A stretch of DNA of 41,919 nucleotides from a virus. The notes under the pieces were generated by a model. The model was given only the letters and a program-made list of their open reading frames with translations, was not told the DNA's origin and made no database searches. The stretch lies in the IMG/VR virus record IMGVR_UViG_3300043039_000053. One strand, written 5' to 3'. Both the position numbers and the translations under genes were made by a program. Of this stretch, positions 1-41,919 are shown in pieces; the first letter of the stretch is position 1, and every line of letters starts with the position of its first letter.

Positions 1-108
1 TTTGAGAGGTGGTATGACGAGGCCACAAATTACAACGATGGTGTAGCATACTACGTCGGTATTAATGATAGATACTGCTTCTCGGACATAGAAATTGCAT
101 GGCAAGCA
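1..108. repeat. Terminal overlap, identical to 41812-41919 (circularly closed or terminally redundant contig)
   Basis: Direct base-by-base comparison of the two ends gives 108/108 identity in the same orientation. Confidence 0.95.
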
Positions 109-867
109 TGGCAAGCCGCCCGCACCCAAAGTGGGCAGGGTGTGGAGCCGGTGGCGGTGGTTGAGCTAAGCGATTATATCCACCTTTCTGGCGCATCCGC
201 CTCGCAACGCAAGGCCCTGAAAGAGGTTAGTGAGGGGTCAATCCAGAATCTGCCTGTTGGCACAAGGATCTACACCCAGCCCCAGCCCGCCGTGCCGGAG
301 GAATATCGACAAGCATTGCAGGATGCCTACGACATCATCGTTTGCGACGCCAATAGCCCCAAGAACTACGGCTCCTTGTGTCGTATCGGGCACGTTCTGG
401 GCCAGATCACCACCCCCACCACGCCCCAGGCTGATGGGTGGGTTAGGTGTGAGGATCGGTTGCCTACGTACAGAGACTCTGATGAGTACGGCGATGTGTG
501 GGTTATGAGCAAGCTCTATGGCGTAAAAAAGATGTCTTGGTCATCCGTTCGCGCAGACTTTGAGTCGCACTGGATGCCCACCGGCCTCAAGCGCCCACAA
601 CCACCGAAGGAGGCGAGTGATATGTCAGGTTACAGAAATGAATGGCCGTGCTGCGGAGATGAAACGTATACGCAAGGACGGGAGCCGGTACGGTGCCCGT
701 TTTGTGAGATGTGGGAGCTTAAAGAAAAGCTTGAGCAAGCCGATGCGCGGGCAACCAGGCTATCCGAAGCCCTGCAAGTCGCTGTCGATACGCCAGAGCT
801 TGGCGGCGGAACATGGTACGACATGGCGGTGGCGGTACTGGCCGAGCGGGCGGGAGGTGAGCAGTGA
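1..867 (+). CDS. 3' part of a CDS spanning the contig junction (ATG at 41794); hypothetical protein with DUF551-like core and C-terminal zinc-ribbon-like motif
   Basis: Frame 1 is open from base 1 to the stop at 865-867, and the same frame continues from ATG 41794 through the overlap. WVRCEDRLP...HWMP resembles DUF551 (recalled). CCGD...CPFC is a cysteine pair motif. Confidence 0.6.
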   Translation, partial: FERWYDEATNYNDGVAYYVGINDRYCFSDIEIAWQAWQAARTQSGQGVEPVAVVELSDYIHLSGASASQRKALKEVSEGSIQNLPVGTRIYTQPQPAVPEEYRQALQDAYDIIVCDANSPKNYGSLCRIGHVLGQITTPTTPQADGWVRCEDRLPTYRDSDEYGDVWVMSKLYGVKKMSWSSVRADFESHWMPTGLKRPQPPKEASDMSGYRNEWPCCGDETYTQGREPVRCPFCEMWELKEKLEQADARATRLSEALQVAVDTPELGGGTWYDMAVAVLAERAGGEQ

Positions 868-1094
868 AGGTTGAATATAAGGGCTACGAAATCGACGTTT
901 ACCGCGAAAAATGCATGGGCGGATGGGGAATGCTTTATTACAGCGTATTCACTATCGATGGCCATGAGTGCCTGTCGAATTTTGAGGGCAGTGAAGAAGC
1001 CGTCAGAGATAAGATTGGCCAACTGAAAGAGTTGGTAGATGCAGAGCTGAAAAGCGGCGACCCCTTCGGTCTAGCAGAGGAGTACGGCCAATGA
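864..1094 (+). CDS. hypothetical protein (76 aa)
   Basis: GTG start preceded by GGAGGTG. It overlaps the upstream stop (GTGA) and is coupled to the next gene by ATGA. Confidence 0.55.
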   Translation: MKVEYKGYEIDVYREKCMGGWGMLYYSVFTIDGHECLSNFEGSEEAVRDKIGQLKELVDAELKSGDPFGLAEEYGQ

Positions 1095-1522
1095 CCGAAA
1101 CGCCAGAAACCATCTACCTGATCCCCGGCGAGGACGTAGACGGAGCGCCCTGCATGGTCTGGTGCGACGATCCGGCGCCATCCTATGCCTGTGATCCTGC
1201 TGATGCGGTGAAGTATATCCGGGCGGATAAGCACCAGGAGATCATCGACCGGCAGGCAAAAGCTGCATTTAAGGCTCTCGACAACGCAAAGCAGGCCGCA
1301 AGATTGATGCAGGTGCGGGCTGAACGAGTTCTGGCCGAGCACAGCCCCGAAGCGCTTGAAAGCGAGAGAGCTGCGAACGCCGCACTGACTGACCAGGTGG
1401 AGGAGCTCGAAACGATGGCCCGCGTTTTCCGCGACTGCATTGAAACCGGCGTCTTGCCTGAAGCTGGTAGCCAGCTATATCTGAGGCTTATCGGGCTGGT
1501 CGGGGTGGCCGGCCATGACTGA
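1091..1522 (+). CDS. hypothetical protein (143 aa)
   Basis: ATGA overlap with the upstream gene. The ORF is in an operon-like tightly packed series. Confidence 0.6.
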   Translation: MTETPETIYLIPGEDVDGAPCMVWCDDPAPSYACDPADAVKYIRADKHQEIIDRQAKAAFKALDNAKQAARLMQVRAERVLAEHSPEALESERAANAALTDQVEELETMARVFRDCIETGVLPEAGSQLYLRLIGLVGVAGHD

Positions 1523-1745
1523 CTACAAAATCAGGACAACCCAGGTCATGGTACACCCGGCTGATAACCCAACGATCCTGAGCGAGCTCACCACCACGGT
1601 CAGCATTGATGATGAGGGCGGCGGAGAGTGCGTCAAAGCCGAGCAAACAAACACCGGCTCGATATTGATAAACCCGGACGAGTGGCCGGCGATCAGAGAA
1701 GCGATTGACCGGATGATCTCAGAGTGCAGGAGCAGTGACCAATGA
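1515..1745 (+). CDS. hypothetical protein (76 aa)
   Basis: ATG overlaps the upstream stop by 8 nt, and the downstream gene is joined by ATGA. Confidence 0.55.
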   Translation: MTDYKIRTTQVMVHPADNPTILSELTTTVSIDDEGGGECVKAEQTNTGSILINPDEWPAIREAIDRMISECRSSDQ

Positions 1746-2224
1746 CCCAAGGACAATACCAACGCGAGCAAGCCCAAAACCAGGCGGCACTGACCAAAGC
1801 AAAAGGCCGCAGGCTACTTGAGCAGTCCTACGAAGCCCGCGCCATCATGGCTAAGTACACCAACAGGGCCATCGCAGAACGCCACCGCCAGACTGCCGGC
1901 ATGGTCAGCGATATGCGCAACGGTTACGATCCAGTCAAAATGCCCGCGCTGACCTGCCGTCGCATCCGGATGGACTTGATGCGTCACGACGACGCTGCCA
2001 AGCGGTATATGTCCCTCGATGCCATAGCTGACCATCTAAATGTGGGCCGGTCAACCGTCCGCAAGTGGGCGCGGGAGTTTGGATTCGCCAACGAGGGGCA
2101 AGACCAGAAGCGCCCGCCAAGGCCCGCCAAGCCGGTGGCGCTCAGGTGGCCCGGAACGCCGATGGGAAAGTTTGCGGTGATGAGGTTAAGCCGGAATCCG
2201 GCGGATGTGAGAACGTATTACTGA
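1742..2224 (+). CDS. putative DNA-binding protein (helix-turn-helix)
   Basis: 160-aa ORF. The segment LDAIADHLNVGRSTVRKWAREFGF reads as an HTH. It is the last gene of the plus-strand operon. Confidence 0.55.
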   Translation: MTQGQYQREQAQNQAALTKAKGRRLLEQSYEARAIMAKYTNRAIAERHRQTAGMVSDMRNGYDPVKMPALTCRRIRMDLMRHDDAAKRYMSLDAIADHLNVGRSTVRKWAREFGFANEGQDQKRPPRPAKPVALRWPGTPMGKFAVMRLSRNPADVRTYY

Positions 2225-2541
2225 ACTAAAACCCATACCACGGCGGCAGTAACAATGGCCGCCATGCTCAATCCGGCGCCCACAATTTTCATGGCTCGCA
2301 TGAATCCGTTGATATCGCCAGTCATGTTGTGGTAGCTGCTAGATAGATCTTTAATCCCTAATTTTATCTCAGCCTGATCAGCTCTCAGGTATGCCAGCCC
2401 CTCAAATGCCCGCTCCAACTCTGACACGCGAGGTCGAAGGTCCCTGATCTCCGACAACTGGTAGTTGATCGTATGCACCTCTTGCTCCAGACTTCCGACC
2501 CGTTCATGGACATCTGCCATAATACGCCCCGCCTCCTGCAT
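2218..2541 (-). CDS. tail-anchored coiled-coil membrane protein at the end of the lysis cassette (XhlA-like architecture)
   Basis: 107-aa ORF with a heptad-rich N-terminus and a single C-terminal hydrophobic helix (VGAGLSMAAIVTAAVVWVLV). The XhlA comparison rests on recalled architecture only. Confidence 0.5.
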   Translation of the reverse strand: MQEAGRIMADVHERVGSLEQEVHTINYQLSEIRDLRPRVSELERAFEGLAYLRADQAEIKLGIKDLSSSYHNMTGDINGFMRAMKIVGAGLSMAAIVTAAVVWVLVQ

Positions 2542-2550
2542 GCCTCGCCC

Positions 2551-2787
2551 TTACTGCTGGTTTGTTTGCCGGATTATAGCAGACTGGCGCTCCAGCTCCA
2601 TAACGTACACCATAAGGGCCTCGTGATCCGAGTCTGGGTAGCAAACTAAGCCGTCACCGGCCAGGATCGTTAAAGCGCTTGGCCTCGTGGGCATCGGGCC
2701 GCCATTCATCGAGCGGGCGCACCCGACCGTCACCGAACTTATCAGCAGAATACTGAGCACTGTCCGAATCGATCTGTTCACGTTCAT
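2551..2787 (-). CDS. putative outer-membrane spanin (Rz1-like lipoprotein)
   Basis: N-terminal signal ending SSVTVGC, followed by a Pro-containing mature part. It starts inside ORF 2654-2872 in another frame and runs past its end (overlapped spanin layout). Confidence 0.5.
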   Translation of the reverse strand: MNVNRSIRTVLSILLISSVTVGCARSMNGGPMPTRPSALTILAGDGLVCYPDSDHEALMVYVMELERQSAIIRQTNQQ

Positions 2788-2872
2788 CCTGGGCCCGCTC
2801 CTGCTCCTTCCGTCCGGCCAGTCTCTGCAGAACCGAGACCAGCACGGACAGAAGAGCGATCAGTTCACGCAT
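2654..2872 (-). CDS. putative inner-membrane spanin or second small lysis membrane protein
   Basis: ATG 2872 overlaps the holin stop (ATGCGTGA). It has an N-terminal hydrophobic helix (LIALLSVLVSVL) and then a charged region. An alternative start is at 2899. It is short for an Rz-type protein. Confidence 0.4.
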   Translation of the reverse strand: MRELIALLSVLVSVLQRLAGRKEQERAQDEREQIDSDSAQYSADKFGDGRVRPLDEWRPDAHEAKRFNDPGR

Positions 2873-3053
2873 CGTCTTTGCTCTTGGCCTTGCCGACATT
2901 CAAGGCGAGGGCATTAACGATTTTCCGGATAACCTTAATCACGCCGTCGTCCTTCGGTGTTGGCGTCATGGCCGCAATGGCCGACGCGGCCGCAACGACT
3001 AGGCCCGCAATTTCCAAAAGTTCGAACCAGTTAGTAGCGATATAATCAATCAT
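2865..3053 (-). CDS. putative holin
   Basis: 62 aa with one hydrophobic helix (IAGLVVAAASAIAAM) and a Lys/Asp-rich C-terminus. ATGA overlap with the endolysin gene. Confidence 0.5.
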   Translation of the reverse strand: MIDYIATNWFELLEIAGLVVAAASAIAAMTPTPKDDGVIKVIRKIVNALALNVGKAKSKDDA

Positions 3054-3511
3054 GATCTTCCTCCGAGCGGCAAGGACTGAACCGCGGCTATCAGGCTGGT
3101 ATATTTTCCGTTAACCCGCCCCCATTCGGCAGGCGCGCCCATCTTACGGTTTGGCCGCACGTCGCCATGAAACATCGGTAGAGGCTTGCCGCCGTACACC
3201 GTATCAGTATAGACGCCAATGCCCGTAAAGCCGATCTTGCGCATGGTATCAACCACGCCCTCGACTGCGCCACGGGTCGTGACGTGCGGAATAAACCAGT
3301 CAGCAGCCAGCACCTCGCCCCATCGGTCTATATTGTGCGCAGACTCTGAGTTACGGCCAAGCTCCCTGCCGAGGCTGTCCGGGTGCGGGCTTATCACAAT
3401 GGCGCTGCCGATCATATGCCGCAACACGTCAATCATCGTTACGAGGCGGGGCGACATGTCGTCTGCCCAGTCTCGGAACTCTTCGGGGGTGAAGTGCTCG
3501 GTGTAGGTCAT
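3050..3511 (-). CDS. endolysin, peptidase M15-like (zinc D-Ala-D-Ala/L-Ala-D-Glu peptidase type)
   Basis: 153 aa. N-terminal HFTPEEF, then SAHNIDRWGEVLAAD and FHGD supply H, D and H in M15-like spacing. Position is next to the holin. Confidence 0.7.
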   Translation of the reverse strand: MTYTEHFTPEEFRDWADDMSPRLVTMIDVLRHMIGSAIVISPHPDSLGRELGRNSESAHNIDRWGEVLAADWFIPHVTTRGAVEGVVDTMRKIGFTGIGVYTDTVYGGKPLPMFHGDVRPNRKMGAPAEWGRVNGKYTSLIAAVQSLPLGGRS

Positions 3512-3885
3512 ATCAGGTCTTCCTCTGCCGGTATCACCTCAAGACCCCACGCTTGGAACTGCTCATGCGGATCGGTGTTAGCCGCCACCAGAATCTCTCC
3601 CGACTGTATCGCTACCACAGCGGCCTCGGCTTGTGTGCGGTCATACTCAGGCGGTACATGGTCAGGGTCAGGCGGTAGTGTCAGGGTTGACAGGGCATCG
3701 GTGACCACTGGCTTGCAGACGGTGTGTGCGACGGCGTAGGCGGTGGTGCCGCTGGTGTAGGTGGCCTGACGGAAGGTTTCGATGTCTGCCGCACTCTCGC
3801 CCATCAAACAGGCGAGGTGGTTGGCTTTGTCGATCAGGTGTTCAGGTACAGCCAAGGTCAGGGTTTGGGAGTATTGGGTGGTCAT
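3508..3885 (-). CDS. hypothetical protein between fibre and endolysin
   Basis: 125-aa ORF with ATGA overlaps on both sides. Confidence 0.55.
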   Translation of the reverse strand: MTTQYSQTLTLAVPEHLIDKANHLACLMGESAADIETFRQATYTSGTTAYAVAHTVCKPVVTDALSTLTLPPDPDHVPPEYDRTQAEAAVVAIQSGEILVAANTDPHEQFQAWGLEVIPAEEDLI

Positions 3886-5303
3886 AGAGTTATCCCCCCG
3901 AGCCTTGCGTTAAATCGCATTGCGCTTTCTCTATCGGCCCCAAGAGTTTCGCGATCCCTCAAGATCATTCCGTAAAATTCATTTGGAGTTTTGGCAGCCA
4001 AGCCAACGCCGATTGACATAACCCCGTTCGCTGTACTGTGCGATCTAGCCACATCTGTATATGCGTCCAGGTTTACTCCGCCGCCAATTATCGTACCGGA
4101 CTCGAACAGCGCTTCATAAGACCCGATCTCGGTTGCTGTCGCCGCGAATGTATGGCTGCCACCCCTGACATCCACTTTCATTTGACCGGGATTCCCACCG
4201 GAATCAGCAAGAGATCGTTGCGAGAGTTGTGCGGTACTGTCTGCCGCGACACTGAAAAGCCCTGCGTTTTGCGTACGTGAAACCAGCCTGCCAGCCACAA
4301 AAATATGAGATGTATTTGTGCCCGACAGGAATGCCAAATCTGCGGTATCTAGTCGATCGTCAACCCCATCAAACTCCAACCAATGTAATATCCCATCCGT
4401 CCGATAAATAGGCCGTCTTGCCGCAACGGATTGGACGGCGTGGTTTCCCTTCAGCTCTCGTATGGAAACGGAATCAACAGTAATGCCGTCCCAAACCGCT
4501 CTTCCGTCTGTAAAAATGCCCAAGTTAAGGCTAGATGCGCTCAACTTACCAGTGTAGGTGTACGTCGGGCCACTCTGATTGGAAATATCAGTAGACACTA
4601 GTCCCGGACCATAAACTGGCAGCAAGGAAATTTTATCGACCTCGCCAGATAACGTAATACTGAGTTTGTAGGTTTTTGTCTCATCTATATCCGGGAACAG
4701 AAACCGAAATCTAGGGTAATGTACGCTAGTTGATACCGCAGCGTTACTGGCCGTATTTGTAACACTATTCCATTGGCCTGACGAACCCTCATAATCCTGT
4801 ATACGGGGCTCCGGTATCGACTGAACCATTTCTGGCCCAAGCACCAACCCTTGAGACTTATCCAGCATCAACCCAACCGGATCACCATCCGCTGTGACAG
4901 GTGTTGTGCCTGCGGCGTCTTGGTAGAGGGTGGTCAGGTCAGATGGGTCGTACCATGCACCTTGTTCGCCGTTAAGGAATAGCGCTCTCGGGCTCCAGAT
5001 TCGTTCGCCATAAGCCCGAAACGCATCCCCCGCAGTCAACCCCGCCCCAAGCTCAGCATTAATCGCCTCACGCAGCCGGTTTTTGGTCTCGTTGAGTCGT
5101 AGCAGCTTATCTGCCACCGGCCCCGTTAGAGAGCCTACAGACGCCGCCGGAGACTGTGCCCACAGCGCCGAGGGGTAGTCCTCAAACGGCGTGCTTTCGG
5201 TCAACAGGGGGTCGCCACGGTCTGCAAGGACGGCGTTAATGCCCTCCCGCAGCAGTCGCTTGGTGCCGGACAGATAGTCCAACTTATCTCTCACGACGCC
5301 CAT
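3882..5303 (-). CDS. tail fibre / receptor-binding protein
   Basis: ATG at 5303 shares 1 nt with the upstream stop (TGATG); the longer track ORF overlaps the previous gene. 473 aa, last large gene of the tail module. The distal two thirds look more AT-rich by eye. Confidence 0.6.
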   Translation of the reverse strand: MGVVRDKLDYLSGTKRLLREGINAVLADRGDPLLTESTPFEDYPSALWAQSPAASVGSLTGPVADKLLRLNETKNRLREAINAELGAGLTAGDAFRAYGERIWSPRALFLNGEQGAWYDPSDLTTLYQDAAGTTPVTADGDPVGLMLDKSQGLVLGPEMVQSIPEPRIQDYEGSSGQWNSVTNTASNAAVSTSVHYPRFRFLFPDIDETKTYKLSITLSGEVDKISLLPVYGPGLVSTDISNQSGPTYTYTGKLSASSLNLGIFTDGRAVWDGITVDSVSIRELKGNHAVQSVAARRPIYRTDGILHWLEFDGVDDRLDTADLAFLSGTNTSHIFVAGRLVSRTQNAGLFSVAADSTAQLSQRSLADSGGNPGQMKVDVRGGSHTFAATATEIGSYEALFESGTIIGGGVNLDAYTDVARSHSTANGVMSIGVGLAAKTPNEFYGMILRDRETLGADRESAMRFNARLGGITL

Positions 5304-5911
5304 CACACCACCTCGCCGTTGATTGCATCCAGTGCGGCGGAGATCATGCCGATGGCGTTCGCAAGGGTGGCGTAATCTGTCACCTGCTCTGCCACGCCGG
5401 CATTGTTTAGCCACACGCTGCCATCGGTGCTGAGGGCAAAATACTCGCCATCAGTCGTTCCGGCGACGCCCGATGCGGTATCAGCAAACACGCCAGCCAC
5501 ACCGACAATGCCCGCTGCTTCGTCCTTAGCCGCAACCGCCCCGGTTTCTGCCAACTGAGCCGCGTCGCGGGCATTTTCGGCCAACCCCTGCGCCGTTTGC
5601 GCCCCGGTTTCTGCCAGCTGGGCCGCATCCCTCGCATCTTCGGCCCGCCCCTGCGCCGTTTGCGCGCCGGCTTCTGCCAGTTGGGCCGCATCTCGGGCGT
5701 CCTCTGCGCCCTGCGTGGCGTCGGTCACGGCCTGCGCCGTAGCATCGGTTACGGCCTGTACGCCGCCGTCAATGTAATCCGCCTGAGCCTGCAACTCTTG
5801 CCGCAACGGCTCAAGACTCGCGACAAAGGCGTTCGATTTCGGGATGAAAACACTCTCCGGCTCGCCACGCTGCGGGGCTTCCGGTAACGGTGTGGACTGT
5901 GGTGCTGCCAT
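5303..5911 (-). CDS. tail fibre protein with three 21-aa Ala/Gln/Asp-rich repeats
   Basis: 202 aa. The repeat AEDARDAAQLAE(A/T)GAQTAQG occurs three times. It follows the tail-tip gene directly. Confidence 0.6.
   Translation of the reverse strand: MAAPQSTPLPEAPQRGEPESVFIPKSNAFVASLEPLRQELQAQADYIDGGVQAVTDATAQAVTDATQGAEDARDAAQLAEAGAQTAQGRAEDARDAAQLAETGAQTAQGLAENARDAAQLAETGAVAAKDEAAGIVGVAGVFADTASGVAGTTDGEYFALSTDGSVWLNNAGVAEQVTDYATLANAIGMISAALDAINGEVV
5519..5707 (-). repeat. 3 x 63-bp imperfect in-frame tandem repeat inside the fibre gene
   Basis: The GCCCCGG/GCGCCGG landmarks recur at 5538, 5601 and 5664 (period 63). The protein repeats are 21 aa. Confidence 0.85.
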
Positions 5912-5912
5912 G

Positions 5913-7820
5913 TTATAGGCCCTCTACGGTGATGGTGACGTTGGAAAACGCCGGATTGCTCAAGAGTATATCAAACTCGCGGAAGTACCCATACACGATG
6001 GTCTCCTCCAGGTCTACGGAGCCGATCCAGACAATCGGAGTGGCGCGCAGTCTCGCCAGGGTACGCTGCACCGAACCGCCGTAGGCGGGCGGTATCACGG
6101 CGTCAAACTCGGCCCGCTTGGAGAACCGGCGCGGGACGATCTCGAAATTGCCGAATTGGTCGGCCTCCTTGCGACTGAAGTCAATAATCCCGGCGCTGCT
6201 GCCGTACTGCGCGTCACCGATCTGGTAGATGGTGCCGAGCACAACCTCCCCGATGGCAACATCCGCCCCCGCCCCGTCCAACGTGATCTGTATGGTGCCG
6301 TCAATGTAGGCCGGCAAGTCCACGCGGGCCAAGTCCGCCTTGACCAGGTACGGGTCAAAGAAAAAGCCGTACCAGTCCTGCACACCGGAGTTGTCCAGCA
6401 TGCTGATCTCGCCTGTGTCGTACACCAAGCCATCGTCCGGGTCGGTGTAGGTGATCTGCACGGTGGCGGCGTCCACGCTGAACAGGGCCAAGCCGTTCAC
6501 CAGCATACCGGGCGTTACGTCGATCACTAACGGGCTCGGGGCGGTTGTTTTGGAGTCCAGCTTGTTGTCGAACATGCGCAACGGGTTGATGAAGCCGAGG
6601 TCTAGCCAAGTGGGGGCGGGCTTTAGGGTTTCTGGGTCAACTTTGAGAGTTCCGAGGTCTGGGCGGTCGTTGTTGTCTTGTAGGGCTTCGTAGTTGTGGT
6701 TGGCGTAGGTGTAGATGTCGCCGGCGGTGACGGTGGGGTTGATCTGGGTGATTAGGGTGTTGGTTGTCAGATCAACAATGTCGTAGGAGCCGTTTGAATT
6801 GACGCCTAGGAAGTAGTCTGTTGCGTAATGGATAATCTTATAGTTACCGGTCGCCGGCATGGGCGGTAAAGCTGAGTAGTCGGAAAGCAAAAATCGACGA
6901 TTGTAAGGCTGGACCGAGCTTGCTTGAAGCGTAACTTCGGAGCCGTCCAGAGACGCTGACACTCCTTTGTAGGTAGTGCCGGATATAGCGGCCGGTGCTG
7001 ATATGGGGGCCATGTCTGCATAAGCAAAAAATCTGGCATCGCCATCTCCAAAAAAGACTGCGACCTCCGACCTGGTATCGTTTGCCAAAATTACTTCTGG
7101 GTTTGGCGATCCAAATACAGACTCCGCGTGCGTTGCGGCCATGCTGGACGATAGTCTCACAACCAATGTATTCGAGTCCCCGTCGTCTTCCGCCCTGAAA
7201 GATAAAAACGCCTCCCCAGAGGCCGCAATTTTGGGCGGTGCAAGGGATAATGACGCGCCTTCAGTTATCGTTATTCCGGCCAAATCTAAAAGGTCTTCCG
7301 ACAGTATAGTCGCGCCCCAGTTGGAGGCATTGACACGCACGCACCTGAGCTCTGGCGGGAGGGTTGACAGCCCTGACGGCTTATATTCATAGAAGATTAT
7401 CTCTCCCGAGTCTGGCGACCAATTAAGGCGCGACGGCGTGGGGTTCGCATCCCGAGAATACACAACTTGAGATGATGATACGTCGTAAACCTTAACGTAC
7501 GGATTGCCGATCAGGGTAGCGGCCCCCCTATATGCCACAAGGCTCCCGTCTGGGCTTGCGGCTATTTCAACTATGTTGAAAACAGATTCATCTGAAAACT
7601 CTCCGATCTTTTCCCCTGAGTCGAGGTCATAAATGTCAAAAGATCGGACAAAAGATCCGGAAGGCACGCAAAACCCTAGATTCCCGCCGACAGAAACTGA
7701 CCCTGCGCCGGAAAAGCTATTAGAGCGCCCCTCTGGCTCCCAGGGCTGGTATCCGTCCCCCAGCGCATTACTGCTAACGACCCCATCCGCCGTCAAATCC
7801 ATCGGCCTAATAATCTTCAT
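5913..7820 (-). CDS. tail tip / distal tail protein with N-terminal beta-propeller-like repeats
   Basis: 635 aa, ATGA-coupled to the tape measure stop. SPDGSLVAY and WSPDSGEIIF resemble PD40/TolB-type blades. Function is assigned by position. Confidence 0.6.
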   Translation of the reverse strand: MKIIRPMDLTADGVVSSNALGDGYQPWEPEGRSNSFSGAGSVSVGGNLGFCVPSGSFVRSFDIYDLDSGEKIGEFSDESVFNIVEIAASPDGSLVAYRGAATLIGNPYVKVYDVSSSQVVYSRDANPTPSRLNWSPDSGEIIFYEYKPSGLSTLPPELRCVRVNASNWGATILSEDLLDLAGITITEGASLSLAPPKIAASGEAFLSFRAEDDGDSNTLVVRLSSSMAATHAESVFGSPNPEVILANDTRSEVAVFFGDGDARFFAYADMAPISAPAAISGTTYKGVSASLDGSEVTLQASSVQPYNRRFLLSDYSALPPMPATGNYKIIHYATDYFLGVNSNGSYDIVDLTTNTLITQINPTVTAGDIYTYANHNYEALQDNNDRPDLGTLKVDPETLKPAPTWLDLGFINPLRMFDNKLDSKTTAPSPLVIDVTPGMLVNGLALFSVDAATVQITYTDPDDGLVYDTGEISMLDNSGVQDWYGFFFDPYLVKADLARVDLPAYIDGTIQITLDGAGADVAIGEVVLGTIYQIGDAQYGSSAGIIDFSRKEADQFGNFEIVPRRFSKRAEFDAVIPPAYGGSVQRTLARLRATPIVWIGSVDLEETIVYGYFREFDILLSNPAFSNVTITVEGL

Positions 7821-10800
7821 GCGCGAACCTCAATCCCGTCAATTTCGAACCGCTCCAATGTCTTGGCGGTCTTGTTTGCCTGTTTGATGATGGCCAGTTG
7901 GCTACGCTCCAGATCATCGCGCAAGCCCTTAATCGCCTCAAGCTGGCTTTCCAGACTGCGCAACATGCGGGCCTCCCTATCCTCTGCCGTCTGCGTCACG
8001 TCACCCACGCTGCCAATAACGCCAGCCGTGCGGGCGTACTCGCGGGCGTAATCGGCAAAGGTGCTGTAGCGCCCCTGATCGAGCTGCGTGGCGGCATCCA
8101 GGGCGCTCTGGAGTTGACCTATATCCGACACGCGACCCGCATTCGCAATCTGCTCAAGCGTTCTGATAGCGCTCTGGCGGCTGGCCTCTTGCACAGCGCT
8201 GGACTGAAACAGCATGGAGTCCATGGCGGACTGTACGGCACGGTTGGCGCGTTGCGCCTCTTGCAGCCGTGAGCGCTGGCCGCTGATCTCAGTGGCGTAA
8301 TACTGCTCCTGCGCCTTCTGCGCTTCGTCCTGGGCCTTCTCAATCGCGCTATAGTACTGATCAGCCGTCCCCTGCAACCGCAACAACGTGGCAATATTCT
8401 CCGCGCCTGCCGCCGTGGATGCGTCTTGTGCTTGTAGCAGCTGCCAAAAGCCCTCCCGCGTCTCTGGCAATGGTAGACTGCCCATGCCTTGCGCCAGCGT
8501 ATTAGCGTTAATCTCGAACTGCTGCGCCTCGGTCGCAAAGTTGCCGATGAAGTTTTGCATGTTGCTGATGAACTGATCCAGCCCGCCATTCAGCTCAATC
8601 AGCCGGTCAGACGCCTCGATCAGTTCCGCCCCGGCCAGGTCGCTGAACTGCAATCCCAGCATGTCCACGGCTTGCTCCGTGACCTGCACCTGCGTCGCCA
8701 CACGGGCCAACGTCTCGCCAAGGCCCTCGCCTGCGCGCTGGAAGTCGTCCAGATACGGCACGACTGCGCCTGCGGCTTGGTCGAATATCGAACTGAACAC
8801 GGCCTCCAGCTCCGCCGTCTGTTCTTCTGCGCTCAAGCCTTCAAGACTAATCTTTTGCGTCTCAACTTGGAACCCGTCAAGGGCGGACTGGATTTCGGTG
8901 CTGGACATGCCGAGGGCTTCTGCGCCAGCCGTGACAGAATCGCGGATCCCCATGAAGACGAGGCTGATCTGGTTTTCGGCATCAGTGCCAAGGCGCTGAT
9001 ATTCGTCCCATCGCTTGTCGGAGCCGAACCACCCGCCGTCGCGCTTGATAGTGGCGTAGGCTTGAGCGGTGTAGTAGTTGTCACCATCGCGCCAGCCACG
9101 AATCATTTCGTCGAGGGTTGCTCCGAAGAACTGAATGCCGAAGTCTTTGACCTCTGTGCTACCACCAAAGACTGAACCCAGAGCGCCGCCAAGGTCAAAA
9201 GTCCCAAAGCTGAACACGTCGAATGCGCCGTCATAGAAGTCGAATGCCGCGCCCAGGGCCTCGTCATATATCGGCATGATGCCGCCGGTTAGATCGAAAT
9301 CGGAGCCGCTGATTGTACGCGTGAAGTCTGCCGGCATGGACAGCCCACCATAACTCCGTGCCACCATCCCAGAAGCCCCGGCAATACCAAGCTGCAACGT
9401 CTGAAGCGCCCGCAACATATCCCGGTTAATACCCACCAGCTCACGGGACGCCCCCGCGCTGATGTCCACGGCTTTGGCGATGGACTCCGACTTGGCGTCA
9501 ATGGAGCCCAGCACCGTGCCGGTGCCCTGCGCGGCCTGTCGTGCTTCGGTCGGGTCCCAGTCGCTGCCCGAGAAGAAATCAGACAGCTCGGACATGGCCA
9601 GCTGAATCGCACCGCCTGCGACCGCCCCGGCAATGGGGCCGGCGAATGCCCCGCCAATCTGGGCCAGTGCGCTGCTGTTGGCGGTCAAGTCTTTGGCCAG
9701 GCTGTCGGTGATCGTCTTGTTGACGATGCCCGCGATAGATGTGGCCAGGCTGTTGCCGATGGCGTCACCGATTTTGTCCCAGTCGCCGGATGCGATGGCG
9801 TCTTGTAGGGATTGGGCCACGTTGTCGGCGGCTTTCTGCCACTCGTTAACGAAGGCCTGACCGCCGTTCTCAGCGGCCTCGGTCAGGGCGTTTACAATCT
9901 CGTCCGCCTGACCCTCGTCGATCCATCCGCGACCGAAGGCCATCTGCACGACGGCAATGTCCTCACCGAGCTTGCGCATTTTGGCCCCGAGCGGGTCGAT
10001 CTTATCCAGCAGGTTCTGGAAGTCGTTCCAGTCCGACCGGCGCACGCTCTCCCACGCTTCGGCTGCCCGACGAGCGGCCTTCTCTTCGGCATCGGCTCGG
10101 CGCTCCGCCTCTTTGGCTGCCCGTTCCGTGGCCATCCGTGCCTCTTCATCCGCCTGCGCCTTCACCCGCAATGCTTCGGCGGCGTCGTATAATGCGAGCG
10201 CCCGCTCCTGTTCGGCCTCAGTCGCCCCAACCACGTTGAGCCGGTGCTGAAGCAATAGCCGGTCGCTCATGGTCAGGGCCAGGTATTCATCTTCGAGCGC
10301 AGTGGTTATGTTCTGCAGTGCGGTCTGGCGGGCCAGTAGCGCCGGGTCGCTTTCGCGCAACGCCTCATCAAGGTTCGCAATCCACTCTTCCAGCTGTTCG
10401 CCCCGCTTCGCCGCCTCCACGGCTTGGGATGCCAGGTTTGACATCTCAGACGCGGTACGCATGAACGCCGGGGTAACGTTGTCGCTTGATTTCGTGGCCT
10501 CGAATATGGCCTGTTGAAGCGCCTGGAATCCCGCAACGGTCGGGTCAGCCTTGACGGCCCCGAGCGCGCCAATCAGGGTACGGCTGGCGCCGATGCTGAT
10601 GCCGAACTCGTCGTTCAGGTTTTCGGCTTCGTCCCGGATCAGGTTTATACCCTCCCGGAACTGAGCGCCCGTGGTCGCAAACTCGGAGAACGCGTCATTT
10701 ACGTCCACGCCCATCCGGGCCAGCCGTTCGGCCTGGCTTACTGCGGCATCAAAGTCTCCGAGAATGGTGGTATCGAGGGCATCCTCTGCCGCGTCATAGA

Positions 10801-11560
10801 GTGACGTGCGGGCCGAGTTAAACGCGCTGGCCGCTTCGACGAGGCCCCGCTGCAGCTCGATCTGAGCAGCGGCGCGAGATTCTTTGGCCAGATCTCGTAT
10901 GCGCTCGGTCAGGCCCATGGCGCCGGACTCAGTTCGCCCCATCACCTCATCGAGGTATTCCATGGACTGGCTGAGCTGGCTGGCGCCCTCTTCGCCTTCA
11001 CTGAACGCACGCACCAACCCGCCCGTAATGGCGCCGCCAATAGCAATGACCGCCCCCAGCACCGCGCCGCCCGGCCCAAACGCGCCTGCAAACTGCGGAG
11101 CCTGCTGCGTGAAGGCCATCATGGCGGACTGGCCGGAGGCGACCTGTGTGGCGAAGTCGCCGATCTGGTAGCCCGCTTGCTGTGCGATTGTCCCGACGCC
11201 CCCAAACGAGCTACGGAACATGCCGCCCACTTGTGCCGTGGCACGGGTCGTAGCGCGCAGGTTCGCCATGTCCTTGCTGTACTGGCTGAGCGTAATGCGT
11301 CCTGAGTTCAGTTCTTTCTGGATCAGGTCAGCGCCTGCGGCAAACTGCTGTTGCGCCTTGTAGGCCGGATCGATGGAGGCTTTGAGCGAACGGTACTCTT
11401 TCGTGACGGAGGAGGTCACGTACTTGTACTTGGTCATCTCGGACGCGGTATCCCGCGCCTTCTGGGTAAACTGGTCTTGCGCCTGGCCAGCGGCGATCAG
11501 CGCCGAGTAATCCACGTCGACGCTGTAGTTAATAGAGCCTAAGTTCTCGCCGTTGGCCAT
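7817..11560 (-). CDS. tail tape measure protein
   Basis: 1247 aa, Ala/Gln/Glu-rich with long helical regions. It lies immediately after the chaperone pair. Confidence 0.9.
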   Translation of the reverse strand: MANGENLGSINYSVDVDYSALIAAGQAQDQFTQKARDTASEMTKYKYVTSSVTKEYRSLKASIDPAYKAQQQFAAGADLIQKELNSGRITLSQYSKDMANLRATTRATAQVGGMFRSSFGGVGTIAQQAGYQIGDFATQVASGQSAMMAFTQQAPQFAGAFGPGGAVLGAVIAIGGAITGGLVRAFSEGEEGASQLSQSMEYLDEVMGRTESGAMGLTERIRDLAKESRAAAQIELQRGLVEAASAFNSARTSLYDAAEDALDTTILGDFDAAVSQAERLARMGVDVNDAFSEFATTGAQFREGINLIRDEAENLNDEFGISIGASRTLIGALGAVKADPTVAGFQALQQAIFEATKSSDNVTPAFMRTASEMSNLASQAVEAAKRGEQLEEWIANLDEALRESDPALLARQTALQNITTALEDEYLALTMSDRLLLQHRLNVVGATEAEQERALALYDAAEALRVKAQADEEARMATERAAKEAERRADAEEKAARRAAEAWESVRRSDWNDFQNLLDKIDPLGAKMRKLGEDIAVVQMAFGRGWIDEGQADEIVNALTEAAENGGQAFVNEWQKAADNVAQSLQDAIASGDWDKIGDAIGNSLATSIAGIVNKTITDSLAKDLTANSSALAQIGGAFAGPIAGAVAGGAIQLAMSELSDFFSGSDWDPTEARQAAQGTGTVLGSIDAKSESIAKAVDISAGASRELVGINRDMLRALQTLQLGIAGASGMVARSYGGLSMPADFTRTISGSDFDLTGGIMPIYDEALGAAFDFYDGAFDVFSFGTFDLGGALGSVFGGSTEVKDFGIQFFGATLDEMIRGWRDGDNYYTAQAYATIKRDGGWFGSDKRWDEYQRLGTDAENQISLVFMGIRDSVTAGAEALGMSSTEIQSALDGFQVETQKISLEGLSAEEQTAELEAVFSSIFDQAAGAVVPYLDDFQRAGEGLGETLARVATQVQVTEQAVDMLGLQFSDLAGAELIEASDRLIELNGGLDQFISNMQNFIGNFATEAQQFEINANTLAQGMGSLPLPETREGFWQLLQAQDASTAAGAENIATLLRLQGTADQYYSAIEKAQDEAQKAQEQYYATEISGQRSRLQEAQRANRAVQSAMDSMLFQSSAVQEASRQSAIRTLEQIANAGRVSDIGQLQSALDAATQLDQGRYSTFADYAREYARTAGVIGSVGDVTQTAEDREARMLRSLESQLEAIKGLRDDLERSQLAIIKQANKTAKTLERFEIDGIEVRA

Positions 11561-11564
11561 GCTG

Positions 11565-12427
11565 TTACATCCTCATGCCGTGTTCGTTCTGGTGGCCGCG
11601 CTCGATAGCCAGCTCGCGCTCGTCGTCTGTGGGGCTGTAGGGGGCCGGGTCGTGCCGGTCGGAACTGGCCGCATTGGCGCAATACGCGCGGCTCATCTCG
11701 ACAATGCACTCCGCCTCCCAGGGCCTCAGCCGGATACCGAGCAAGTTTTGCATGGCCTCCAGCTCTTGCCAGTTTAGCGGGATTCGGCCCATGCCGCCAT
11801 TGATTGCGCGGCCCGCCTTGTCCCAGTAGTCCGCGATGTACCGGACGCACCCGAGGTCGGGCAGTTGTCGGTAGATCGAGCCCGGCCATAGCCACTCGTG
11901 GCGCACAATCCGCTCTGTCTTTTTGCCGGCCTTGAGCTCCAGGGTAGCATTAAGCCACCCCAGATGGCCGGCGTACTGGATCAGGCTTCGGATTGCGCCG
12001 GCATAAAATTTTCATCGGCGTTGTGGTGTTTGAAAATCTGACGATGGATGTAGTCCAGCGCGGGCATGGAGGCCAGCTCGTGCTTGGTCTTGTCGTTGTA
12101 GGGGATCGTGCCGCCCTTACCGTTCGGCAGGTTCTCCCAGCCGGCGATGATTACTTCCAGCTTGGCCACGCCGTTTCGGTAGTCTTCTTCGGGGTCGTAA
12201 TCCTTGGCGGCCTTCTTGCCTCGCGCCTGATCGGCTTGCGCCTCTTTGACCAGTCGGCGGCGAACGTCCAGATCGTGCTGGCGGACTTGATCACACGTGC
12301 GGCTGCGGACATGCACGACGGCCTGCTGGAATTTGCCGTCTTTGTCCTCAACGCCCAGCTCGGTGACGCCATCGGCGCAGTACAGCGGGCATTCGGAGGT
12401 ATCGGTGGTTGCGAGATGTTCAAACAT
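11565..12427 (-). CDS. tail assembly chaperone GT fusion made by a programmed -1 frameshift at 12005-12011
   Basis: The -1 frame is open from 12011 to the stop at 11565 and is closed just upstream by TGA at 12014-12012. The heptamer A AAT TTT lies in the G frame at exactly that point. Confidence 0.6.
11981..12427 (-). CDS. tail assembly chaperone (gpG-like)
   Basis: ATG 12427 lies 5 nt after AGGTGA; the track GTG at 12436 sits inside that SD. Position is between the tail tube and tape measure genes. Confidence 0.65.
   Translation of the reverse strand: MFEHLATTDTSECPLYCADGVTELGVEDKDGKFQQAVVHVRSRTCDQVRQHDLDVRRRLVKEAQADQARGKKAAKDYDPEEDYRNGVAKLEVIIAGWENLPNGKGGTIPYNDKTKHELASMPALDYIHRQIFKHHNADENFMPAQSEA
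12005..12011 (-). promoter_or_regulatory. -1 ribosomal frameshift slippery heptamer A_AAU_UUU
   Basis: G-frame codons read gaA AAT TTT atg. A 7-bp all-GC stem (12002-11996 with 11973-11967) follows. Confidence 0.6.
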
Positions 12428-12475
12428 AGTTATCACCTGTCAGTTGAGTTGGCCCTGTCAGTCGATCAGTAGAGC

Positions 12476-12511
12476 GGGCTCCCGAGGCCTGACAGGACAC
12501 AACGGGAGCCC
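12476..12511 (-). other. 9-bp perfect stem hairpin between the major tail and chaperone genes
   Basis: GGGCTCCCG (12476-12484) pairs with CGGGAGCCC (12503-12511). There is no U-tract. Confidence 0.6.
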
Positions 12512-12526
12512 TACCGCCGAGGCGGG

Positions 12527-13000
12527 TTAGGGACCTACAACGGGTTTAACCTCAATCACACGGCTGCGGGACGTGATGCCCACGGTAGCCGCAACGATGG
12601 AGTCGCCGCCCGGCAAGTTGGTGTTGAAGCCGGTTACCTGAATCTCAGCGTACTGGATCAGGCCGGACTGATGCTCGATCTTGACCGACACGATGTCATA
12701 GCGCTTGGTCTCACCGTCCGCCAGCTCTTTGAGCAGGTCCTGGCCTGCGTCGGTGATATCGCGCCCAATGCTGATATCGCGGCTGCCCCAGTCAAGGAAC
12801 GCCTTGGCGTTCACAGTCTCACCGGTTGCCAGCGGCTGATGGGCGGCGGTAGAGCCGGTAGAGCCCCAAGAGCCAAGGTCGGTAACCTCGCCAATCTCAG
12901 TCCAGGTCAGTAGCGCCCCGAAGCCGGCGGCGTCGATTTGTGCGGGGCGCTCCTCAGCGATACTCATCCGGGTGCCCACCACGGTATAAACGTTACTCAT
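12527..13000 (-). CDS. major tail (tube) protein
   Basis: 157 aa with a strong SD (AAGGAG, 7 nt before ATG). It is the last gene before the chaperones, and a hairpin follows it. Confidence 0.6.
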   Translation of the reverse strand: MSNVYTVVGTRMSIAEERPAQIDAAGFGALLTWTEIGEVTDLGSWGSTGSTAAHQPLATGETVNAKAFLDWGSRDISIGRDITDAGQDLLKELADGETKRYDIVSVKIEHQSGLIQYAEIQVTGFNTNLPGGDSIVAATVGITSRSRVIEVKPVVGP

Positions 13001-13016
13001 GGTTGTATCTCCTTGC

Positions 13017-13409
13017 TTACTGTGGCGGCCCCGCGACTTTGATCACAGCTGTGACCAGCCCGGTGCCGTTGATGTTGCCGCCCATTAAGGGCAGCTGTTT
13101 GACGTATCCGGGAAACTCCCGAATCGTGCCGTCAATCAGGATCAGTTTACACGTTACTACCCGACTCTGCGCGCGGCATTCGTCCATCCGGACCTGGCCG
13201 GGGTCTCTCGGGTTCCGGTACAGGCGGATTCGCACCTGTCCGTAATCCGGCAGGCCCGGCAGGAAGGTCAGAGGGCCGGACATTGGCCGGTGCGGAACGT
13301 CCGGCACGGAGCCGTCGAACAGGGTGTAGTCTTCGATGCCGCCGACCACAACGTTGTCCACGAACAGGGTTGTTCCGTCTGCGCTCACTACTTGGTTGGT
13401 CATGGTCAC
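13017..13409 (-). CDS. tail component protein (possible second tube-like or terminator protein)
   Basis: 130-aa ORF. GTG 13409 overlaps the upstream stop; an alternative ATG is at 13403. Confidence 0.5.
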   Translation of the reverse strand: MTMTNQVVSADGTTLFVDNVVVGGIEDYTLFDGSVPDVPHRPMSGPLTFLPGLPDYGQVRIRLYRNPRDPGQVRMDECRAQSRVVTCKLILIDGTIREFPGYVKQLPLMGGNINGTGLVTAVIKVAGPPQ

Positions 13410-13849
13410 ACCGTTGGGCTGAAGAAGTCGTACCAGGTGTCAATCTCGTCATCGATCAGCTCGTACACCTGGCTGCTAGTATACACTTGCACGGCCAGCT
13501 GGAACGCTTGCCGCCCGTTGGTCCTCTCAAACGGGCCGGTCGGGTTGCTTGGTACGCTGTAGCGCACGGCATTGGGCGGGATGACCGCCGCCCTTAGGTA
13601 GTCCGCGACCGCTTCGATGGCGTTCTGTGTGGCCACGTAGTTCTCCGGCTCCGCCACCATGTACAAGTCGATATCATGGCGCCGCTGGATACGGTTTGAC
13701 ACGCCCGGCCCCGCCACCCTAAATAGGACGAAGTTGCCCGCGCCCTCAAGATCGGCATCCGACCACCGATTGAACCGGACCTGATAGCCGTCCAGCAAGG
13801 CCGCATCGGTCAGGTACTGGCGTAACGATTGCATGACGGACACGCTCAC
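13406..13849 (-). CDS. tail completion / tail terminator-like protein
   Basis: 147-aa ORF with a GTGA overlap with the upstream gene. Function is assigned by position only. Confidence 0.45.
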   Translation of the reverse strand: MSVSVMQSLRQYLTDAALLDGYQVRFNRWSDADLEGAGNFVLFRVAGPGVSNRIQRRHDIDLYMVAEPENYVATQNAIEAVADYLRAAVIPPNAVRYSVPSNPTGPFERTNGRQAFQLAVQVYTSSQVYELIDDEIDTWYDFFSPTV

Positions 13850-14277
13850 AGGCTCATCTCCTGGCGGATAATATCGGGGGCGTCGTCGCGTTCAGCGCGT
13901 TGGCCCGCTTTAAGCAGGAACTGGGGCTCTGCATTGGGGTCCCAGTATCGGCCCCGACCGGTGCCCCCGCCAAACGCAACGCCCGCCCGAGTCGTACCGA
14001 AATCAGCACGCGGCTGACCTTTCAGCTTGCCGGACATGTTGTGCACCCACTTGGCGTACTGCGCGCCGTAGTAGACGGTGCCGGTTACCCGATCCCCGAG
14101 CGGCTGGATGTTGCGCCCGATGGAGTTGATCAGGTTCGATGTGTCCACAGGGGTCAGGGCCATGGCGTACGCCTCGATGGTCATGGCAATGCGCGTTGCG
14201 GCCCGCTCCGCCCGCTGGCTGAGCCGGTTGATCAGGTCTTGCATGCGGCTGTTGACTTCGTCGATGCCGGTTGCCAT
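13846..14277 (-). CDS. HK97 gp10-like head-tail joining protein
   Basis: ATG 14277 shares 1 nt with the upstream TAA. The sequence TPVDTSNLINSI...YAKWVH resembles the gp10 family (recalled). Confidence 0.55.
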   Translation of the reverse strand: MATGIDEVNSRMQDLINRLSQRAERAATRIAMTIEAYAMALTPVDTSNLINSIGRNIQPLGDRVTGTVYYGAQYAKWVHNMSGKLKGQPRADFGTTRAGVAFGGGTGRGRYWDPNAEPQFLLKAGQRAERDDAPDIIRQEMSL

Positions 14278-14642
14278 TACGCCACAACCCTCCAATCCGG
14301 CAACTCGCCTTGGCCGAATTTTTGTCCTGGCCATTGCATCACCGACCGAACCCGCTCCGCATTATTGGGCGGGCTGGCCTGAGCCGTGTGATCCCCCGGC
14401 AGCATGTACCAATTACGCTCCGGCACGATGGCGCTTCCCGCTTCCGCCTCGAAGTACACGGTTAGCCGCGGCACAAACTCGTCGCCGGCCTCGTCTCTTG
14501 TCACCTCGCCGCCGTGCATCCAATCGGTTGCCTGGATCAGGTACGGCGGGGCTCCAACCGGCTGCCCGAACTCATCGGTGCCGCCTGTAGGCCAGACGGT
14601 GACAGGGCCTTCCACGTATGACCATGCGGCGAGGGAGCTCAC
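14277..14642 (-). CDS. head closure / connector protein (hypothetical)
   Basis: 121-aa ORF. GTG start 5 nt after GAGGTG. Confidence 0.5.
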   Translation of the reverse strand: MSSLAAWSYVEGPVTVWPTGGTDEFGQPVGAPPYLIQATDWMHGGEVTRDEAGDEFVPRLTVYFEAEAGSAIVPERNWYMLPGDHTAQASPPNNAERVRSVMQWPGQKFGQGELPDWRVVA

Positions 14643-14643
14643 A

Positions 14644-15030
14644 TCAACACCTCTTCGCCTTGACGCTGAAGAACGCCAGGTTCTTGCTGTTCTCCATCAC
14701 GCCCCGAACGCATCCGAACGTATCCAGCTGCATCAGCAGGGAGCCGTAGCGGGTGGAGGCCAGCCCCTCGCCCTGCCATGCCGCGAACGACCGGCCCGCA
14801 CCCGACGGCGCACTCTCTGAAGTAACCGAGCCCCGGCCACTGGCGTTCGTCAGCGTCAGGATATGCCGCACCGCATAGGTGGTCAGCAAGTCCTGAGACG
14901 CTTCCGGCACAGCGTTGGCCGTCAGGCAGGCAGACGAACCGGAAACAACGAAGTCGATTAGGCCCTGGATCTCGGCGTCACTGGCCTCGGTCTGAAAGCC
15001 TGCCTTGATGTCTGCCGGGGTGACGGTCAT
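14644..15030 (-). CDS. head-tail adaptor-like protein
   Basis: 128-aa ORF lying between the capsid and tail modules. Confidence 0.5.
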   Translation of the reverse strand: MTVTPADIKAGFQTEASDAEIQGLIDFVVSGSSACLTANAVPEASQDLLTTYAVRHILTLTNASGRGSVTSESAPSGAGRSFAAWQGEGLASTRYGSLLMQLDTFGCVRGVMENSKNLAFFSVKAKRC

Positions 15031-15033
15031 GGG

Positions 15034-15357
15034 TTACTCTCCAGCGGCCAGCGCTTCTTCAAGCTCTTTCAGGAGCGTGTCAGGCGCTTTGCGCCCTGGC
15101 TTGCCCACGATGTCCTGATAGTTGGCCTTGAGTTCGTCCAGGGTCATTTCCGTGCCGTCACTCAGGGTGTAGGTGTCGTCAGTCACGGCAGCAGACGGCG
15201 TGGCGACTTCCACGTCTGCGCCTTCGATCCGACACTTTCCGACCAGATAGGCGGGCAGATTGCCCTCGAATTGGATCTCAGTGCCGACCGGGACGCGCTC
15301 GACGTTCACGCCGGAGCCTTTGAACACGTTCTTGCGGGTTACGATTGCTGTAGGCAC
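15034..15357 (-). CDS. hypothetical structural-module protein
   Basis: 107-aa ORF. GTG start 5 nt after GGAGG. Confidence 0.5.
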   Translation of the reverse strand: MPTAIVTRKNVFKGSGVNVERVPVGTEIQFEGNLPAYLVGKCRIEGADVEVATPSAAVTDDTYTLSDGTEMTLDELKANYQDIVGKPGRKAPDTLLKELEEALAAGE

Positions 15358-15484
15358 GGTTGCCTCCTGTCAGTTCAGGTTAGTACGCGGGCCATTCTTC
15401 CCGCGTGAGTTGCAGGTATAGTGTAGCAGTTCTGCACCGGGATTCGCATACATCACCTGTGCGGGTGTTGGGTATGGCCTTAGT

Positions 15485-16216
15485 TTATGGGATTGGGGGT
15501 TTTGTGTACAGCCACGACAAATCGTCTACTAGGGAAAGCCGGTTATTCTTCCTAAGGTTTATCGTAGCCGGTATAACCTGTATGTTGGCTGCGCAGTGAA
15601 GACCTGACGCCCGATCACCGCAAAGCGGAACGCGGTGATCAACGTGCCATTCGAATCCGTGAATTTCTGCCCTGAACTTCGCCAGGCTATACGCTTCATC
15701 CACAACGAACTGATCAATATCACCAAACCATGAGGGCATAGCCTTTAGTCGCCTGGCCTTGTTTTTGGCCTTCCATCCGTTGGACTTCTCGCGGTTTTCC
15801 TCCGCATACTTTAGTTGATACGCCATTATCGACTCTCTATTTTTGGCGTAATAGTCTTTTTTCTTTCCCTGAATTTCTTGCCACTTATCCCTGTGCCTTT
15901 TGGCTGACCTGGCCTTCACCTTCTCCCTATTTTTCTCGTAATAGTCCTCAGCGTACTTTGCCGCTTTTTTGCGGAACTCCGGATCTGTCCGGTATCGATG
16001 TCGGCGCTTCTGCTTTCTAGCCTCCACGTAATCCTTGTCTAGCTCTTTGGCAGCCGCCCTTTTGTTCTGGGCATCTCTTAGGCACTGGCGGCACGATCTG
16101 GCAGAAACAGACCTGACCTCAAAATGCCCATTTGAGCACTTTCTTGGTATCGCGTAATTTTTCAGCCCTCTATCTCTGGCAACAGATAGTGGGATGCATA
16201 CTATATGCTTATCCAT
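15485..16216 (-). CDS. HNH endonuclease (free-standing)
   Basis: C-terminal WHVDHRVPLCGDRASGLHCAANIQVIPATINLRKNN is an HNH motif. The N-terminal half is Lys/Arg-rich with repeated Y..KN.E motifs. The gene looks more AT-rich than its neighbours by eye. Confidence 0.8.
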   Translation of the reverse strand: MDKHIVCIPLSVARDRGLKNYAIPRKCSNGHFEVRSVSARSCRQCLRDAQNKRAAAKELDKDYVEARKQKRRHRYRTDPEFRKKAAKYAEDYYEKNREKVKARSAKRHRDKWQEIQGKKKDYYAKNRESIMAYQLKYAEENREKSNGWKAKNKARRLKAMPSWFGDIDQFVVDEAYSLAKFRAEIHGFEWHVDHRVPLCGDRASGLHCAANIQVIPATINLRKNNRLSLVDDLSWLYTKPPIP

Positions 16217-16255
16217 AACCGCCTCAATAACTATGAAAACGATTTATGGTAGCAC

Positions 16256-16282
16256 AAAAAAGCCGCCCGGAGGCGGCCTTTT
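16256..16282 (-). terminator. rho-independent terminator after the major capsid gene
   Basis: GCCGCC-cgga-GGCGGC stem. The minus strand reads GGCCGCC UCCG GGCGGC followed by UUUUUU. Confidence 0.75.
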
Positions 16283-16298
16283 CATCACTTTTCAGCGA

Positions 16299-17309
16299 TT
16301 ATGCTGGGGCTGAATGAGCCACGCCAGAATTCCCGTCAGCGTCGAACTTAATCTCCAGAGCTGCGCTCGCCAAGATGGTAAACGCGTAGTCGTCCTCCGG
16401 ATTCGCCCGGAACTTAGCCCGGAAGCTCATCGGCATACCGTTCAGCACTTGGATCAACTGACGATCTTTCACAACCGCGATGATCTCGTTGGCCGGGACG
16501 GAGTCGGACGGAATGACGTTCTGGACGCCGCCAATTTCCTGAATGCGCTGAGCGATGGTCTTGTTCGGGTACTGAGTCGAGAAATCAGTATTCGACGCGT
16601 AGAACCAATCGTCCCAGTTCACGTACAGGGTAGCGGGGCGCTTCACGTTCATGCCGTGCAGCAGCTTCAGAGTGGCTACAACTTCCGCGTTCCACTCCGC
16701 ACCGGTGCCGCCGTTCAGAGTAGCGCCGGTGTTTCGGGTGGCTCGGTTCGGGTTGGTGCGCAGACCGTACAGCTCGTTTCCGCCAACCACGATGGCGTCA
16801 TCACCGTTCAGGGCGATGTCTTCCAGCTTCTCAGCTACCCGGCGCATGGCGTTCATGCGACCGTCCATCTCCAGGTTCTCACCTTCGGACTGAGCGGCCA
16901 GCATCTGACGCCAACCGTAGGAGAAATTGCTATCCACGATGGGCAGCGGAGTGCCGTGGTATTCCATCAGCGGCTGATCGGTCTTCGCCTTGCCACGGCC
17001 ATCCAGCGAGATGTTTGCCACGCTGGAGTCGGAGGTGGTGCGGAAGAAGTGGACCAGCTTGCCGAGGTTCATCGGGGTCGCAACGCTGGCGGCCAGGTCG
17101 TTAAACACGGCCAGCACGGAGCGTTGCAGCTCGACAGACTCGGTATCCCAGATGCCCCACACGTCACGTGGCAGCGGGGAGGCGTTACCCATGAATCCGG
17201 CGTTACCCTGCATCATCGGGTACTGCGCGGCCATGGCCTTGTGATGCGCTTCGTGCATCCGGCGGTGATTCAGTACCGCCTCTTGCTGTTGCTTGCTATA
17301 TCGCAGCAT
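16299..17309 (-). CDS. major capsid protein (DUF2184-like family)
   Basis: ATG 17309 lies 9 nt after GGAG; the track start GTG 17315 is only 3 nt after it. About 336 aa, followed by a strong terminator and preceded by the scaffold and decoration genes. Confidence 0.8.
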   Translation of the reverse strand: MLRYSKQQQEAVLNHRRMHEAHHKAMAAQYPMMQGNAGFMGNASPLPRDVWGIWDTESVELQRSVLAVFNDLAASVATPMNLGKLVHFFRTTSDSSVANISLDGRGKAKTDQPLMEYHGTPLPIVDSNFSYGWRQMLAAQSEGENLEMDGRMNAMRRVAEKLEDIALNGDDAIVVGGNELYGLRTNPNRATRNTGATLNGGTGAEWNAEVVATLKLLHGMNVKRPATLYVNWDDWFYASNTDFSTQYPNKTIAQRIQEIGGVQNVIPSDSVPANEIIAVVKDRQLIQVLNGMPMSFRAKFRANPEDDYAFTILASAALEIKFDADGNSGVAHSAPA

Positions 17310-17322
17310 AGTCACTTACTCC

Positions 17323-17760
17323 TTATGCCGGGGCGGTACGGTTGCGCGGTGCAATGACGATGTCGTCACGGTCACCCGCGGTGAGGGTTGCGCCTTCGCC
17401 GTCGTAGTACGCGATCACGACCGCATCAAGACCGGCAGCGGCCATTTGGCCAGAGGCGTTCACGGTCAGCGCGTCGCCCTTGGCGTACGTGCCGGCGGCG
17501 AACCGAGCGGTGTATTCCTGCTCAGGCTCAAGGCGATAGGCAGCGCCAGTGTCGCCTGCGAGGTAAGCCGTGTCCGGGCCTTGCCCGTAAAAGCGACGGT
17601 TGGACAGCAGGAACACGCGGCCTTCGCCGTCGGCGGCCTGGGTCAGTTCAGCGCCGTCAGAGGTGACGAAGATGCCCGGCAGGTATGCGCCAGCTACGGG
17701 CAGGTTAATGGTCTCCGGTTCGCGTTCGACCGGGCCTCTGTATATACAATTTGCAGTCAT
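17323..17760 (-). CDS. head decoration-like protein
   Basis: ATG 17760 forms an ATGA overlap with the HNH stop. 145 aa, Gly/Ala-rich, immediately upstream of the capsid gene. Confidence 0.45.
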   Translation of the reverse strand: MTANCIYRGPVEREPETINLPVAGAYLPGIFVTSDGAELTQAADGEGRVFLLSNRRFYGQGPDTAYLAGDTGAAYRLEPEQEYTARFAAGTYAKGDALTVNASGQMAAAGLDAVVIAYYDGEGATLTAGDRDDIVIAPRNRTAPA

Positions 17761-18377
17761 ATCGAGACTCTCTCTTCTGATAACCACGCCCAGGTGCGCA
17801 TGGCTCTAATTCCATCTACCGTACTGCTGGATACGCCGAACTTCATAGCCATATCCGAAGAAGACACGGTGCCTTTGGTTTTGCGGATCAAGCGCACTTG
17901 ATCCTCAGTCAACTTATGGCATCCATGCCGTTCGCCTCTGTTCGTAGTTCCATGCTCAATTTTATCACGCTCATTATCTTGCGTAGTTTTCCACGAAAGA
18001 TGCAGGGGATTCACACAACCGCTTGAGCCTTTGCCGCACGAATGCGCAGCTTCCAGGCCCTGCAATTCCGGCTCCCCGTGAGCCATGATGCACATTAAAC
18101 GAGATGCCAACATAGGCGAGCCATTTACGTTTATTTGACCATACCCGTGAACATTTCTTGAGTATGGCCAATATAAGCATGCCTGACCTTTGTGGAAAAC
18201 GTGGTCCTTCAACCACTCTTCCGCCTCGCCTTTGCCGGTGCCGCCACCGTTTACGTCGCCATGCCTCGCAAGACGCTTGCGATGAGAGTTGCAATAGCCC
18301 TTCCTGCCTCCGGCAGAGTGACTAGCATCTCTTTCGCATTCGCTTACAAGGCATTGCTTGTGAATGATGGCGGTCAT
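17757..18377 (-). CDS. HNH-type homing endonuclease
   Basis: 206 aa. CxxC...CNSH, then LEAAHSCGKGSSGCVNPLHLSWKTTQDN is an HNH_3-like core, followed by a C-terminal HTH-like tail. It lies between the scaffold and decoration genes. Confidence 0.75.
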   Translation of the reverse strand: MTAIIHKQCLVSECERDASHSAGGRKGYCNSHRKRLARHGDVNGGGTGKGEAEEWLKDHVFHKGQACLYWPYSRNVHGYGQINVNGSPMLASRLMCIMAHGEPELQGLEAAHSCGKGSSGCVNPLHLSWKTTQDNERDKIEHGTTNRGERHGCHKLTEDQVRLIRKTKGTVSSSDMAMKFGVSSSTVDGIRAMRTWAWLSEERVSI

Positions 18378-18384
18378 CTCGATA

Positions 18385-19530
18385 TCACTCTTTAGCAGCT
18401 TTATCCAGATTGGCGTTCAGATCCACGCCTTTCCATGGGTCTTCTTCGTCGGCATTGGTCTGGAAGCCGCCAACCGCACCAGCAGCAGGGCCGGCGGGCT
18501 TGCACTTGGCAGCCAGGGCCTTAGCGGCGTTCACGTCCAGAGCCTTGGCGGTCTCTTCGTCCAGCAGGTTCGCCTTCACGATCTGCTCAACGTAGCCCTG
18601 GCGCTCGGCTTCTTCCGCCTTCTTGGCGTTGGCTTCCATCGCGTCCAGGCGTTGGGTAATGGGGGTCAGCAGCGGTTTCAGGGCCTCAGCAACAGCCTCA
18701 GCGCCGGAGTTCGCCACCAGTGTGTCTACTTTGCCAGACAGCTCGGCAAAGTCTTTCTCAGATACAGGCATGGTATCGTCCTCGTCTTGGTTAGCGATCA
18801 GGCCGTTGTCGGCCCTGTCGTCGTCAGTCAGTCCTTTGAGCAGGTCACGCAGGGCTTCCATGATACCGCGTTTCTTTTCCGTTCGCTCTTGCTTGGCTTG
18901 CTGATAGATCATCTCGTCAGCAACCGCCTCCAGAAATTCTTCCGGGAGGTCTACGTTTTGGGCGTCCATCTCTTCGCCCTGGCTGTTCACGTAGATGCCC
19001 ACGCCCTGCTCAGGCGTTGCGGCTCCCGGCTCGTCCAGCAGGATAGCGTCATGGTCGAACGCCATGTTCGTGGCTACCCGGTCGTAACCGTCGCCTTTCT
19101 CCGGCATCGTTTCGAGCATGACGCCGGTAGACGTGTGGATCGGCTTCTGTTCGTTGATGGCCGCCAGCAGGTCCTCGCCGCGCGGGTGGCGCTTGGCAAC
19201 ATCTACGTCGATCACCTTGTCCAAAAACACCCGGCCATTCTCGCGCCGTACGTTCTCGTTGTACGCGCCGACCCATCCAAGGTTAATCCCTTGTGGGCTC
19301 TGGGCAGAGATGAACTTGCCGTTCACCATCGGATGCCCCAAAGGTGCCGGTGTGTTGTTCAGGGTCTGGTAGGAGTTGGCGATAACCTCAGCAGGATAGC
19401 GAATGCCGTTCATAGTGACATCATCGGGCAAAGTCGCAGACGGAACCACGATCACCTCGCGCCCGTTGCGGGTCTCCCTTCGAATCGCGGAGTTGACCAC
19501 GCGGGAGCGGATGTTGACGCGTAACGTCAT
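18385..19530 (-). CDS. prohead protease/scaffold protein (DUF2213-like N-terminus, coiled-coil C-terminus)
   Basis: 381 aa with an acidic helical C-terminal half. Position is upstream of the capsid gene. The family call is recalled. Confidence 0.6.
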   Translation of the reverse strand: MTLRVNIRSRVVNSAIRRETRNGREVIVVPSATLPDDVTMNGIRYPAEVIANSYQTLNNTPAPLGHPMVNGKFISAQSPQGINLGWVGAYNENVRRENGRVFLDKVIDVDVAKRHPRGEDLLAAINEQKPIHTSTGVMLETMPEKGDGYDRVATNMAFDHDAILLDEPGAATPEQGVGIYVNSQGEEMDAQNVDLPEEFLEAVADEMIYQQAKQERTEKKRGIMEALRDLLKGLTDDDRADNGLIANQDEDDTMPVSEKDFAELSGKVDTLVANSGAEAVAEALKPLLTPITQRLDAMEANAKKAEEAERQGYVEQIVKANLLDEETAKALDVNAAKALAAKCKPAGPAAGAVGGFQTNADEEDPWKGVDLNANLDKAAKE

Positions 19531-19573
19531 GGTGCTGGCCTCTGTTGCTGGTGTTTCTTGAGGCTATATACGC

Positions 19574-19602
19574 AAAAAGCCCCAAGGTCAAACCTTTGGG
19601 GC
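19574..19602 (-). terminator. terminator-like hairpin overlapping a possible promoter
   Basis: The minus strand reads GCCCCAAAGG-uuuga-CCUUGGGGC followed by UUUUU. TTGACC...TATATA overlaps the 3' arm. Confidence 0.5.
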
Positions 19603-19672
19603 AGTATAACAGGGTTTTTTGTGGGGGCAAAGGTTGCGCTGATCTGATGTAGGTCATGCGACACCCAGGCAC

Positions 19673-19695
19673 AAAAAAGCCCGCACGGGGCGGGC
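19673..19695 (-). terminator. rho-independent terminator after the MuF-like gene
   Basis: The minus strand reads GCCCGC-cccgu-GCGGGC followed by UUUUUU. Confidence 0.7.
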
Positions 19696-19716
19696 AAGGG
19701 CTGGTGCTGCAATCGT

Positions 19717-20598
19717 TTAGCCGGTGTAGGCGGAGCGGACTTCCTGCACGAACTTCGGGTTTAGTGGCTCTCCGTCTTCATTTACCGCTACGGACGCCTG
19801 ACTACATTTGCAGTTAATTTGCTCCCCACCTTGCGAATAAAATTCCCTAACCTCTTCATTTGTAAGCAGAGTCCCATGTTTCGCCATATGGCTTTGACGA
19901 CTGGTAGGGCTTAAAGCGCTGTACCACAACAACTTAGTCCTAACCCCAAGCCTACGGTTCGCATCGGCGTCCTCATCAAGCCGCGATCTCCGGTAAGCCT
20001 GCGTGATTTCGGTCCTAGCAATACGGCTGGCCCTCGACTGCGAAACCCCGAACCGCTGCCGGACATCCTCGGCTACCTCGCGTGGGTTCAGGCCGTTCTC
20101 CACCCCCACCCGAAGCACCCGGGCCAAGTCGTTGGCCGTGTCGCCCTCGAACGCCTCCATCTGCTCGAAGACCCGGCTTTCGATCATGGCGATCCGGGTC
20201 AGCCAGGAATCCGACCTCAACACCTCCGCCAGCGTCCGGTTGTACTGCTCACCGGCAATGTTCTGCAGGTTGATCACCTCTTGCCCGGTGCCCTGCGTGT
20301 ACGCTTCCCGGACGTAGCCGAGCCAGCGGCGCTTAGTGGTCTCGCTTGCCACGCGCTGCACCAGTTCCGCCACAATGGCGTTAAGCCGTTCTGCGCTGAT
20401 CTGGTAGACGTAGCGATTGACGTGCAGGCGGCCGACGTTGGCGGCGATCTCCTGGCGGGGGATCTCGTCGAACTGCTGGAGCAGCCACTTCTGAACCTGC
20501 TTAATGTGCGCGGCCCAATCCCGTCGGGCCTTACGGATTCTCGCCGTTTGCCCGACCGGATTGCTCGGGTGCTTTGGCTTAGCGGGGTTACCGGCCAT
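19717..20598 (-). CDS. head morphogenesis protein (Mu F / SPP1 gp7-like)
   Basis: 293 aa. ARTEITQAYRRSRL...LLWYSALSPTSRQSHMAKHG matches the MuF-like core (recalled). It overlaps the portal stop. Confidence 0.8.
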   Translation of the reverse strand: MAGNPAKPKHPSNPVGQTARIRKARRDWAAHIKQVQKWLLQQFDEIPRQEIAANVGRLHVNRYVYQISAERLNAIVAELVQRVASETTKRRWLGYVREAYTQGTGQEVINLQNIAGEQYNRTLAEVLRSDSWLTRIAMIESRVFEQMEAFEGDTANDLARVLRVGVENGLNPREVAEDVRQRFGVSQSRASRIARTEITQAYRRSRLDEDADANRRLGVRTKLLWYSALSPTSRQSHMAKHGTLLTNEEVREFYSQGGEQINCKCSQASVAVNEDGEPLNPKFVQEVRSAYTG

Positions 20599-22030
20599 CG
20601 TCGCCTCGCCACACGTTCACCACGAGGCGCTTGGCGTTAGCCGCGACCGGTTCCGCCTCGATATCTTCGGCGTCCGGGTCCAGGGCGTCTACGTCGTCTC
20701 GGGGCTCATAACCCATGGCCTCGCGGATCTCGTCAGCCGTGAACACTTCGCTGCCCAACGCCAGGTGCTTCTGGTTGATATCCGCCATGGTCTTGCCCTG
20801 TTCCTGCTTCTGGGCCATGGTCGGGGCGGTAAAGTCCGGCCAGCTCACGAACCAGTCTAACCGGGCGTCGATCATGCCCCGGTCGATCAGCCATTCCAGG
20901 ATGCGGCGGATGTTGGGGGTGCAGTACGTGGATGCGCGGGATGCGGCGAACTGGCCAAAGCCCTTTTCGTCTTCGGTGCTGGAGCGCTCGCCCTGCTGGT
21001 TGCCGATGAGCAAGCGCGTAGGCGTCTTGAAGCCGGCAGCGACTTGGTTGAACTCGGCTTCCAGGAACTCCTGCGGCTGTGGCAGGTTGACGCTGGGGAA
21101 GGTCGGCTTGAGGCCCTGCGTGACCACGAGGTTATCGAGGCCGCTGTTCCAGTCACTGACCTCTTCGCCCAGCGCGTCCTTGATCTCGTCGACACTGTCC
21201 ACCCCGAGCGCCGCTGCCAGGCTGTGCAGGTTGGCGGACGGGTCGATGTCGTACATCGGGCTCTGACGGCAGTTCTTCCAGAACCCTTCACCGCCCGCGC
21301 CGGCAATCTTCTGGATGTTGATCAGGCTGTTCAGTACGGACTTGATCACTGACCGCCCGTGCGGCTTGCCGTCCTGCGACCAGACCCACACGCGGTCCGG
21401 ATGCACGTCGAACGAGCGCTGATTGTACCCGGCAGAGCTGTCCACGTTTTTGCGGGGCAGGGCGCACTCGTTGTACTGGTACATCGTGGGCTTGCCGTAG
21501 TCTTCCCGAGACTGATCGGTTACCCAGTCGGTTACCTTGAGCTGCCCCTGAAACGCGGGGATAAGCTCAAGAATGGCGTCAAGGCCGCCCTGAACGCGCC
21601 CCTCAAGCGGCTGGTTAAATTGCTTACCGTCCCGCACCCTGACGATAATCCCGGCGTACTCTCCGACCCGGCTGTACTCATCGGCCTGCTTGCACACGCG
21701 CCACAGATCGACCCGCTCGGCAAACTCTCTAAGCGTGCGCTCTGCCATGGTCTCGTCGTGCGGATCGTCACCGCCCTGCAGCAGCCATGGTGTCTCCATC
21801 CAGATGCGGTCTACGATCTTGGTGACGCCGGCGTAGGCCAGCGGGTTGCGGTCGTACTGATCGTAGAAGTCCCGGAACGTCGGGGCGATTGGCCACCCGT
21901 AGTCCTGGTAGGCCTTGTCGTGTTTGGTGTCGCCGGACGGGTTGATGTGACTCATGTCCCGCTGCAGGCTCATGGCGCGGTTCACGGCCATGGCGGCGAG
22001 CTGGACTAAGCCTGTGTTCGTGTCTGTCAT
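20588..22030 (-). CDS. portal protein
   Basis: 480 aa, immediately downstream of terL and upstream of the MuF-like gene. Confidence 0.8.
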   Translation of the reverse strand: MTDTNTGLVQLAAMAVNRAMSLQRDMSHINPSGDTKHDKAYQDYGWPIAPTFRDFYDQYDRNPLAYAGVTKIVDRIWMETPWLLQGGDDPHDETMAERTLREFAERVDLWRVCKQADEYSRVGEYAGIIVRVRDGKQFNQPLEGRVQGGLDAILELIPAFQGQLKVTDWVTDQSREDYGKPTMYQYNECALPRKNVDSSAGYNQRSFDVHPDRVWVWSQDGKPHGRSVIKSVLNSLINIQKIAGAGGEGFWKNCRQSPMYDIDPSANLHSLAAALGVDSVDEIKDALGEEVSDWNSGLDNLVVTQGLKPTFPSVNLPQPQEFLEAEFNQVAAGFKTPTRLLIGNQQGERSSTEDEKGFGQFAASRASTYCTPNIRRILEWLIDRGMIDARLDWFVSWPDFTAPTMAQKQEQGKTMADINQKHLALGSEVFTADEIREAMGYEPRDDVDALDPDAEDIEAEPVAANAKRLVVNVWRGDDGR

Positions 22031-22070
22031 GGTGCGGCCCTCTGATGATTGGCCCTAGGATAGCATTTCA

Positions 22071-23339
22071 TTACGCGGACCGCCTACGGCCTCGGAGTTG
22101 TGGGCGTTGTTTGCGGCGGAGGATGGTGGCGCCGGCGCCCTTGATCATGGGCTCTACGGAGTACCTGAGCGCGTCAATAAAGTGGTTGAAGTCATCGGCA
22201 GGCTTATTGGTTGCCTTGCCTTCCTTGTCAACCGCCCACGCGTAGTTGCCAAACTCGGTCATAAACTCAACCAAGTGGCTATTCACGACAATCTCAAACT
22301 CAAGCAAAAAATCAATGCCTGCGTTCACGGAGTCTTTGCCCTTCATTGCGCCCTCGATGCGCACGCCTTTGCCGTGAATGTAATCAATGGATTTCGGCTC
22401 TGCGCTGTCAGCAATCGTCTTATGCTTATGCGCCAGCATGGCTTTAATCTTTTCGGCTATCTCCGCGTTCTGCATCCCGGTTTCATAGAAGCCGTCATAA
22501 ACGTAAATGCGCTTGTTGATCAGATCCACATAGGACTGGTGGAACGCCGTCGGGTCATTGGTATAGCCAAAGTCCAAGCCCTGCACACATTCAAGACCCC
22601 TAATCTCATCCTCTCGGATCAGCCTGGCGGTTGCGTTGTTGAATACCAGCCCTTCTGCCGTACCCCAGTTGCCAAGCGCGTAGATATTGTAATAGCGCGG
22701 ATTGGTCTTTTTCTTGTTCTCCATGACCATGCGGTAGTCTTTATCTATGAAGGCATTGTCTAGGTAGGTCGTATGGAGGGTAAATGCGCCATCAATAGGA
22801 TCATCGAAAAAGACCTTCTTAATCCAGTGCTGTTCGCTAATAGGGTTCAGTGTCAGGATGATCTGTTTCGGATATTTCGTTTGGCCGCGCAGGCGCAAAT
22901 CCAGTTGCTCAAAATCCTCTTGCGTGAACTCGGTTGCCTCCTCCATCCATACGCCGGTAATCCCCTCGATTGATTTCAGCTTCTCTGGGTCATCCATGCC
23001 GGTGAATAGCAGCTGAGAACCGTTCGACCTGTAGGTGATGGTCAGGTCGGTGTGATTAAACTCGAACTCATCGTAAAGGCCCCATCGGGATATGATGGCC
23101 TTGAACAGCGTGAAAACGGAGCGCTTCAATGTGCGGTTGACTTTACGGGCTATCAGTATTTTGTGTTGGCAGTCGGATTCTTTCAGGAGCCGGTACAGCC
23201 ACTTGCGGGCAACAATGTGCGATTTGCCGGAACCTGCGCCGCCCCATAGGACTTGGTAGCGGCTTTGATCTGTAAAGGCCGGGACAAAAGCGGGAGAGTT
23301 ATCCTTAACGTGCTTTCTGAATAAGGCGAGGTTTACCAT
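22071..23339 (-). CDS. terL: terminase large subunit (PBSX/Terminase_3-like)
   Basis: 422 aa with Walker A (GGAGSGKS) near the N-terminus. It overlaps the terS stop. Confidence 0.9.
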
Positions 23340-23776
23340 TCATGGGAGCCGTCGTCTGTCACTTTGTGAGTGTGGTCTACAGCGGACTTGTCAGACAGGC
23401 CCAAATCTCGGGCAATGATATTGGCGTTCAGCAGGTCAGCCGCAGCACCCGCGAACTTCTGAGAGTAGATCACTTCCTCGGCCCGCGTAATGACTTCGGA
23501 ATAATCATCTTGATTTCGCCACTCGTTCCATGTGCCGCGATTGATATCAAGGAACAAGCAAAGCCCGGCGATCGTCATGGCTCGCATCTTCGGCACTTCG
23601 ATTAACGTAGCCTGCCCCTGAAACTTGACCGTCTCAGATTCGTACAGCGGGTTATCTTCCACCCACTGGAAATACTCGCAGCAGGCATCCCACAGCGTGT
23701 CAGCGGACTCAAAGAGTCGCTTTCTGCCGTGCTTGGTTCTTGCCTTCCAAAATTGGTTCCCGAGAGGTGCTGCCAT
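23333..23776 (-). CDS. terS: terminase small subunit
   Basis: Start taken at ATG 23776 ([18 protein letters not shown]...), because the longer track ORF runs through a terminator hairpin. It is coupled to terL. Confidence 0.65.
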
Positions 23777-23782
23777 ACCAAA

Positions 23783-23802
23783 AGTATAGCCTCTGCTAGA
23801 GG
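23783..23802 (-). promoter_or_regulatory. candidate late promoter -10 (TATACT) plus 5-bp inverted repeat just upstream of terS
   Basis: TATACT ends 6 nt before the terS ATG, and no SD is present. CCTCT-gct-AGAGG sits in the spacer position, and the -35 position is only a T-run. Confidence 0.3.
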
Positions 23803-23805
23803 AAT

Positions 23806-23828
23806 AAAAAAGCCCGCGTAATGCGGGC
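23806..23828 (-). terminator. rho-independent terminator closing the four-gene accessory operon
   Basis: The minus strand reads GCCCGC-auuac-GCGGGC followed by UUUUUU. Confidence 0.8.
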
Positions 23829-24012
23829 AAGTGAGCTAACAACGGAATGCCCCGATTACTGCCGCCATCGGGGGTGGGCGGGGAAGATGGCCCCATCGTG
23901 CCAAAGGCAGAGGCCGGGGAGTTGCCCACCAAGGCGACCGCTGTCTCGCAATCCATTAGGCGGGCAGTGTGGCAGCCGACCCGGAATGACCAGCCTGGCG
24001 CGTGCCACGGGG

Positions 24013-24435
24013 TTAGTATAACCGCATCCGCACAATAAACACCATTGCCTCACCGAGCAAACCTACCTGCGGCTGCACCCGATAGCGTGTATACGTCAGT
24101 GCCGGGTAGGCCATGGGGCAAACCTTGGTATTATCGCCCTCACGCCCCGCACCGTAGCAGCGTTCATAGCCGCGCATAACGCCAGCGTGTAACGACCCCC
24201 GCCAATGCCCCCACTGTCTCTGCCAGCCATACCCCGCAACCCATGTCTCGCGGCCATAGGAGTTCGTGAACGTCCCGGCCATGTAGTTTTTATACTCGAC
24301 AAGCGTGGCCTTGTGGGTCTCGGTGTAGTCGCCTGAGCTTAGGTGTGTTGACCAGCCGCCGGCCAACAGGGCTAGTTCTGCGTGGGCTGGGTTGCAGGCG
24401 GCTAGGAGGAGTGCTAGGAGGATCGCGAGTTTCAT
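24013..24435 (-). CDS. secreted/lipoprotein small outer-membrane beta-barrel protein, PagP-like
   Basis: ATG 24435 (ATGA overlap) gives the signal [29 protein letters not shown] and the terminal ...VRMRLY resemble Pag[11 protein letters not shown] and ...MRFQF (recalled alignment). Confidence 0.4.
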
Positions 24436-24752
24436 GGTTTGGGCTCCAGGTTGTCGAGTTCGGCGAGGAGGGCGCGGGCAGCTTCCTGAGCTTGCGCACT
24501 TGGCATTATCGGATCGTCTTGTATCGCCCTGCACTCACCGTGCGCCACCCAAGCCAAAGTCGCAGTTACTTCCCGCAAAGCCTCCCGCAAGCGGTCGTAG
24601 TTGTTGACGCAGTGTACGATGTGGCGCGTCAGATCAGGCGTCGCACCGATTAGCTCAATAATGCATCCATCTTGATCAACGATGCTGCAGTCCATCCCAA
24701 AATCAAGTGGGCTTACCTCGAGCTCAGCTCTGAGGCTGTATGGCTCACTCAT
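24432..24752 (-). CDS. hypothetical protein (106 aa)
   Basis: ATG 24752 overlaps the upstream stop (ATGAGTGA) and is preceded by GGGGA. It ends in an ATGA overlap. Confidence 0.55.
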   Translation of the reverse strand: MSEPYSLRAELEVSPLDFGMDCSIVDQDGCIIELIGATPDLTRHIVHCVNNYDRLREALREVTATLAWVAHGECRAIQDDPIMPSAQAQEAARALLAELDNLEPKP

Positions 24753-24939
24753 TGTTATTATCCCCGCCCTTAACGGCGCTTTGGTTGTTGGTGGCAGGCT
24801 TACCCGCGTTAAGCACCTTATGCGCCTCCACGGCCTTCCTGAGGCCGTCAGCGTAGCCGTTGCCGATCTGGGCCAGGTAGTCATAGTCCTCTTGCTTGAT
24901 GTAGAGGTTTCGGCGGTTTTTGTCGGTTGGGCGGGTCAT
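24745..24939 (-). CDS. small protein, possibly ribbon-helix-helix
   Basis: 64 aa. RRNLYIKQEDYDYLAQI has a beta-strand-then-helix pattern typical of RHH proteins. TAATG overlap with the upstream gene. Confidence 0.45.
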   Translation of the reverse strand: MTRPTDKNRRNLYIKQEDYDYLAQIGNGYADGLRKAVEAHKVLNAGKPATNNQSAVKGGDNNNE

Positions 24940-26105
24940 TAGATCGGCTCCCCGTTGATGTCTTCGGACAGGCTGAGAATCTTATCAAACAGCCAGTTTT
25001 GCATTTTTCGGTCGAAGTCCTTGCAGCCCAACTTGTTGTGCACCCACTCCTCCATAAGCGTGCTGGCAAGTTGCTTTGTGCCCATCTGAAACGGCAGCTC
25101 TGACAGGTAAATCACGCCATCCAGTGCGCGGCCCATCACGCCATCGCCTAGCCCCGAGACCGTTTTGATCGGGAAAATATTCACGCTCACGTCAATCTTT
25201 GCCAGATGGCTAACGGCCTTATCAAGCATCTTGCGCTGAACGGCGGTCATCTCAAACTCTGGCCAATCGCCTTTGATGGCATCGACCTTGGAGGCAACAA
25301 CACGGGCGGACTCGCAGACACCGGCATCCGATTTCATCAGCTCGCCGCAAACCTCAAGAAACGCATCGCTTGCCCGCCAATCTGGGTCAAAGCCAATCCT
25401 TGCCTCGCCATGCTCGCCTCCGCGCAACACCTTACGCAGCATTGCCTTATCCGAGCAGTGATTTTGCCAAGTGCGCTGAATGGGCCAGAACAACTGGTAG
25501 TCGTGCTTTGCGGTTCGGTCTTCGGTCAAATCAACCGTGCCGGTTATGTTGTAGCTGAAAAGCTGATTATCTACCGCGTTACGAACCGCCACACCGCGAT
25601 AGTAGATGAACGGCTTGCCGCCCTTAAAAACTTGAACGCCACCCGTATCAAGCAATGGCTCACCGTCGATAAAATAGTCTCTCTGCTGTGTGAACGCCCG
25701 GAAAATTTCTTGGCAATCGACCTCGATCACCGTGTCGTAGTTTGAGTCGATCCCGCCCGCAATGACGCCGCCCTCATCCCTGGCGTTGCAGTACAGCTCA
25801 CGAAACGCCATCCAAGGTTCCCAGTTGATCCCCATGCGGGTCGTAAATCCGGCAGGCTGATCATTGACGTACACAACGCCAAATTCTTTTCCCCGGATCT
25901 CTTCACGCTTGGCGGTAAACTCAAACATGCCGCTGACCGTCGAAACCTTGATCGACCCGCCAAGGCGCAACACGATGGCGACAGCGTACTTAAAGCCGGT
26001 ACCGAAAAACCCAATGGCCTCGTCGTTGTCTTTGGCCGACACGCCCATGGTCATCATGGCGCGAATGTCAAAATCGCCGTTGTTCATGAAATAGACTTTG
26101 CTCAT
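24939..26105 (-). CDS. hypothetical 388-aa protein (first gene of the accessory operon)
   Basis: ATG 26105 follows GGGGAAG. It contains IGFFGTGFKYA and RELYCNARDEGG, which resemble GHKL G2 and N boxes but in the reverse of the canonical order. Confidence 0.6.
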   Translation of the reverse strand: MSKVYFMNNGDFDIRAMMTMGVSAKDNDEAIGFFGTGFKYAVAIVLRLGGSIKVSTVSGMFEFTAKREEIRGKEFGVVYVNDQPAGFTTRMGINWEPWMAFRELYCNARDEGGVIAGGIDSNYDTVIEVDCQEIFRAFTQQRDYFIDGEPLLDTGGVQVFKGGKPFIYYRGVAVRNAVDNQLFSYNITGTVDLTEDRTAKHDYQLFWPIQRTWQNHCSDKAMLRKVLRGGEHGEARIGFDPDWRASDAFLEVCGELMKSDAGVCESARVVASKVDAIKGDWPEFEMTAVQRKMLDKAVSHLAKIDVSVNIFPIKTVSGLGDGVMGRALDGVIYLSELPFQMGTKQLASTLMEEWVHNKLGCKDFDRKMQNWLFDKILSLSEDINGEPI

Positions 26106-26139
26106 CTCATCTTCCCCGTTCCGTTGTCTTGATAATTCT

Positions 26140-26167
26140 ATTATACACACCTACACACCTTGTGCAA
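26140..26167 (-). promoter_or_regulatory. sigma70-like promoter TTGCAC-N16-TATAAT
   Basis: Read on the minus strand directly after the ninG stop, about 35 nt upstream of ATG 26105. Confidence 0.6.
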
Positions 26168-26227
26168 GCCCTACCACGACAAATCTTTCACCGAGTAATC
26201 CGGGGTGCGCTAGTTGCGGGAGGGCGG

Positions 26228-26812
26228 CTATTTGGCCTTCAGCTCTTTCAGCCTACGCTTTGCGTCAGCCATGATCTGTTTTGCCTCTTCCCGCGTCAGG
26301 CTTGGCACTTCTCCGCGATCAACCGCCGCTTTGAAATCGCACAGGTCGTCAAACGCTTCCTGCCCGTACCTGGCGATATACCCCAGCCGGTATTCGTGCT
26401 GATTGCCGCCGCCCTTGTACGAGTTACAGGCGCGGCATTGCCCCGTCAGATTGCGACGATCTAGGGTCAAGGGCGAGGTCCGGTATTTGCTGCCACGATG
26501 GAAGTAATGCCCGGCGTCGGTCACCTCTCCGGTTTCGCAGGATATGCAGCCTTTCGGCTTATCTTCAGCTACCACTACGCGATTTACCCATACCTGAGCG
26601 TCTGAGACGACCTGTGACAGCGTTTTCGATTTCTCCCGGTACTCGCGTAGCTCTTTTCTTGCCTTGCGCTCCTTGGCCTTCTGAGCCCTTTCTCTGCCGT
26701 GCGCCGCCAAACACTCAACCGAGCAAAAGCCTTTTTTTTGGATTATGTCAGCGCACTTGCTGGCCGGGGGTAGCTCGGTTGTGCAGGGCCTGTGCTTGCA
26801 GCGCCTAGTCAT
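26228..26812 (-). CDS. ninG: NinG/Rap-family recombination endonuclease
   Basis: 194 aa. N-terminal Cys cluster, CISC...DAGHY...QCRACNSYKGGN and YGQEAFDDL parallel lambda NinG (recalled). Confidence 0.8.
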   Translation of the reverse strand: MTRRCKHRPCTTELPPASKCADIIQKKGFCSVECLAAHGRERAQKAKERKARKELREYREKSKTLSQVVSDAQVWVNRVVVAEDKPKGCISCETGEVTDAGHYFHRGSKYRTSPLTLDRRNLTGQCRACNSYKGGGNQHEYRLGYIARYGQEAFDDLCDFKAAVDRGEVPSLTREEAKQIMADAKRRLKELKAK

Positions 26813-27284
26813 TGATCATCACTCCTGCCATTTCCTCGACTTGCTCTGAGGTAAGCGTCGGCCAATAATTAGCAGCGATGTGCCGACAGAAACCCCTGAC
26901 CACCTCATAAAATTCGTCTTCCGACATGCTTTCAAAAGACAGACTCCTTGGCAGCACATGCAAGCATTTCCCGATTCCAGGTATTATGATCCCCATATTA
27001 TCGCAGCCCACCCCGGCCTCAATCTGCAATCGCTTCAGCACCCGGTGCGCCTCCATGCCATCAAACGCTTCAATGTTTTCTGCGCATAACTGACCTAAAG
27101 CATGAGCAAGTCGGTGAAATCGCGGATTCCTTGGCTTTCGAATCTCCATGAACACCAGATCGCCTGCTTTGAATCCGCGCTCCCGGAGTCGCTCCTGAGT
27201 TGATCGGTCAGCCGGGACGAAGCACCCTTTTTGCACTCGCATCGGGAATCGTTCAGGCTTGCGTTTTTTGGCTACGCTACCCAT
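26805..27284 (-). CDS. DUF1367-like phage protein
   Basis: ATG 27284 overlaps the upstream stop by 8 nt (the track start at 27287 is TTG). The RKPRNPRFHRLAHAL motif is recalled from the family. Confidence 0.55.
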   Translation of the reverse strand: MGSVAKKRKPERFPMRVQKGCFVPADRSTQERLRERGFKAGDLVFMEIRKPRNPRFHRLAHALGQLCAENIEAFDGMEAHRVLKRLQIEAGVGCDNMGIIIPGIGKCLHVLPRSLSFESMSEDEFYEVVRGFCRHIAANYWPTLTSEQVEEMAGVMIND

Positions 27285-27597
27285 CAAAATCTTCCAAGTA
27301 GGCTTTCACGGTGGATTTGGCTACATGGTAGCGCGCCGATACAGCCTCAAGTGTTTTTGCCTTGTATCGACCCTCAAGCTCACGACGGTGGGCGACGCAC
27401 TCACGGATAAGCATCAAATCTTCGTGCAGAATATCCGTTGGCGTGAGTCCGTTCTGGATCATCAGAATTGACTTCCTCGGGCACTCAAATTTTGCAGCAA
27501 GCGGCCTCGAAGAAAGCTCGGATATTTCCGCTTTTAGCTTTAGCCCTTCCGAGTACTCTTGCGCGGCCTTGATGGCATTTTCGTACTGAGTGATCAT
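27277..27597 (-). CDS. hypothetical protein with C-terminal HTH-like segment
   Basis: 106-aa ORF with ATGA overlap to the small upstream ORF. Confidence 0.55.
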   Translation of the reverse strand: MITQYENAIKAAQEYSEGLKLKAEISELSSRPLAAKFECPRKSILMIQNGLTPTDILHEDLMLIRECVAHRRELEGRYKAKTLEAVSARYHVAKSTVKAYLEDFDG

Positions 27598-27722
27598 TTT
27601 AGCGACTCCATCAGGTCTTTGATTCGTCTCTTTGCCTCTTCTCGTGTCGGCTTTGTGTGCACTACCCCTGTTTTATTTTCTGCGCGCCTTTCGCCACGGC
27701 TGGCACGATGCTCGTCTTTCAT
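27594..27722 (-). CDS. small basic protein (42 aa), absent from the ORF track
   Basis: My translation is MKDEHRASRGERRAENKTGVVHTKPTREEAKRRIKDLMESLK. ATGA overlaps at both ends fill an otherwise empty 120-nt gap. Confidence 0.45.
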   Translation of the reverse strand: MKDEHRASRGERRAENKTGVVHTKPTREEAKRRIKDLMESLK

Positions 27723-28492
27723 GATCTCACTCCTGCTCTGTAGCTTTCCCAGTCAAAATCTAAAGCCTTGCCTCCGCCCTCTCGCAAACGATCCACGGCC
27801 CGCTCACCGATAGTCGGAGACAGGTCTTTCGCCTGAAGGTTCGTCACCAGCACGGTAGGCAATTCCTCAAGATACCGAGCATTGATCACCTCATAGGCTA
27901 CGGTCTGCTCAAACTCCGTGAAATTTTGCATGCCAACTTCGTCAATGATCAGCAGGAGCGGATTGGACAGGCCCCGGTAAACCTGCTCTTCAGTCTCCTC
28001 TGAACCACTTTTCCATGATGCCTTAACGCGTCGAACCACCTCAGAAAAAGTCACGTACTTGCCTGTGCTTGCAGTGCGCTTGATAACGTCAGCCAATAGA
28101 GCGCAGGCCAGATGGGTTTTGCCGTTGCCAAGCTTCCCGACCATAATTAGCGACTTCCCGCCATGCTCCTTTGAGCAAACTGTGTCCGCGTACTCCATTA
28201 CGGCAGCTTTCCTGGCCTCAGCTTTCGCATTGATTGGCTGGAAATTATCGAATGACTTATCCTGAAACTTTTTGGGGATATGCGAATTTTTCAACCGGGC
28301 CCGCACCCACTCCTGACGGCGATTTTCTTCCTCTTCGCGTCTTGACTGCTCTTCTTTTTGGGCTCTAGCCTCGTCTGCGCACTCTGGGCACCCGTTCCAC
28401 CGCTTCCCGATAGGCCCATAATCCATGTATTCGTTTATGAAATCTCCATGCTTCTGGCAGTGGTCGTTTTTTGTTTCTTCGGCCTCAAACAT
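27719..28492 (-). CDS. DnaC/IstB-like AAA+ helicase loader with N-terminal zinc-finger
   Basis: Walker A (GKLGNGKTH), Walker B (LLIIDEVG) and N-terminal CQKH...CPEC. AGGAGG SD. Confidence 0.75.
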   Translation of the reverse strand: MFEAEETKNDHCQKHGDFINEYMDYGPIGKRWNGCPECADEARAQKEEQSRREEEENRRQEWVRARLKNSHIPKKFQDKSFDNFQPINAKAEARKAAVMEYADTVCSKEHGGKSLIMVGKLGNGKTHLACALLADVIKRTASTGKYVTFSEVVRRVKASWKSGSEETEEQVYRGLSNPLLLIIDEVGMQNFTEFEQTVAYEVINARYLEELPTVLVTNLQAKDLSPTIGERAVDRLREGGGKALDFDWESYRAGVRS

Positions 28493-28500
28493 AATACCTC

Positions 28501-29322
28501 CTAAAAATTCGGCTCGTCTTCGCCGGCATCCCGATTGATTCCTTCCGAGTAGTCTCGGTCACCAAATCCAGTGTGGCGACTCAAATTCACGGAATCGTCT
28601 GCTACTCGATATTCTTCCAGATAGTGCTCATCCGGCCCCCAGAACGTAGCCATCATTTTTACCTTGTCGGTTCCAATGACCCCTTTGGCCTCGCAGTATT
28701 TGCGGTATCGCTCCATGCCCTTGGTCAGATCCTCGACAGTAGCGCCAGCCCTGAGCCGTGCCCTCCATTGCTTATAGGCGGCCTTTTTCGAATTGCCGCC
28801 CTCGCGCTTTGGCTTTTGCTTCCAAGCTTCCTCAAATTCAGGCGAATATTCGGCAGACGTGCCACCGGATGGTGGTACATTTTCTTTTTCTACTCCCATC
28901 CCATCTAATCCTATCTTATCGGTTTCTGATGGGTTACCCGATGGGTTTTCTTTGGCTTTACCCGTGGGTTTTTTGCGGGTTTCTTTGGTGGAACCCTTGG
29001 GCCTGCCGCCGCGTTTCCCATTTGTCCAGTTGGCAATCAGTGAAGCGTTGTGTTCATCCCACCCAACAATGGTTATTTCATCGTCTTGCCGGTATAAAAA
29101 CCCACAATCAACAAGAGCCTTTTCAAATACCTCAGCATCTCCTGGATAACGGCAAATGGCTTTCGTGGCATGTACTGGCATCCCATCAAAAACCCACCCT
29201 CTACGGTTCTGGCAGTGACCCCAAAGCCGGATGATATACAAGGGCGCCAACTCATCCTCAAGCATGTCAACCAGCATCCTAGTCCTCCAGTGGTCTAGGA
29301 AGTCTGGATCTACAATCATCAC
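28501..29322 (-). CDS. replication initiation protein
   Basis: 273 aa upstream of the loader gene. Two domains are joined by a Lys/Pro/Asn-rich linker. An alternative ATG is at 29319. Confidence 0.55.
   Translation of the reverse strand: MMIVDPDFLDHWRTRMLVDMLEDELAPLYIIRLWGHCQNRRGWVFDGMPVHATKAICRYPGDAEVFEKALVDCGFLYRQDDEITIVGWDEHNASLIANWTNGKRGGRPKGSTKETRKKPTGKAKENPSGNPSETDKIGLDGMGVEKENVPPSGGTSAEYSPEFEEAWKQKPKREGGNSKKAAYKQWRARLRAGATVEDLTKGMERYRKYCEAKGVIGTDKVKMMATFWGPDEHYLEEYRVADDSVNLSRHTGFGDRDYSEGINRDAGEDEPNF
28925..28990. repeat. iteron-like (T/C)GGGTT repeats phased about 11-12 bp apart, next to an AT-rich tract
   Basis: TGGGTT at 28930, 28942 and 28965, and CGGGTT at 28976. TTACCCG(A)TGGGTT occurs twice and GGGTTT(T)CTTTGG twice. 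The pyrimidine/AT-rich tract is at 28881-28920. Confidence 0.35.
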
Positions 29323-29591
29323 GCACTCCAGATTGAGTGGTCGTAAATTTTATCGTTAAGGATCTCAAGGCGCTTCTTGCCGTCGTCTGTCATCTCAACA
29401 TAGACAGGAGTTCTACCTACTCCGTTATGGCTTCCGACTGACATCTCTATTAAACCTTCTCGGATGCATTGCTTGATGGCTGTGTCTCTGTCCTGTTTCG
29501 GGTAGTTCTTCAGCCTGACTGTAAGCTCTGACCGCATACGCTTTCCGGCCTCAAGCTCTGACAAAATGACTCGCATAATTTTTTCGTACAT
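29319..29591 (-). CDS. small winged-helix-like protein, first gene of the leftward replication operon
   Basis: ATG 29591 lies 7 nt after AGGAGG. 90 aa. Confidence 0.55.
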   Translation of the reverse strand: MYEKIMRVILSELEAGKRMRSELTVRLKNYPKQDRDTAIKQCIREGLIEMSVGSHNGVGRTPVYVEMTDDGKKRLEILNDKIYDHSIWSA

Positions 29592-29612
29592 CGGATTTCC
29601 TCCTTGTTGGAG

Positions 29613-29642
29613 TTGACAGTATAGAAAGGATGTGCCAATATT
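29613..29642 (+). promoter_or_regulatory. candidate rightward promoter TTGACA-N17/18-CAATAT/AATATT
   Basis: Perfect -35 at 29613-29618 with a moderate -10. It lies upstream of the recombination operon. Confidence 0.4.
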
Positions 29643-29646
29643 GCAA
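29618..29646 (-). promoter_or_regulatory. leftward promoter TTGCAA-N17-TATACT
   Basis: -35 at 29646-29641 and -10 at 29623-29618. It fully interdigitates with the rightward promoter. Confidence 0.55.
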
Positions 29647-29765
29647 CATGGAATTAGAAACAAACGTGAACCATGTCAAAATCGAGCGCGTCAAGCGCAA
29701 TCCAGAAGACTGATCAACTGAAGTTTTGTCAGGCAATGTCAGTACAGCGGAAAGGGGATAGAGGA

Positions 29766-30485
29766 ATGAGCAATCTCTCACTTTGGGATAAGGTGCAAAG
29801 CACTGACCCGCAATACACCAAGCAGTACAAAGGCGCTGGCGGATTTTCCGGCACTGCCATCAATGCAACCTATGTTGTCAAGCGGCTCACTGAGGCTTTC
29901 GGCAAGGTCGGCACTGGCTGGGGTTACGAGATCCTGGAAGAGCGTTTTGACGAAGGCGGCCCCATTGATGACGGGAAGGGCAATGTCATCTGTAATTCGT
30001 CTCTGCATACCGTCAAGCTCCGGCTCTGGTACAAGGACGGCGACGAGGTCAGGCACGTAGACCACTACGGCCACACGCCCTATATCAGCAAGAATAAATA
30101 CGGCATTCAGACCGAAATGGAGCCGGTTAAAAAGTCGGTCACCGATGCGCTGAAAAAGGCCGCCTCAATGCTCGGGTTTGGTGCTGATATCCACCTCGGT
30201 ATGTTTGACGATATCGAGTACGTCCAGGAAGCTCAGAACGAATCCCTGCTTGCTAAGGCAGAGGACAAGGCAGAAGAAGCCCGCCGCCAGCAGGCCGAGT
30301 ATGACGAGTTTCTTGAAAAGCATATTGGCTATATCGAAACCAGCCGCTCTATGGGTGAGCTTGAGAAAATCTTTACCGCAGCAGTGCGCCGGGCTCAGAG
30401 CAAGAAAGACGAGCGCGGCATTATCCGACTGACCAAAGCCAAAGACGCCAAAAAGGCGGAACTATCAAAAGGTGATCAGCAATGA
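29766..30485 (+). CDS. Rad52/Sak-like single-strand annealing protein
   Basis: ATG 29766 follows GGGGATAGAGGA. SVTDALKKAASMLGFGADIHLG resembles the Rad52/22 family signature (recalled). Confidence 0.6.
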   Translation: MSNLSLWDKVQSTDPQYTKQYKGAGGFSGTAINATYVVKRLTEAFGKVGTGWGYEILEERFDEGGPIDDGKGNVICNSSLHTVKLRLWYKDGDEVRHVDHYGHTPYISKNKYGIQTEMEPVKKSVTDALKKAASMLGFGADIHLGMFDDIEYVQEAQNESLLAKAEDKAEEARRQQAEYDEFLEKHIGYIETSRSMGELEKIFTAAVRRAQSKKDERGIIRLTKAKDAKKAELSKGDQQ

Positions 30486-30979
30486 GCAAGCTTTACGAAA
30501 TCTCAGAACAGTATCAGGAGTTGGCCGCGCTGGCCGACTCCGACGACGAAAACATGAAAGAAGCGGTTGAAACAACGCTTGAGTGTATCGCTGGCGACTT
30601 CAACGAAAAGGCCCAGGCGCTCGTGACGGTCGTGCACAATATGGATTCTGACGTTGAAGCCATTGATGCCGAAATCAAACGCTTGCAGGCGCGCAAAACT
30701 GCAATCAAAAACCGCCAGGACTCCATGCGGGATTACCTGCGCGAAAATATGGAGCGCACCGGCATCAAGAAAATATCCTGCCCGCTGTTTACGATAAACT
30801 GCGTGGCCGGTCGGGAGATCGCCGTTATCAATGACGAAAGCGTGATCCCCGATGAATACATGGCCGTTAAGACTGAGATCCGCCCGGACAAGTCGGCCAT
30901 CGCAAAGGCGCTGAAAGCTGGCGCTGAAATCCCCGGCGTGTCGCTTGATCGCGCCAAATCATCCATTCGGATTAAGTGA
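30482..30979 (+). CDS. Siphovirus Gp157-like protein
   Basis: 165 aa. N-terminal KLYEISEQYQEL and the overall coiled-coil layout are recalled from the Gp157 family. ATGA coupling. Confidence 0.5.
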   Translation: MSKLYEISEQYQELAALADSDDENMKEAVETTLECIAGDFNEKAQALVTVVHNMDSDVEAIDAEIKRLQARKTAIKNRQDSMRDYLRENMERTGIKKISCPLFTINCVAGREIAVINDESVIPDEYMAVKTEIRPDKSAIAKALKAGAEIPGVSLDRAKSSIRIK

Positions 30980-30987
30980 GACAAGCT

Positions 30988-31299
30988 ATGGCCACCTACG
31001 GCGTAAATCTCAAAATCGACGTATCAAAGATCAAGAAAGAGCATCTATTCAAGGGTGAAAAAGGCGCCTACCTGGACCTGACCGCGTTTATCAACGTAGA
31101 CGAGCAAGGCCAATACGGCGACAACGGAATGGTCACGCAGAACTGGAAGGATCAGCAGAAAGGCGAAGGGCCTATTCTGGGTAATGCCAAGGTGTTCTGG
31201 CGTGATGATGGCCATCAGGCGCAGCAAGCGCCTAAGCAGCAATCAGCGCCAACAGGTAAAATGCCGGAGCCGATTGACGATTTTGATGACGATAAATGA
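30988..31299 (+). CDS. putative ssDNA-binding protein with acidic C-terminal tail
   Basis: 103 aa ending PEPIDDFDDDK (SSB-like tail). Position is after the annealase genes. Confidence 0.4.
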   Translation: MATYGVNLKIDVSKIKKEHLFKGEKGAYLDLTAFINVDEQGQYGDNGMVTQNWKDQQKGEGPILGNAKVFWRDDGHQAQQAPKQQSAPTGKMPEPIDDFDDDK

Positions 31300-31581
31300 A
31301 TGTCGCCTGTCGTAGCGATGCGACAGTGAAAACCCCTTGAATTGCTGGGAACTCTGACCGGATGAAGCCGAAGACAATCAGCAGCGAAGCCCGAAAGGGA
31401 ACGTTCAACGACCAGCCGAAAGGCGTACACTCAAGCGAGTGGAAGCGGGGGGCATCTCACAGAGATGATGATATGGTCTGATCTGCTTGGAAACAGGTAG
31501 CTGCCGAAAGGCGGGTTAAGGTTAGCGCCCTTAATCGAACACAATTGATTCCTTTCTGAATATACCATTTAATGATACAAT
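31300..31581 (+). ncRNA. candidate structured non-coding RNA or 3' UTR
   Basis: No ORF of 60 aa or more on the plus strand. It holds a chain of hairpins, three of them capped by GAAA (31390-31399, 31415-31424, 31503-31512). A possible closing helix pairs CCCCTTGA (31333-31340) with TCAAG...GGGG (31431-31450). Confidence 0.3.
31573..31581 (+). promoter_or_regulatory. possible extended -10 promoter TGaTACAAT
   Basis: The predicted start would fall inside the terminator hairpin that follows, so this transcript could escape termination. Confidence 0.25.
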
Positions 31582-31603
31582 GCCCTCTCAGGGGGGCTTT
31601 TTT
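31582..31603 (+). terminator. rho-independent terminator
   Basis: GCCCUC-ucag-GGGGGC (one G.U pair) followed by UUUUUU. Confidence 0.7.
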
Positions 31604-31837
31604 ATGACATGCAAAAAACCATCCGAATACCTAACCGCCATCCTATCCGGCGAACTGCGCCCAGCAGACACCCCTCCCGCCATCCAATCCTGGCTGCAAT
31701 TCATCTGCTACCGTATCGCGGTAGACATGCAAGGCCTGCCCCGCGAGCAACAGCGAGAACGCGCCAGAGAGTACCCTGACGCCGTTTTAGAGATTGTCCG
31801 GAAGTGGTATCAGGTGGCACAGAAAAAAGGGGCCTAA
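31604..31837 (+). CDS. hypothetical protein (77 aa)
   Basis: ATG 31604 lies 7 nt after GGGGGG. The track start at 31580 would place the terminator hairpin inside the coding sequence and has no SD. Confidence 0.45.
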   Translation: MTCKKPSEYLTAILSGELRPADTPPAIQSWLQFICYRIAVDMQGLPREQQRERAREYPDAVLEIVRKWYQVAQKKGA

Positions 31838-31842
31838 GCCCC
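31823..31842 (-). terminator. rho-independent terminator downstream of tnpB
   Basis: The minus strand reads GGGGC-uuag-GCCCC followed by UUUUUU. It overlaps the stop of the plus-strand ORF. Confidence 0.7.
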
Positions 31843-31942
31843 TAATCATCCACCTCGTCCGGCGTAGTCGTCGTGTCCAACTCAATCTCGCCATCGCACA
31901 GCATCCCGTCCGAGGCAATCTCCCCGCACAGCCACCGTTGAC

Positions 31943-31960
31943 ATCCTCCCCGGCCTGAAG
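31943..31960. repeat. subterminal motif ATCCTCCCCGGCCTGAAG (tnpB 3' side)
   Basis: It matches 33283-33301 apart from one extra T there. On the minus strand it is part of a hairpin, UCCUUGGCC-uuca-GGCCGGGGA. Confidence 0.8.
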
Positions 31961-31980
31961 GCCAAGGATTCCTACGGCGC

Positions 31981-33222
31981 TCAGGCGCGGCATGGAGCCT
32001 TACCTGAGTCGCTTTGGTGGGTTCCTGCTGCTGGCGACCTTATTGCATCACTCACTTCACAGGCGAACCGGGCGTGTCCCGCCCTTAGTATGTTGATCGC
32101 GCCGACCGTGTCGGCGTTTTCCTTAAAGCCGCAATCCACGCAGTGGAACTGGGCCTGGGTTTGGCGGTTCTCTGCCGACACATGGCCGCAGGCTGGACAG
32201 GTTCGACTGGTGTTGTGTGGCGGCACCGCCACCAACCACCCGCCGTGCCATTGGAGCTTGTAGTCCAGTTGGCGCCGGAACTCGAACCAGCCCTGATCCA
32301 GAATGCTCCGGTTCAGACCGGATTTGGCCCGGACGTTGCGCCCGGGTTGATCGACCGTACCGGCCGCTGACGCCGACATATTCCGCACCTTTAAGTCCTC
32401 GATACACACCATCGCGTGGTTTTGGCTGATGGTCGTCGTGGCTTTGTGCAAATAGTCGCGGCGGGCGTTGCCAATCTGGGCATGAATCCGCTGGACTTTA
32501 GCTTTGGCTTTCTTCCAGTTGTTGCTGAATTTGGTTTTGCGACTGAGCGCCCGTTGCGCCTTGCGCAGTCGGGCCTGGTGTTTCTTAAAGCTGTTAAGGG
32601 GTTTCAGGTGATCCTCGCCCTCAAACGCCGGCAAGGGACGATCAAAGGCGGCAAAGCGAGCCACGCCCAGATCAATGCCAACGGCATCGCCCTTGGGGGT
32701 CGGCGTTTCCACTTCTCGCTCAGTCTGGATGCTGACAAACCATTTGCCTCCCGATTGACTCACGGTGACGTTTTTCACCGTGCCCAGAACCTCACGGCTG
32801 TTGCGGTATCGCACCCAGCCCAGCTTGGGCAGGAACAGGCGGCCGTTCGCCTGGTCGAGCTTGATTTGTTTGGGGTCGGGGTAGCGAAAGCTGTCGGAGA
32901 TACCTTTCTTTTTGAACCGAGGGAAATCGGCTCGTTTGGAGAAGAAGTTGGTGTAGGCCCGCTCCAAATCTTTCAGTGTTTGTTGCAGTGGATGAACCGG
33001 AGCCTCCGCAAGCCAGACGGTTTTCGGGGTGTTTCGCCAGTGGGTGATCTGCTTGCAGAGCCCGGCGTAGTTCAGCTTCTTCTCGCCTTGCTCATAGCGC
33101 TGCTTTTGCAGCGCCAGCGCCTTATTGAACACGAACCGACAGGAGCCAGCGAAACGGCGCATAAGGCGCTGTTGCTGGCCATCGGGCCGGAGTTCGTATT
33201 TGAAGGCTTGCAGGCGTTTCAT
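31981..33222 (-). CDS. tnpB: TnpB (IS605 OrfB-type RNA-guided endonuclease)
   Basis: 413 aa. RuvC-type residues are in IDLGV, IEDL and NADTVGAINI, with a zinc finger CPACG...CVDCG. The N-terminus MKRLQAFKYELRP is close to enterobacterial IS609-type TnpB (recalled). Confidence 0.9.
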   Translation of the reverse strand: MKRLQAFKYELRPDGQQQRLMRRFAGSCRFVFNKALALQKQRYEQGEKKLNYAGLCKQITHWRNTPKTVWLAEAPVHPLQQTLKDLERAYTNFFSKRADFPRFKKKGISDSFRYPDPKQIKLDQANGRLFLPKLGWVRYRNSREVLGTVKNVTVSQSGGKWFVSIQTEREVETPTPKGDAVGIDLGVARFAAFDRPLPAFEGEDHLKPLNSFKKHQARLRKAQRALSRKTKFSNNWKKAKAKVQRIHAQIGNARRDYLHKATTTISQNHAMVCIEDLKVRNMSASAAGTVDQPGRNVRAKSGLNRSILDQGWFEFRRQLDYKLQWHGGWLVAVPPHNTSRTCPACGHVSAENRQTQAQFHCVDCGFKENADTVGAINILRAGHARFACEVSDAIRSPAAGTHQSDSGKAPCRA

Positions 33223-33282
33223 TCAGCTCATCCATCACTGTTCATGCATACAGTATTATAGGCCACGTTCCGTGGCCACGCT

Positions 33283-33301
33283 ATCCTTCCCCGGCCTGAA
33301 G
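33283..33301. repeat. subterminal motif ATCCTTCCCCGGCCTGAAG (tnpB 5' side)
   Basis: Direct-repeat partner of 31943-31960. Adjacent are a 7-bp perfect hairpin (GGCCACG-ttc-CGTGGCC, 33261-33277) and a minus-strand TATAAT (33260-33255). Confidence 0.8.
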
Positions 33302-33428
33302 CGCCGAGGCTTGTCGCGCGTTTTGGTCATGCGGACAATAAGAACAATACCCATACCGCCCGCACGGCTCGCTGCCGTCTGGGCAGAGGTATGGTGGTTT
33401 GGTGTGTCGGCCTTTGGTGTTTTCGGGC

Positions 33429-33617
33429 TTAGCGTTTGGCATTATCCCACTCCCTGCAACCCTCTGACTCACTGGGTGATGGTTTGGTTTTGTAGCCGCA
33501 AGACTTGCAGTAAGCGCCGTAGTGCCGAATGAAGTACGTCGTTATCCCGAGTCGGAACTCAGGCCTACCGCATTTTGGGCATTGCCTTGACGGTGCCGCC
33601 GGGTTTCTGTCGATCAT
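33429..33617 (-). CDS. small zinc-ribbon protein
   Basis: 62 aa with CPKCG...CKSCG. ATGA overlap with the upstream gene. Confidence 0.5.
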   Translation of the reverse strand: MIDRNPAAPSRQCPKCGRPEFRLGITTYFIRHYGAYCKSCGYKTKPSPSESEGCREWDNAKR

Positions 33618-33808
33618 CTCCTAAACGCCTCCCGCTTCTGCGCATCTGTCGCACACTCAGCGCTGCAATAAGCGCCCTGCTCGATAGGTTCATCGCACCA
33701 CCGGCAGCGCCCGCAATACGCCAGGGATGGCCGCGTGGTAATCGCACGGATGGCCGCTACTCGCTCCAGTTCTGCCAGGTCATTTGCTTTGTCGATGTCA
33801 TCTGCCAT
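33614..33808 (-). CDS. TraR/DksA-like C4 zinc-finger protein
   Basis: ATG 33808. 64 aa with CGRCRWC...CSAEC. Confidence 0.45.
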   Translation of the reverse strand: MADDIDKANDLAELERVAAIRAITTRPSLAYCGRCRWCDEPIEQGAYCSAECATDAQKREAFRR

Positions 33809-34067
33809 TTTTGCGACCTTCAACGATTGCCGCCATGGCTCGACGGTAGGTTGACTCCGACTCGTTGGGCGAATATCCAGCTTGCCACTCGTCAATCACA
33901 AGCTCAAGACACTGCAAAAGCTCGAATGCGTGGGCGTCGTCAATCATGTGAGCGTCACTTGCGCCGCGTTGATATGCCGAAAAGAGACGATGCGACTGAC
34001 TCTTAATGTTGTCGCTTGGCATCCTTAGATCTTGCCATGCGCGCTCAAACGCCGATTTAATTTTCAT
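33798..34067 (-). CDS. hypothetical protein (89 aa)
   Basis: ATG 34067 overlaps the upstream stop by 11 nt. Confidence 0.5.
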   Translation of the reverse strand: MKIKSAFERAWQDLRMPSDNIKSQSHRLFSAYQRGASDAHMIDDAHAFELLQCLELVIDEWQAGYSPNESESTYRRAMAAIVEGRKNGR

Positions 34068-34254
34068 CGTTAACCATCCCCCTCTGTCTCTTATTAGGCT
34101 CCATGGCCCTATGAACGGCAATCGCCATGTCGGCCACGCCCTGCTGATAATCCTCAGAGCCGCCCGTGGGCAGCTCTATGGCTTTGATTCTGTCTAGCTT
34201 GGCCTGTAGTGCGCGGATCTCGCGTTTGGCGTGGGCTAGTTTGTCATCTGGCAT
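34057..34254 (-). CDS. hypothetical protein (65 aa)
   Basis: The ORF starts about 15 nt after the clamp-gene terminator hairpin. Confidence 0.45.
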   Translation of the reverse strand: MPDDKLAHAKREIRALQAKLDRIKAIELPTGGSEDYQQGVADMAIAVHRAMEPNKRQRGMVNDEN

Positions 34255-34267
34255 ATTCTCACCATAG

Positions 34268-34289
34268 AAAAGCCCCGGCGAACCGGGGC
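34268..34289 (-). terminator. terminator/attenuator hairpin after the clamp gene
   Basis: The minus strand reads GCCCCGG-uucg-CCGGGGC followed by UUUUC. Confidence 0.55.
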
Positions 34290-34296
34290 GATTAGT

Positions 34297-35277
34297 TTAG
34301 AGTCGAACGGGCATCACCACGTTATTGCCACCAACAATGCACGGCCTGTTAGGCTCAAAAAGCTGAATCTCTATTGTATCATCGCCGCACGCTTTGATTG
34401 CGTCGATCAGGTACTTGATCGAAAACCCAATCGTCATATCCCCTTCGGATTCGCACGAAAAGGCCGCCTCTGCGCCTGAGTTGCTCACCGCTACGGATTC
34501 CGGAGACACCTCAAACTTTGCCGTTTCACCGCCAATCTGAGCCGCTTGCAGCGCTTCCAGAATATCACCTGCACTGGCCTTGATGGTCATAGGCGTGCCA
34601 GTCGGAATCACTCGCTTCCAGTCCGGATAGTTGCCCTCGACCAGTTTTGTGCTGAATCGCTCGGAGTCGTTTTCGATGATCATCTGATTTTGAGACAGTG
34701 AGACCGTGCCAGTCATGCCGATGATCTGGTTAACGGCATCGTGCGGGATAATCACTTTTCCCTCAAAGCCCAGATCGGCCCAGGCCATCCGGTGCCCGTT
34801 AGTCGCCACTGCGTTGCCGTCTACAAGGCAAGCCCCGTTCAGGTAGTACCGAACGTCATCCGTTGCAACGGCATGGCTGACAGCAGCGAGGGACGCTCCT
34901 AGCGCCTCTGCCGAGAACTTCATCGGCTCAGCCGCGCCGTAATCCGGCTGCGGGAAGTCGGAATAGTTGCCGCAATCCAGCTTGATGCGGCTTTGGCCCT
35001 GCTTTACTTGCCCGTCTGTTAACTCAATCTCACCGGCACGCATGGCGCTAACAGAAGCCGCCAGCTTGGCGGCCTCCGCGGTGAACTGGCAGGGCTCTCC
35101 ATCCGCATCCATCCGGGCGCTGTAAGTGGCACTACCGTCGTTGGCGGTTAGCGTTAGCGTATCTCCGTCAAAATCGACGGCGACATGATTCATGATTGGC
35201 AGGCTAGCTTTCTTGCCGGCAATCTTCGCCAGCTTTTTCATGGCTGGTGCGAGGTTTTCTTTTGTGACTTTGATCAT
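34297..35277 (-). CDS. dnaN: DNA polymerase III beta sliding clamp homolog
   Basis: 326 aa. DVRYYLNG, ATNGHRMA, TKLVEGNYPDWKRVIP, IGFSIKYLIDAI and a terminal VVMPVRL parallel E. coli DnaN blocks (recalled). Confidence 0.88.
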   Translation of the reverse strand: MIKVTKENLAPAMKKLAKIAGKKASLPIMNHVAVDFDGDTLTLTANDGSATYSARMDADGEPCQFTAEAAKLAASVSAMRAGEIELTDGQVKQGQSRIKLDCGNYSDFPQPDYGAAEPMKFSAEALGASLAAVSHAVATDDVRYYLNGACLVDGNAVATNGHRMAWADLGFEGKVIIPHDAVNQIIGMTGTVSLSQNQMIIENDSERFSTKLVEGNYPDWKRVIPTGTPMTIKASAGDILEALQAAQIGGETAKFEVSPESVAVSNSGAEAAFSCESEGDMTIGFSIKYLIDAIKACGDDTIEIQLFEPNRPCIVGGNNVVMPVRL

Positions 35278-35288
35278 GGGTTGATTCC

Positions 35289-36248
35289 TTAGAAAAGATC
35301 GTATTGGGCTTCTTTCGCCAGTTCTAGGTTGCGGATGGCAAGATTGAAATAGGACTCTTTGAGTTCCGCACCGATAAACTTCCGGCCAGACTTCAGGCTC
35401 ATGTAGCCTTCAGATCCGATACCCATGAACGGGCTCCATACAATTTCGCCGGGGTTGCTCCAAAGTTGTAGGCACCGCTGAATCACGTCTAGTTGCAGTG
35501 GGCAGATATGGCGCTCGTCGTCCTCTTCTCGGCCTTCCCGAAAGTTCAGAGTGTCGGTCTGGTTAATGTCATCCCAGACCGGAGACGCGTACCGCTGCCA
35601 CACATCAACGCTGGTATTGTGACTTCCTTCCTCAACCGTCCATCCTTCGCGCCCATCATCCCATACATGGCGCTTAAATCCGGGGGCAGGGTTGGTGCCG
35701 ACGTAATAGGTGAACGCACCGCTCACGGGCTCCAGATTGTCGCCAGGCTTGCGCATCATGACCATCGTATCGGGGATTCCCATTCGACTCATGGCGCTGT
35801 CTTTTTTGATCGTCTTATGCAGCAGGCCCAGGGCTTTCGTGCGCTGCATAGCAACCACTGGATCTTTCCAGATGCAGACCTCAGAATGGAAAATGAACCC
35901 GGCATCTTGGTACGCCCGGATGATCTCGCCACGGAAGTCACGGATACCGATAAATCCATCATTCTGCTTGCTGGTCGGCAGATTCATGCAGTGAATGGCA
36001 ATAATCCGGCCCGGCTTCATCACGCGAAACTGCTCTTTGATCAGGTACAAGTACTGCTGCCAGAACTCGCCGGAGTCTTTGCTGTTGCCCATATCGCGGT
36101 CACTGTTGGAATACGTGTATAACGATTCAAAAGGAGGACTGAACAGACTAAAGTGAACTGATTCACTTGGCAGGCTCATTGCCAATTCTATGGTGTCTGC
36201 ATGATATGCAGCGAAGTCATTAGTTAGAACCTGATCAATAACATTCAT
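35289..36248 (-). CDS. DNA methyltransferase (N4/N6 type, beta-class motif order)
   Basis: SPPF catalytic motif near the N-terminus and the AdoMet motif FMGIGSEG near the C-terminus. Confidence 0.8.
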   Translation of the reverse strand: MNVIDQVLTNDFAAYHADTIELAMSLPSESVHFSLFSPPFESLYTYSNSDRDMGNSKDSGEFWQQYLYLIKEQFRVMKPGRIIAIHCMNLPTSKQNDGFIGIRDFRGEIIRAYQDAGFIFHSEVCIWKDPVVAMQRTKALGLLHKTIKKDSAMSRMGIPDTMVMMRKPGDNLEPVSGAFTYYVGTNPAPGFKRHVWDDGREGWTVEEGSHNTSVDVWQRYASPVWDDINQTDTLNFREGREEDDERHICPLQLDVIQRCLQLWSNPGEIVWSPFMGIGSEGYMSLKSGRKFIGAELKESYFNLAIRNLELAKEAQYDLF

Positions 36249-36250
36249 TT

Positions 36251-37000
36251 TTATAGCTCCTTAATAAACTCTTTCTTTGTGTTTTTCTTGCTGTGAACCC
36301 ATAAATGGCATGGCTTGCATAGCAATATAAGATTTGAAGGCTCAGCTCTTAGGCTCTCTACCTGAAAACTTACAATATGGTGAATATGGAAGTTACCTCT
36401 GGAATTCTCCGTATTGTGATTTTTCCCGCACCTCTGACATATTGCCTTATCCCTTGCCCATACGGCTTTTACCGCGTCAGCCCATTGCTGAGTTGAATAG
36501 AACGCTTGCCGCTCTGGAGTTGATCCTCCTTTCCAATTTGGGTGATCCTTATCAGAAAATTCAGGATGGTGCAGCCAGTGGACTCCGTCCTTTAAGAAAG
36601 GAACCCGTCCGTCATTTATTCGCGCCTGCCTCAATTTTTCTTTCGTTTCATCAGTGTGCGACATCCCAGCGAATGGTGATTCTTGACCATGCTTAAAACC
36701 CTGCCCATATTCATTACCTCTTGGCCTTGTTTGCATTCCATAGTCCCTAATCCATTCCCAAACCCTTTTTGGATCTCTTCCTATCTCTCTTGCAATCTGG
36801 TTTGCACTTTTACCATTTACGCAATACTCAGACTCAAGCCATTCCTTTGTGAAGCCAAGCGCCTCTCTCTGCGCCTTTTGCCATTCCCCCTTGCAAGCGT
36901 TATCGCAGAAAAATTGGTGGATTCTTCTGGATTTTTGGTAGTTCCAGGTCTGACGGATCAGGGCTTTCCCGCACTGAGAGCATTCGACTTCTTCTTTCAT
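36251..37000 (-). CDS. HNH endonuclease
   Basis: 249 aa. N-terminal CSQCG...CDNAC, and C-terminal FHIHHIVSF...NLILLCKPCHLWVH. It looks markedly AT-rich by eye. Confidence 0.8.
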   Translation of the reverse strand: MKEEVECSQCGKALIRQTWNYQKSRRIHQFFCDNACKGEWQKAQREALGFTKEWLESEYCVNGKSANQIAREIGRDPKRVWEWIRDYGMQTRPRGNEYGQGFKHGQESPFAGMSHTDETKEKLRQARINDGRVPFLKDGVHWLHHPEFSDKDHPNWKGGSTPERQAFYSTQQWADAVKAVWARDKAICQRCGKNHNTENSRGNFHIHHIVSFQVESLRAEPSNLILLCKPCHLWVHSKKNTKKEFIKEL

Positions 37001-37006
37001 TCGGCA

Positions 37007-37041
37007 CCATACGCTAGGTTTTTCAAAAGTCTAGCGTATGG
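37007..37041. repeat. perfect 11-bp inverted repeat (CCATACGCTAG / CTAGCGTATGG) with a 13-nt partly self-complementary spacer
   Basis: Read directly. It lies between the helicase stop (37054) and the HNH start (37000), ending 6 nt before the HNH ATG. Confidence 0.9.
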
Positions 37042-37053
37042 TTGTCTGTAAAT

Positions 37054-38454
37054 CTATAGCCAAGAAGGCATCTTGATAGATTTTTCCGGGTTGTACTCTG
37101 TTTTTGTAGTGGCGGCAGAGAATATCTCTTTGTCCATCATCGTTTTCATGTGCTCCACCATCTTCTGGCCAAGCACGGCGTTCTGCTGATCCTTGCGCCG
37201 GATATTCTCGACAACGGCACCTTCGGTATCGGCGGAAACAACATGCACGTGGACCTGCTCTTTTTGCCCAAACCGCCAGCATCGGCGGATTGCCTGGTAA
37301 TAGGATTCCCAGCTATCGGACAGCCCGACAAAAATCATTTGGTGGCAGTTTTGAAAATTTAACCCATACCCTGCGATCCTTGGCTTGCTCACCAAAACCC
37401 GAACGTCGCCATGGGTGAACCCTATAAGGCTCTCAGTTTTGTGCTCCGGCTTATCGCTGCCCTTGACCTCCACTGCGTCGCGAATCGCGGCGGTTAGCCG
37501 CTCGGACTCATCGTTCAGGTGGCACCAGATCAGAACCTGCCCGTCCATCCCGTTGGCAATCTCGGCAGCCTTAGCCACCCTGTCTGCCACACTGTCCTTT
37601 CTGGCCTTGTTCCGGTCTTGCAGCCCTTGCGCCGGCTCAACAAATAGCGAGTCTTCCGGTGTGGTTTCGACAACGTGAGAATGGTAGACAACCGGCGGCA
37701 ACTGGTGGGCAGACCCGTCAAAGCCAAGGTCATCAGGCTTGCGGATAACGACGGCCCATGTTGCCAGCCATTGGAAGAACTTGCTCTCGCCGTGGCCTTT
37801 TAGCCGCCACTTGCTAACGTCTCCGCCGTCGTGAATGAAGAACATTGCCAGCATTTCAACCTGACTCATGATGCCCAGGAACTCCGACTGCGTGCCAAGC
37901 TCCATAAAGTCGTTGGGGCTTGGCGTCGCTGTGCAGCTCAATCGGTATGGAATGTGCCGTCCAAACTCCGTGATCTCTTTGCGCCGGCGGCCATCCATGC
38001 CTTTCAAGATGCTGGATTCATCTAGCACCAAGCCCTGAAATTCATCTGGGTTGAATTTGTGCAGCTGTTCGTAGTTTGTAATCACGATGCCCGGGCCAAA
38101 GAAGGCCGCGCCGGGGTTGGCCTTTTCAACGTGAATGCCATACTTCTGACCTTCCTCGATGGTCTGGTTAGATACCGCGAGCGGGGCCAAAATCAAAACC
38201 GGCCCTTTGGTGCGCTTCGCCACTTGGTCAGCCCACGCCAACTGCATGATGGTTTTGCCAAGCCCGGTATCTGCAAAAATGGCCGCTTTGCCGCGCTTGA
38301 GCGCCCACCGAACAATCGGCTCTTGATAATCAAAAAGCGGATATGGCAACTCGTCTGCCGTGAATCCAGCCTCGACATGCCTGAAGGCTTTTTGTTTGAT
38401 GAATTGCTGGTAGTCGTCACCTGCTTTGATTTCTGTGCCGTTGGTGTCACGCAT
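37054..38454 (-). CDS. SNF2-family DEAD/DEAH helicase
   Basis: 466 aa. Motif I is ADTGLGKT and motif II is LDESS, followed by a C-terminal helicase domain. Confidence 0.85.
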   Translation of the reverse strand: MRDTNGTEIKAGDDYQQFIKQKAFRHVEAGFTADELPYPLFDYQEPIVRWALKRGKAAIFADTGLGKTIMQLAWADQVAKRTKGPVLILAPLAVSNQTIEEGQKYGIHVEKANPGAAFFGPGIVITNYEQLHKFNPDEFQGLVLDESSILKGMDGRRRKEITEFGRHIPYRLSCTATPSPNDFMELGTQSEFLGIMSQVEMLAMFFIHDGGDVSKWRLKGHGESKFFQWLATWAVVIRKPDDLGFDGSAHQLPPVVYHSHVVETTPEDSLFVEPAQGLQDRNKARKDSVADRVAKAAEIANGMDGQVLIWCHLNDESERLTAAIRDAVEVKGSDKPEHKTESLIGFTHGDVRVLVSKPRIAGYGLNFQNCHQMIFVGLSDSWESYYQAIRRCWRFGQKEQVHVHVVSADTEGAVVENIRRKDQQNAVLGQKMVEHMKTMMDKEIFSAATTKTEYNPEKSIKMPSWL

Positions 38455-38800
38455 TCAAGCGCCCTCCCTCTCGAAAATGTTTCCGCGCCAAGTCAGTCAT
38501 TCGCCACTTGCAATCGCTGCCGTCGATATCCTCAACCAAGCCAGCATCAACCAGCTGATCGACTGCGCGGGCCAGCCGCCGCTTGCTCCAAAAACGGCGC
38601 TCGTTTGGCCCGGTCTGAACAAACGGCAGCCAGTTAACGGACAGCTCCAGCCACTCCATGCCGCCATGGGCATAGACGAAAAACCGGTCAAGTACAATCT
38701 CAGCATCGGAGCGGGCATCGCCGCTTGTGCCCAGCTCTTGCCAGTCTACTTTAGGGCCGCTCTCGACGTATTGCGCGTTGATTTCCTGTAAGGTGGTCAC
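38447..38800 (-). CDS. hypothetical protein (117 aa)
   Basis: GTG 38800 lies 6 nt after GGAGG. The longer track ORF overlaps the upstream gene. Confidence 0.5.
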   Translation of the reverse strand: MTTLQEINAQYVESGPKVDWQELGTSGDARSDAEIVLDRFFVYAHGGMEWLELSVNWLPFVQTGPNERRFWSKRRLARAVDQLVDAGLVEDIDGSDCKWRMTDLARKHFREGGRLNA

Positions 38801-38801
38801 G

Positions 38802-39017
38802 TTATGCCTCCATAGCCTTGCGGCCTGCCTCAGTGATCTGAGCTCCCGCCAGACGTTTATAGGTAACCCAGCCTTTTGCTGCCATGCGCTTGAGCGCGTC
38901 ACAGGCGTATCCGCTGGCACAGTCGTAACGAGCGCCGCAGGACAGGCCGATCTCGGTAGGCGTGTGCAGCTGGCCGTCAGATAGAGCTGTCAGAATCTTG
39001 CGCTGCTTGGCGGTCAT
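38802..39017 (-). CDS. small winged-helix-like protein
   Basis: ATG 39017 in an ATGA overlap. 71 aa (MTAKQRKILTALSDGQLHTPTEI...). Confidence 0.5.
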   Translation of the reverse strand: MTAKQRKILTALSDGQLHTPTEIGLSCGARYDCASGYACDALKRMAAKGWVTYKRLAGAQITEAGRKAMEA

Positions 39018-39502
39018 GGTTCCAACTCCCCAGCCCGCAATGCGGACGCTTCCAGCTTGCCGATCAACTTGTTGACGTACCACGCGCCTTTCTTAGCGTC
39101 CTCTACGCCGTTCTTTTCCCACATGCGTATCAGGTACTCTAGCGCCCTGTCCCAGTCGCTAAACTGGTCGTGAGGTACGCCAGCGGCCTGAGCCTTGCGG
39201 GCCAGGTCTTGGCGCAGGTCGTAGACTTCATAGCCTTCGTGCAGCTGGTAGTGTGGCGGCTGGTTGACCATATCCGGCTCCGGCGCATAGTCCTGCTCTT
39301 CTTCCGGTGTCATCATGCTTTCCAGCCAGGCATCACGGGCCAGCTGCCAGTCGAAGAACGACCATTGCCCGCCCTCTTTGTACTCAACATGCCGGCCATG
39401 CGGCAGCACGGACTCGTTCGCCACCACATCGCATGACGCATATCCCTCGGGCCATTCTGAGACGTGCGAGGCCAGCCACTCTAAATCCGGGTGCATGCTC
39501 AT
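39014..39502 (-). CDS. DUF3310-like protein
   Basis: 162 aa. The C-terminal half (VNQPPHYQ...ALEYLIRMWEK...DAKKGAWYVNKL) resembles DUF3310 (recalled). Confidence 0.5.
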   Translation of the reverse strand: MSMHPDLEWLASHVSEWPEGYASCDVVANESVLPHGRHVEYKEGGQWSFFDWQLARDAWLESMMTPEEEQDYAPEPDMVNQPPHYQLHEGYEVYDLRQDLARKAQAAGVPHDQFSDWDRALEYLIRMWEKNGVEDAKKGAWYVNKLIGKLEASALRAGELEP

Positions 39503-39714
39503 TGCTTTCGCTCCATGCGGGTGTTGTATTTCTGAACCATGACTGCCGCAGTGCCGCTGTTAAATGGCTCGTCTGCCAGATATTTCAGAGTTAAAGCCAT
39601 CTCCGCCATCAGCTCGTCGGCTTCTTTCGCCAACTCTGCGGCATCCGCCCTGACGTCAGACCGCTTGCGGTCGCTTTTGATGTTGATTGCCATAATCCGA
39701 TCATGCAGTGTCAT
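39499..39714 (-). CDS. hypothetical protein (71 aa)
   Basis: ATG 39714 lies 7 nt after AAGGAG. Confidence 0.5.
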   Translation of the reverse strand: MTLHDRIMAINIKSDRKRSDVRADAAELAKEADELMAEMALTLKYLADEPFNSGTAAVMVQKYNTRMERKQ

Positions 39715-39883
39715 TGCGGTTCTCCTTTTCTTTAAGCTCATAGCCAGCATCGTCGAGCCAATCGCAAAACTGACCAAACCACTGGGGATAGCCTAGCTCC
39801 CATTGGCACACGGCGCGCATCTTTTCGGCAGGAGTAGCGCTTTCTGGAATGCTCAGCTCGTTCATTGCTTCTGAAAAGCTCAT
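39701..39883 (-). CDS. hypothetical protein (60 aa)
   Basis: ATG 39883 forms an ATGA overlap with the upstream stop. Confidence 0.5.
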   Translation of the reverse strand: MSFSEAMNELSIPESATPAEKMRAVCQWELGYPQWFGQFCDWLDDAGYELKEKENRNDTA

Positions 39884-40143
39884 ACCCGCCACCCTTTTGC
39901 CAATTCGATCAGCTCTGGTACGGTTTTGTGTTGGCAGCCTTCGGGTAGCTTGTCCCGATCAATGGCAATTTGAATAACAGCTGAACGCAGCTTGCCGAAA
40001 CGGCTCATGTTTGGACTGACGCCCTGGTTCCGCCAGCGGCGAAAGTTGGATTCTGCAATGCCTGCCCTTGCGCTGGCGTCCGTGACGCTAACGCCGCAAA
40101 TGCGCATCAGGTGATCAAGGTCGTGAACTTCTGGTTCTGCCAT
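39880..40143 (-). CDS. Cro-like HTH regulator, first gene of the leftward early operon
   Basis: ATG 40143 follows ACGGAGAG. ICGVSVTDASARAGIAESNFRRWRNQG reads as an HTH. Confidence 0.55.
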   Translation of the reverse strand: MAEPEVHDLDHLMRICGVSVTDASARAGIAESNFRRWRNQGVSPNMSRFGKLRSAVIQIAIDRDKLPEGCQHKTVPELIELAKGWRV

Positions 40144-40174
40144 TTCTGCTCTCCGTTTGTTTATTGACCCTCGT

Positions 40175-40203
40175 AGTGTATGCCAGTCGTTTCGGGCTTG
40201 CAA
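40175..40203 (-). promoter_or_regulatory. leftward early promoter TTGCAA-N17-TACACT
   Basis: -35 at 40203-40198 and -10 at 40180-40175, about 30 nt upstream of ATG 40143. Confidence 0.55.
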
Positions 40204-40227
40204 GTTTCACAAGCGGGCTTTTTATTG

Positions 40228-40256
40228 TTGACAGCGGTATTTTGTGCGCCTATATT
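40228..40256 (+). promoter_or_regulatory. rightward early promoter TTGACA-N17-TATATT
   Basis: Consensus -35, a 17-nt spacer and a near-consensus -10, about 35 nt upstream of ATG 40292. Confidence 0.65.
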
Positions 40257-40291
40257 GGGCAACACCAACAACGGAAACGGGAGAAAGAGAG

Positions 40292-40708
40292 ATGCAGGAT
40301 CAGGACGTGTCGGTCAGCTTTTGGGTAAGAAAGGGTGAGAAGTTCACCGTCGAAGTTAAGTGCTGGAAGTGGTCCGCCACCGAATGGGCATGGAACGTCT
40401 ACGCGCATGTTTTTGAGGGCCACCCACTATATGCCAATCCAAATGATCTGATGAGTGGCGCTCCATTAAGTGGCGGCTGCACATTTGACCAAGAAAAAAC
40501 CGCAATGCCAATCGGCGGCCCAAAGTACGACTTTCAGAAAATAAACCGCTCGCTTACGGTCGGCTGTGACTACAAGCATATTTGGGATGATGACTACTCG
40601 CAGTGCGGTCCAGAATCTGGAATTCCGAGAAAGATAGAATCGGACGCCCTGAAACTTGCCGAGTGGTTAGAAAATGGCCGGGACCATAACAACGGAGAAG
40701 ACCAATGA
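40292..40708 (+). CDS. hypothetical protein (138 aa), first gene of the rightward early operon
   Basis: ATG 40292 follows GGGAGAAAGAGAG. The track start at 40244 lies inside the promoter. Confidence 0.6.
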   Translation: MQDQDVSVSFWVRKGEKFTVEVKCWKWSATEWAWNVYAHVFEGHPLYANPNDLMSGAPLSGGCTFDQEKTAMPIGGPKYDFQKINRSLTVGCDYKHIWDDDYSQCGPESGIPRKIESDALKLAEWLENGRDHNNGEDQ

Positions 40709-40929
40709 CCAACCACCAACCCTACCACCTGGAACAAGCCCGGCAGCTACTGGAAACCGGCCAATGCCACTTCCCGCTAACGTGGGATGACATCGCTAAC
40801 CGCGTGGCCCGGCACGACACGTTTAGCTATGCGCTCAAGCAGGCGCACCAAGGCAACCACCGCGTGCTGGAGATGCTGACCATGACGGCGGCTAACCAAC
40901 TGTGCAAGGAGCAAGACAATGCAAGCTGA
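40705..40929 (+). CDS. hypothetical protein (74 aa)
   Basis: ATGA overlap with the upstream gene. Confidence 0.5.
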   Translation: MTNHQPYHLEQARQLLETGQCHFPLTWDDIANRVARHDTFSYALKQAHQGNHRVLEMLTMTAANQLCKEQDNAS

Positions 40930-41113
40930 TTACAACATCTGGGTAGACGCCCTGATCCTTGGCATTGCCGTTTTTGCCCTGACCCTCGCCACGTTTTGCT
41001 TGCCGCATGAGCGCAAGAAGCGTGGCGCAACACCGGAGCCGAGCCGGAAAAAGTTGGAAGAGCATCAGGCCATCCGGCGGTTGGTTGCGGAGGATGAACG
41101 TCATGGGAGGTAA
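40919..41113 (+). CDS. small membrane protein (one TM helix)
   Basis: 64 aa. WVDALILGIAVFALTLATFCL is followed by a basic tail. Confidence 0.5.
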   Translation: MQADYNIWVDALILGIAVFALTLATFCLPHERKKRGATPEPSRKKLEEHQAIRRLVAEDERHGR

Positions 41114-41300
41114 CACCGACGGACAACAGTGGATTTCGGTTGATGACCGATATCCGCATGAAGCCAACAGGGACTATCTTGTGTACGTTAACTCACAGAT
41201 ACACAGACGGCCACGCATGTTTGTTGCTGAGTATAGCGAATACGGATTTGATCGATCAAAAGTCACCCACTGGATGCCACTGCCGGAGCCACCAAAATGA
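41103..41300 (+). CDS. DUF551-like protein
   Basis: ATG 41103 lies 9 nt after GGAGG. WISVDDRYP...THWMPLPEPP matches the DUF551 signature (recalled). Confidence 0.6.
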   Translation: MGGNTDGQQWISVDDRYPHEANRDYLVYVNSQIHRRPRMFVAEYSEYGFDRSKVTHWMPLPEPPK

Positions 41301-41620
41301 CCGATACCGACGGAAACCTGGCAGCCCTGCGCGCCTACGAGCGCGAGCAGGACGCCCTGGCAGCTGCCGACCAGGCGCGCGAAGATGCCATCTCAGAGCT
41401 GGCGGATGACCTGTTCGACGCCTACATAATCGGAGACCAAGACGTGATCGACGAGGTAGATGACTGGCTGCGTGACTACCCTTGGACGGAGCGCGTCAGA
41501 GCGGCCATGGTCAAAGAGTGTGAGCTGCCCGTGATGGGCCGGGGCGGGTTTATGTACAAAGCAGGGCAGGCGGCGATTTCAGAGGCTTGTGAGTATGTGG
41601 CGAAGCAGCGGCTACAGTAG
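41297..41620 (+). CDS. hypothetical acidic protein (107 aa)
   Basis: ATGA overlap with the upstream gene. Confidence 0.55.
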   Translation: MTDTDGNLAALRAYEREQDALAAADQAREDAISELADDLFDAYIIGDQDVIDEVDDWLRDYPWTERVRAAMVKECELPVMGRGGFMYKAGQAAISEACEYVAKQRLQ

Positions 41621-41801
41621 CGAGGCGGGGTGCGGATGGTTAGTCCTGACCATCTGCGCCATGATCCTGGGCGCGCTGATTGATGTGCATGTGTACCAGC
41701 CCGTGAATTGCGTGACGGTGACTGGGATCAAGGCCGCTCCGATGCTGCCCAGTGGGCGGCAGAACTTTACCTACTATGAGAAAGAGGTTTGTGATGAGTG
41801 A
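41595..41801 (+). CDS. small membrane protein
   Basis: Hydrophobic helix GWLVLTICAMILGALI. The start is uncertain (GTG 41589 or ATG 41595). Confidence 0.4.
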   Translation: MWRSSGYSSEAGCGWLVLTICAMILGALIDVHVYQPVNCVTVTGIKAAPMLPSGRQNFTYYEKEVCDE

Positions 41802-41919
41802 TAGAGATGAGTTTGAGAGGTGGTATGACGAGGCCACAAATTACAACGATGGTGTAGCATACTACGTCGGTATTAATGATAGATACTGCTTCTCGGACAT
41901 AGAAATTGCATGGCAAGCA
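41794..41919 (+). CDS. 5' part of the junction-spanning CDS (continues at base 109 after removing the overlap)
   Basis: ATG 41794 overlaps the upstream stop (ATGAGTGA). The frame is continuous with 1-867. Confidence 0.6.
   Translation, partial: MSDRDEFERWYDEATNYNDGVAYYVGINDRYCFSDIEIAWQA
41812..41919. repeat. Terminal overlap, identical to 1-108
   Basis: Direct comparison. Confidence 0.95.

Follow-up and report, generated by a model that had tools for sequence, protein, structure and literature searches.

The 3' end of a phage SSB-like gene

The window, by which we mean the whole 41,919-nt stretch of viral DNA analysed here, represents a tailed phage of ~42 kb. Its terminase shares ~81% identity with the terminases of Pseudoalteromonas phages, and the phage is known from metagenomes only (JGI 3300043122, SRR11805501). 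Megablast of the locus and of window positions 1-25000 against 50,697 phage records returned no match. A 16-mer scan of genome contigs gave at least 120 loci, all of them chance matches, and among the matches listed none aligned to the intron described below (nhmmer).

The gene of interest follows a Rad52-like annealase gene and a gp157-like gene. Read without splicing, its frame runs from ATG 30988 to 31299 and ends ...PEPIDDFDDDK. An earlier note, made from the letters of the window, had described what comes after it as a structured, non-coding gap of about 300 nt (31300-31603) downstream of the SSB-like gene, ending in a strong terminator. We find that the structured element lies inside that gene (Table 1): it begins at 31294, within the apparent last two codons (AAA TGA), and the non-coding description holds for the intron but not for 31548-31559, which form a three-codon exon plus stop. 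The terminator (31582-31597 and its T6 run) is a real hairpin. It sits 3' of this second exon, however, and in relatives it is part of an endonuclease cassette's leader, so it does not form the 3' end of the RNA element.

The host protein of the window matched nothing in Pfam or PHROGs, and NCBIfam SSB models matched its tail alone, far under their cut-off. An AlphaFold (AF2) model of an intronless homolog, P0024 (pLDDT 74), contains four strands, a short helix, a disordered linker and the tail; Foldseek found no match to it in the PDB, and the model matched uncharacterised phage proteins only. No OB-fold of bacterial-type SSB (PF00436) was recognizable in the window's host gene by profile or structure. 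Because domain, profile and PDB matches are absent, 'SSB-like' refers here to the tail and to synteny with the Rad52-like and gp157-like genes; the protein may still bind ssDNA.

Table 1 Features at the 3' end of the SSB-like gene (window coordinates; P, paired region)
Feature	Position	Strand	Remarks
Exon 1	30988..31293	+	ORF translation; ends ...PEPIDDFDDD; GACGAT invariant before the intron in 9 copies
P1	31290..31305	+	Exon CGAU (31290-93) with guide GUCG (31302-05); 4/4 pairs invariant in 9 copies
Predicted group I intron	31294..31547	+	254 nt, ORF-less, IA-type topology; RF00028 match and covariation
P10 half of internal guide	31298..31301	+	GAAU with AUUC 31548-51 (first 4 nt of exon 2)
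P2 hairpin	31307..31326	+	8 bp; 2 pairs changed on both sides; GNRA loop, GCGA in the window and GCGA/GCAA overall
P3	31333-39 with 31446-52	+	CCCCTTG with CGGGGGG; 2 compensatory pairs
P4	31343-48/31378-83	+	Enclosed by P3; TTGCTG/CAGCAG
P5	31353-55/31372-74	+	Enclosed by P3
P5a	31359-61/31368-70	+	Enclosed by P3
P6	31384-85/31403-04	+	Enclosed by P3
P6a	31390-99	+	CCC-GAAA-GGG; enclosed by P3; 1 compensatory pair
P7 pseudoknot helix	31410-14/31474-78	+	GACCA/UGGUC; invariant in 9 copies
P7.1	31415-24	+	GCC-GAAA-GGC; GNRA loop (GAAA, GUAA or GCAA) in all copies
P7.2	31428-41	+	2 compensatory pairs
P8	31453-57/31463-67	+	CATCTC/GAGATG; 2 compensatory pairs
P9	31483-31500	+	ATCTG/CAGGT, GAAA loop; 1 pair changed on both sides
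P9.1	31503-12	+	GCC-GAAA-GGC; 1 pair changed on both sides
P9.2	31515-35	+	TTAAGG/CCTTAA; conserved loop UUAGCG; 5/6 pairs changed on both sides
Omega-G, predicted 3' splice site	31547	+	Terminal G of intron; invariant, directly 5' of IPF codons in 9/9 copies
Exon 2	31548..31559	+	ATT CCT TTC TGA, Ile-Pro-Phe-stop; 12 nt
Homing-endonuclease cassette leader remnant	31560..31606	+	Similarity to endonuclease-bearing loci ends at ATG 31604
-10-like box TGATACAAT	31573-81	+	Within leader
GC-rich hairpin with Shine-Dalgarno G-run	31582-97	+	Terminator-like; within leader
T6 run	31598-603	+	After leader hairpin
TnpB gene (OrfB_IS605, Cas12f1-like_TNB)	31981-33222	minus	430 nt downstream

A full-length match to the group I intron family

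The earlier note could not match the RNA to any class. The Rfam scan that it had proposed (cmscan) gives a single match above the gathering threshold in the whole window, to RF00028, the group I catalytic intron, at 31272-31500 on the plus strand. The match scores 86.8 bits (E 6e-21) against a curated threshold of 50 bits and covers model positions 1-253, the full model. A permissive rescan of 31150-31700 yielded no other Rfam family at E < 0.5, and close copies at the same SSB site in other phages score 75-96 bits. The longest open frame within the element has 54 codons and overlaps the core helices.

To examine the fold, we aligned nine distinct intron sequences found at the same codon, wrote out the canonical helices and counted the pairs. 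The resulting structure has 74 pairs in 16 helices, all canonical in the window copy. Across the alignment 97.6% of cells are paired, a share that drops to 32-43% if the 3' strands are shifted by 1-3 columns. Sixteen pairs are altered on both sides, a count that none of 500 column shuffles matched, which is the covariation in homologs that the earlier note had proposed looking for. Compensatory changes occur in P2, P3, P6a, P7.2, P8, P9, P9.1 and P9.2. Because P1, P4, P5, P5a, P6, P7 and P7.1 do not vary among the nine copies, covariation is neutral there and these helices rest on the Rfam model. P7 differs from the Rfam consensus (GACUA/UAGUC) by a single compensated pair and otherwise matches it; the helix (31410..31478) brackets P7.1, P7.2, the 3' half of P3 and P8. 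The peripheral 3' domain is formed by P9, P9.1 and P9.2 (31483..31535).

P7.1 and P7.2 are extra helices placed between P7 and the P3 3' strand, where cmscan renders them (29 nt) as an insertion. Helices at this position are the hallmark of IA-type introns, which are common in phages; within that type the element is putatively IA2-like in the Michel-Westhof scheme. The thermodynamic comparison with shuffled controls gave a weak signal (minimum free energy -84.6 kcal/mol, z = -1.65; 11/200 shuffles fold equally well), although the minimum-energy fold independently recovers most of these helices, including those in the P3 domain. As a test on its own the thermodynamics would be weak; what decides for group I identity is the covariance-model score together with covariation across nine homologs.

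Much of what had been read from the letters survives this analysis. The element is a structured RNA, read from the plus strand, in which GNRA-capped stems are important, and the stems listed are real, with every pair canonical. CTGTCG/CGACAG is P2, extending to 8 bp; TTGCTG/CAGCAG is P4; CCC-GAAA-GGG and the first GCC-GAAA-GGC are P6a and P7.1; CATCTC/GAGATG is P8; the third GAAA-capped stem is P9.1; and TTAAGG/CCTTAA is P9.2. To the three GAAA-capped stems must be added a fourth, on P9, whose arms had been noted without their loop, and the GCGA loop on P2. The proposed closing helix had its 5' strand right (CCCCTTG of P3) and its partner wrong: TCAAG is part of P7.2, and the true partner is CGGGGGG.

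Empty sites and a three-codon terminal exon

Once the element is taken out, the host sequence is continuous again and conserved. With the spliced protein as query, a search returned 432 homologs, which begin MATYGV..., and 83 of the best 120 of these 432 end in ...PF, mostly D-I-P-F. Two intronless homologs, P0024 and P0026, end PEPIDDFDDDIPF, identical to the end predicted for the spliced product. Only four of the best 120 end in DDDK or DDDKQNVA, and these alone have the insert: the window's product, P0010, P0038 and P0087. In the contigs of the last three, a gap of 300-530 nt follows the gene and contains an RF00028 match of 75-92 bits. By comparison, in the intronless locus of P0024 (L004) the stop comes directly after IPF and the next gene 10 nt later, the uninterrupted tail DNA of this type being GACGACGACATCCCATTT. 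Homologs that end in IPF plus eight residues contain no hidden insert; their frame continues past IPF into an overlap with the next gene. With the copies added by pattern scans of viral and metagenomic contigs, the total came to nine distinct introns at the same codon. A precise empty-site comparison comes from L172, which is 81% identical to the intron-bearing locus L001 from -690 to +628 once the L001 intron is removed.

The spliced end, DDFDDDIPF, is the interaction motif conserved at the C-terminus of bacterial SSB (PMC5872125), and the intron splits its IPF tip from the acidic run. In relatives, exon 2 reads ATTCCTTTC, ATACCATTT or ATTCCGTTC, followed immediately by TGA, TAG or TAA. Its four substitutions are all synonymous and in third positions, and the stop varies in identity but not in place. 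Exon 2 thus shows purifying selection and varies as a translated exon does. Part of its conservation could nonetheless be due to P10 pairing and to a recent common origin of the mobile unit, as opposed to selection on the protein.

Predicted splice sites and splicing

At the 5' splice site, U31293, the last base of exon 1, forms a wobble with G31302, and this U-G pair is present in 9/9 copies. P10 has 4 bp in the window and 2-4 bp in relatives, with 83% of cells paired. An alternative 5' splice site after 31281, at which cmscan places P1 on an upstream GACGAT duplicate (31276-81) and which would also stay in frame (...PIDDIPF), was rejected by comparison alone. The upstream GACGAT is unconserved in relatives, and in L001-L003 cmscan uses the GACGAT adjacent to the intron, its model beginning 9 nt before the proposed site; for these reasons we take 31293/31294 as the 5' splice site.

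From these features we infer a splicing pathway that would follow established group I chemistry. The internal guide 5'-GAAU/GUCG-3' (31298-31305) would form P1 with the end of exon 1 (CGAU) and, through its GAAU half, P10 with the first bases of exon 2 (AUUC). In the first step a free guanosine bound in P7 would attack 3' of U31293, and the freed 3'-OH would then attack after the terminal G31547, joining the exons. The predicted junction is ...GAUGACGAU joined to AUUCCUUUCUGA (ligated-exon sequence GATGACGATATTCCTTTC), so the mature mRNA would read ...GAT GAC GAT/ATT CCT TTC TGA and encode a 105-aa protein ending DDFDDDIPF. Unspliced RNA would instead stop at AAA-UGA and give ...DDDK, with the tip absent. 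The in-frame UGA (31297-99) sits within the P1 loop. In all copies the frame closes 2-7 codons into the intron, with K, KQNVA, KENVA or EANVA as the tip-less ends. Because the stop lies only 4-6 nt into the window intron, a terminating ribosome would sit on P1, and translation could compete with splicing.

Taken together, these data lead us to read window positions 31294-31547 (plus strand) as a group I (IA-type), probably self-splicing intron in the mRNA of the SSB-like gene, a reading to which we give a probability of about 92%. The kind of element is already known. What is new is its site, three codons before the stop, where it splits off the IPF tip, as well as a terminal exon of three codons that gene callers overlook. 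Such programs end these genes at ...DDDK and a stop (P0001, P0010, P0038, P0087), missing the three tip codons, so the genes look tail-less though they probably are not. The same annotation trap affects canonical SSB genes in L013, L016, L018, L152 and L165.

A putative endonuclease cassette follows the intron in most relatives

In 7/10 loci, an ORF of ~156 aa begins ~45 nt 3' of exon 2; it is absent from the window, L018 and L003. The encoded protein, with the pattern MITKxCKxC...GHHDDYDxPLxVxWLCxxCHxxWH, aligns along its whole length with phrog_2340 ('endonuclease', E 1e-43) and has weak matches to HNH and endonuclease VII families. PHROGs alone recognizes it, searches of Pfam, PDB sequences and NCBIfam having returned nothing. 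A scan of viral contigs for this endonuclease recovered the intron-bearing contigs and two distant matches only. Its leader is conserved, with a -10-like TGATAnAAT, a GC-rich hairpin containing a GGAGG ribosome-binding site, a T-run and the ATG. Homing endonuclease genes of T-even phages are controlled by a promoter and a hairpin that hides the ribosome-binding site (PMC2988022); by analogy, the leader of the phrog_2340 cassette may act in the same way.

In L172 and in L173/L174 this cassette is also present, here behind host genes that are uninterrupted. At the insertion point these loci, which have the endonuclease without the intron, read GAG GAT AAT/ATT CCT TTC and GAC GAT GAC/TTG CCG TTC, compared with GAT GAC GAT/ATT CCT TTC in carriers. 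All four states are found, namely intron with endonuclease, each alone, and neither. We consider it rather likely that the endonuclease has driven the spread of the intron. The putative HNH-type enzyme would probably cut uninterrupted tails, and repair would copy in the intron together with the endonuclease (collaborative homing); by splitting the putative target, the intron would protect its carrier. Because all four states exist in nature, this proposed pathway is directly testable.

In the window, the leader is followed by an unrelated 77-aa ORF, and tblastn detected no endonuclease remnant anywhere in the window. The GC content rises from ~0.50 to ~0.60 past 31625, and the gene that lies downstream in L001 occurs inverted in the window at 39050-39274. 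These observations, together with the IS605-type TnpB gene, indicate that the window copy probably lost its endonuclease in a rearrangement.

One intron at the tails of unrelated proteins

The intron is patchily present at one exact site in divergent hosts. In L013, L018, L016, L152 and L165 the interrupted gene encodes a canonical OB-fold SSB (PF00436, 54-131 bits), whereas in the window, L001, L002, L003 and L159 it belongs to the Pfam-less family. The two families have nothing detectable in common except the tail. An apparent homology between them (hhalign probability 97%) was discarded, since it came from the shared tail and linker and fell to 1.6% once these were removed. The introns are 84-100% identical, compared with 33-75% for the exon-1 DNA of their host genes. 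Between several pairs of loci, DNA similarity runs only from -23/-53 through +267, covering the last 23-53 nt of exon 1, the intron and exon 2 (for example, -31 to +267 between the window and L018, and -23 to +268 between L016 and L018).

The gap between intron and host identity, together with the short co-converted flanks, suggests a mobile intron that homes into tail-coding sequence in any gene. Also new is the evidence, in this pattern, that one intron lineage, with its neighbouring endonuclease, entered unrelated genes through a shared short motif. We also put forward, more tentatively, that the intron-endonuclease unit homes to DNA encoding ...DDFDDD/IPF instead of to one given gene and so could invade any phage gene with such an end, and that co-conversion carries the last ~8-17 codons along, transplanting and homogenizing a docking tail between unrelated proteins. 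If this is true, a selfish element would be tracking, and perhaps spreading, a short linear protein-interaction motif.

Alternative explanations

One further possibility, compatible with the homing intron that we favour, is a splicing switch, in which the spliced share of the mRNA sets the ratio of ...DDDIPF to ...DDDK protein in the course of infection and thereby tunes the recruitment of host or phage partners. Because unspliced RNA encodes the tip-less form, splicing efficiency could indeed set the amount of partner-docking protein. The intron parts the acidic run precisely from IPF, the portion of the SSB C-terminus with essential partner contacts (PMC5872125); the in-frame stop gives a defined tip-less product in every copy; and the intron has been kept in three loci without the endonuclease. 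Group I introns of bacteria and phages, however, generally have early in-frame stops, which may aid folding (PMC3984707), so these stops are unspecific as evidence, and the intron is absent from most family members. We therefore consider a switch unlikely. Less probable still is a decayed relic that no longer splices, so that the protein truly ends ...DDDK and the IPF codons are a fossil. The missing endonuclease gene of the window copy, the adjoining IS element and rearrangement, and the modest thermodynamic z-score would fit such decay. Against decay, the window keeps 74/74 modelled pairs canonical, its Rfam score equals the level of its relatives, its differences from them are compensatory, and exon 2 and the stop are intact, with synonymous variation only across copies.

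The other two readings we regard as having almost no chance of being correct. A stand-alone structured non-coding RNA (an sRNA or riboswitch-like leader) that follows the SSB-like gene and ends at the terminator would explain the abundance of plus-strand hairpins with GNRA loops and the terminator-like hairpin downstream. It fails to account for the full-length match to the group I model with no competing Rfam family, for an element that starts within the reading frame and whose flanks join into a conserved protein end, or for the absence of that element, base for base, from related genes; moreover, exon 2 separates it from the terminator, which travels with the endonuclease cassette even without the intron. 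An IStron-like chimera, in which the group I intron would be joined to the IS605-family element carrying the TnpB gene, is suggested by the position of that gene downstream of the intron region, given that in IStrons an IA2 intron carries an IS605-family element at its 3' end (PMC3984707, PMC4227781). Like an IStron, the window has an IA-type intron and an IS605-family TnpB within 500 nt. Unlike in an IStron, the intron stops at G31547, before exon 2, and the IS is not embedded in it: TnpB lies on the opposite strand, past exon 2, the leader and the 77-aa ORF. No IS lies near any of the nine related introns, and we regard the adjacency as coincidental.

Comparison with known systems

As a group I intron, the element is, judged by its sequence, an ordinary member of the phage pool. 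It shares the RF00028 family and the placement of P7.1/P7.2 between P7 and P3' with the IA-type introns of T4 td, nrdB and nrdD. The closest introns by sequence are those of Bacillus phage phiAGATE terL and SPbeta bnrdE and those in the DNA polymerase genes of rV5-like coliphages and Pseudoalteromonas phage pYD6-A, and alignments to these, spanning 68-85% of the window intron, show 68-74% identity in the core. Less closely related introns are found in other genes, which they often split in several places. Phage IA introns also resemble it in having an in-frame stop just inside the intron and in being inserted at the most conserved part of a DNA-metabolism gene. The window intron differs from them in that it has no internal ORF, that its 3' exon is only three codons long and that its host gene and site are new: an SSB-type host gene occurs in 0/371 phage records with a related intron, and in open-access papers we came across neither an intron nor a homing endonuclease described at an SSB tail. 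By the textbook rule, the codons that introns and homing endonucleases occupy are the most conserved and least mutable ones, and this locus offers an unusually clean case, with a 6-residue interaction motif common to unrelated proteins as the target.

Two T4 systems are similar in part. SegG, a free-standing GIY-YIG homing endonuclease encoded between genes 32 and 59, cuts gene 32, which encodes the T4 SSB (PMC2988022); there too an endonuclease gene lies directly 3' of a phage ssDNA-binding gene, although the homing target proposed here is one that we infer. SegG belongs to another nuclease family, T4 gene 32 has no intron and the gp32 tail does not carry the DDDIPF tip. In the other system, the neighbouring free-standing HNH endonuclease mobE mobilizes the nrdB intron, which has no working endonuclease of its own (PMC2790892); the nrdB intron keeps a defunct endonuclease ORF, whereas the window intron has none.

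A further parallel in organization is collaborative homing, as in cyanophage S-PM2 psbA with F-CphI, the DNA polymerase intron of T3/T7-like phages, and ICP1 terL with a T5orf172 endonuclease. In these systems, as in 7/10 of the loci studied here, an ORF-less intron lies adjacent to the gene for a free-standing endonuclease; there the intron splits the endonuclease target, thereby shielding its carrier (PMC6083498, PMC10448857, PMC3984707), as it would here. The present unit differs in that the endonuclease gene begins ~45 nt after a 12-nt exon, making the two parts almost contiguous, in that the window copy is without the endonuclease, and in that the pair sits behind two families of host genes that are unrelated outside the tail.

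Host protein family

The gene that carries the intron in the window (30988-31293 plus 31548-31559) belongs to a family of 432 homologs, of ~100 aa and with an SSB-type tail, for which searches for Pfam, PHROG-family and PDB structural matches found none. Homologs occur in isolated marine phages (of Vibrio, Pseudoalteromonas, Marinomonas and Methylophilales), where they are annotated only as 'hypothetical' and adjoin Rad52-like or ERF recombinases. These proteins may either adopt an ssDNA-binding fold that has yet to be described or act as adaptors that bear the tail. In ~25 of the best 120 (of 432) homologs, the protein does not end at IPF but continues for 8-9 residues (APLQCLLA, APMQCLPA or MRLHWLEGG) that overlap the next gene; the Phe, which is usually C-terminal, is internal in these proteins. 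We looked for an insert in these extended homologs, and none is present.

The DNA encoding the tail was compared between families. An uninterrupted gene of the window type (L004, 1586-1633) is 78-87% identical to the canonical SSB genes that contain the intron in three related loci (L152, L013 and L165), with the identity limited to the last 30-85 nt, which encode the tail. Around the insertion point, L004 differs from the intron carriers by four synonymous changes (GAC ATC CCA TTT versus GAT ATT CCT TTC). This pattern fits either of two readings: the families have exchanged tails, or these bases are required by the intron or the endonuclease.

Conserved intron loops and a probable downstream rearrangement

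In the alignment of nine intron copies, loop L9.2 (window 31521-31529; alignment columns 241-249) keeps the sequence UUAGCG, or UUUGCG in one clade, and five of the six pairs of the P9.2 stem covary despite this conserved loop. Loop L2 is always a GNRA tetraloop, either GCGA or GCAA. Both loops probably make tertiary contacts of the peripheral domains.

Directly past ATG 31604, the GC content of the window rises from ~0.50 to ~0.60, and this start codon is followed by an unrelated ORF, a terminator-like hairpin and a TnpB gene (see table). Furthermore, window 39050-39274 holds, in inverted orientation, a gene that in a related locus (L001) lies downstream and is co-oriented. Taken together, these features (31604-33300 and 39050-39274) suggest an insertion or inversion that has a breakpoint where the endonuclease gene was lost. 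The window also encodes a free-standing HNH endonuclease, between DNA methylase-like and SNF2-type helicase-like genes, that has no relation to the tail-associated endonuclease family.

Features of the window and of related loci
Feature	Location	Strand	Details
77-aa ORF	window, after ATG 31604		unrelated
Terminator-like hairpin	window 31828-31843		bidirectional
TnpB gene	window 31981-33222	minus	IS605-type
HNH endonuclease gene	window 36251-37000	minus	PF01844, E 2e-8
Extended host-protein homologs	P0004, P0007-P0009, P0011-P0013 and others; L177 1501-1845		continue 8-9 residues past IPF
Intron relative	L156 478-687		Walker A region of T7 gp4-like primase-helicase
Intron relatives	L150, L153		two copies each, tandem pairs; structural-looking gene
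Intron relatives	L163		three copies, one followed by a GIY-YIG-like ORF

Related introns in other genes

Introns that are more distantly related to this one split other genes of phage type (in L149, L150, L153, L154, L156, L161, L163 and L164). In another locus (L155, 7100-8900), two group I introns that are kin of the window's split an elongation factor Tu gene, with RF00028 scores of 99.2 and 97.6 bits. This locus comes from a contig of 570,750 bp (JGI Ga0222634_1000003), which may represent either a huge phage or a bacterium. Immediately upstream of the gene lies a GIY-YIG-like ORF, and 2 kb downstream there is a class A RNase P RNA. The two introns are positioned within the GHVDHGKT and DCPGH motifs of elongation factor Tu.
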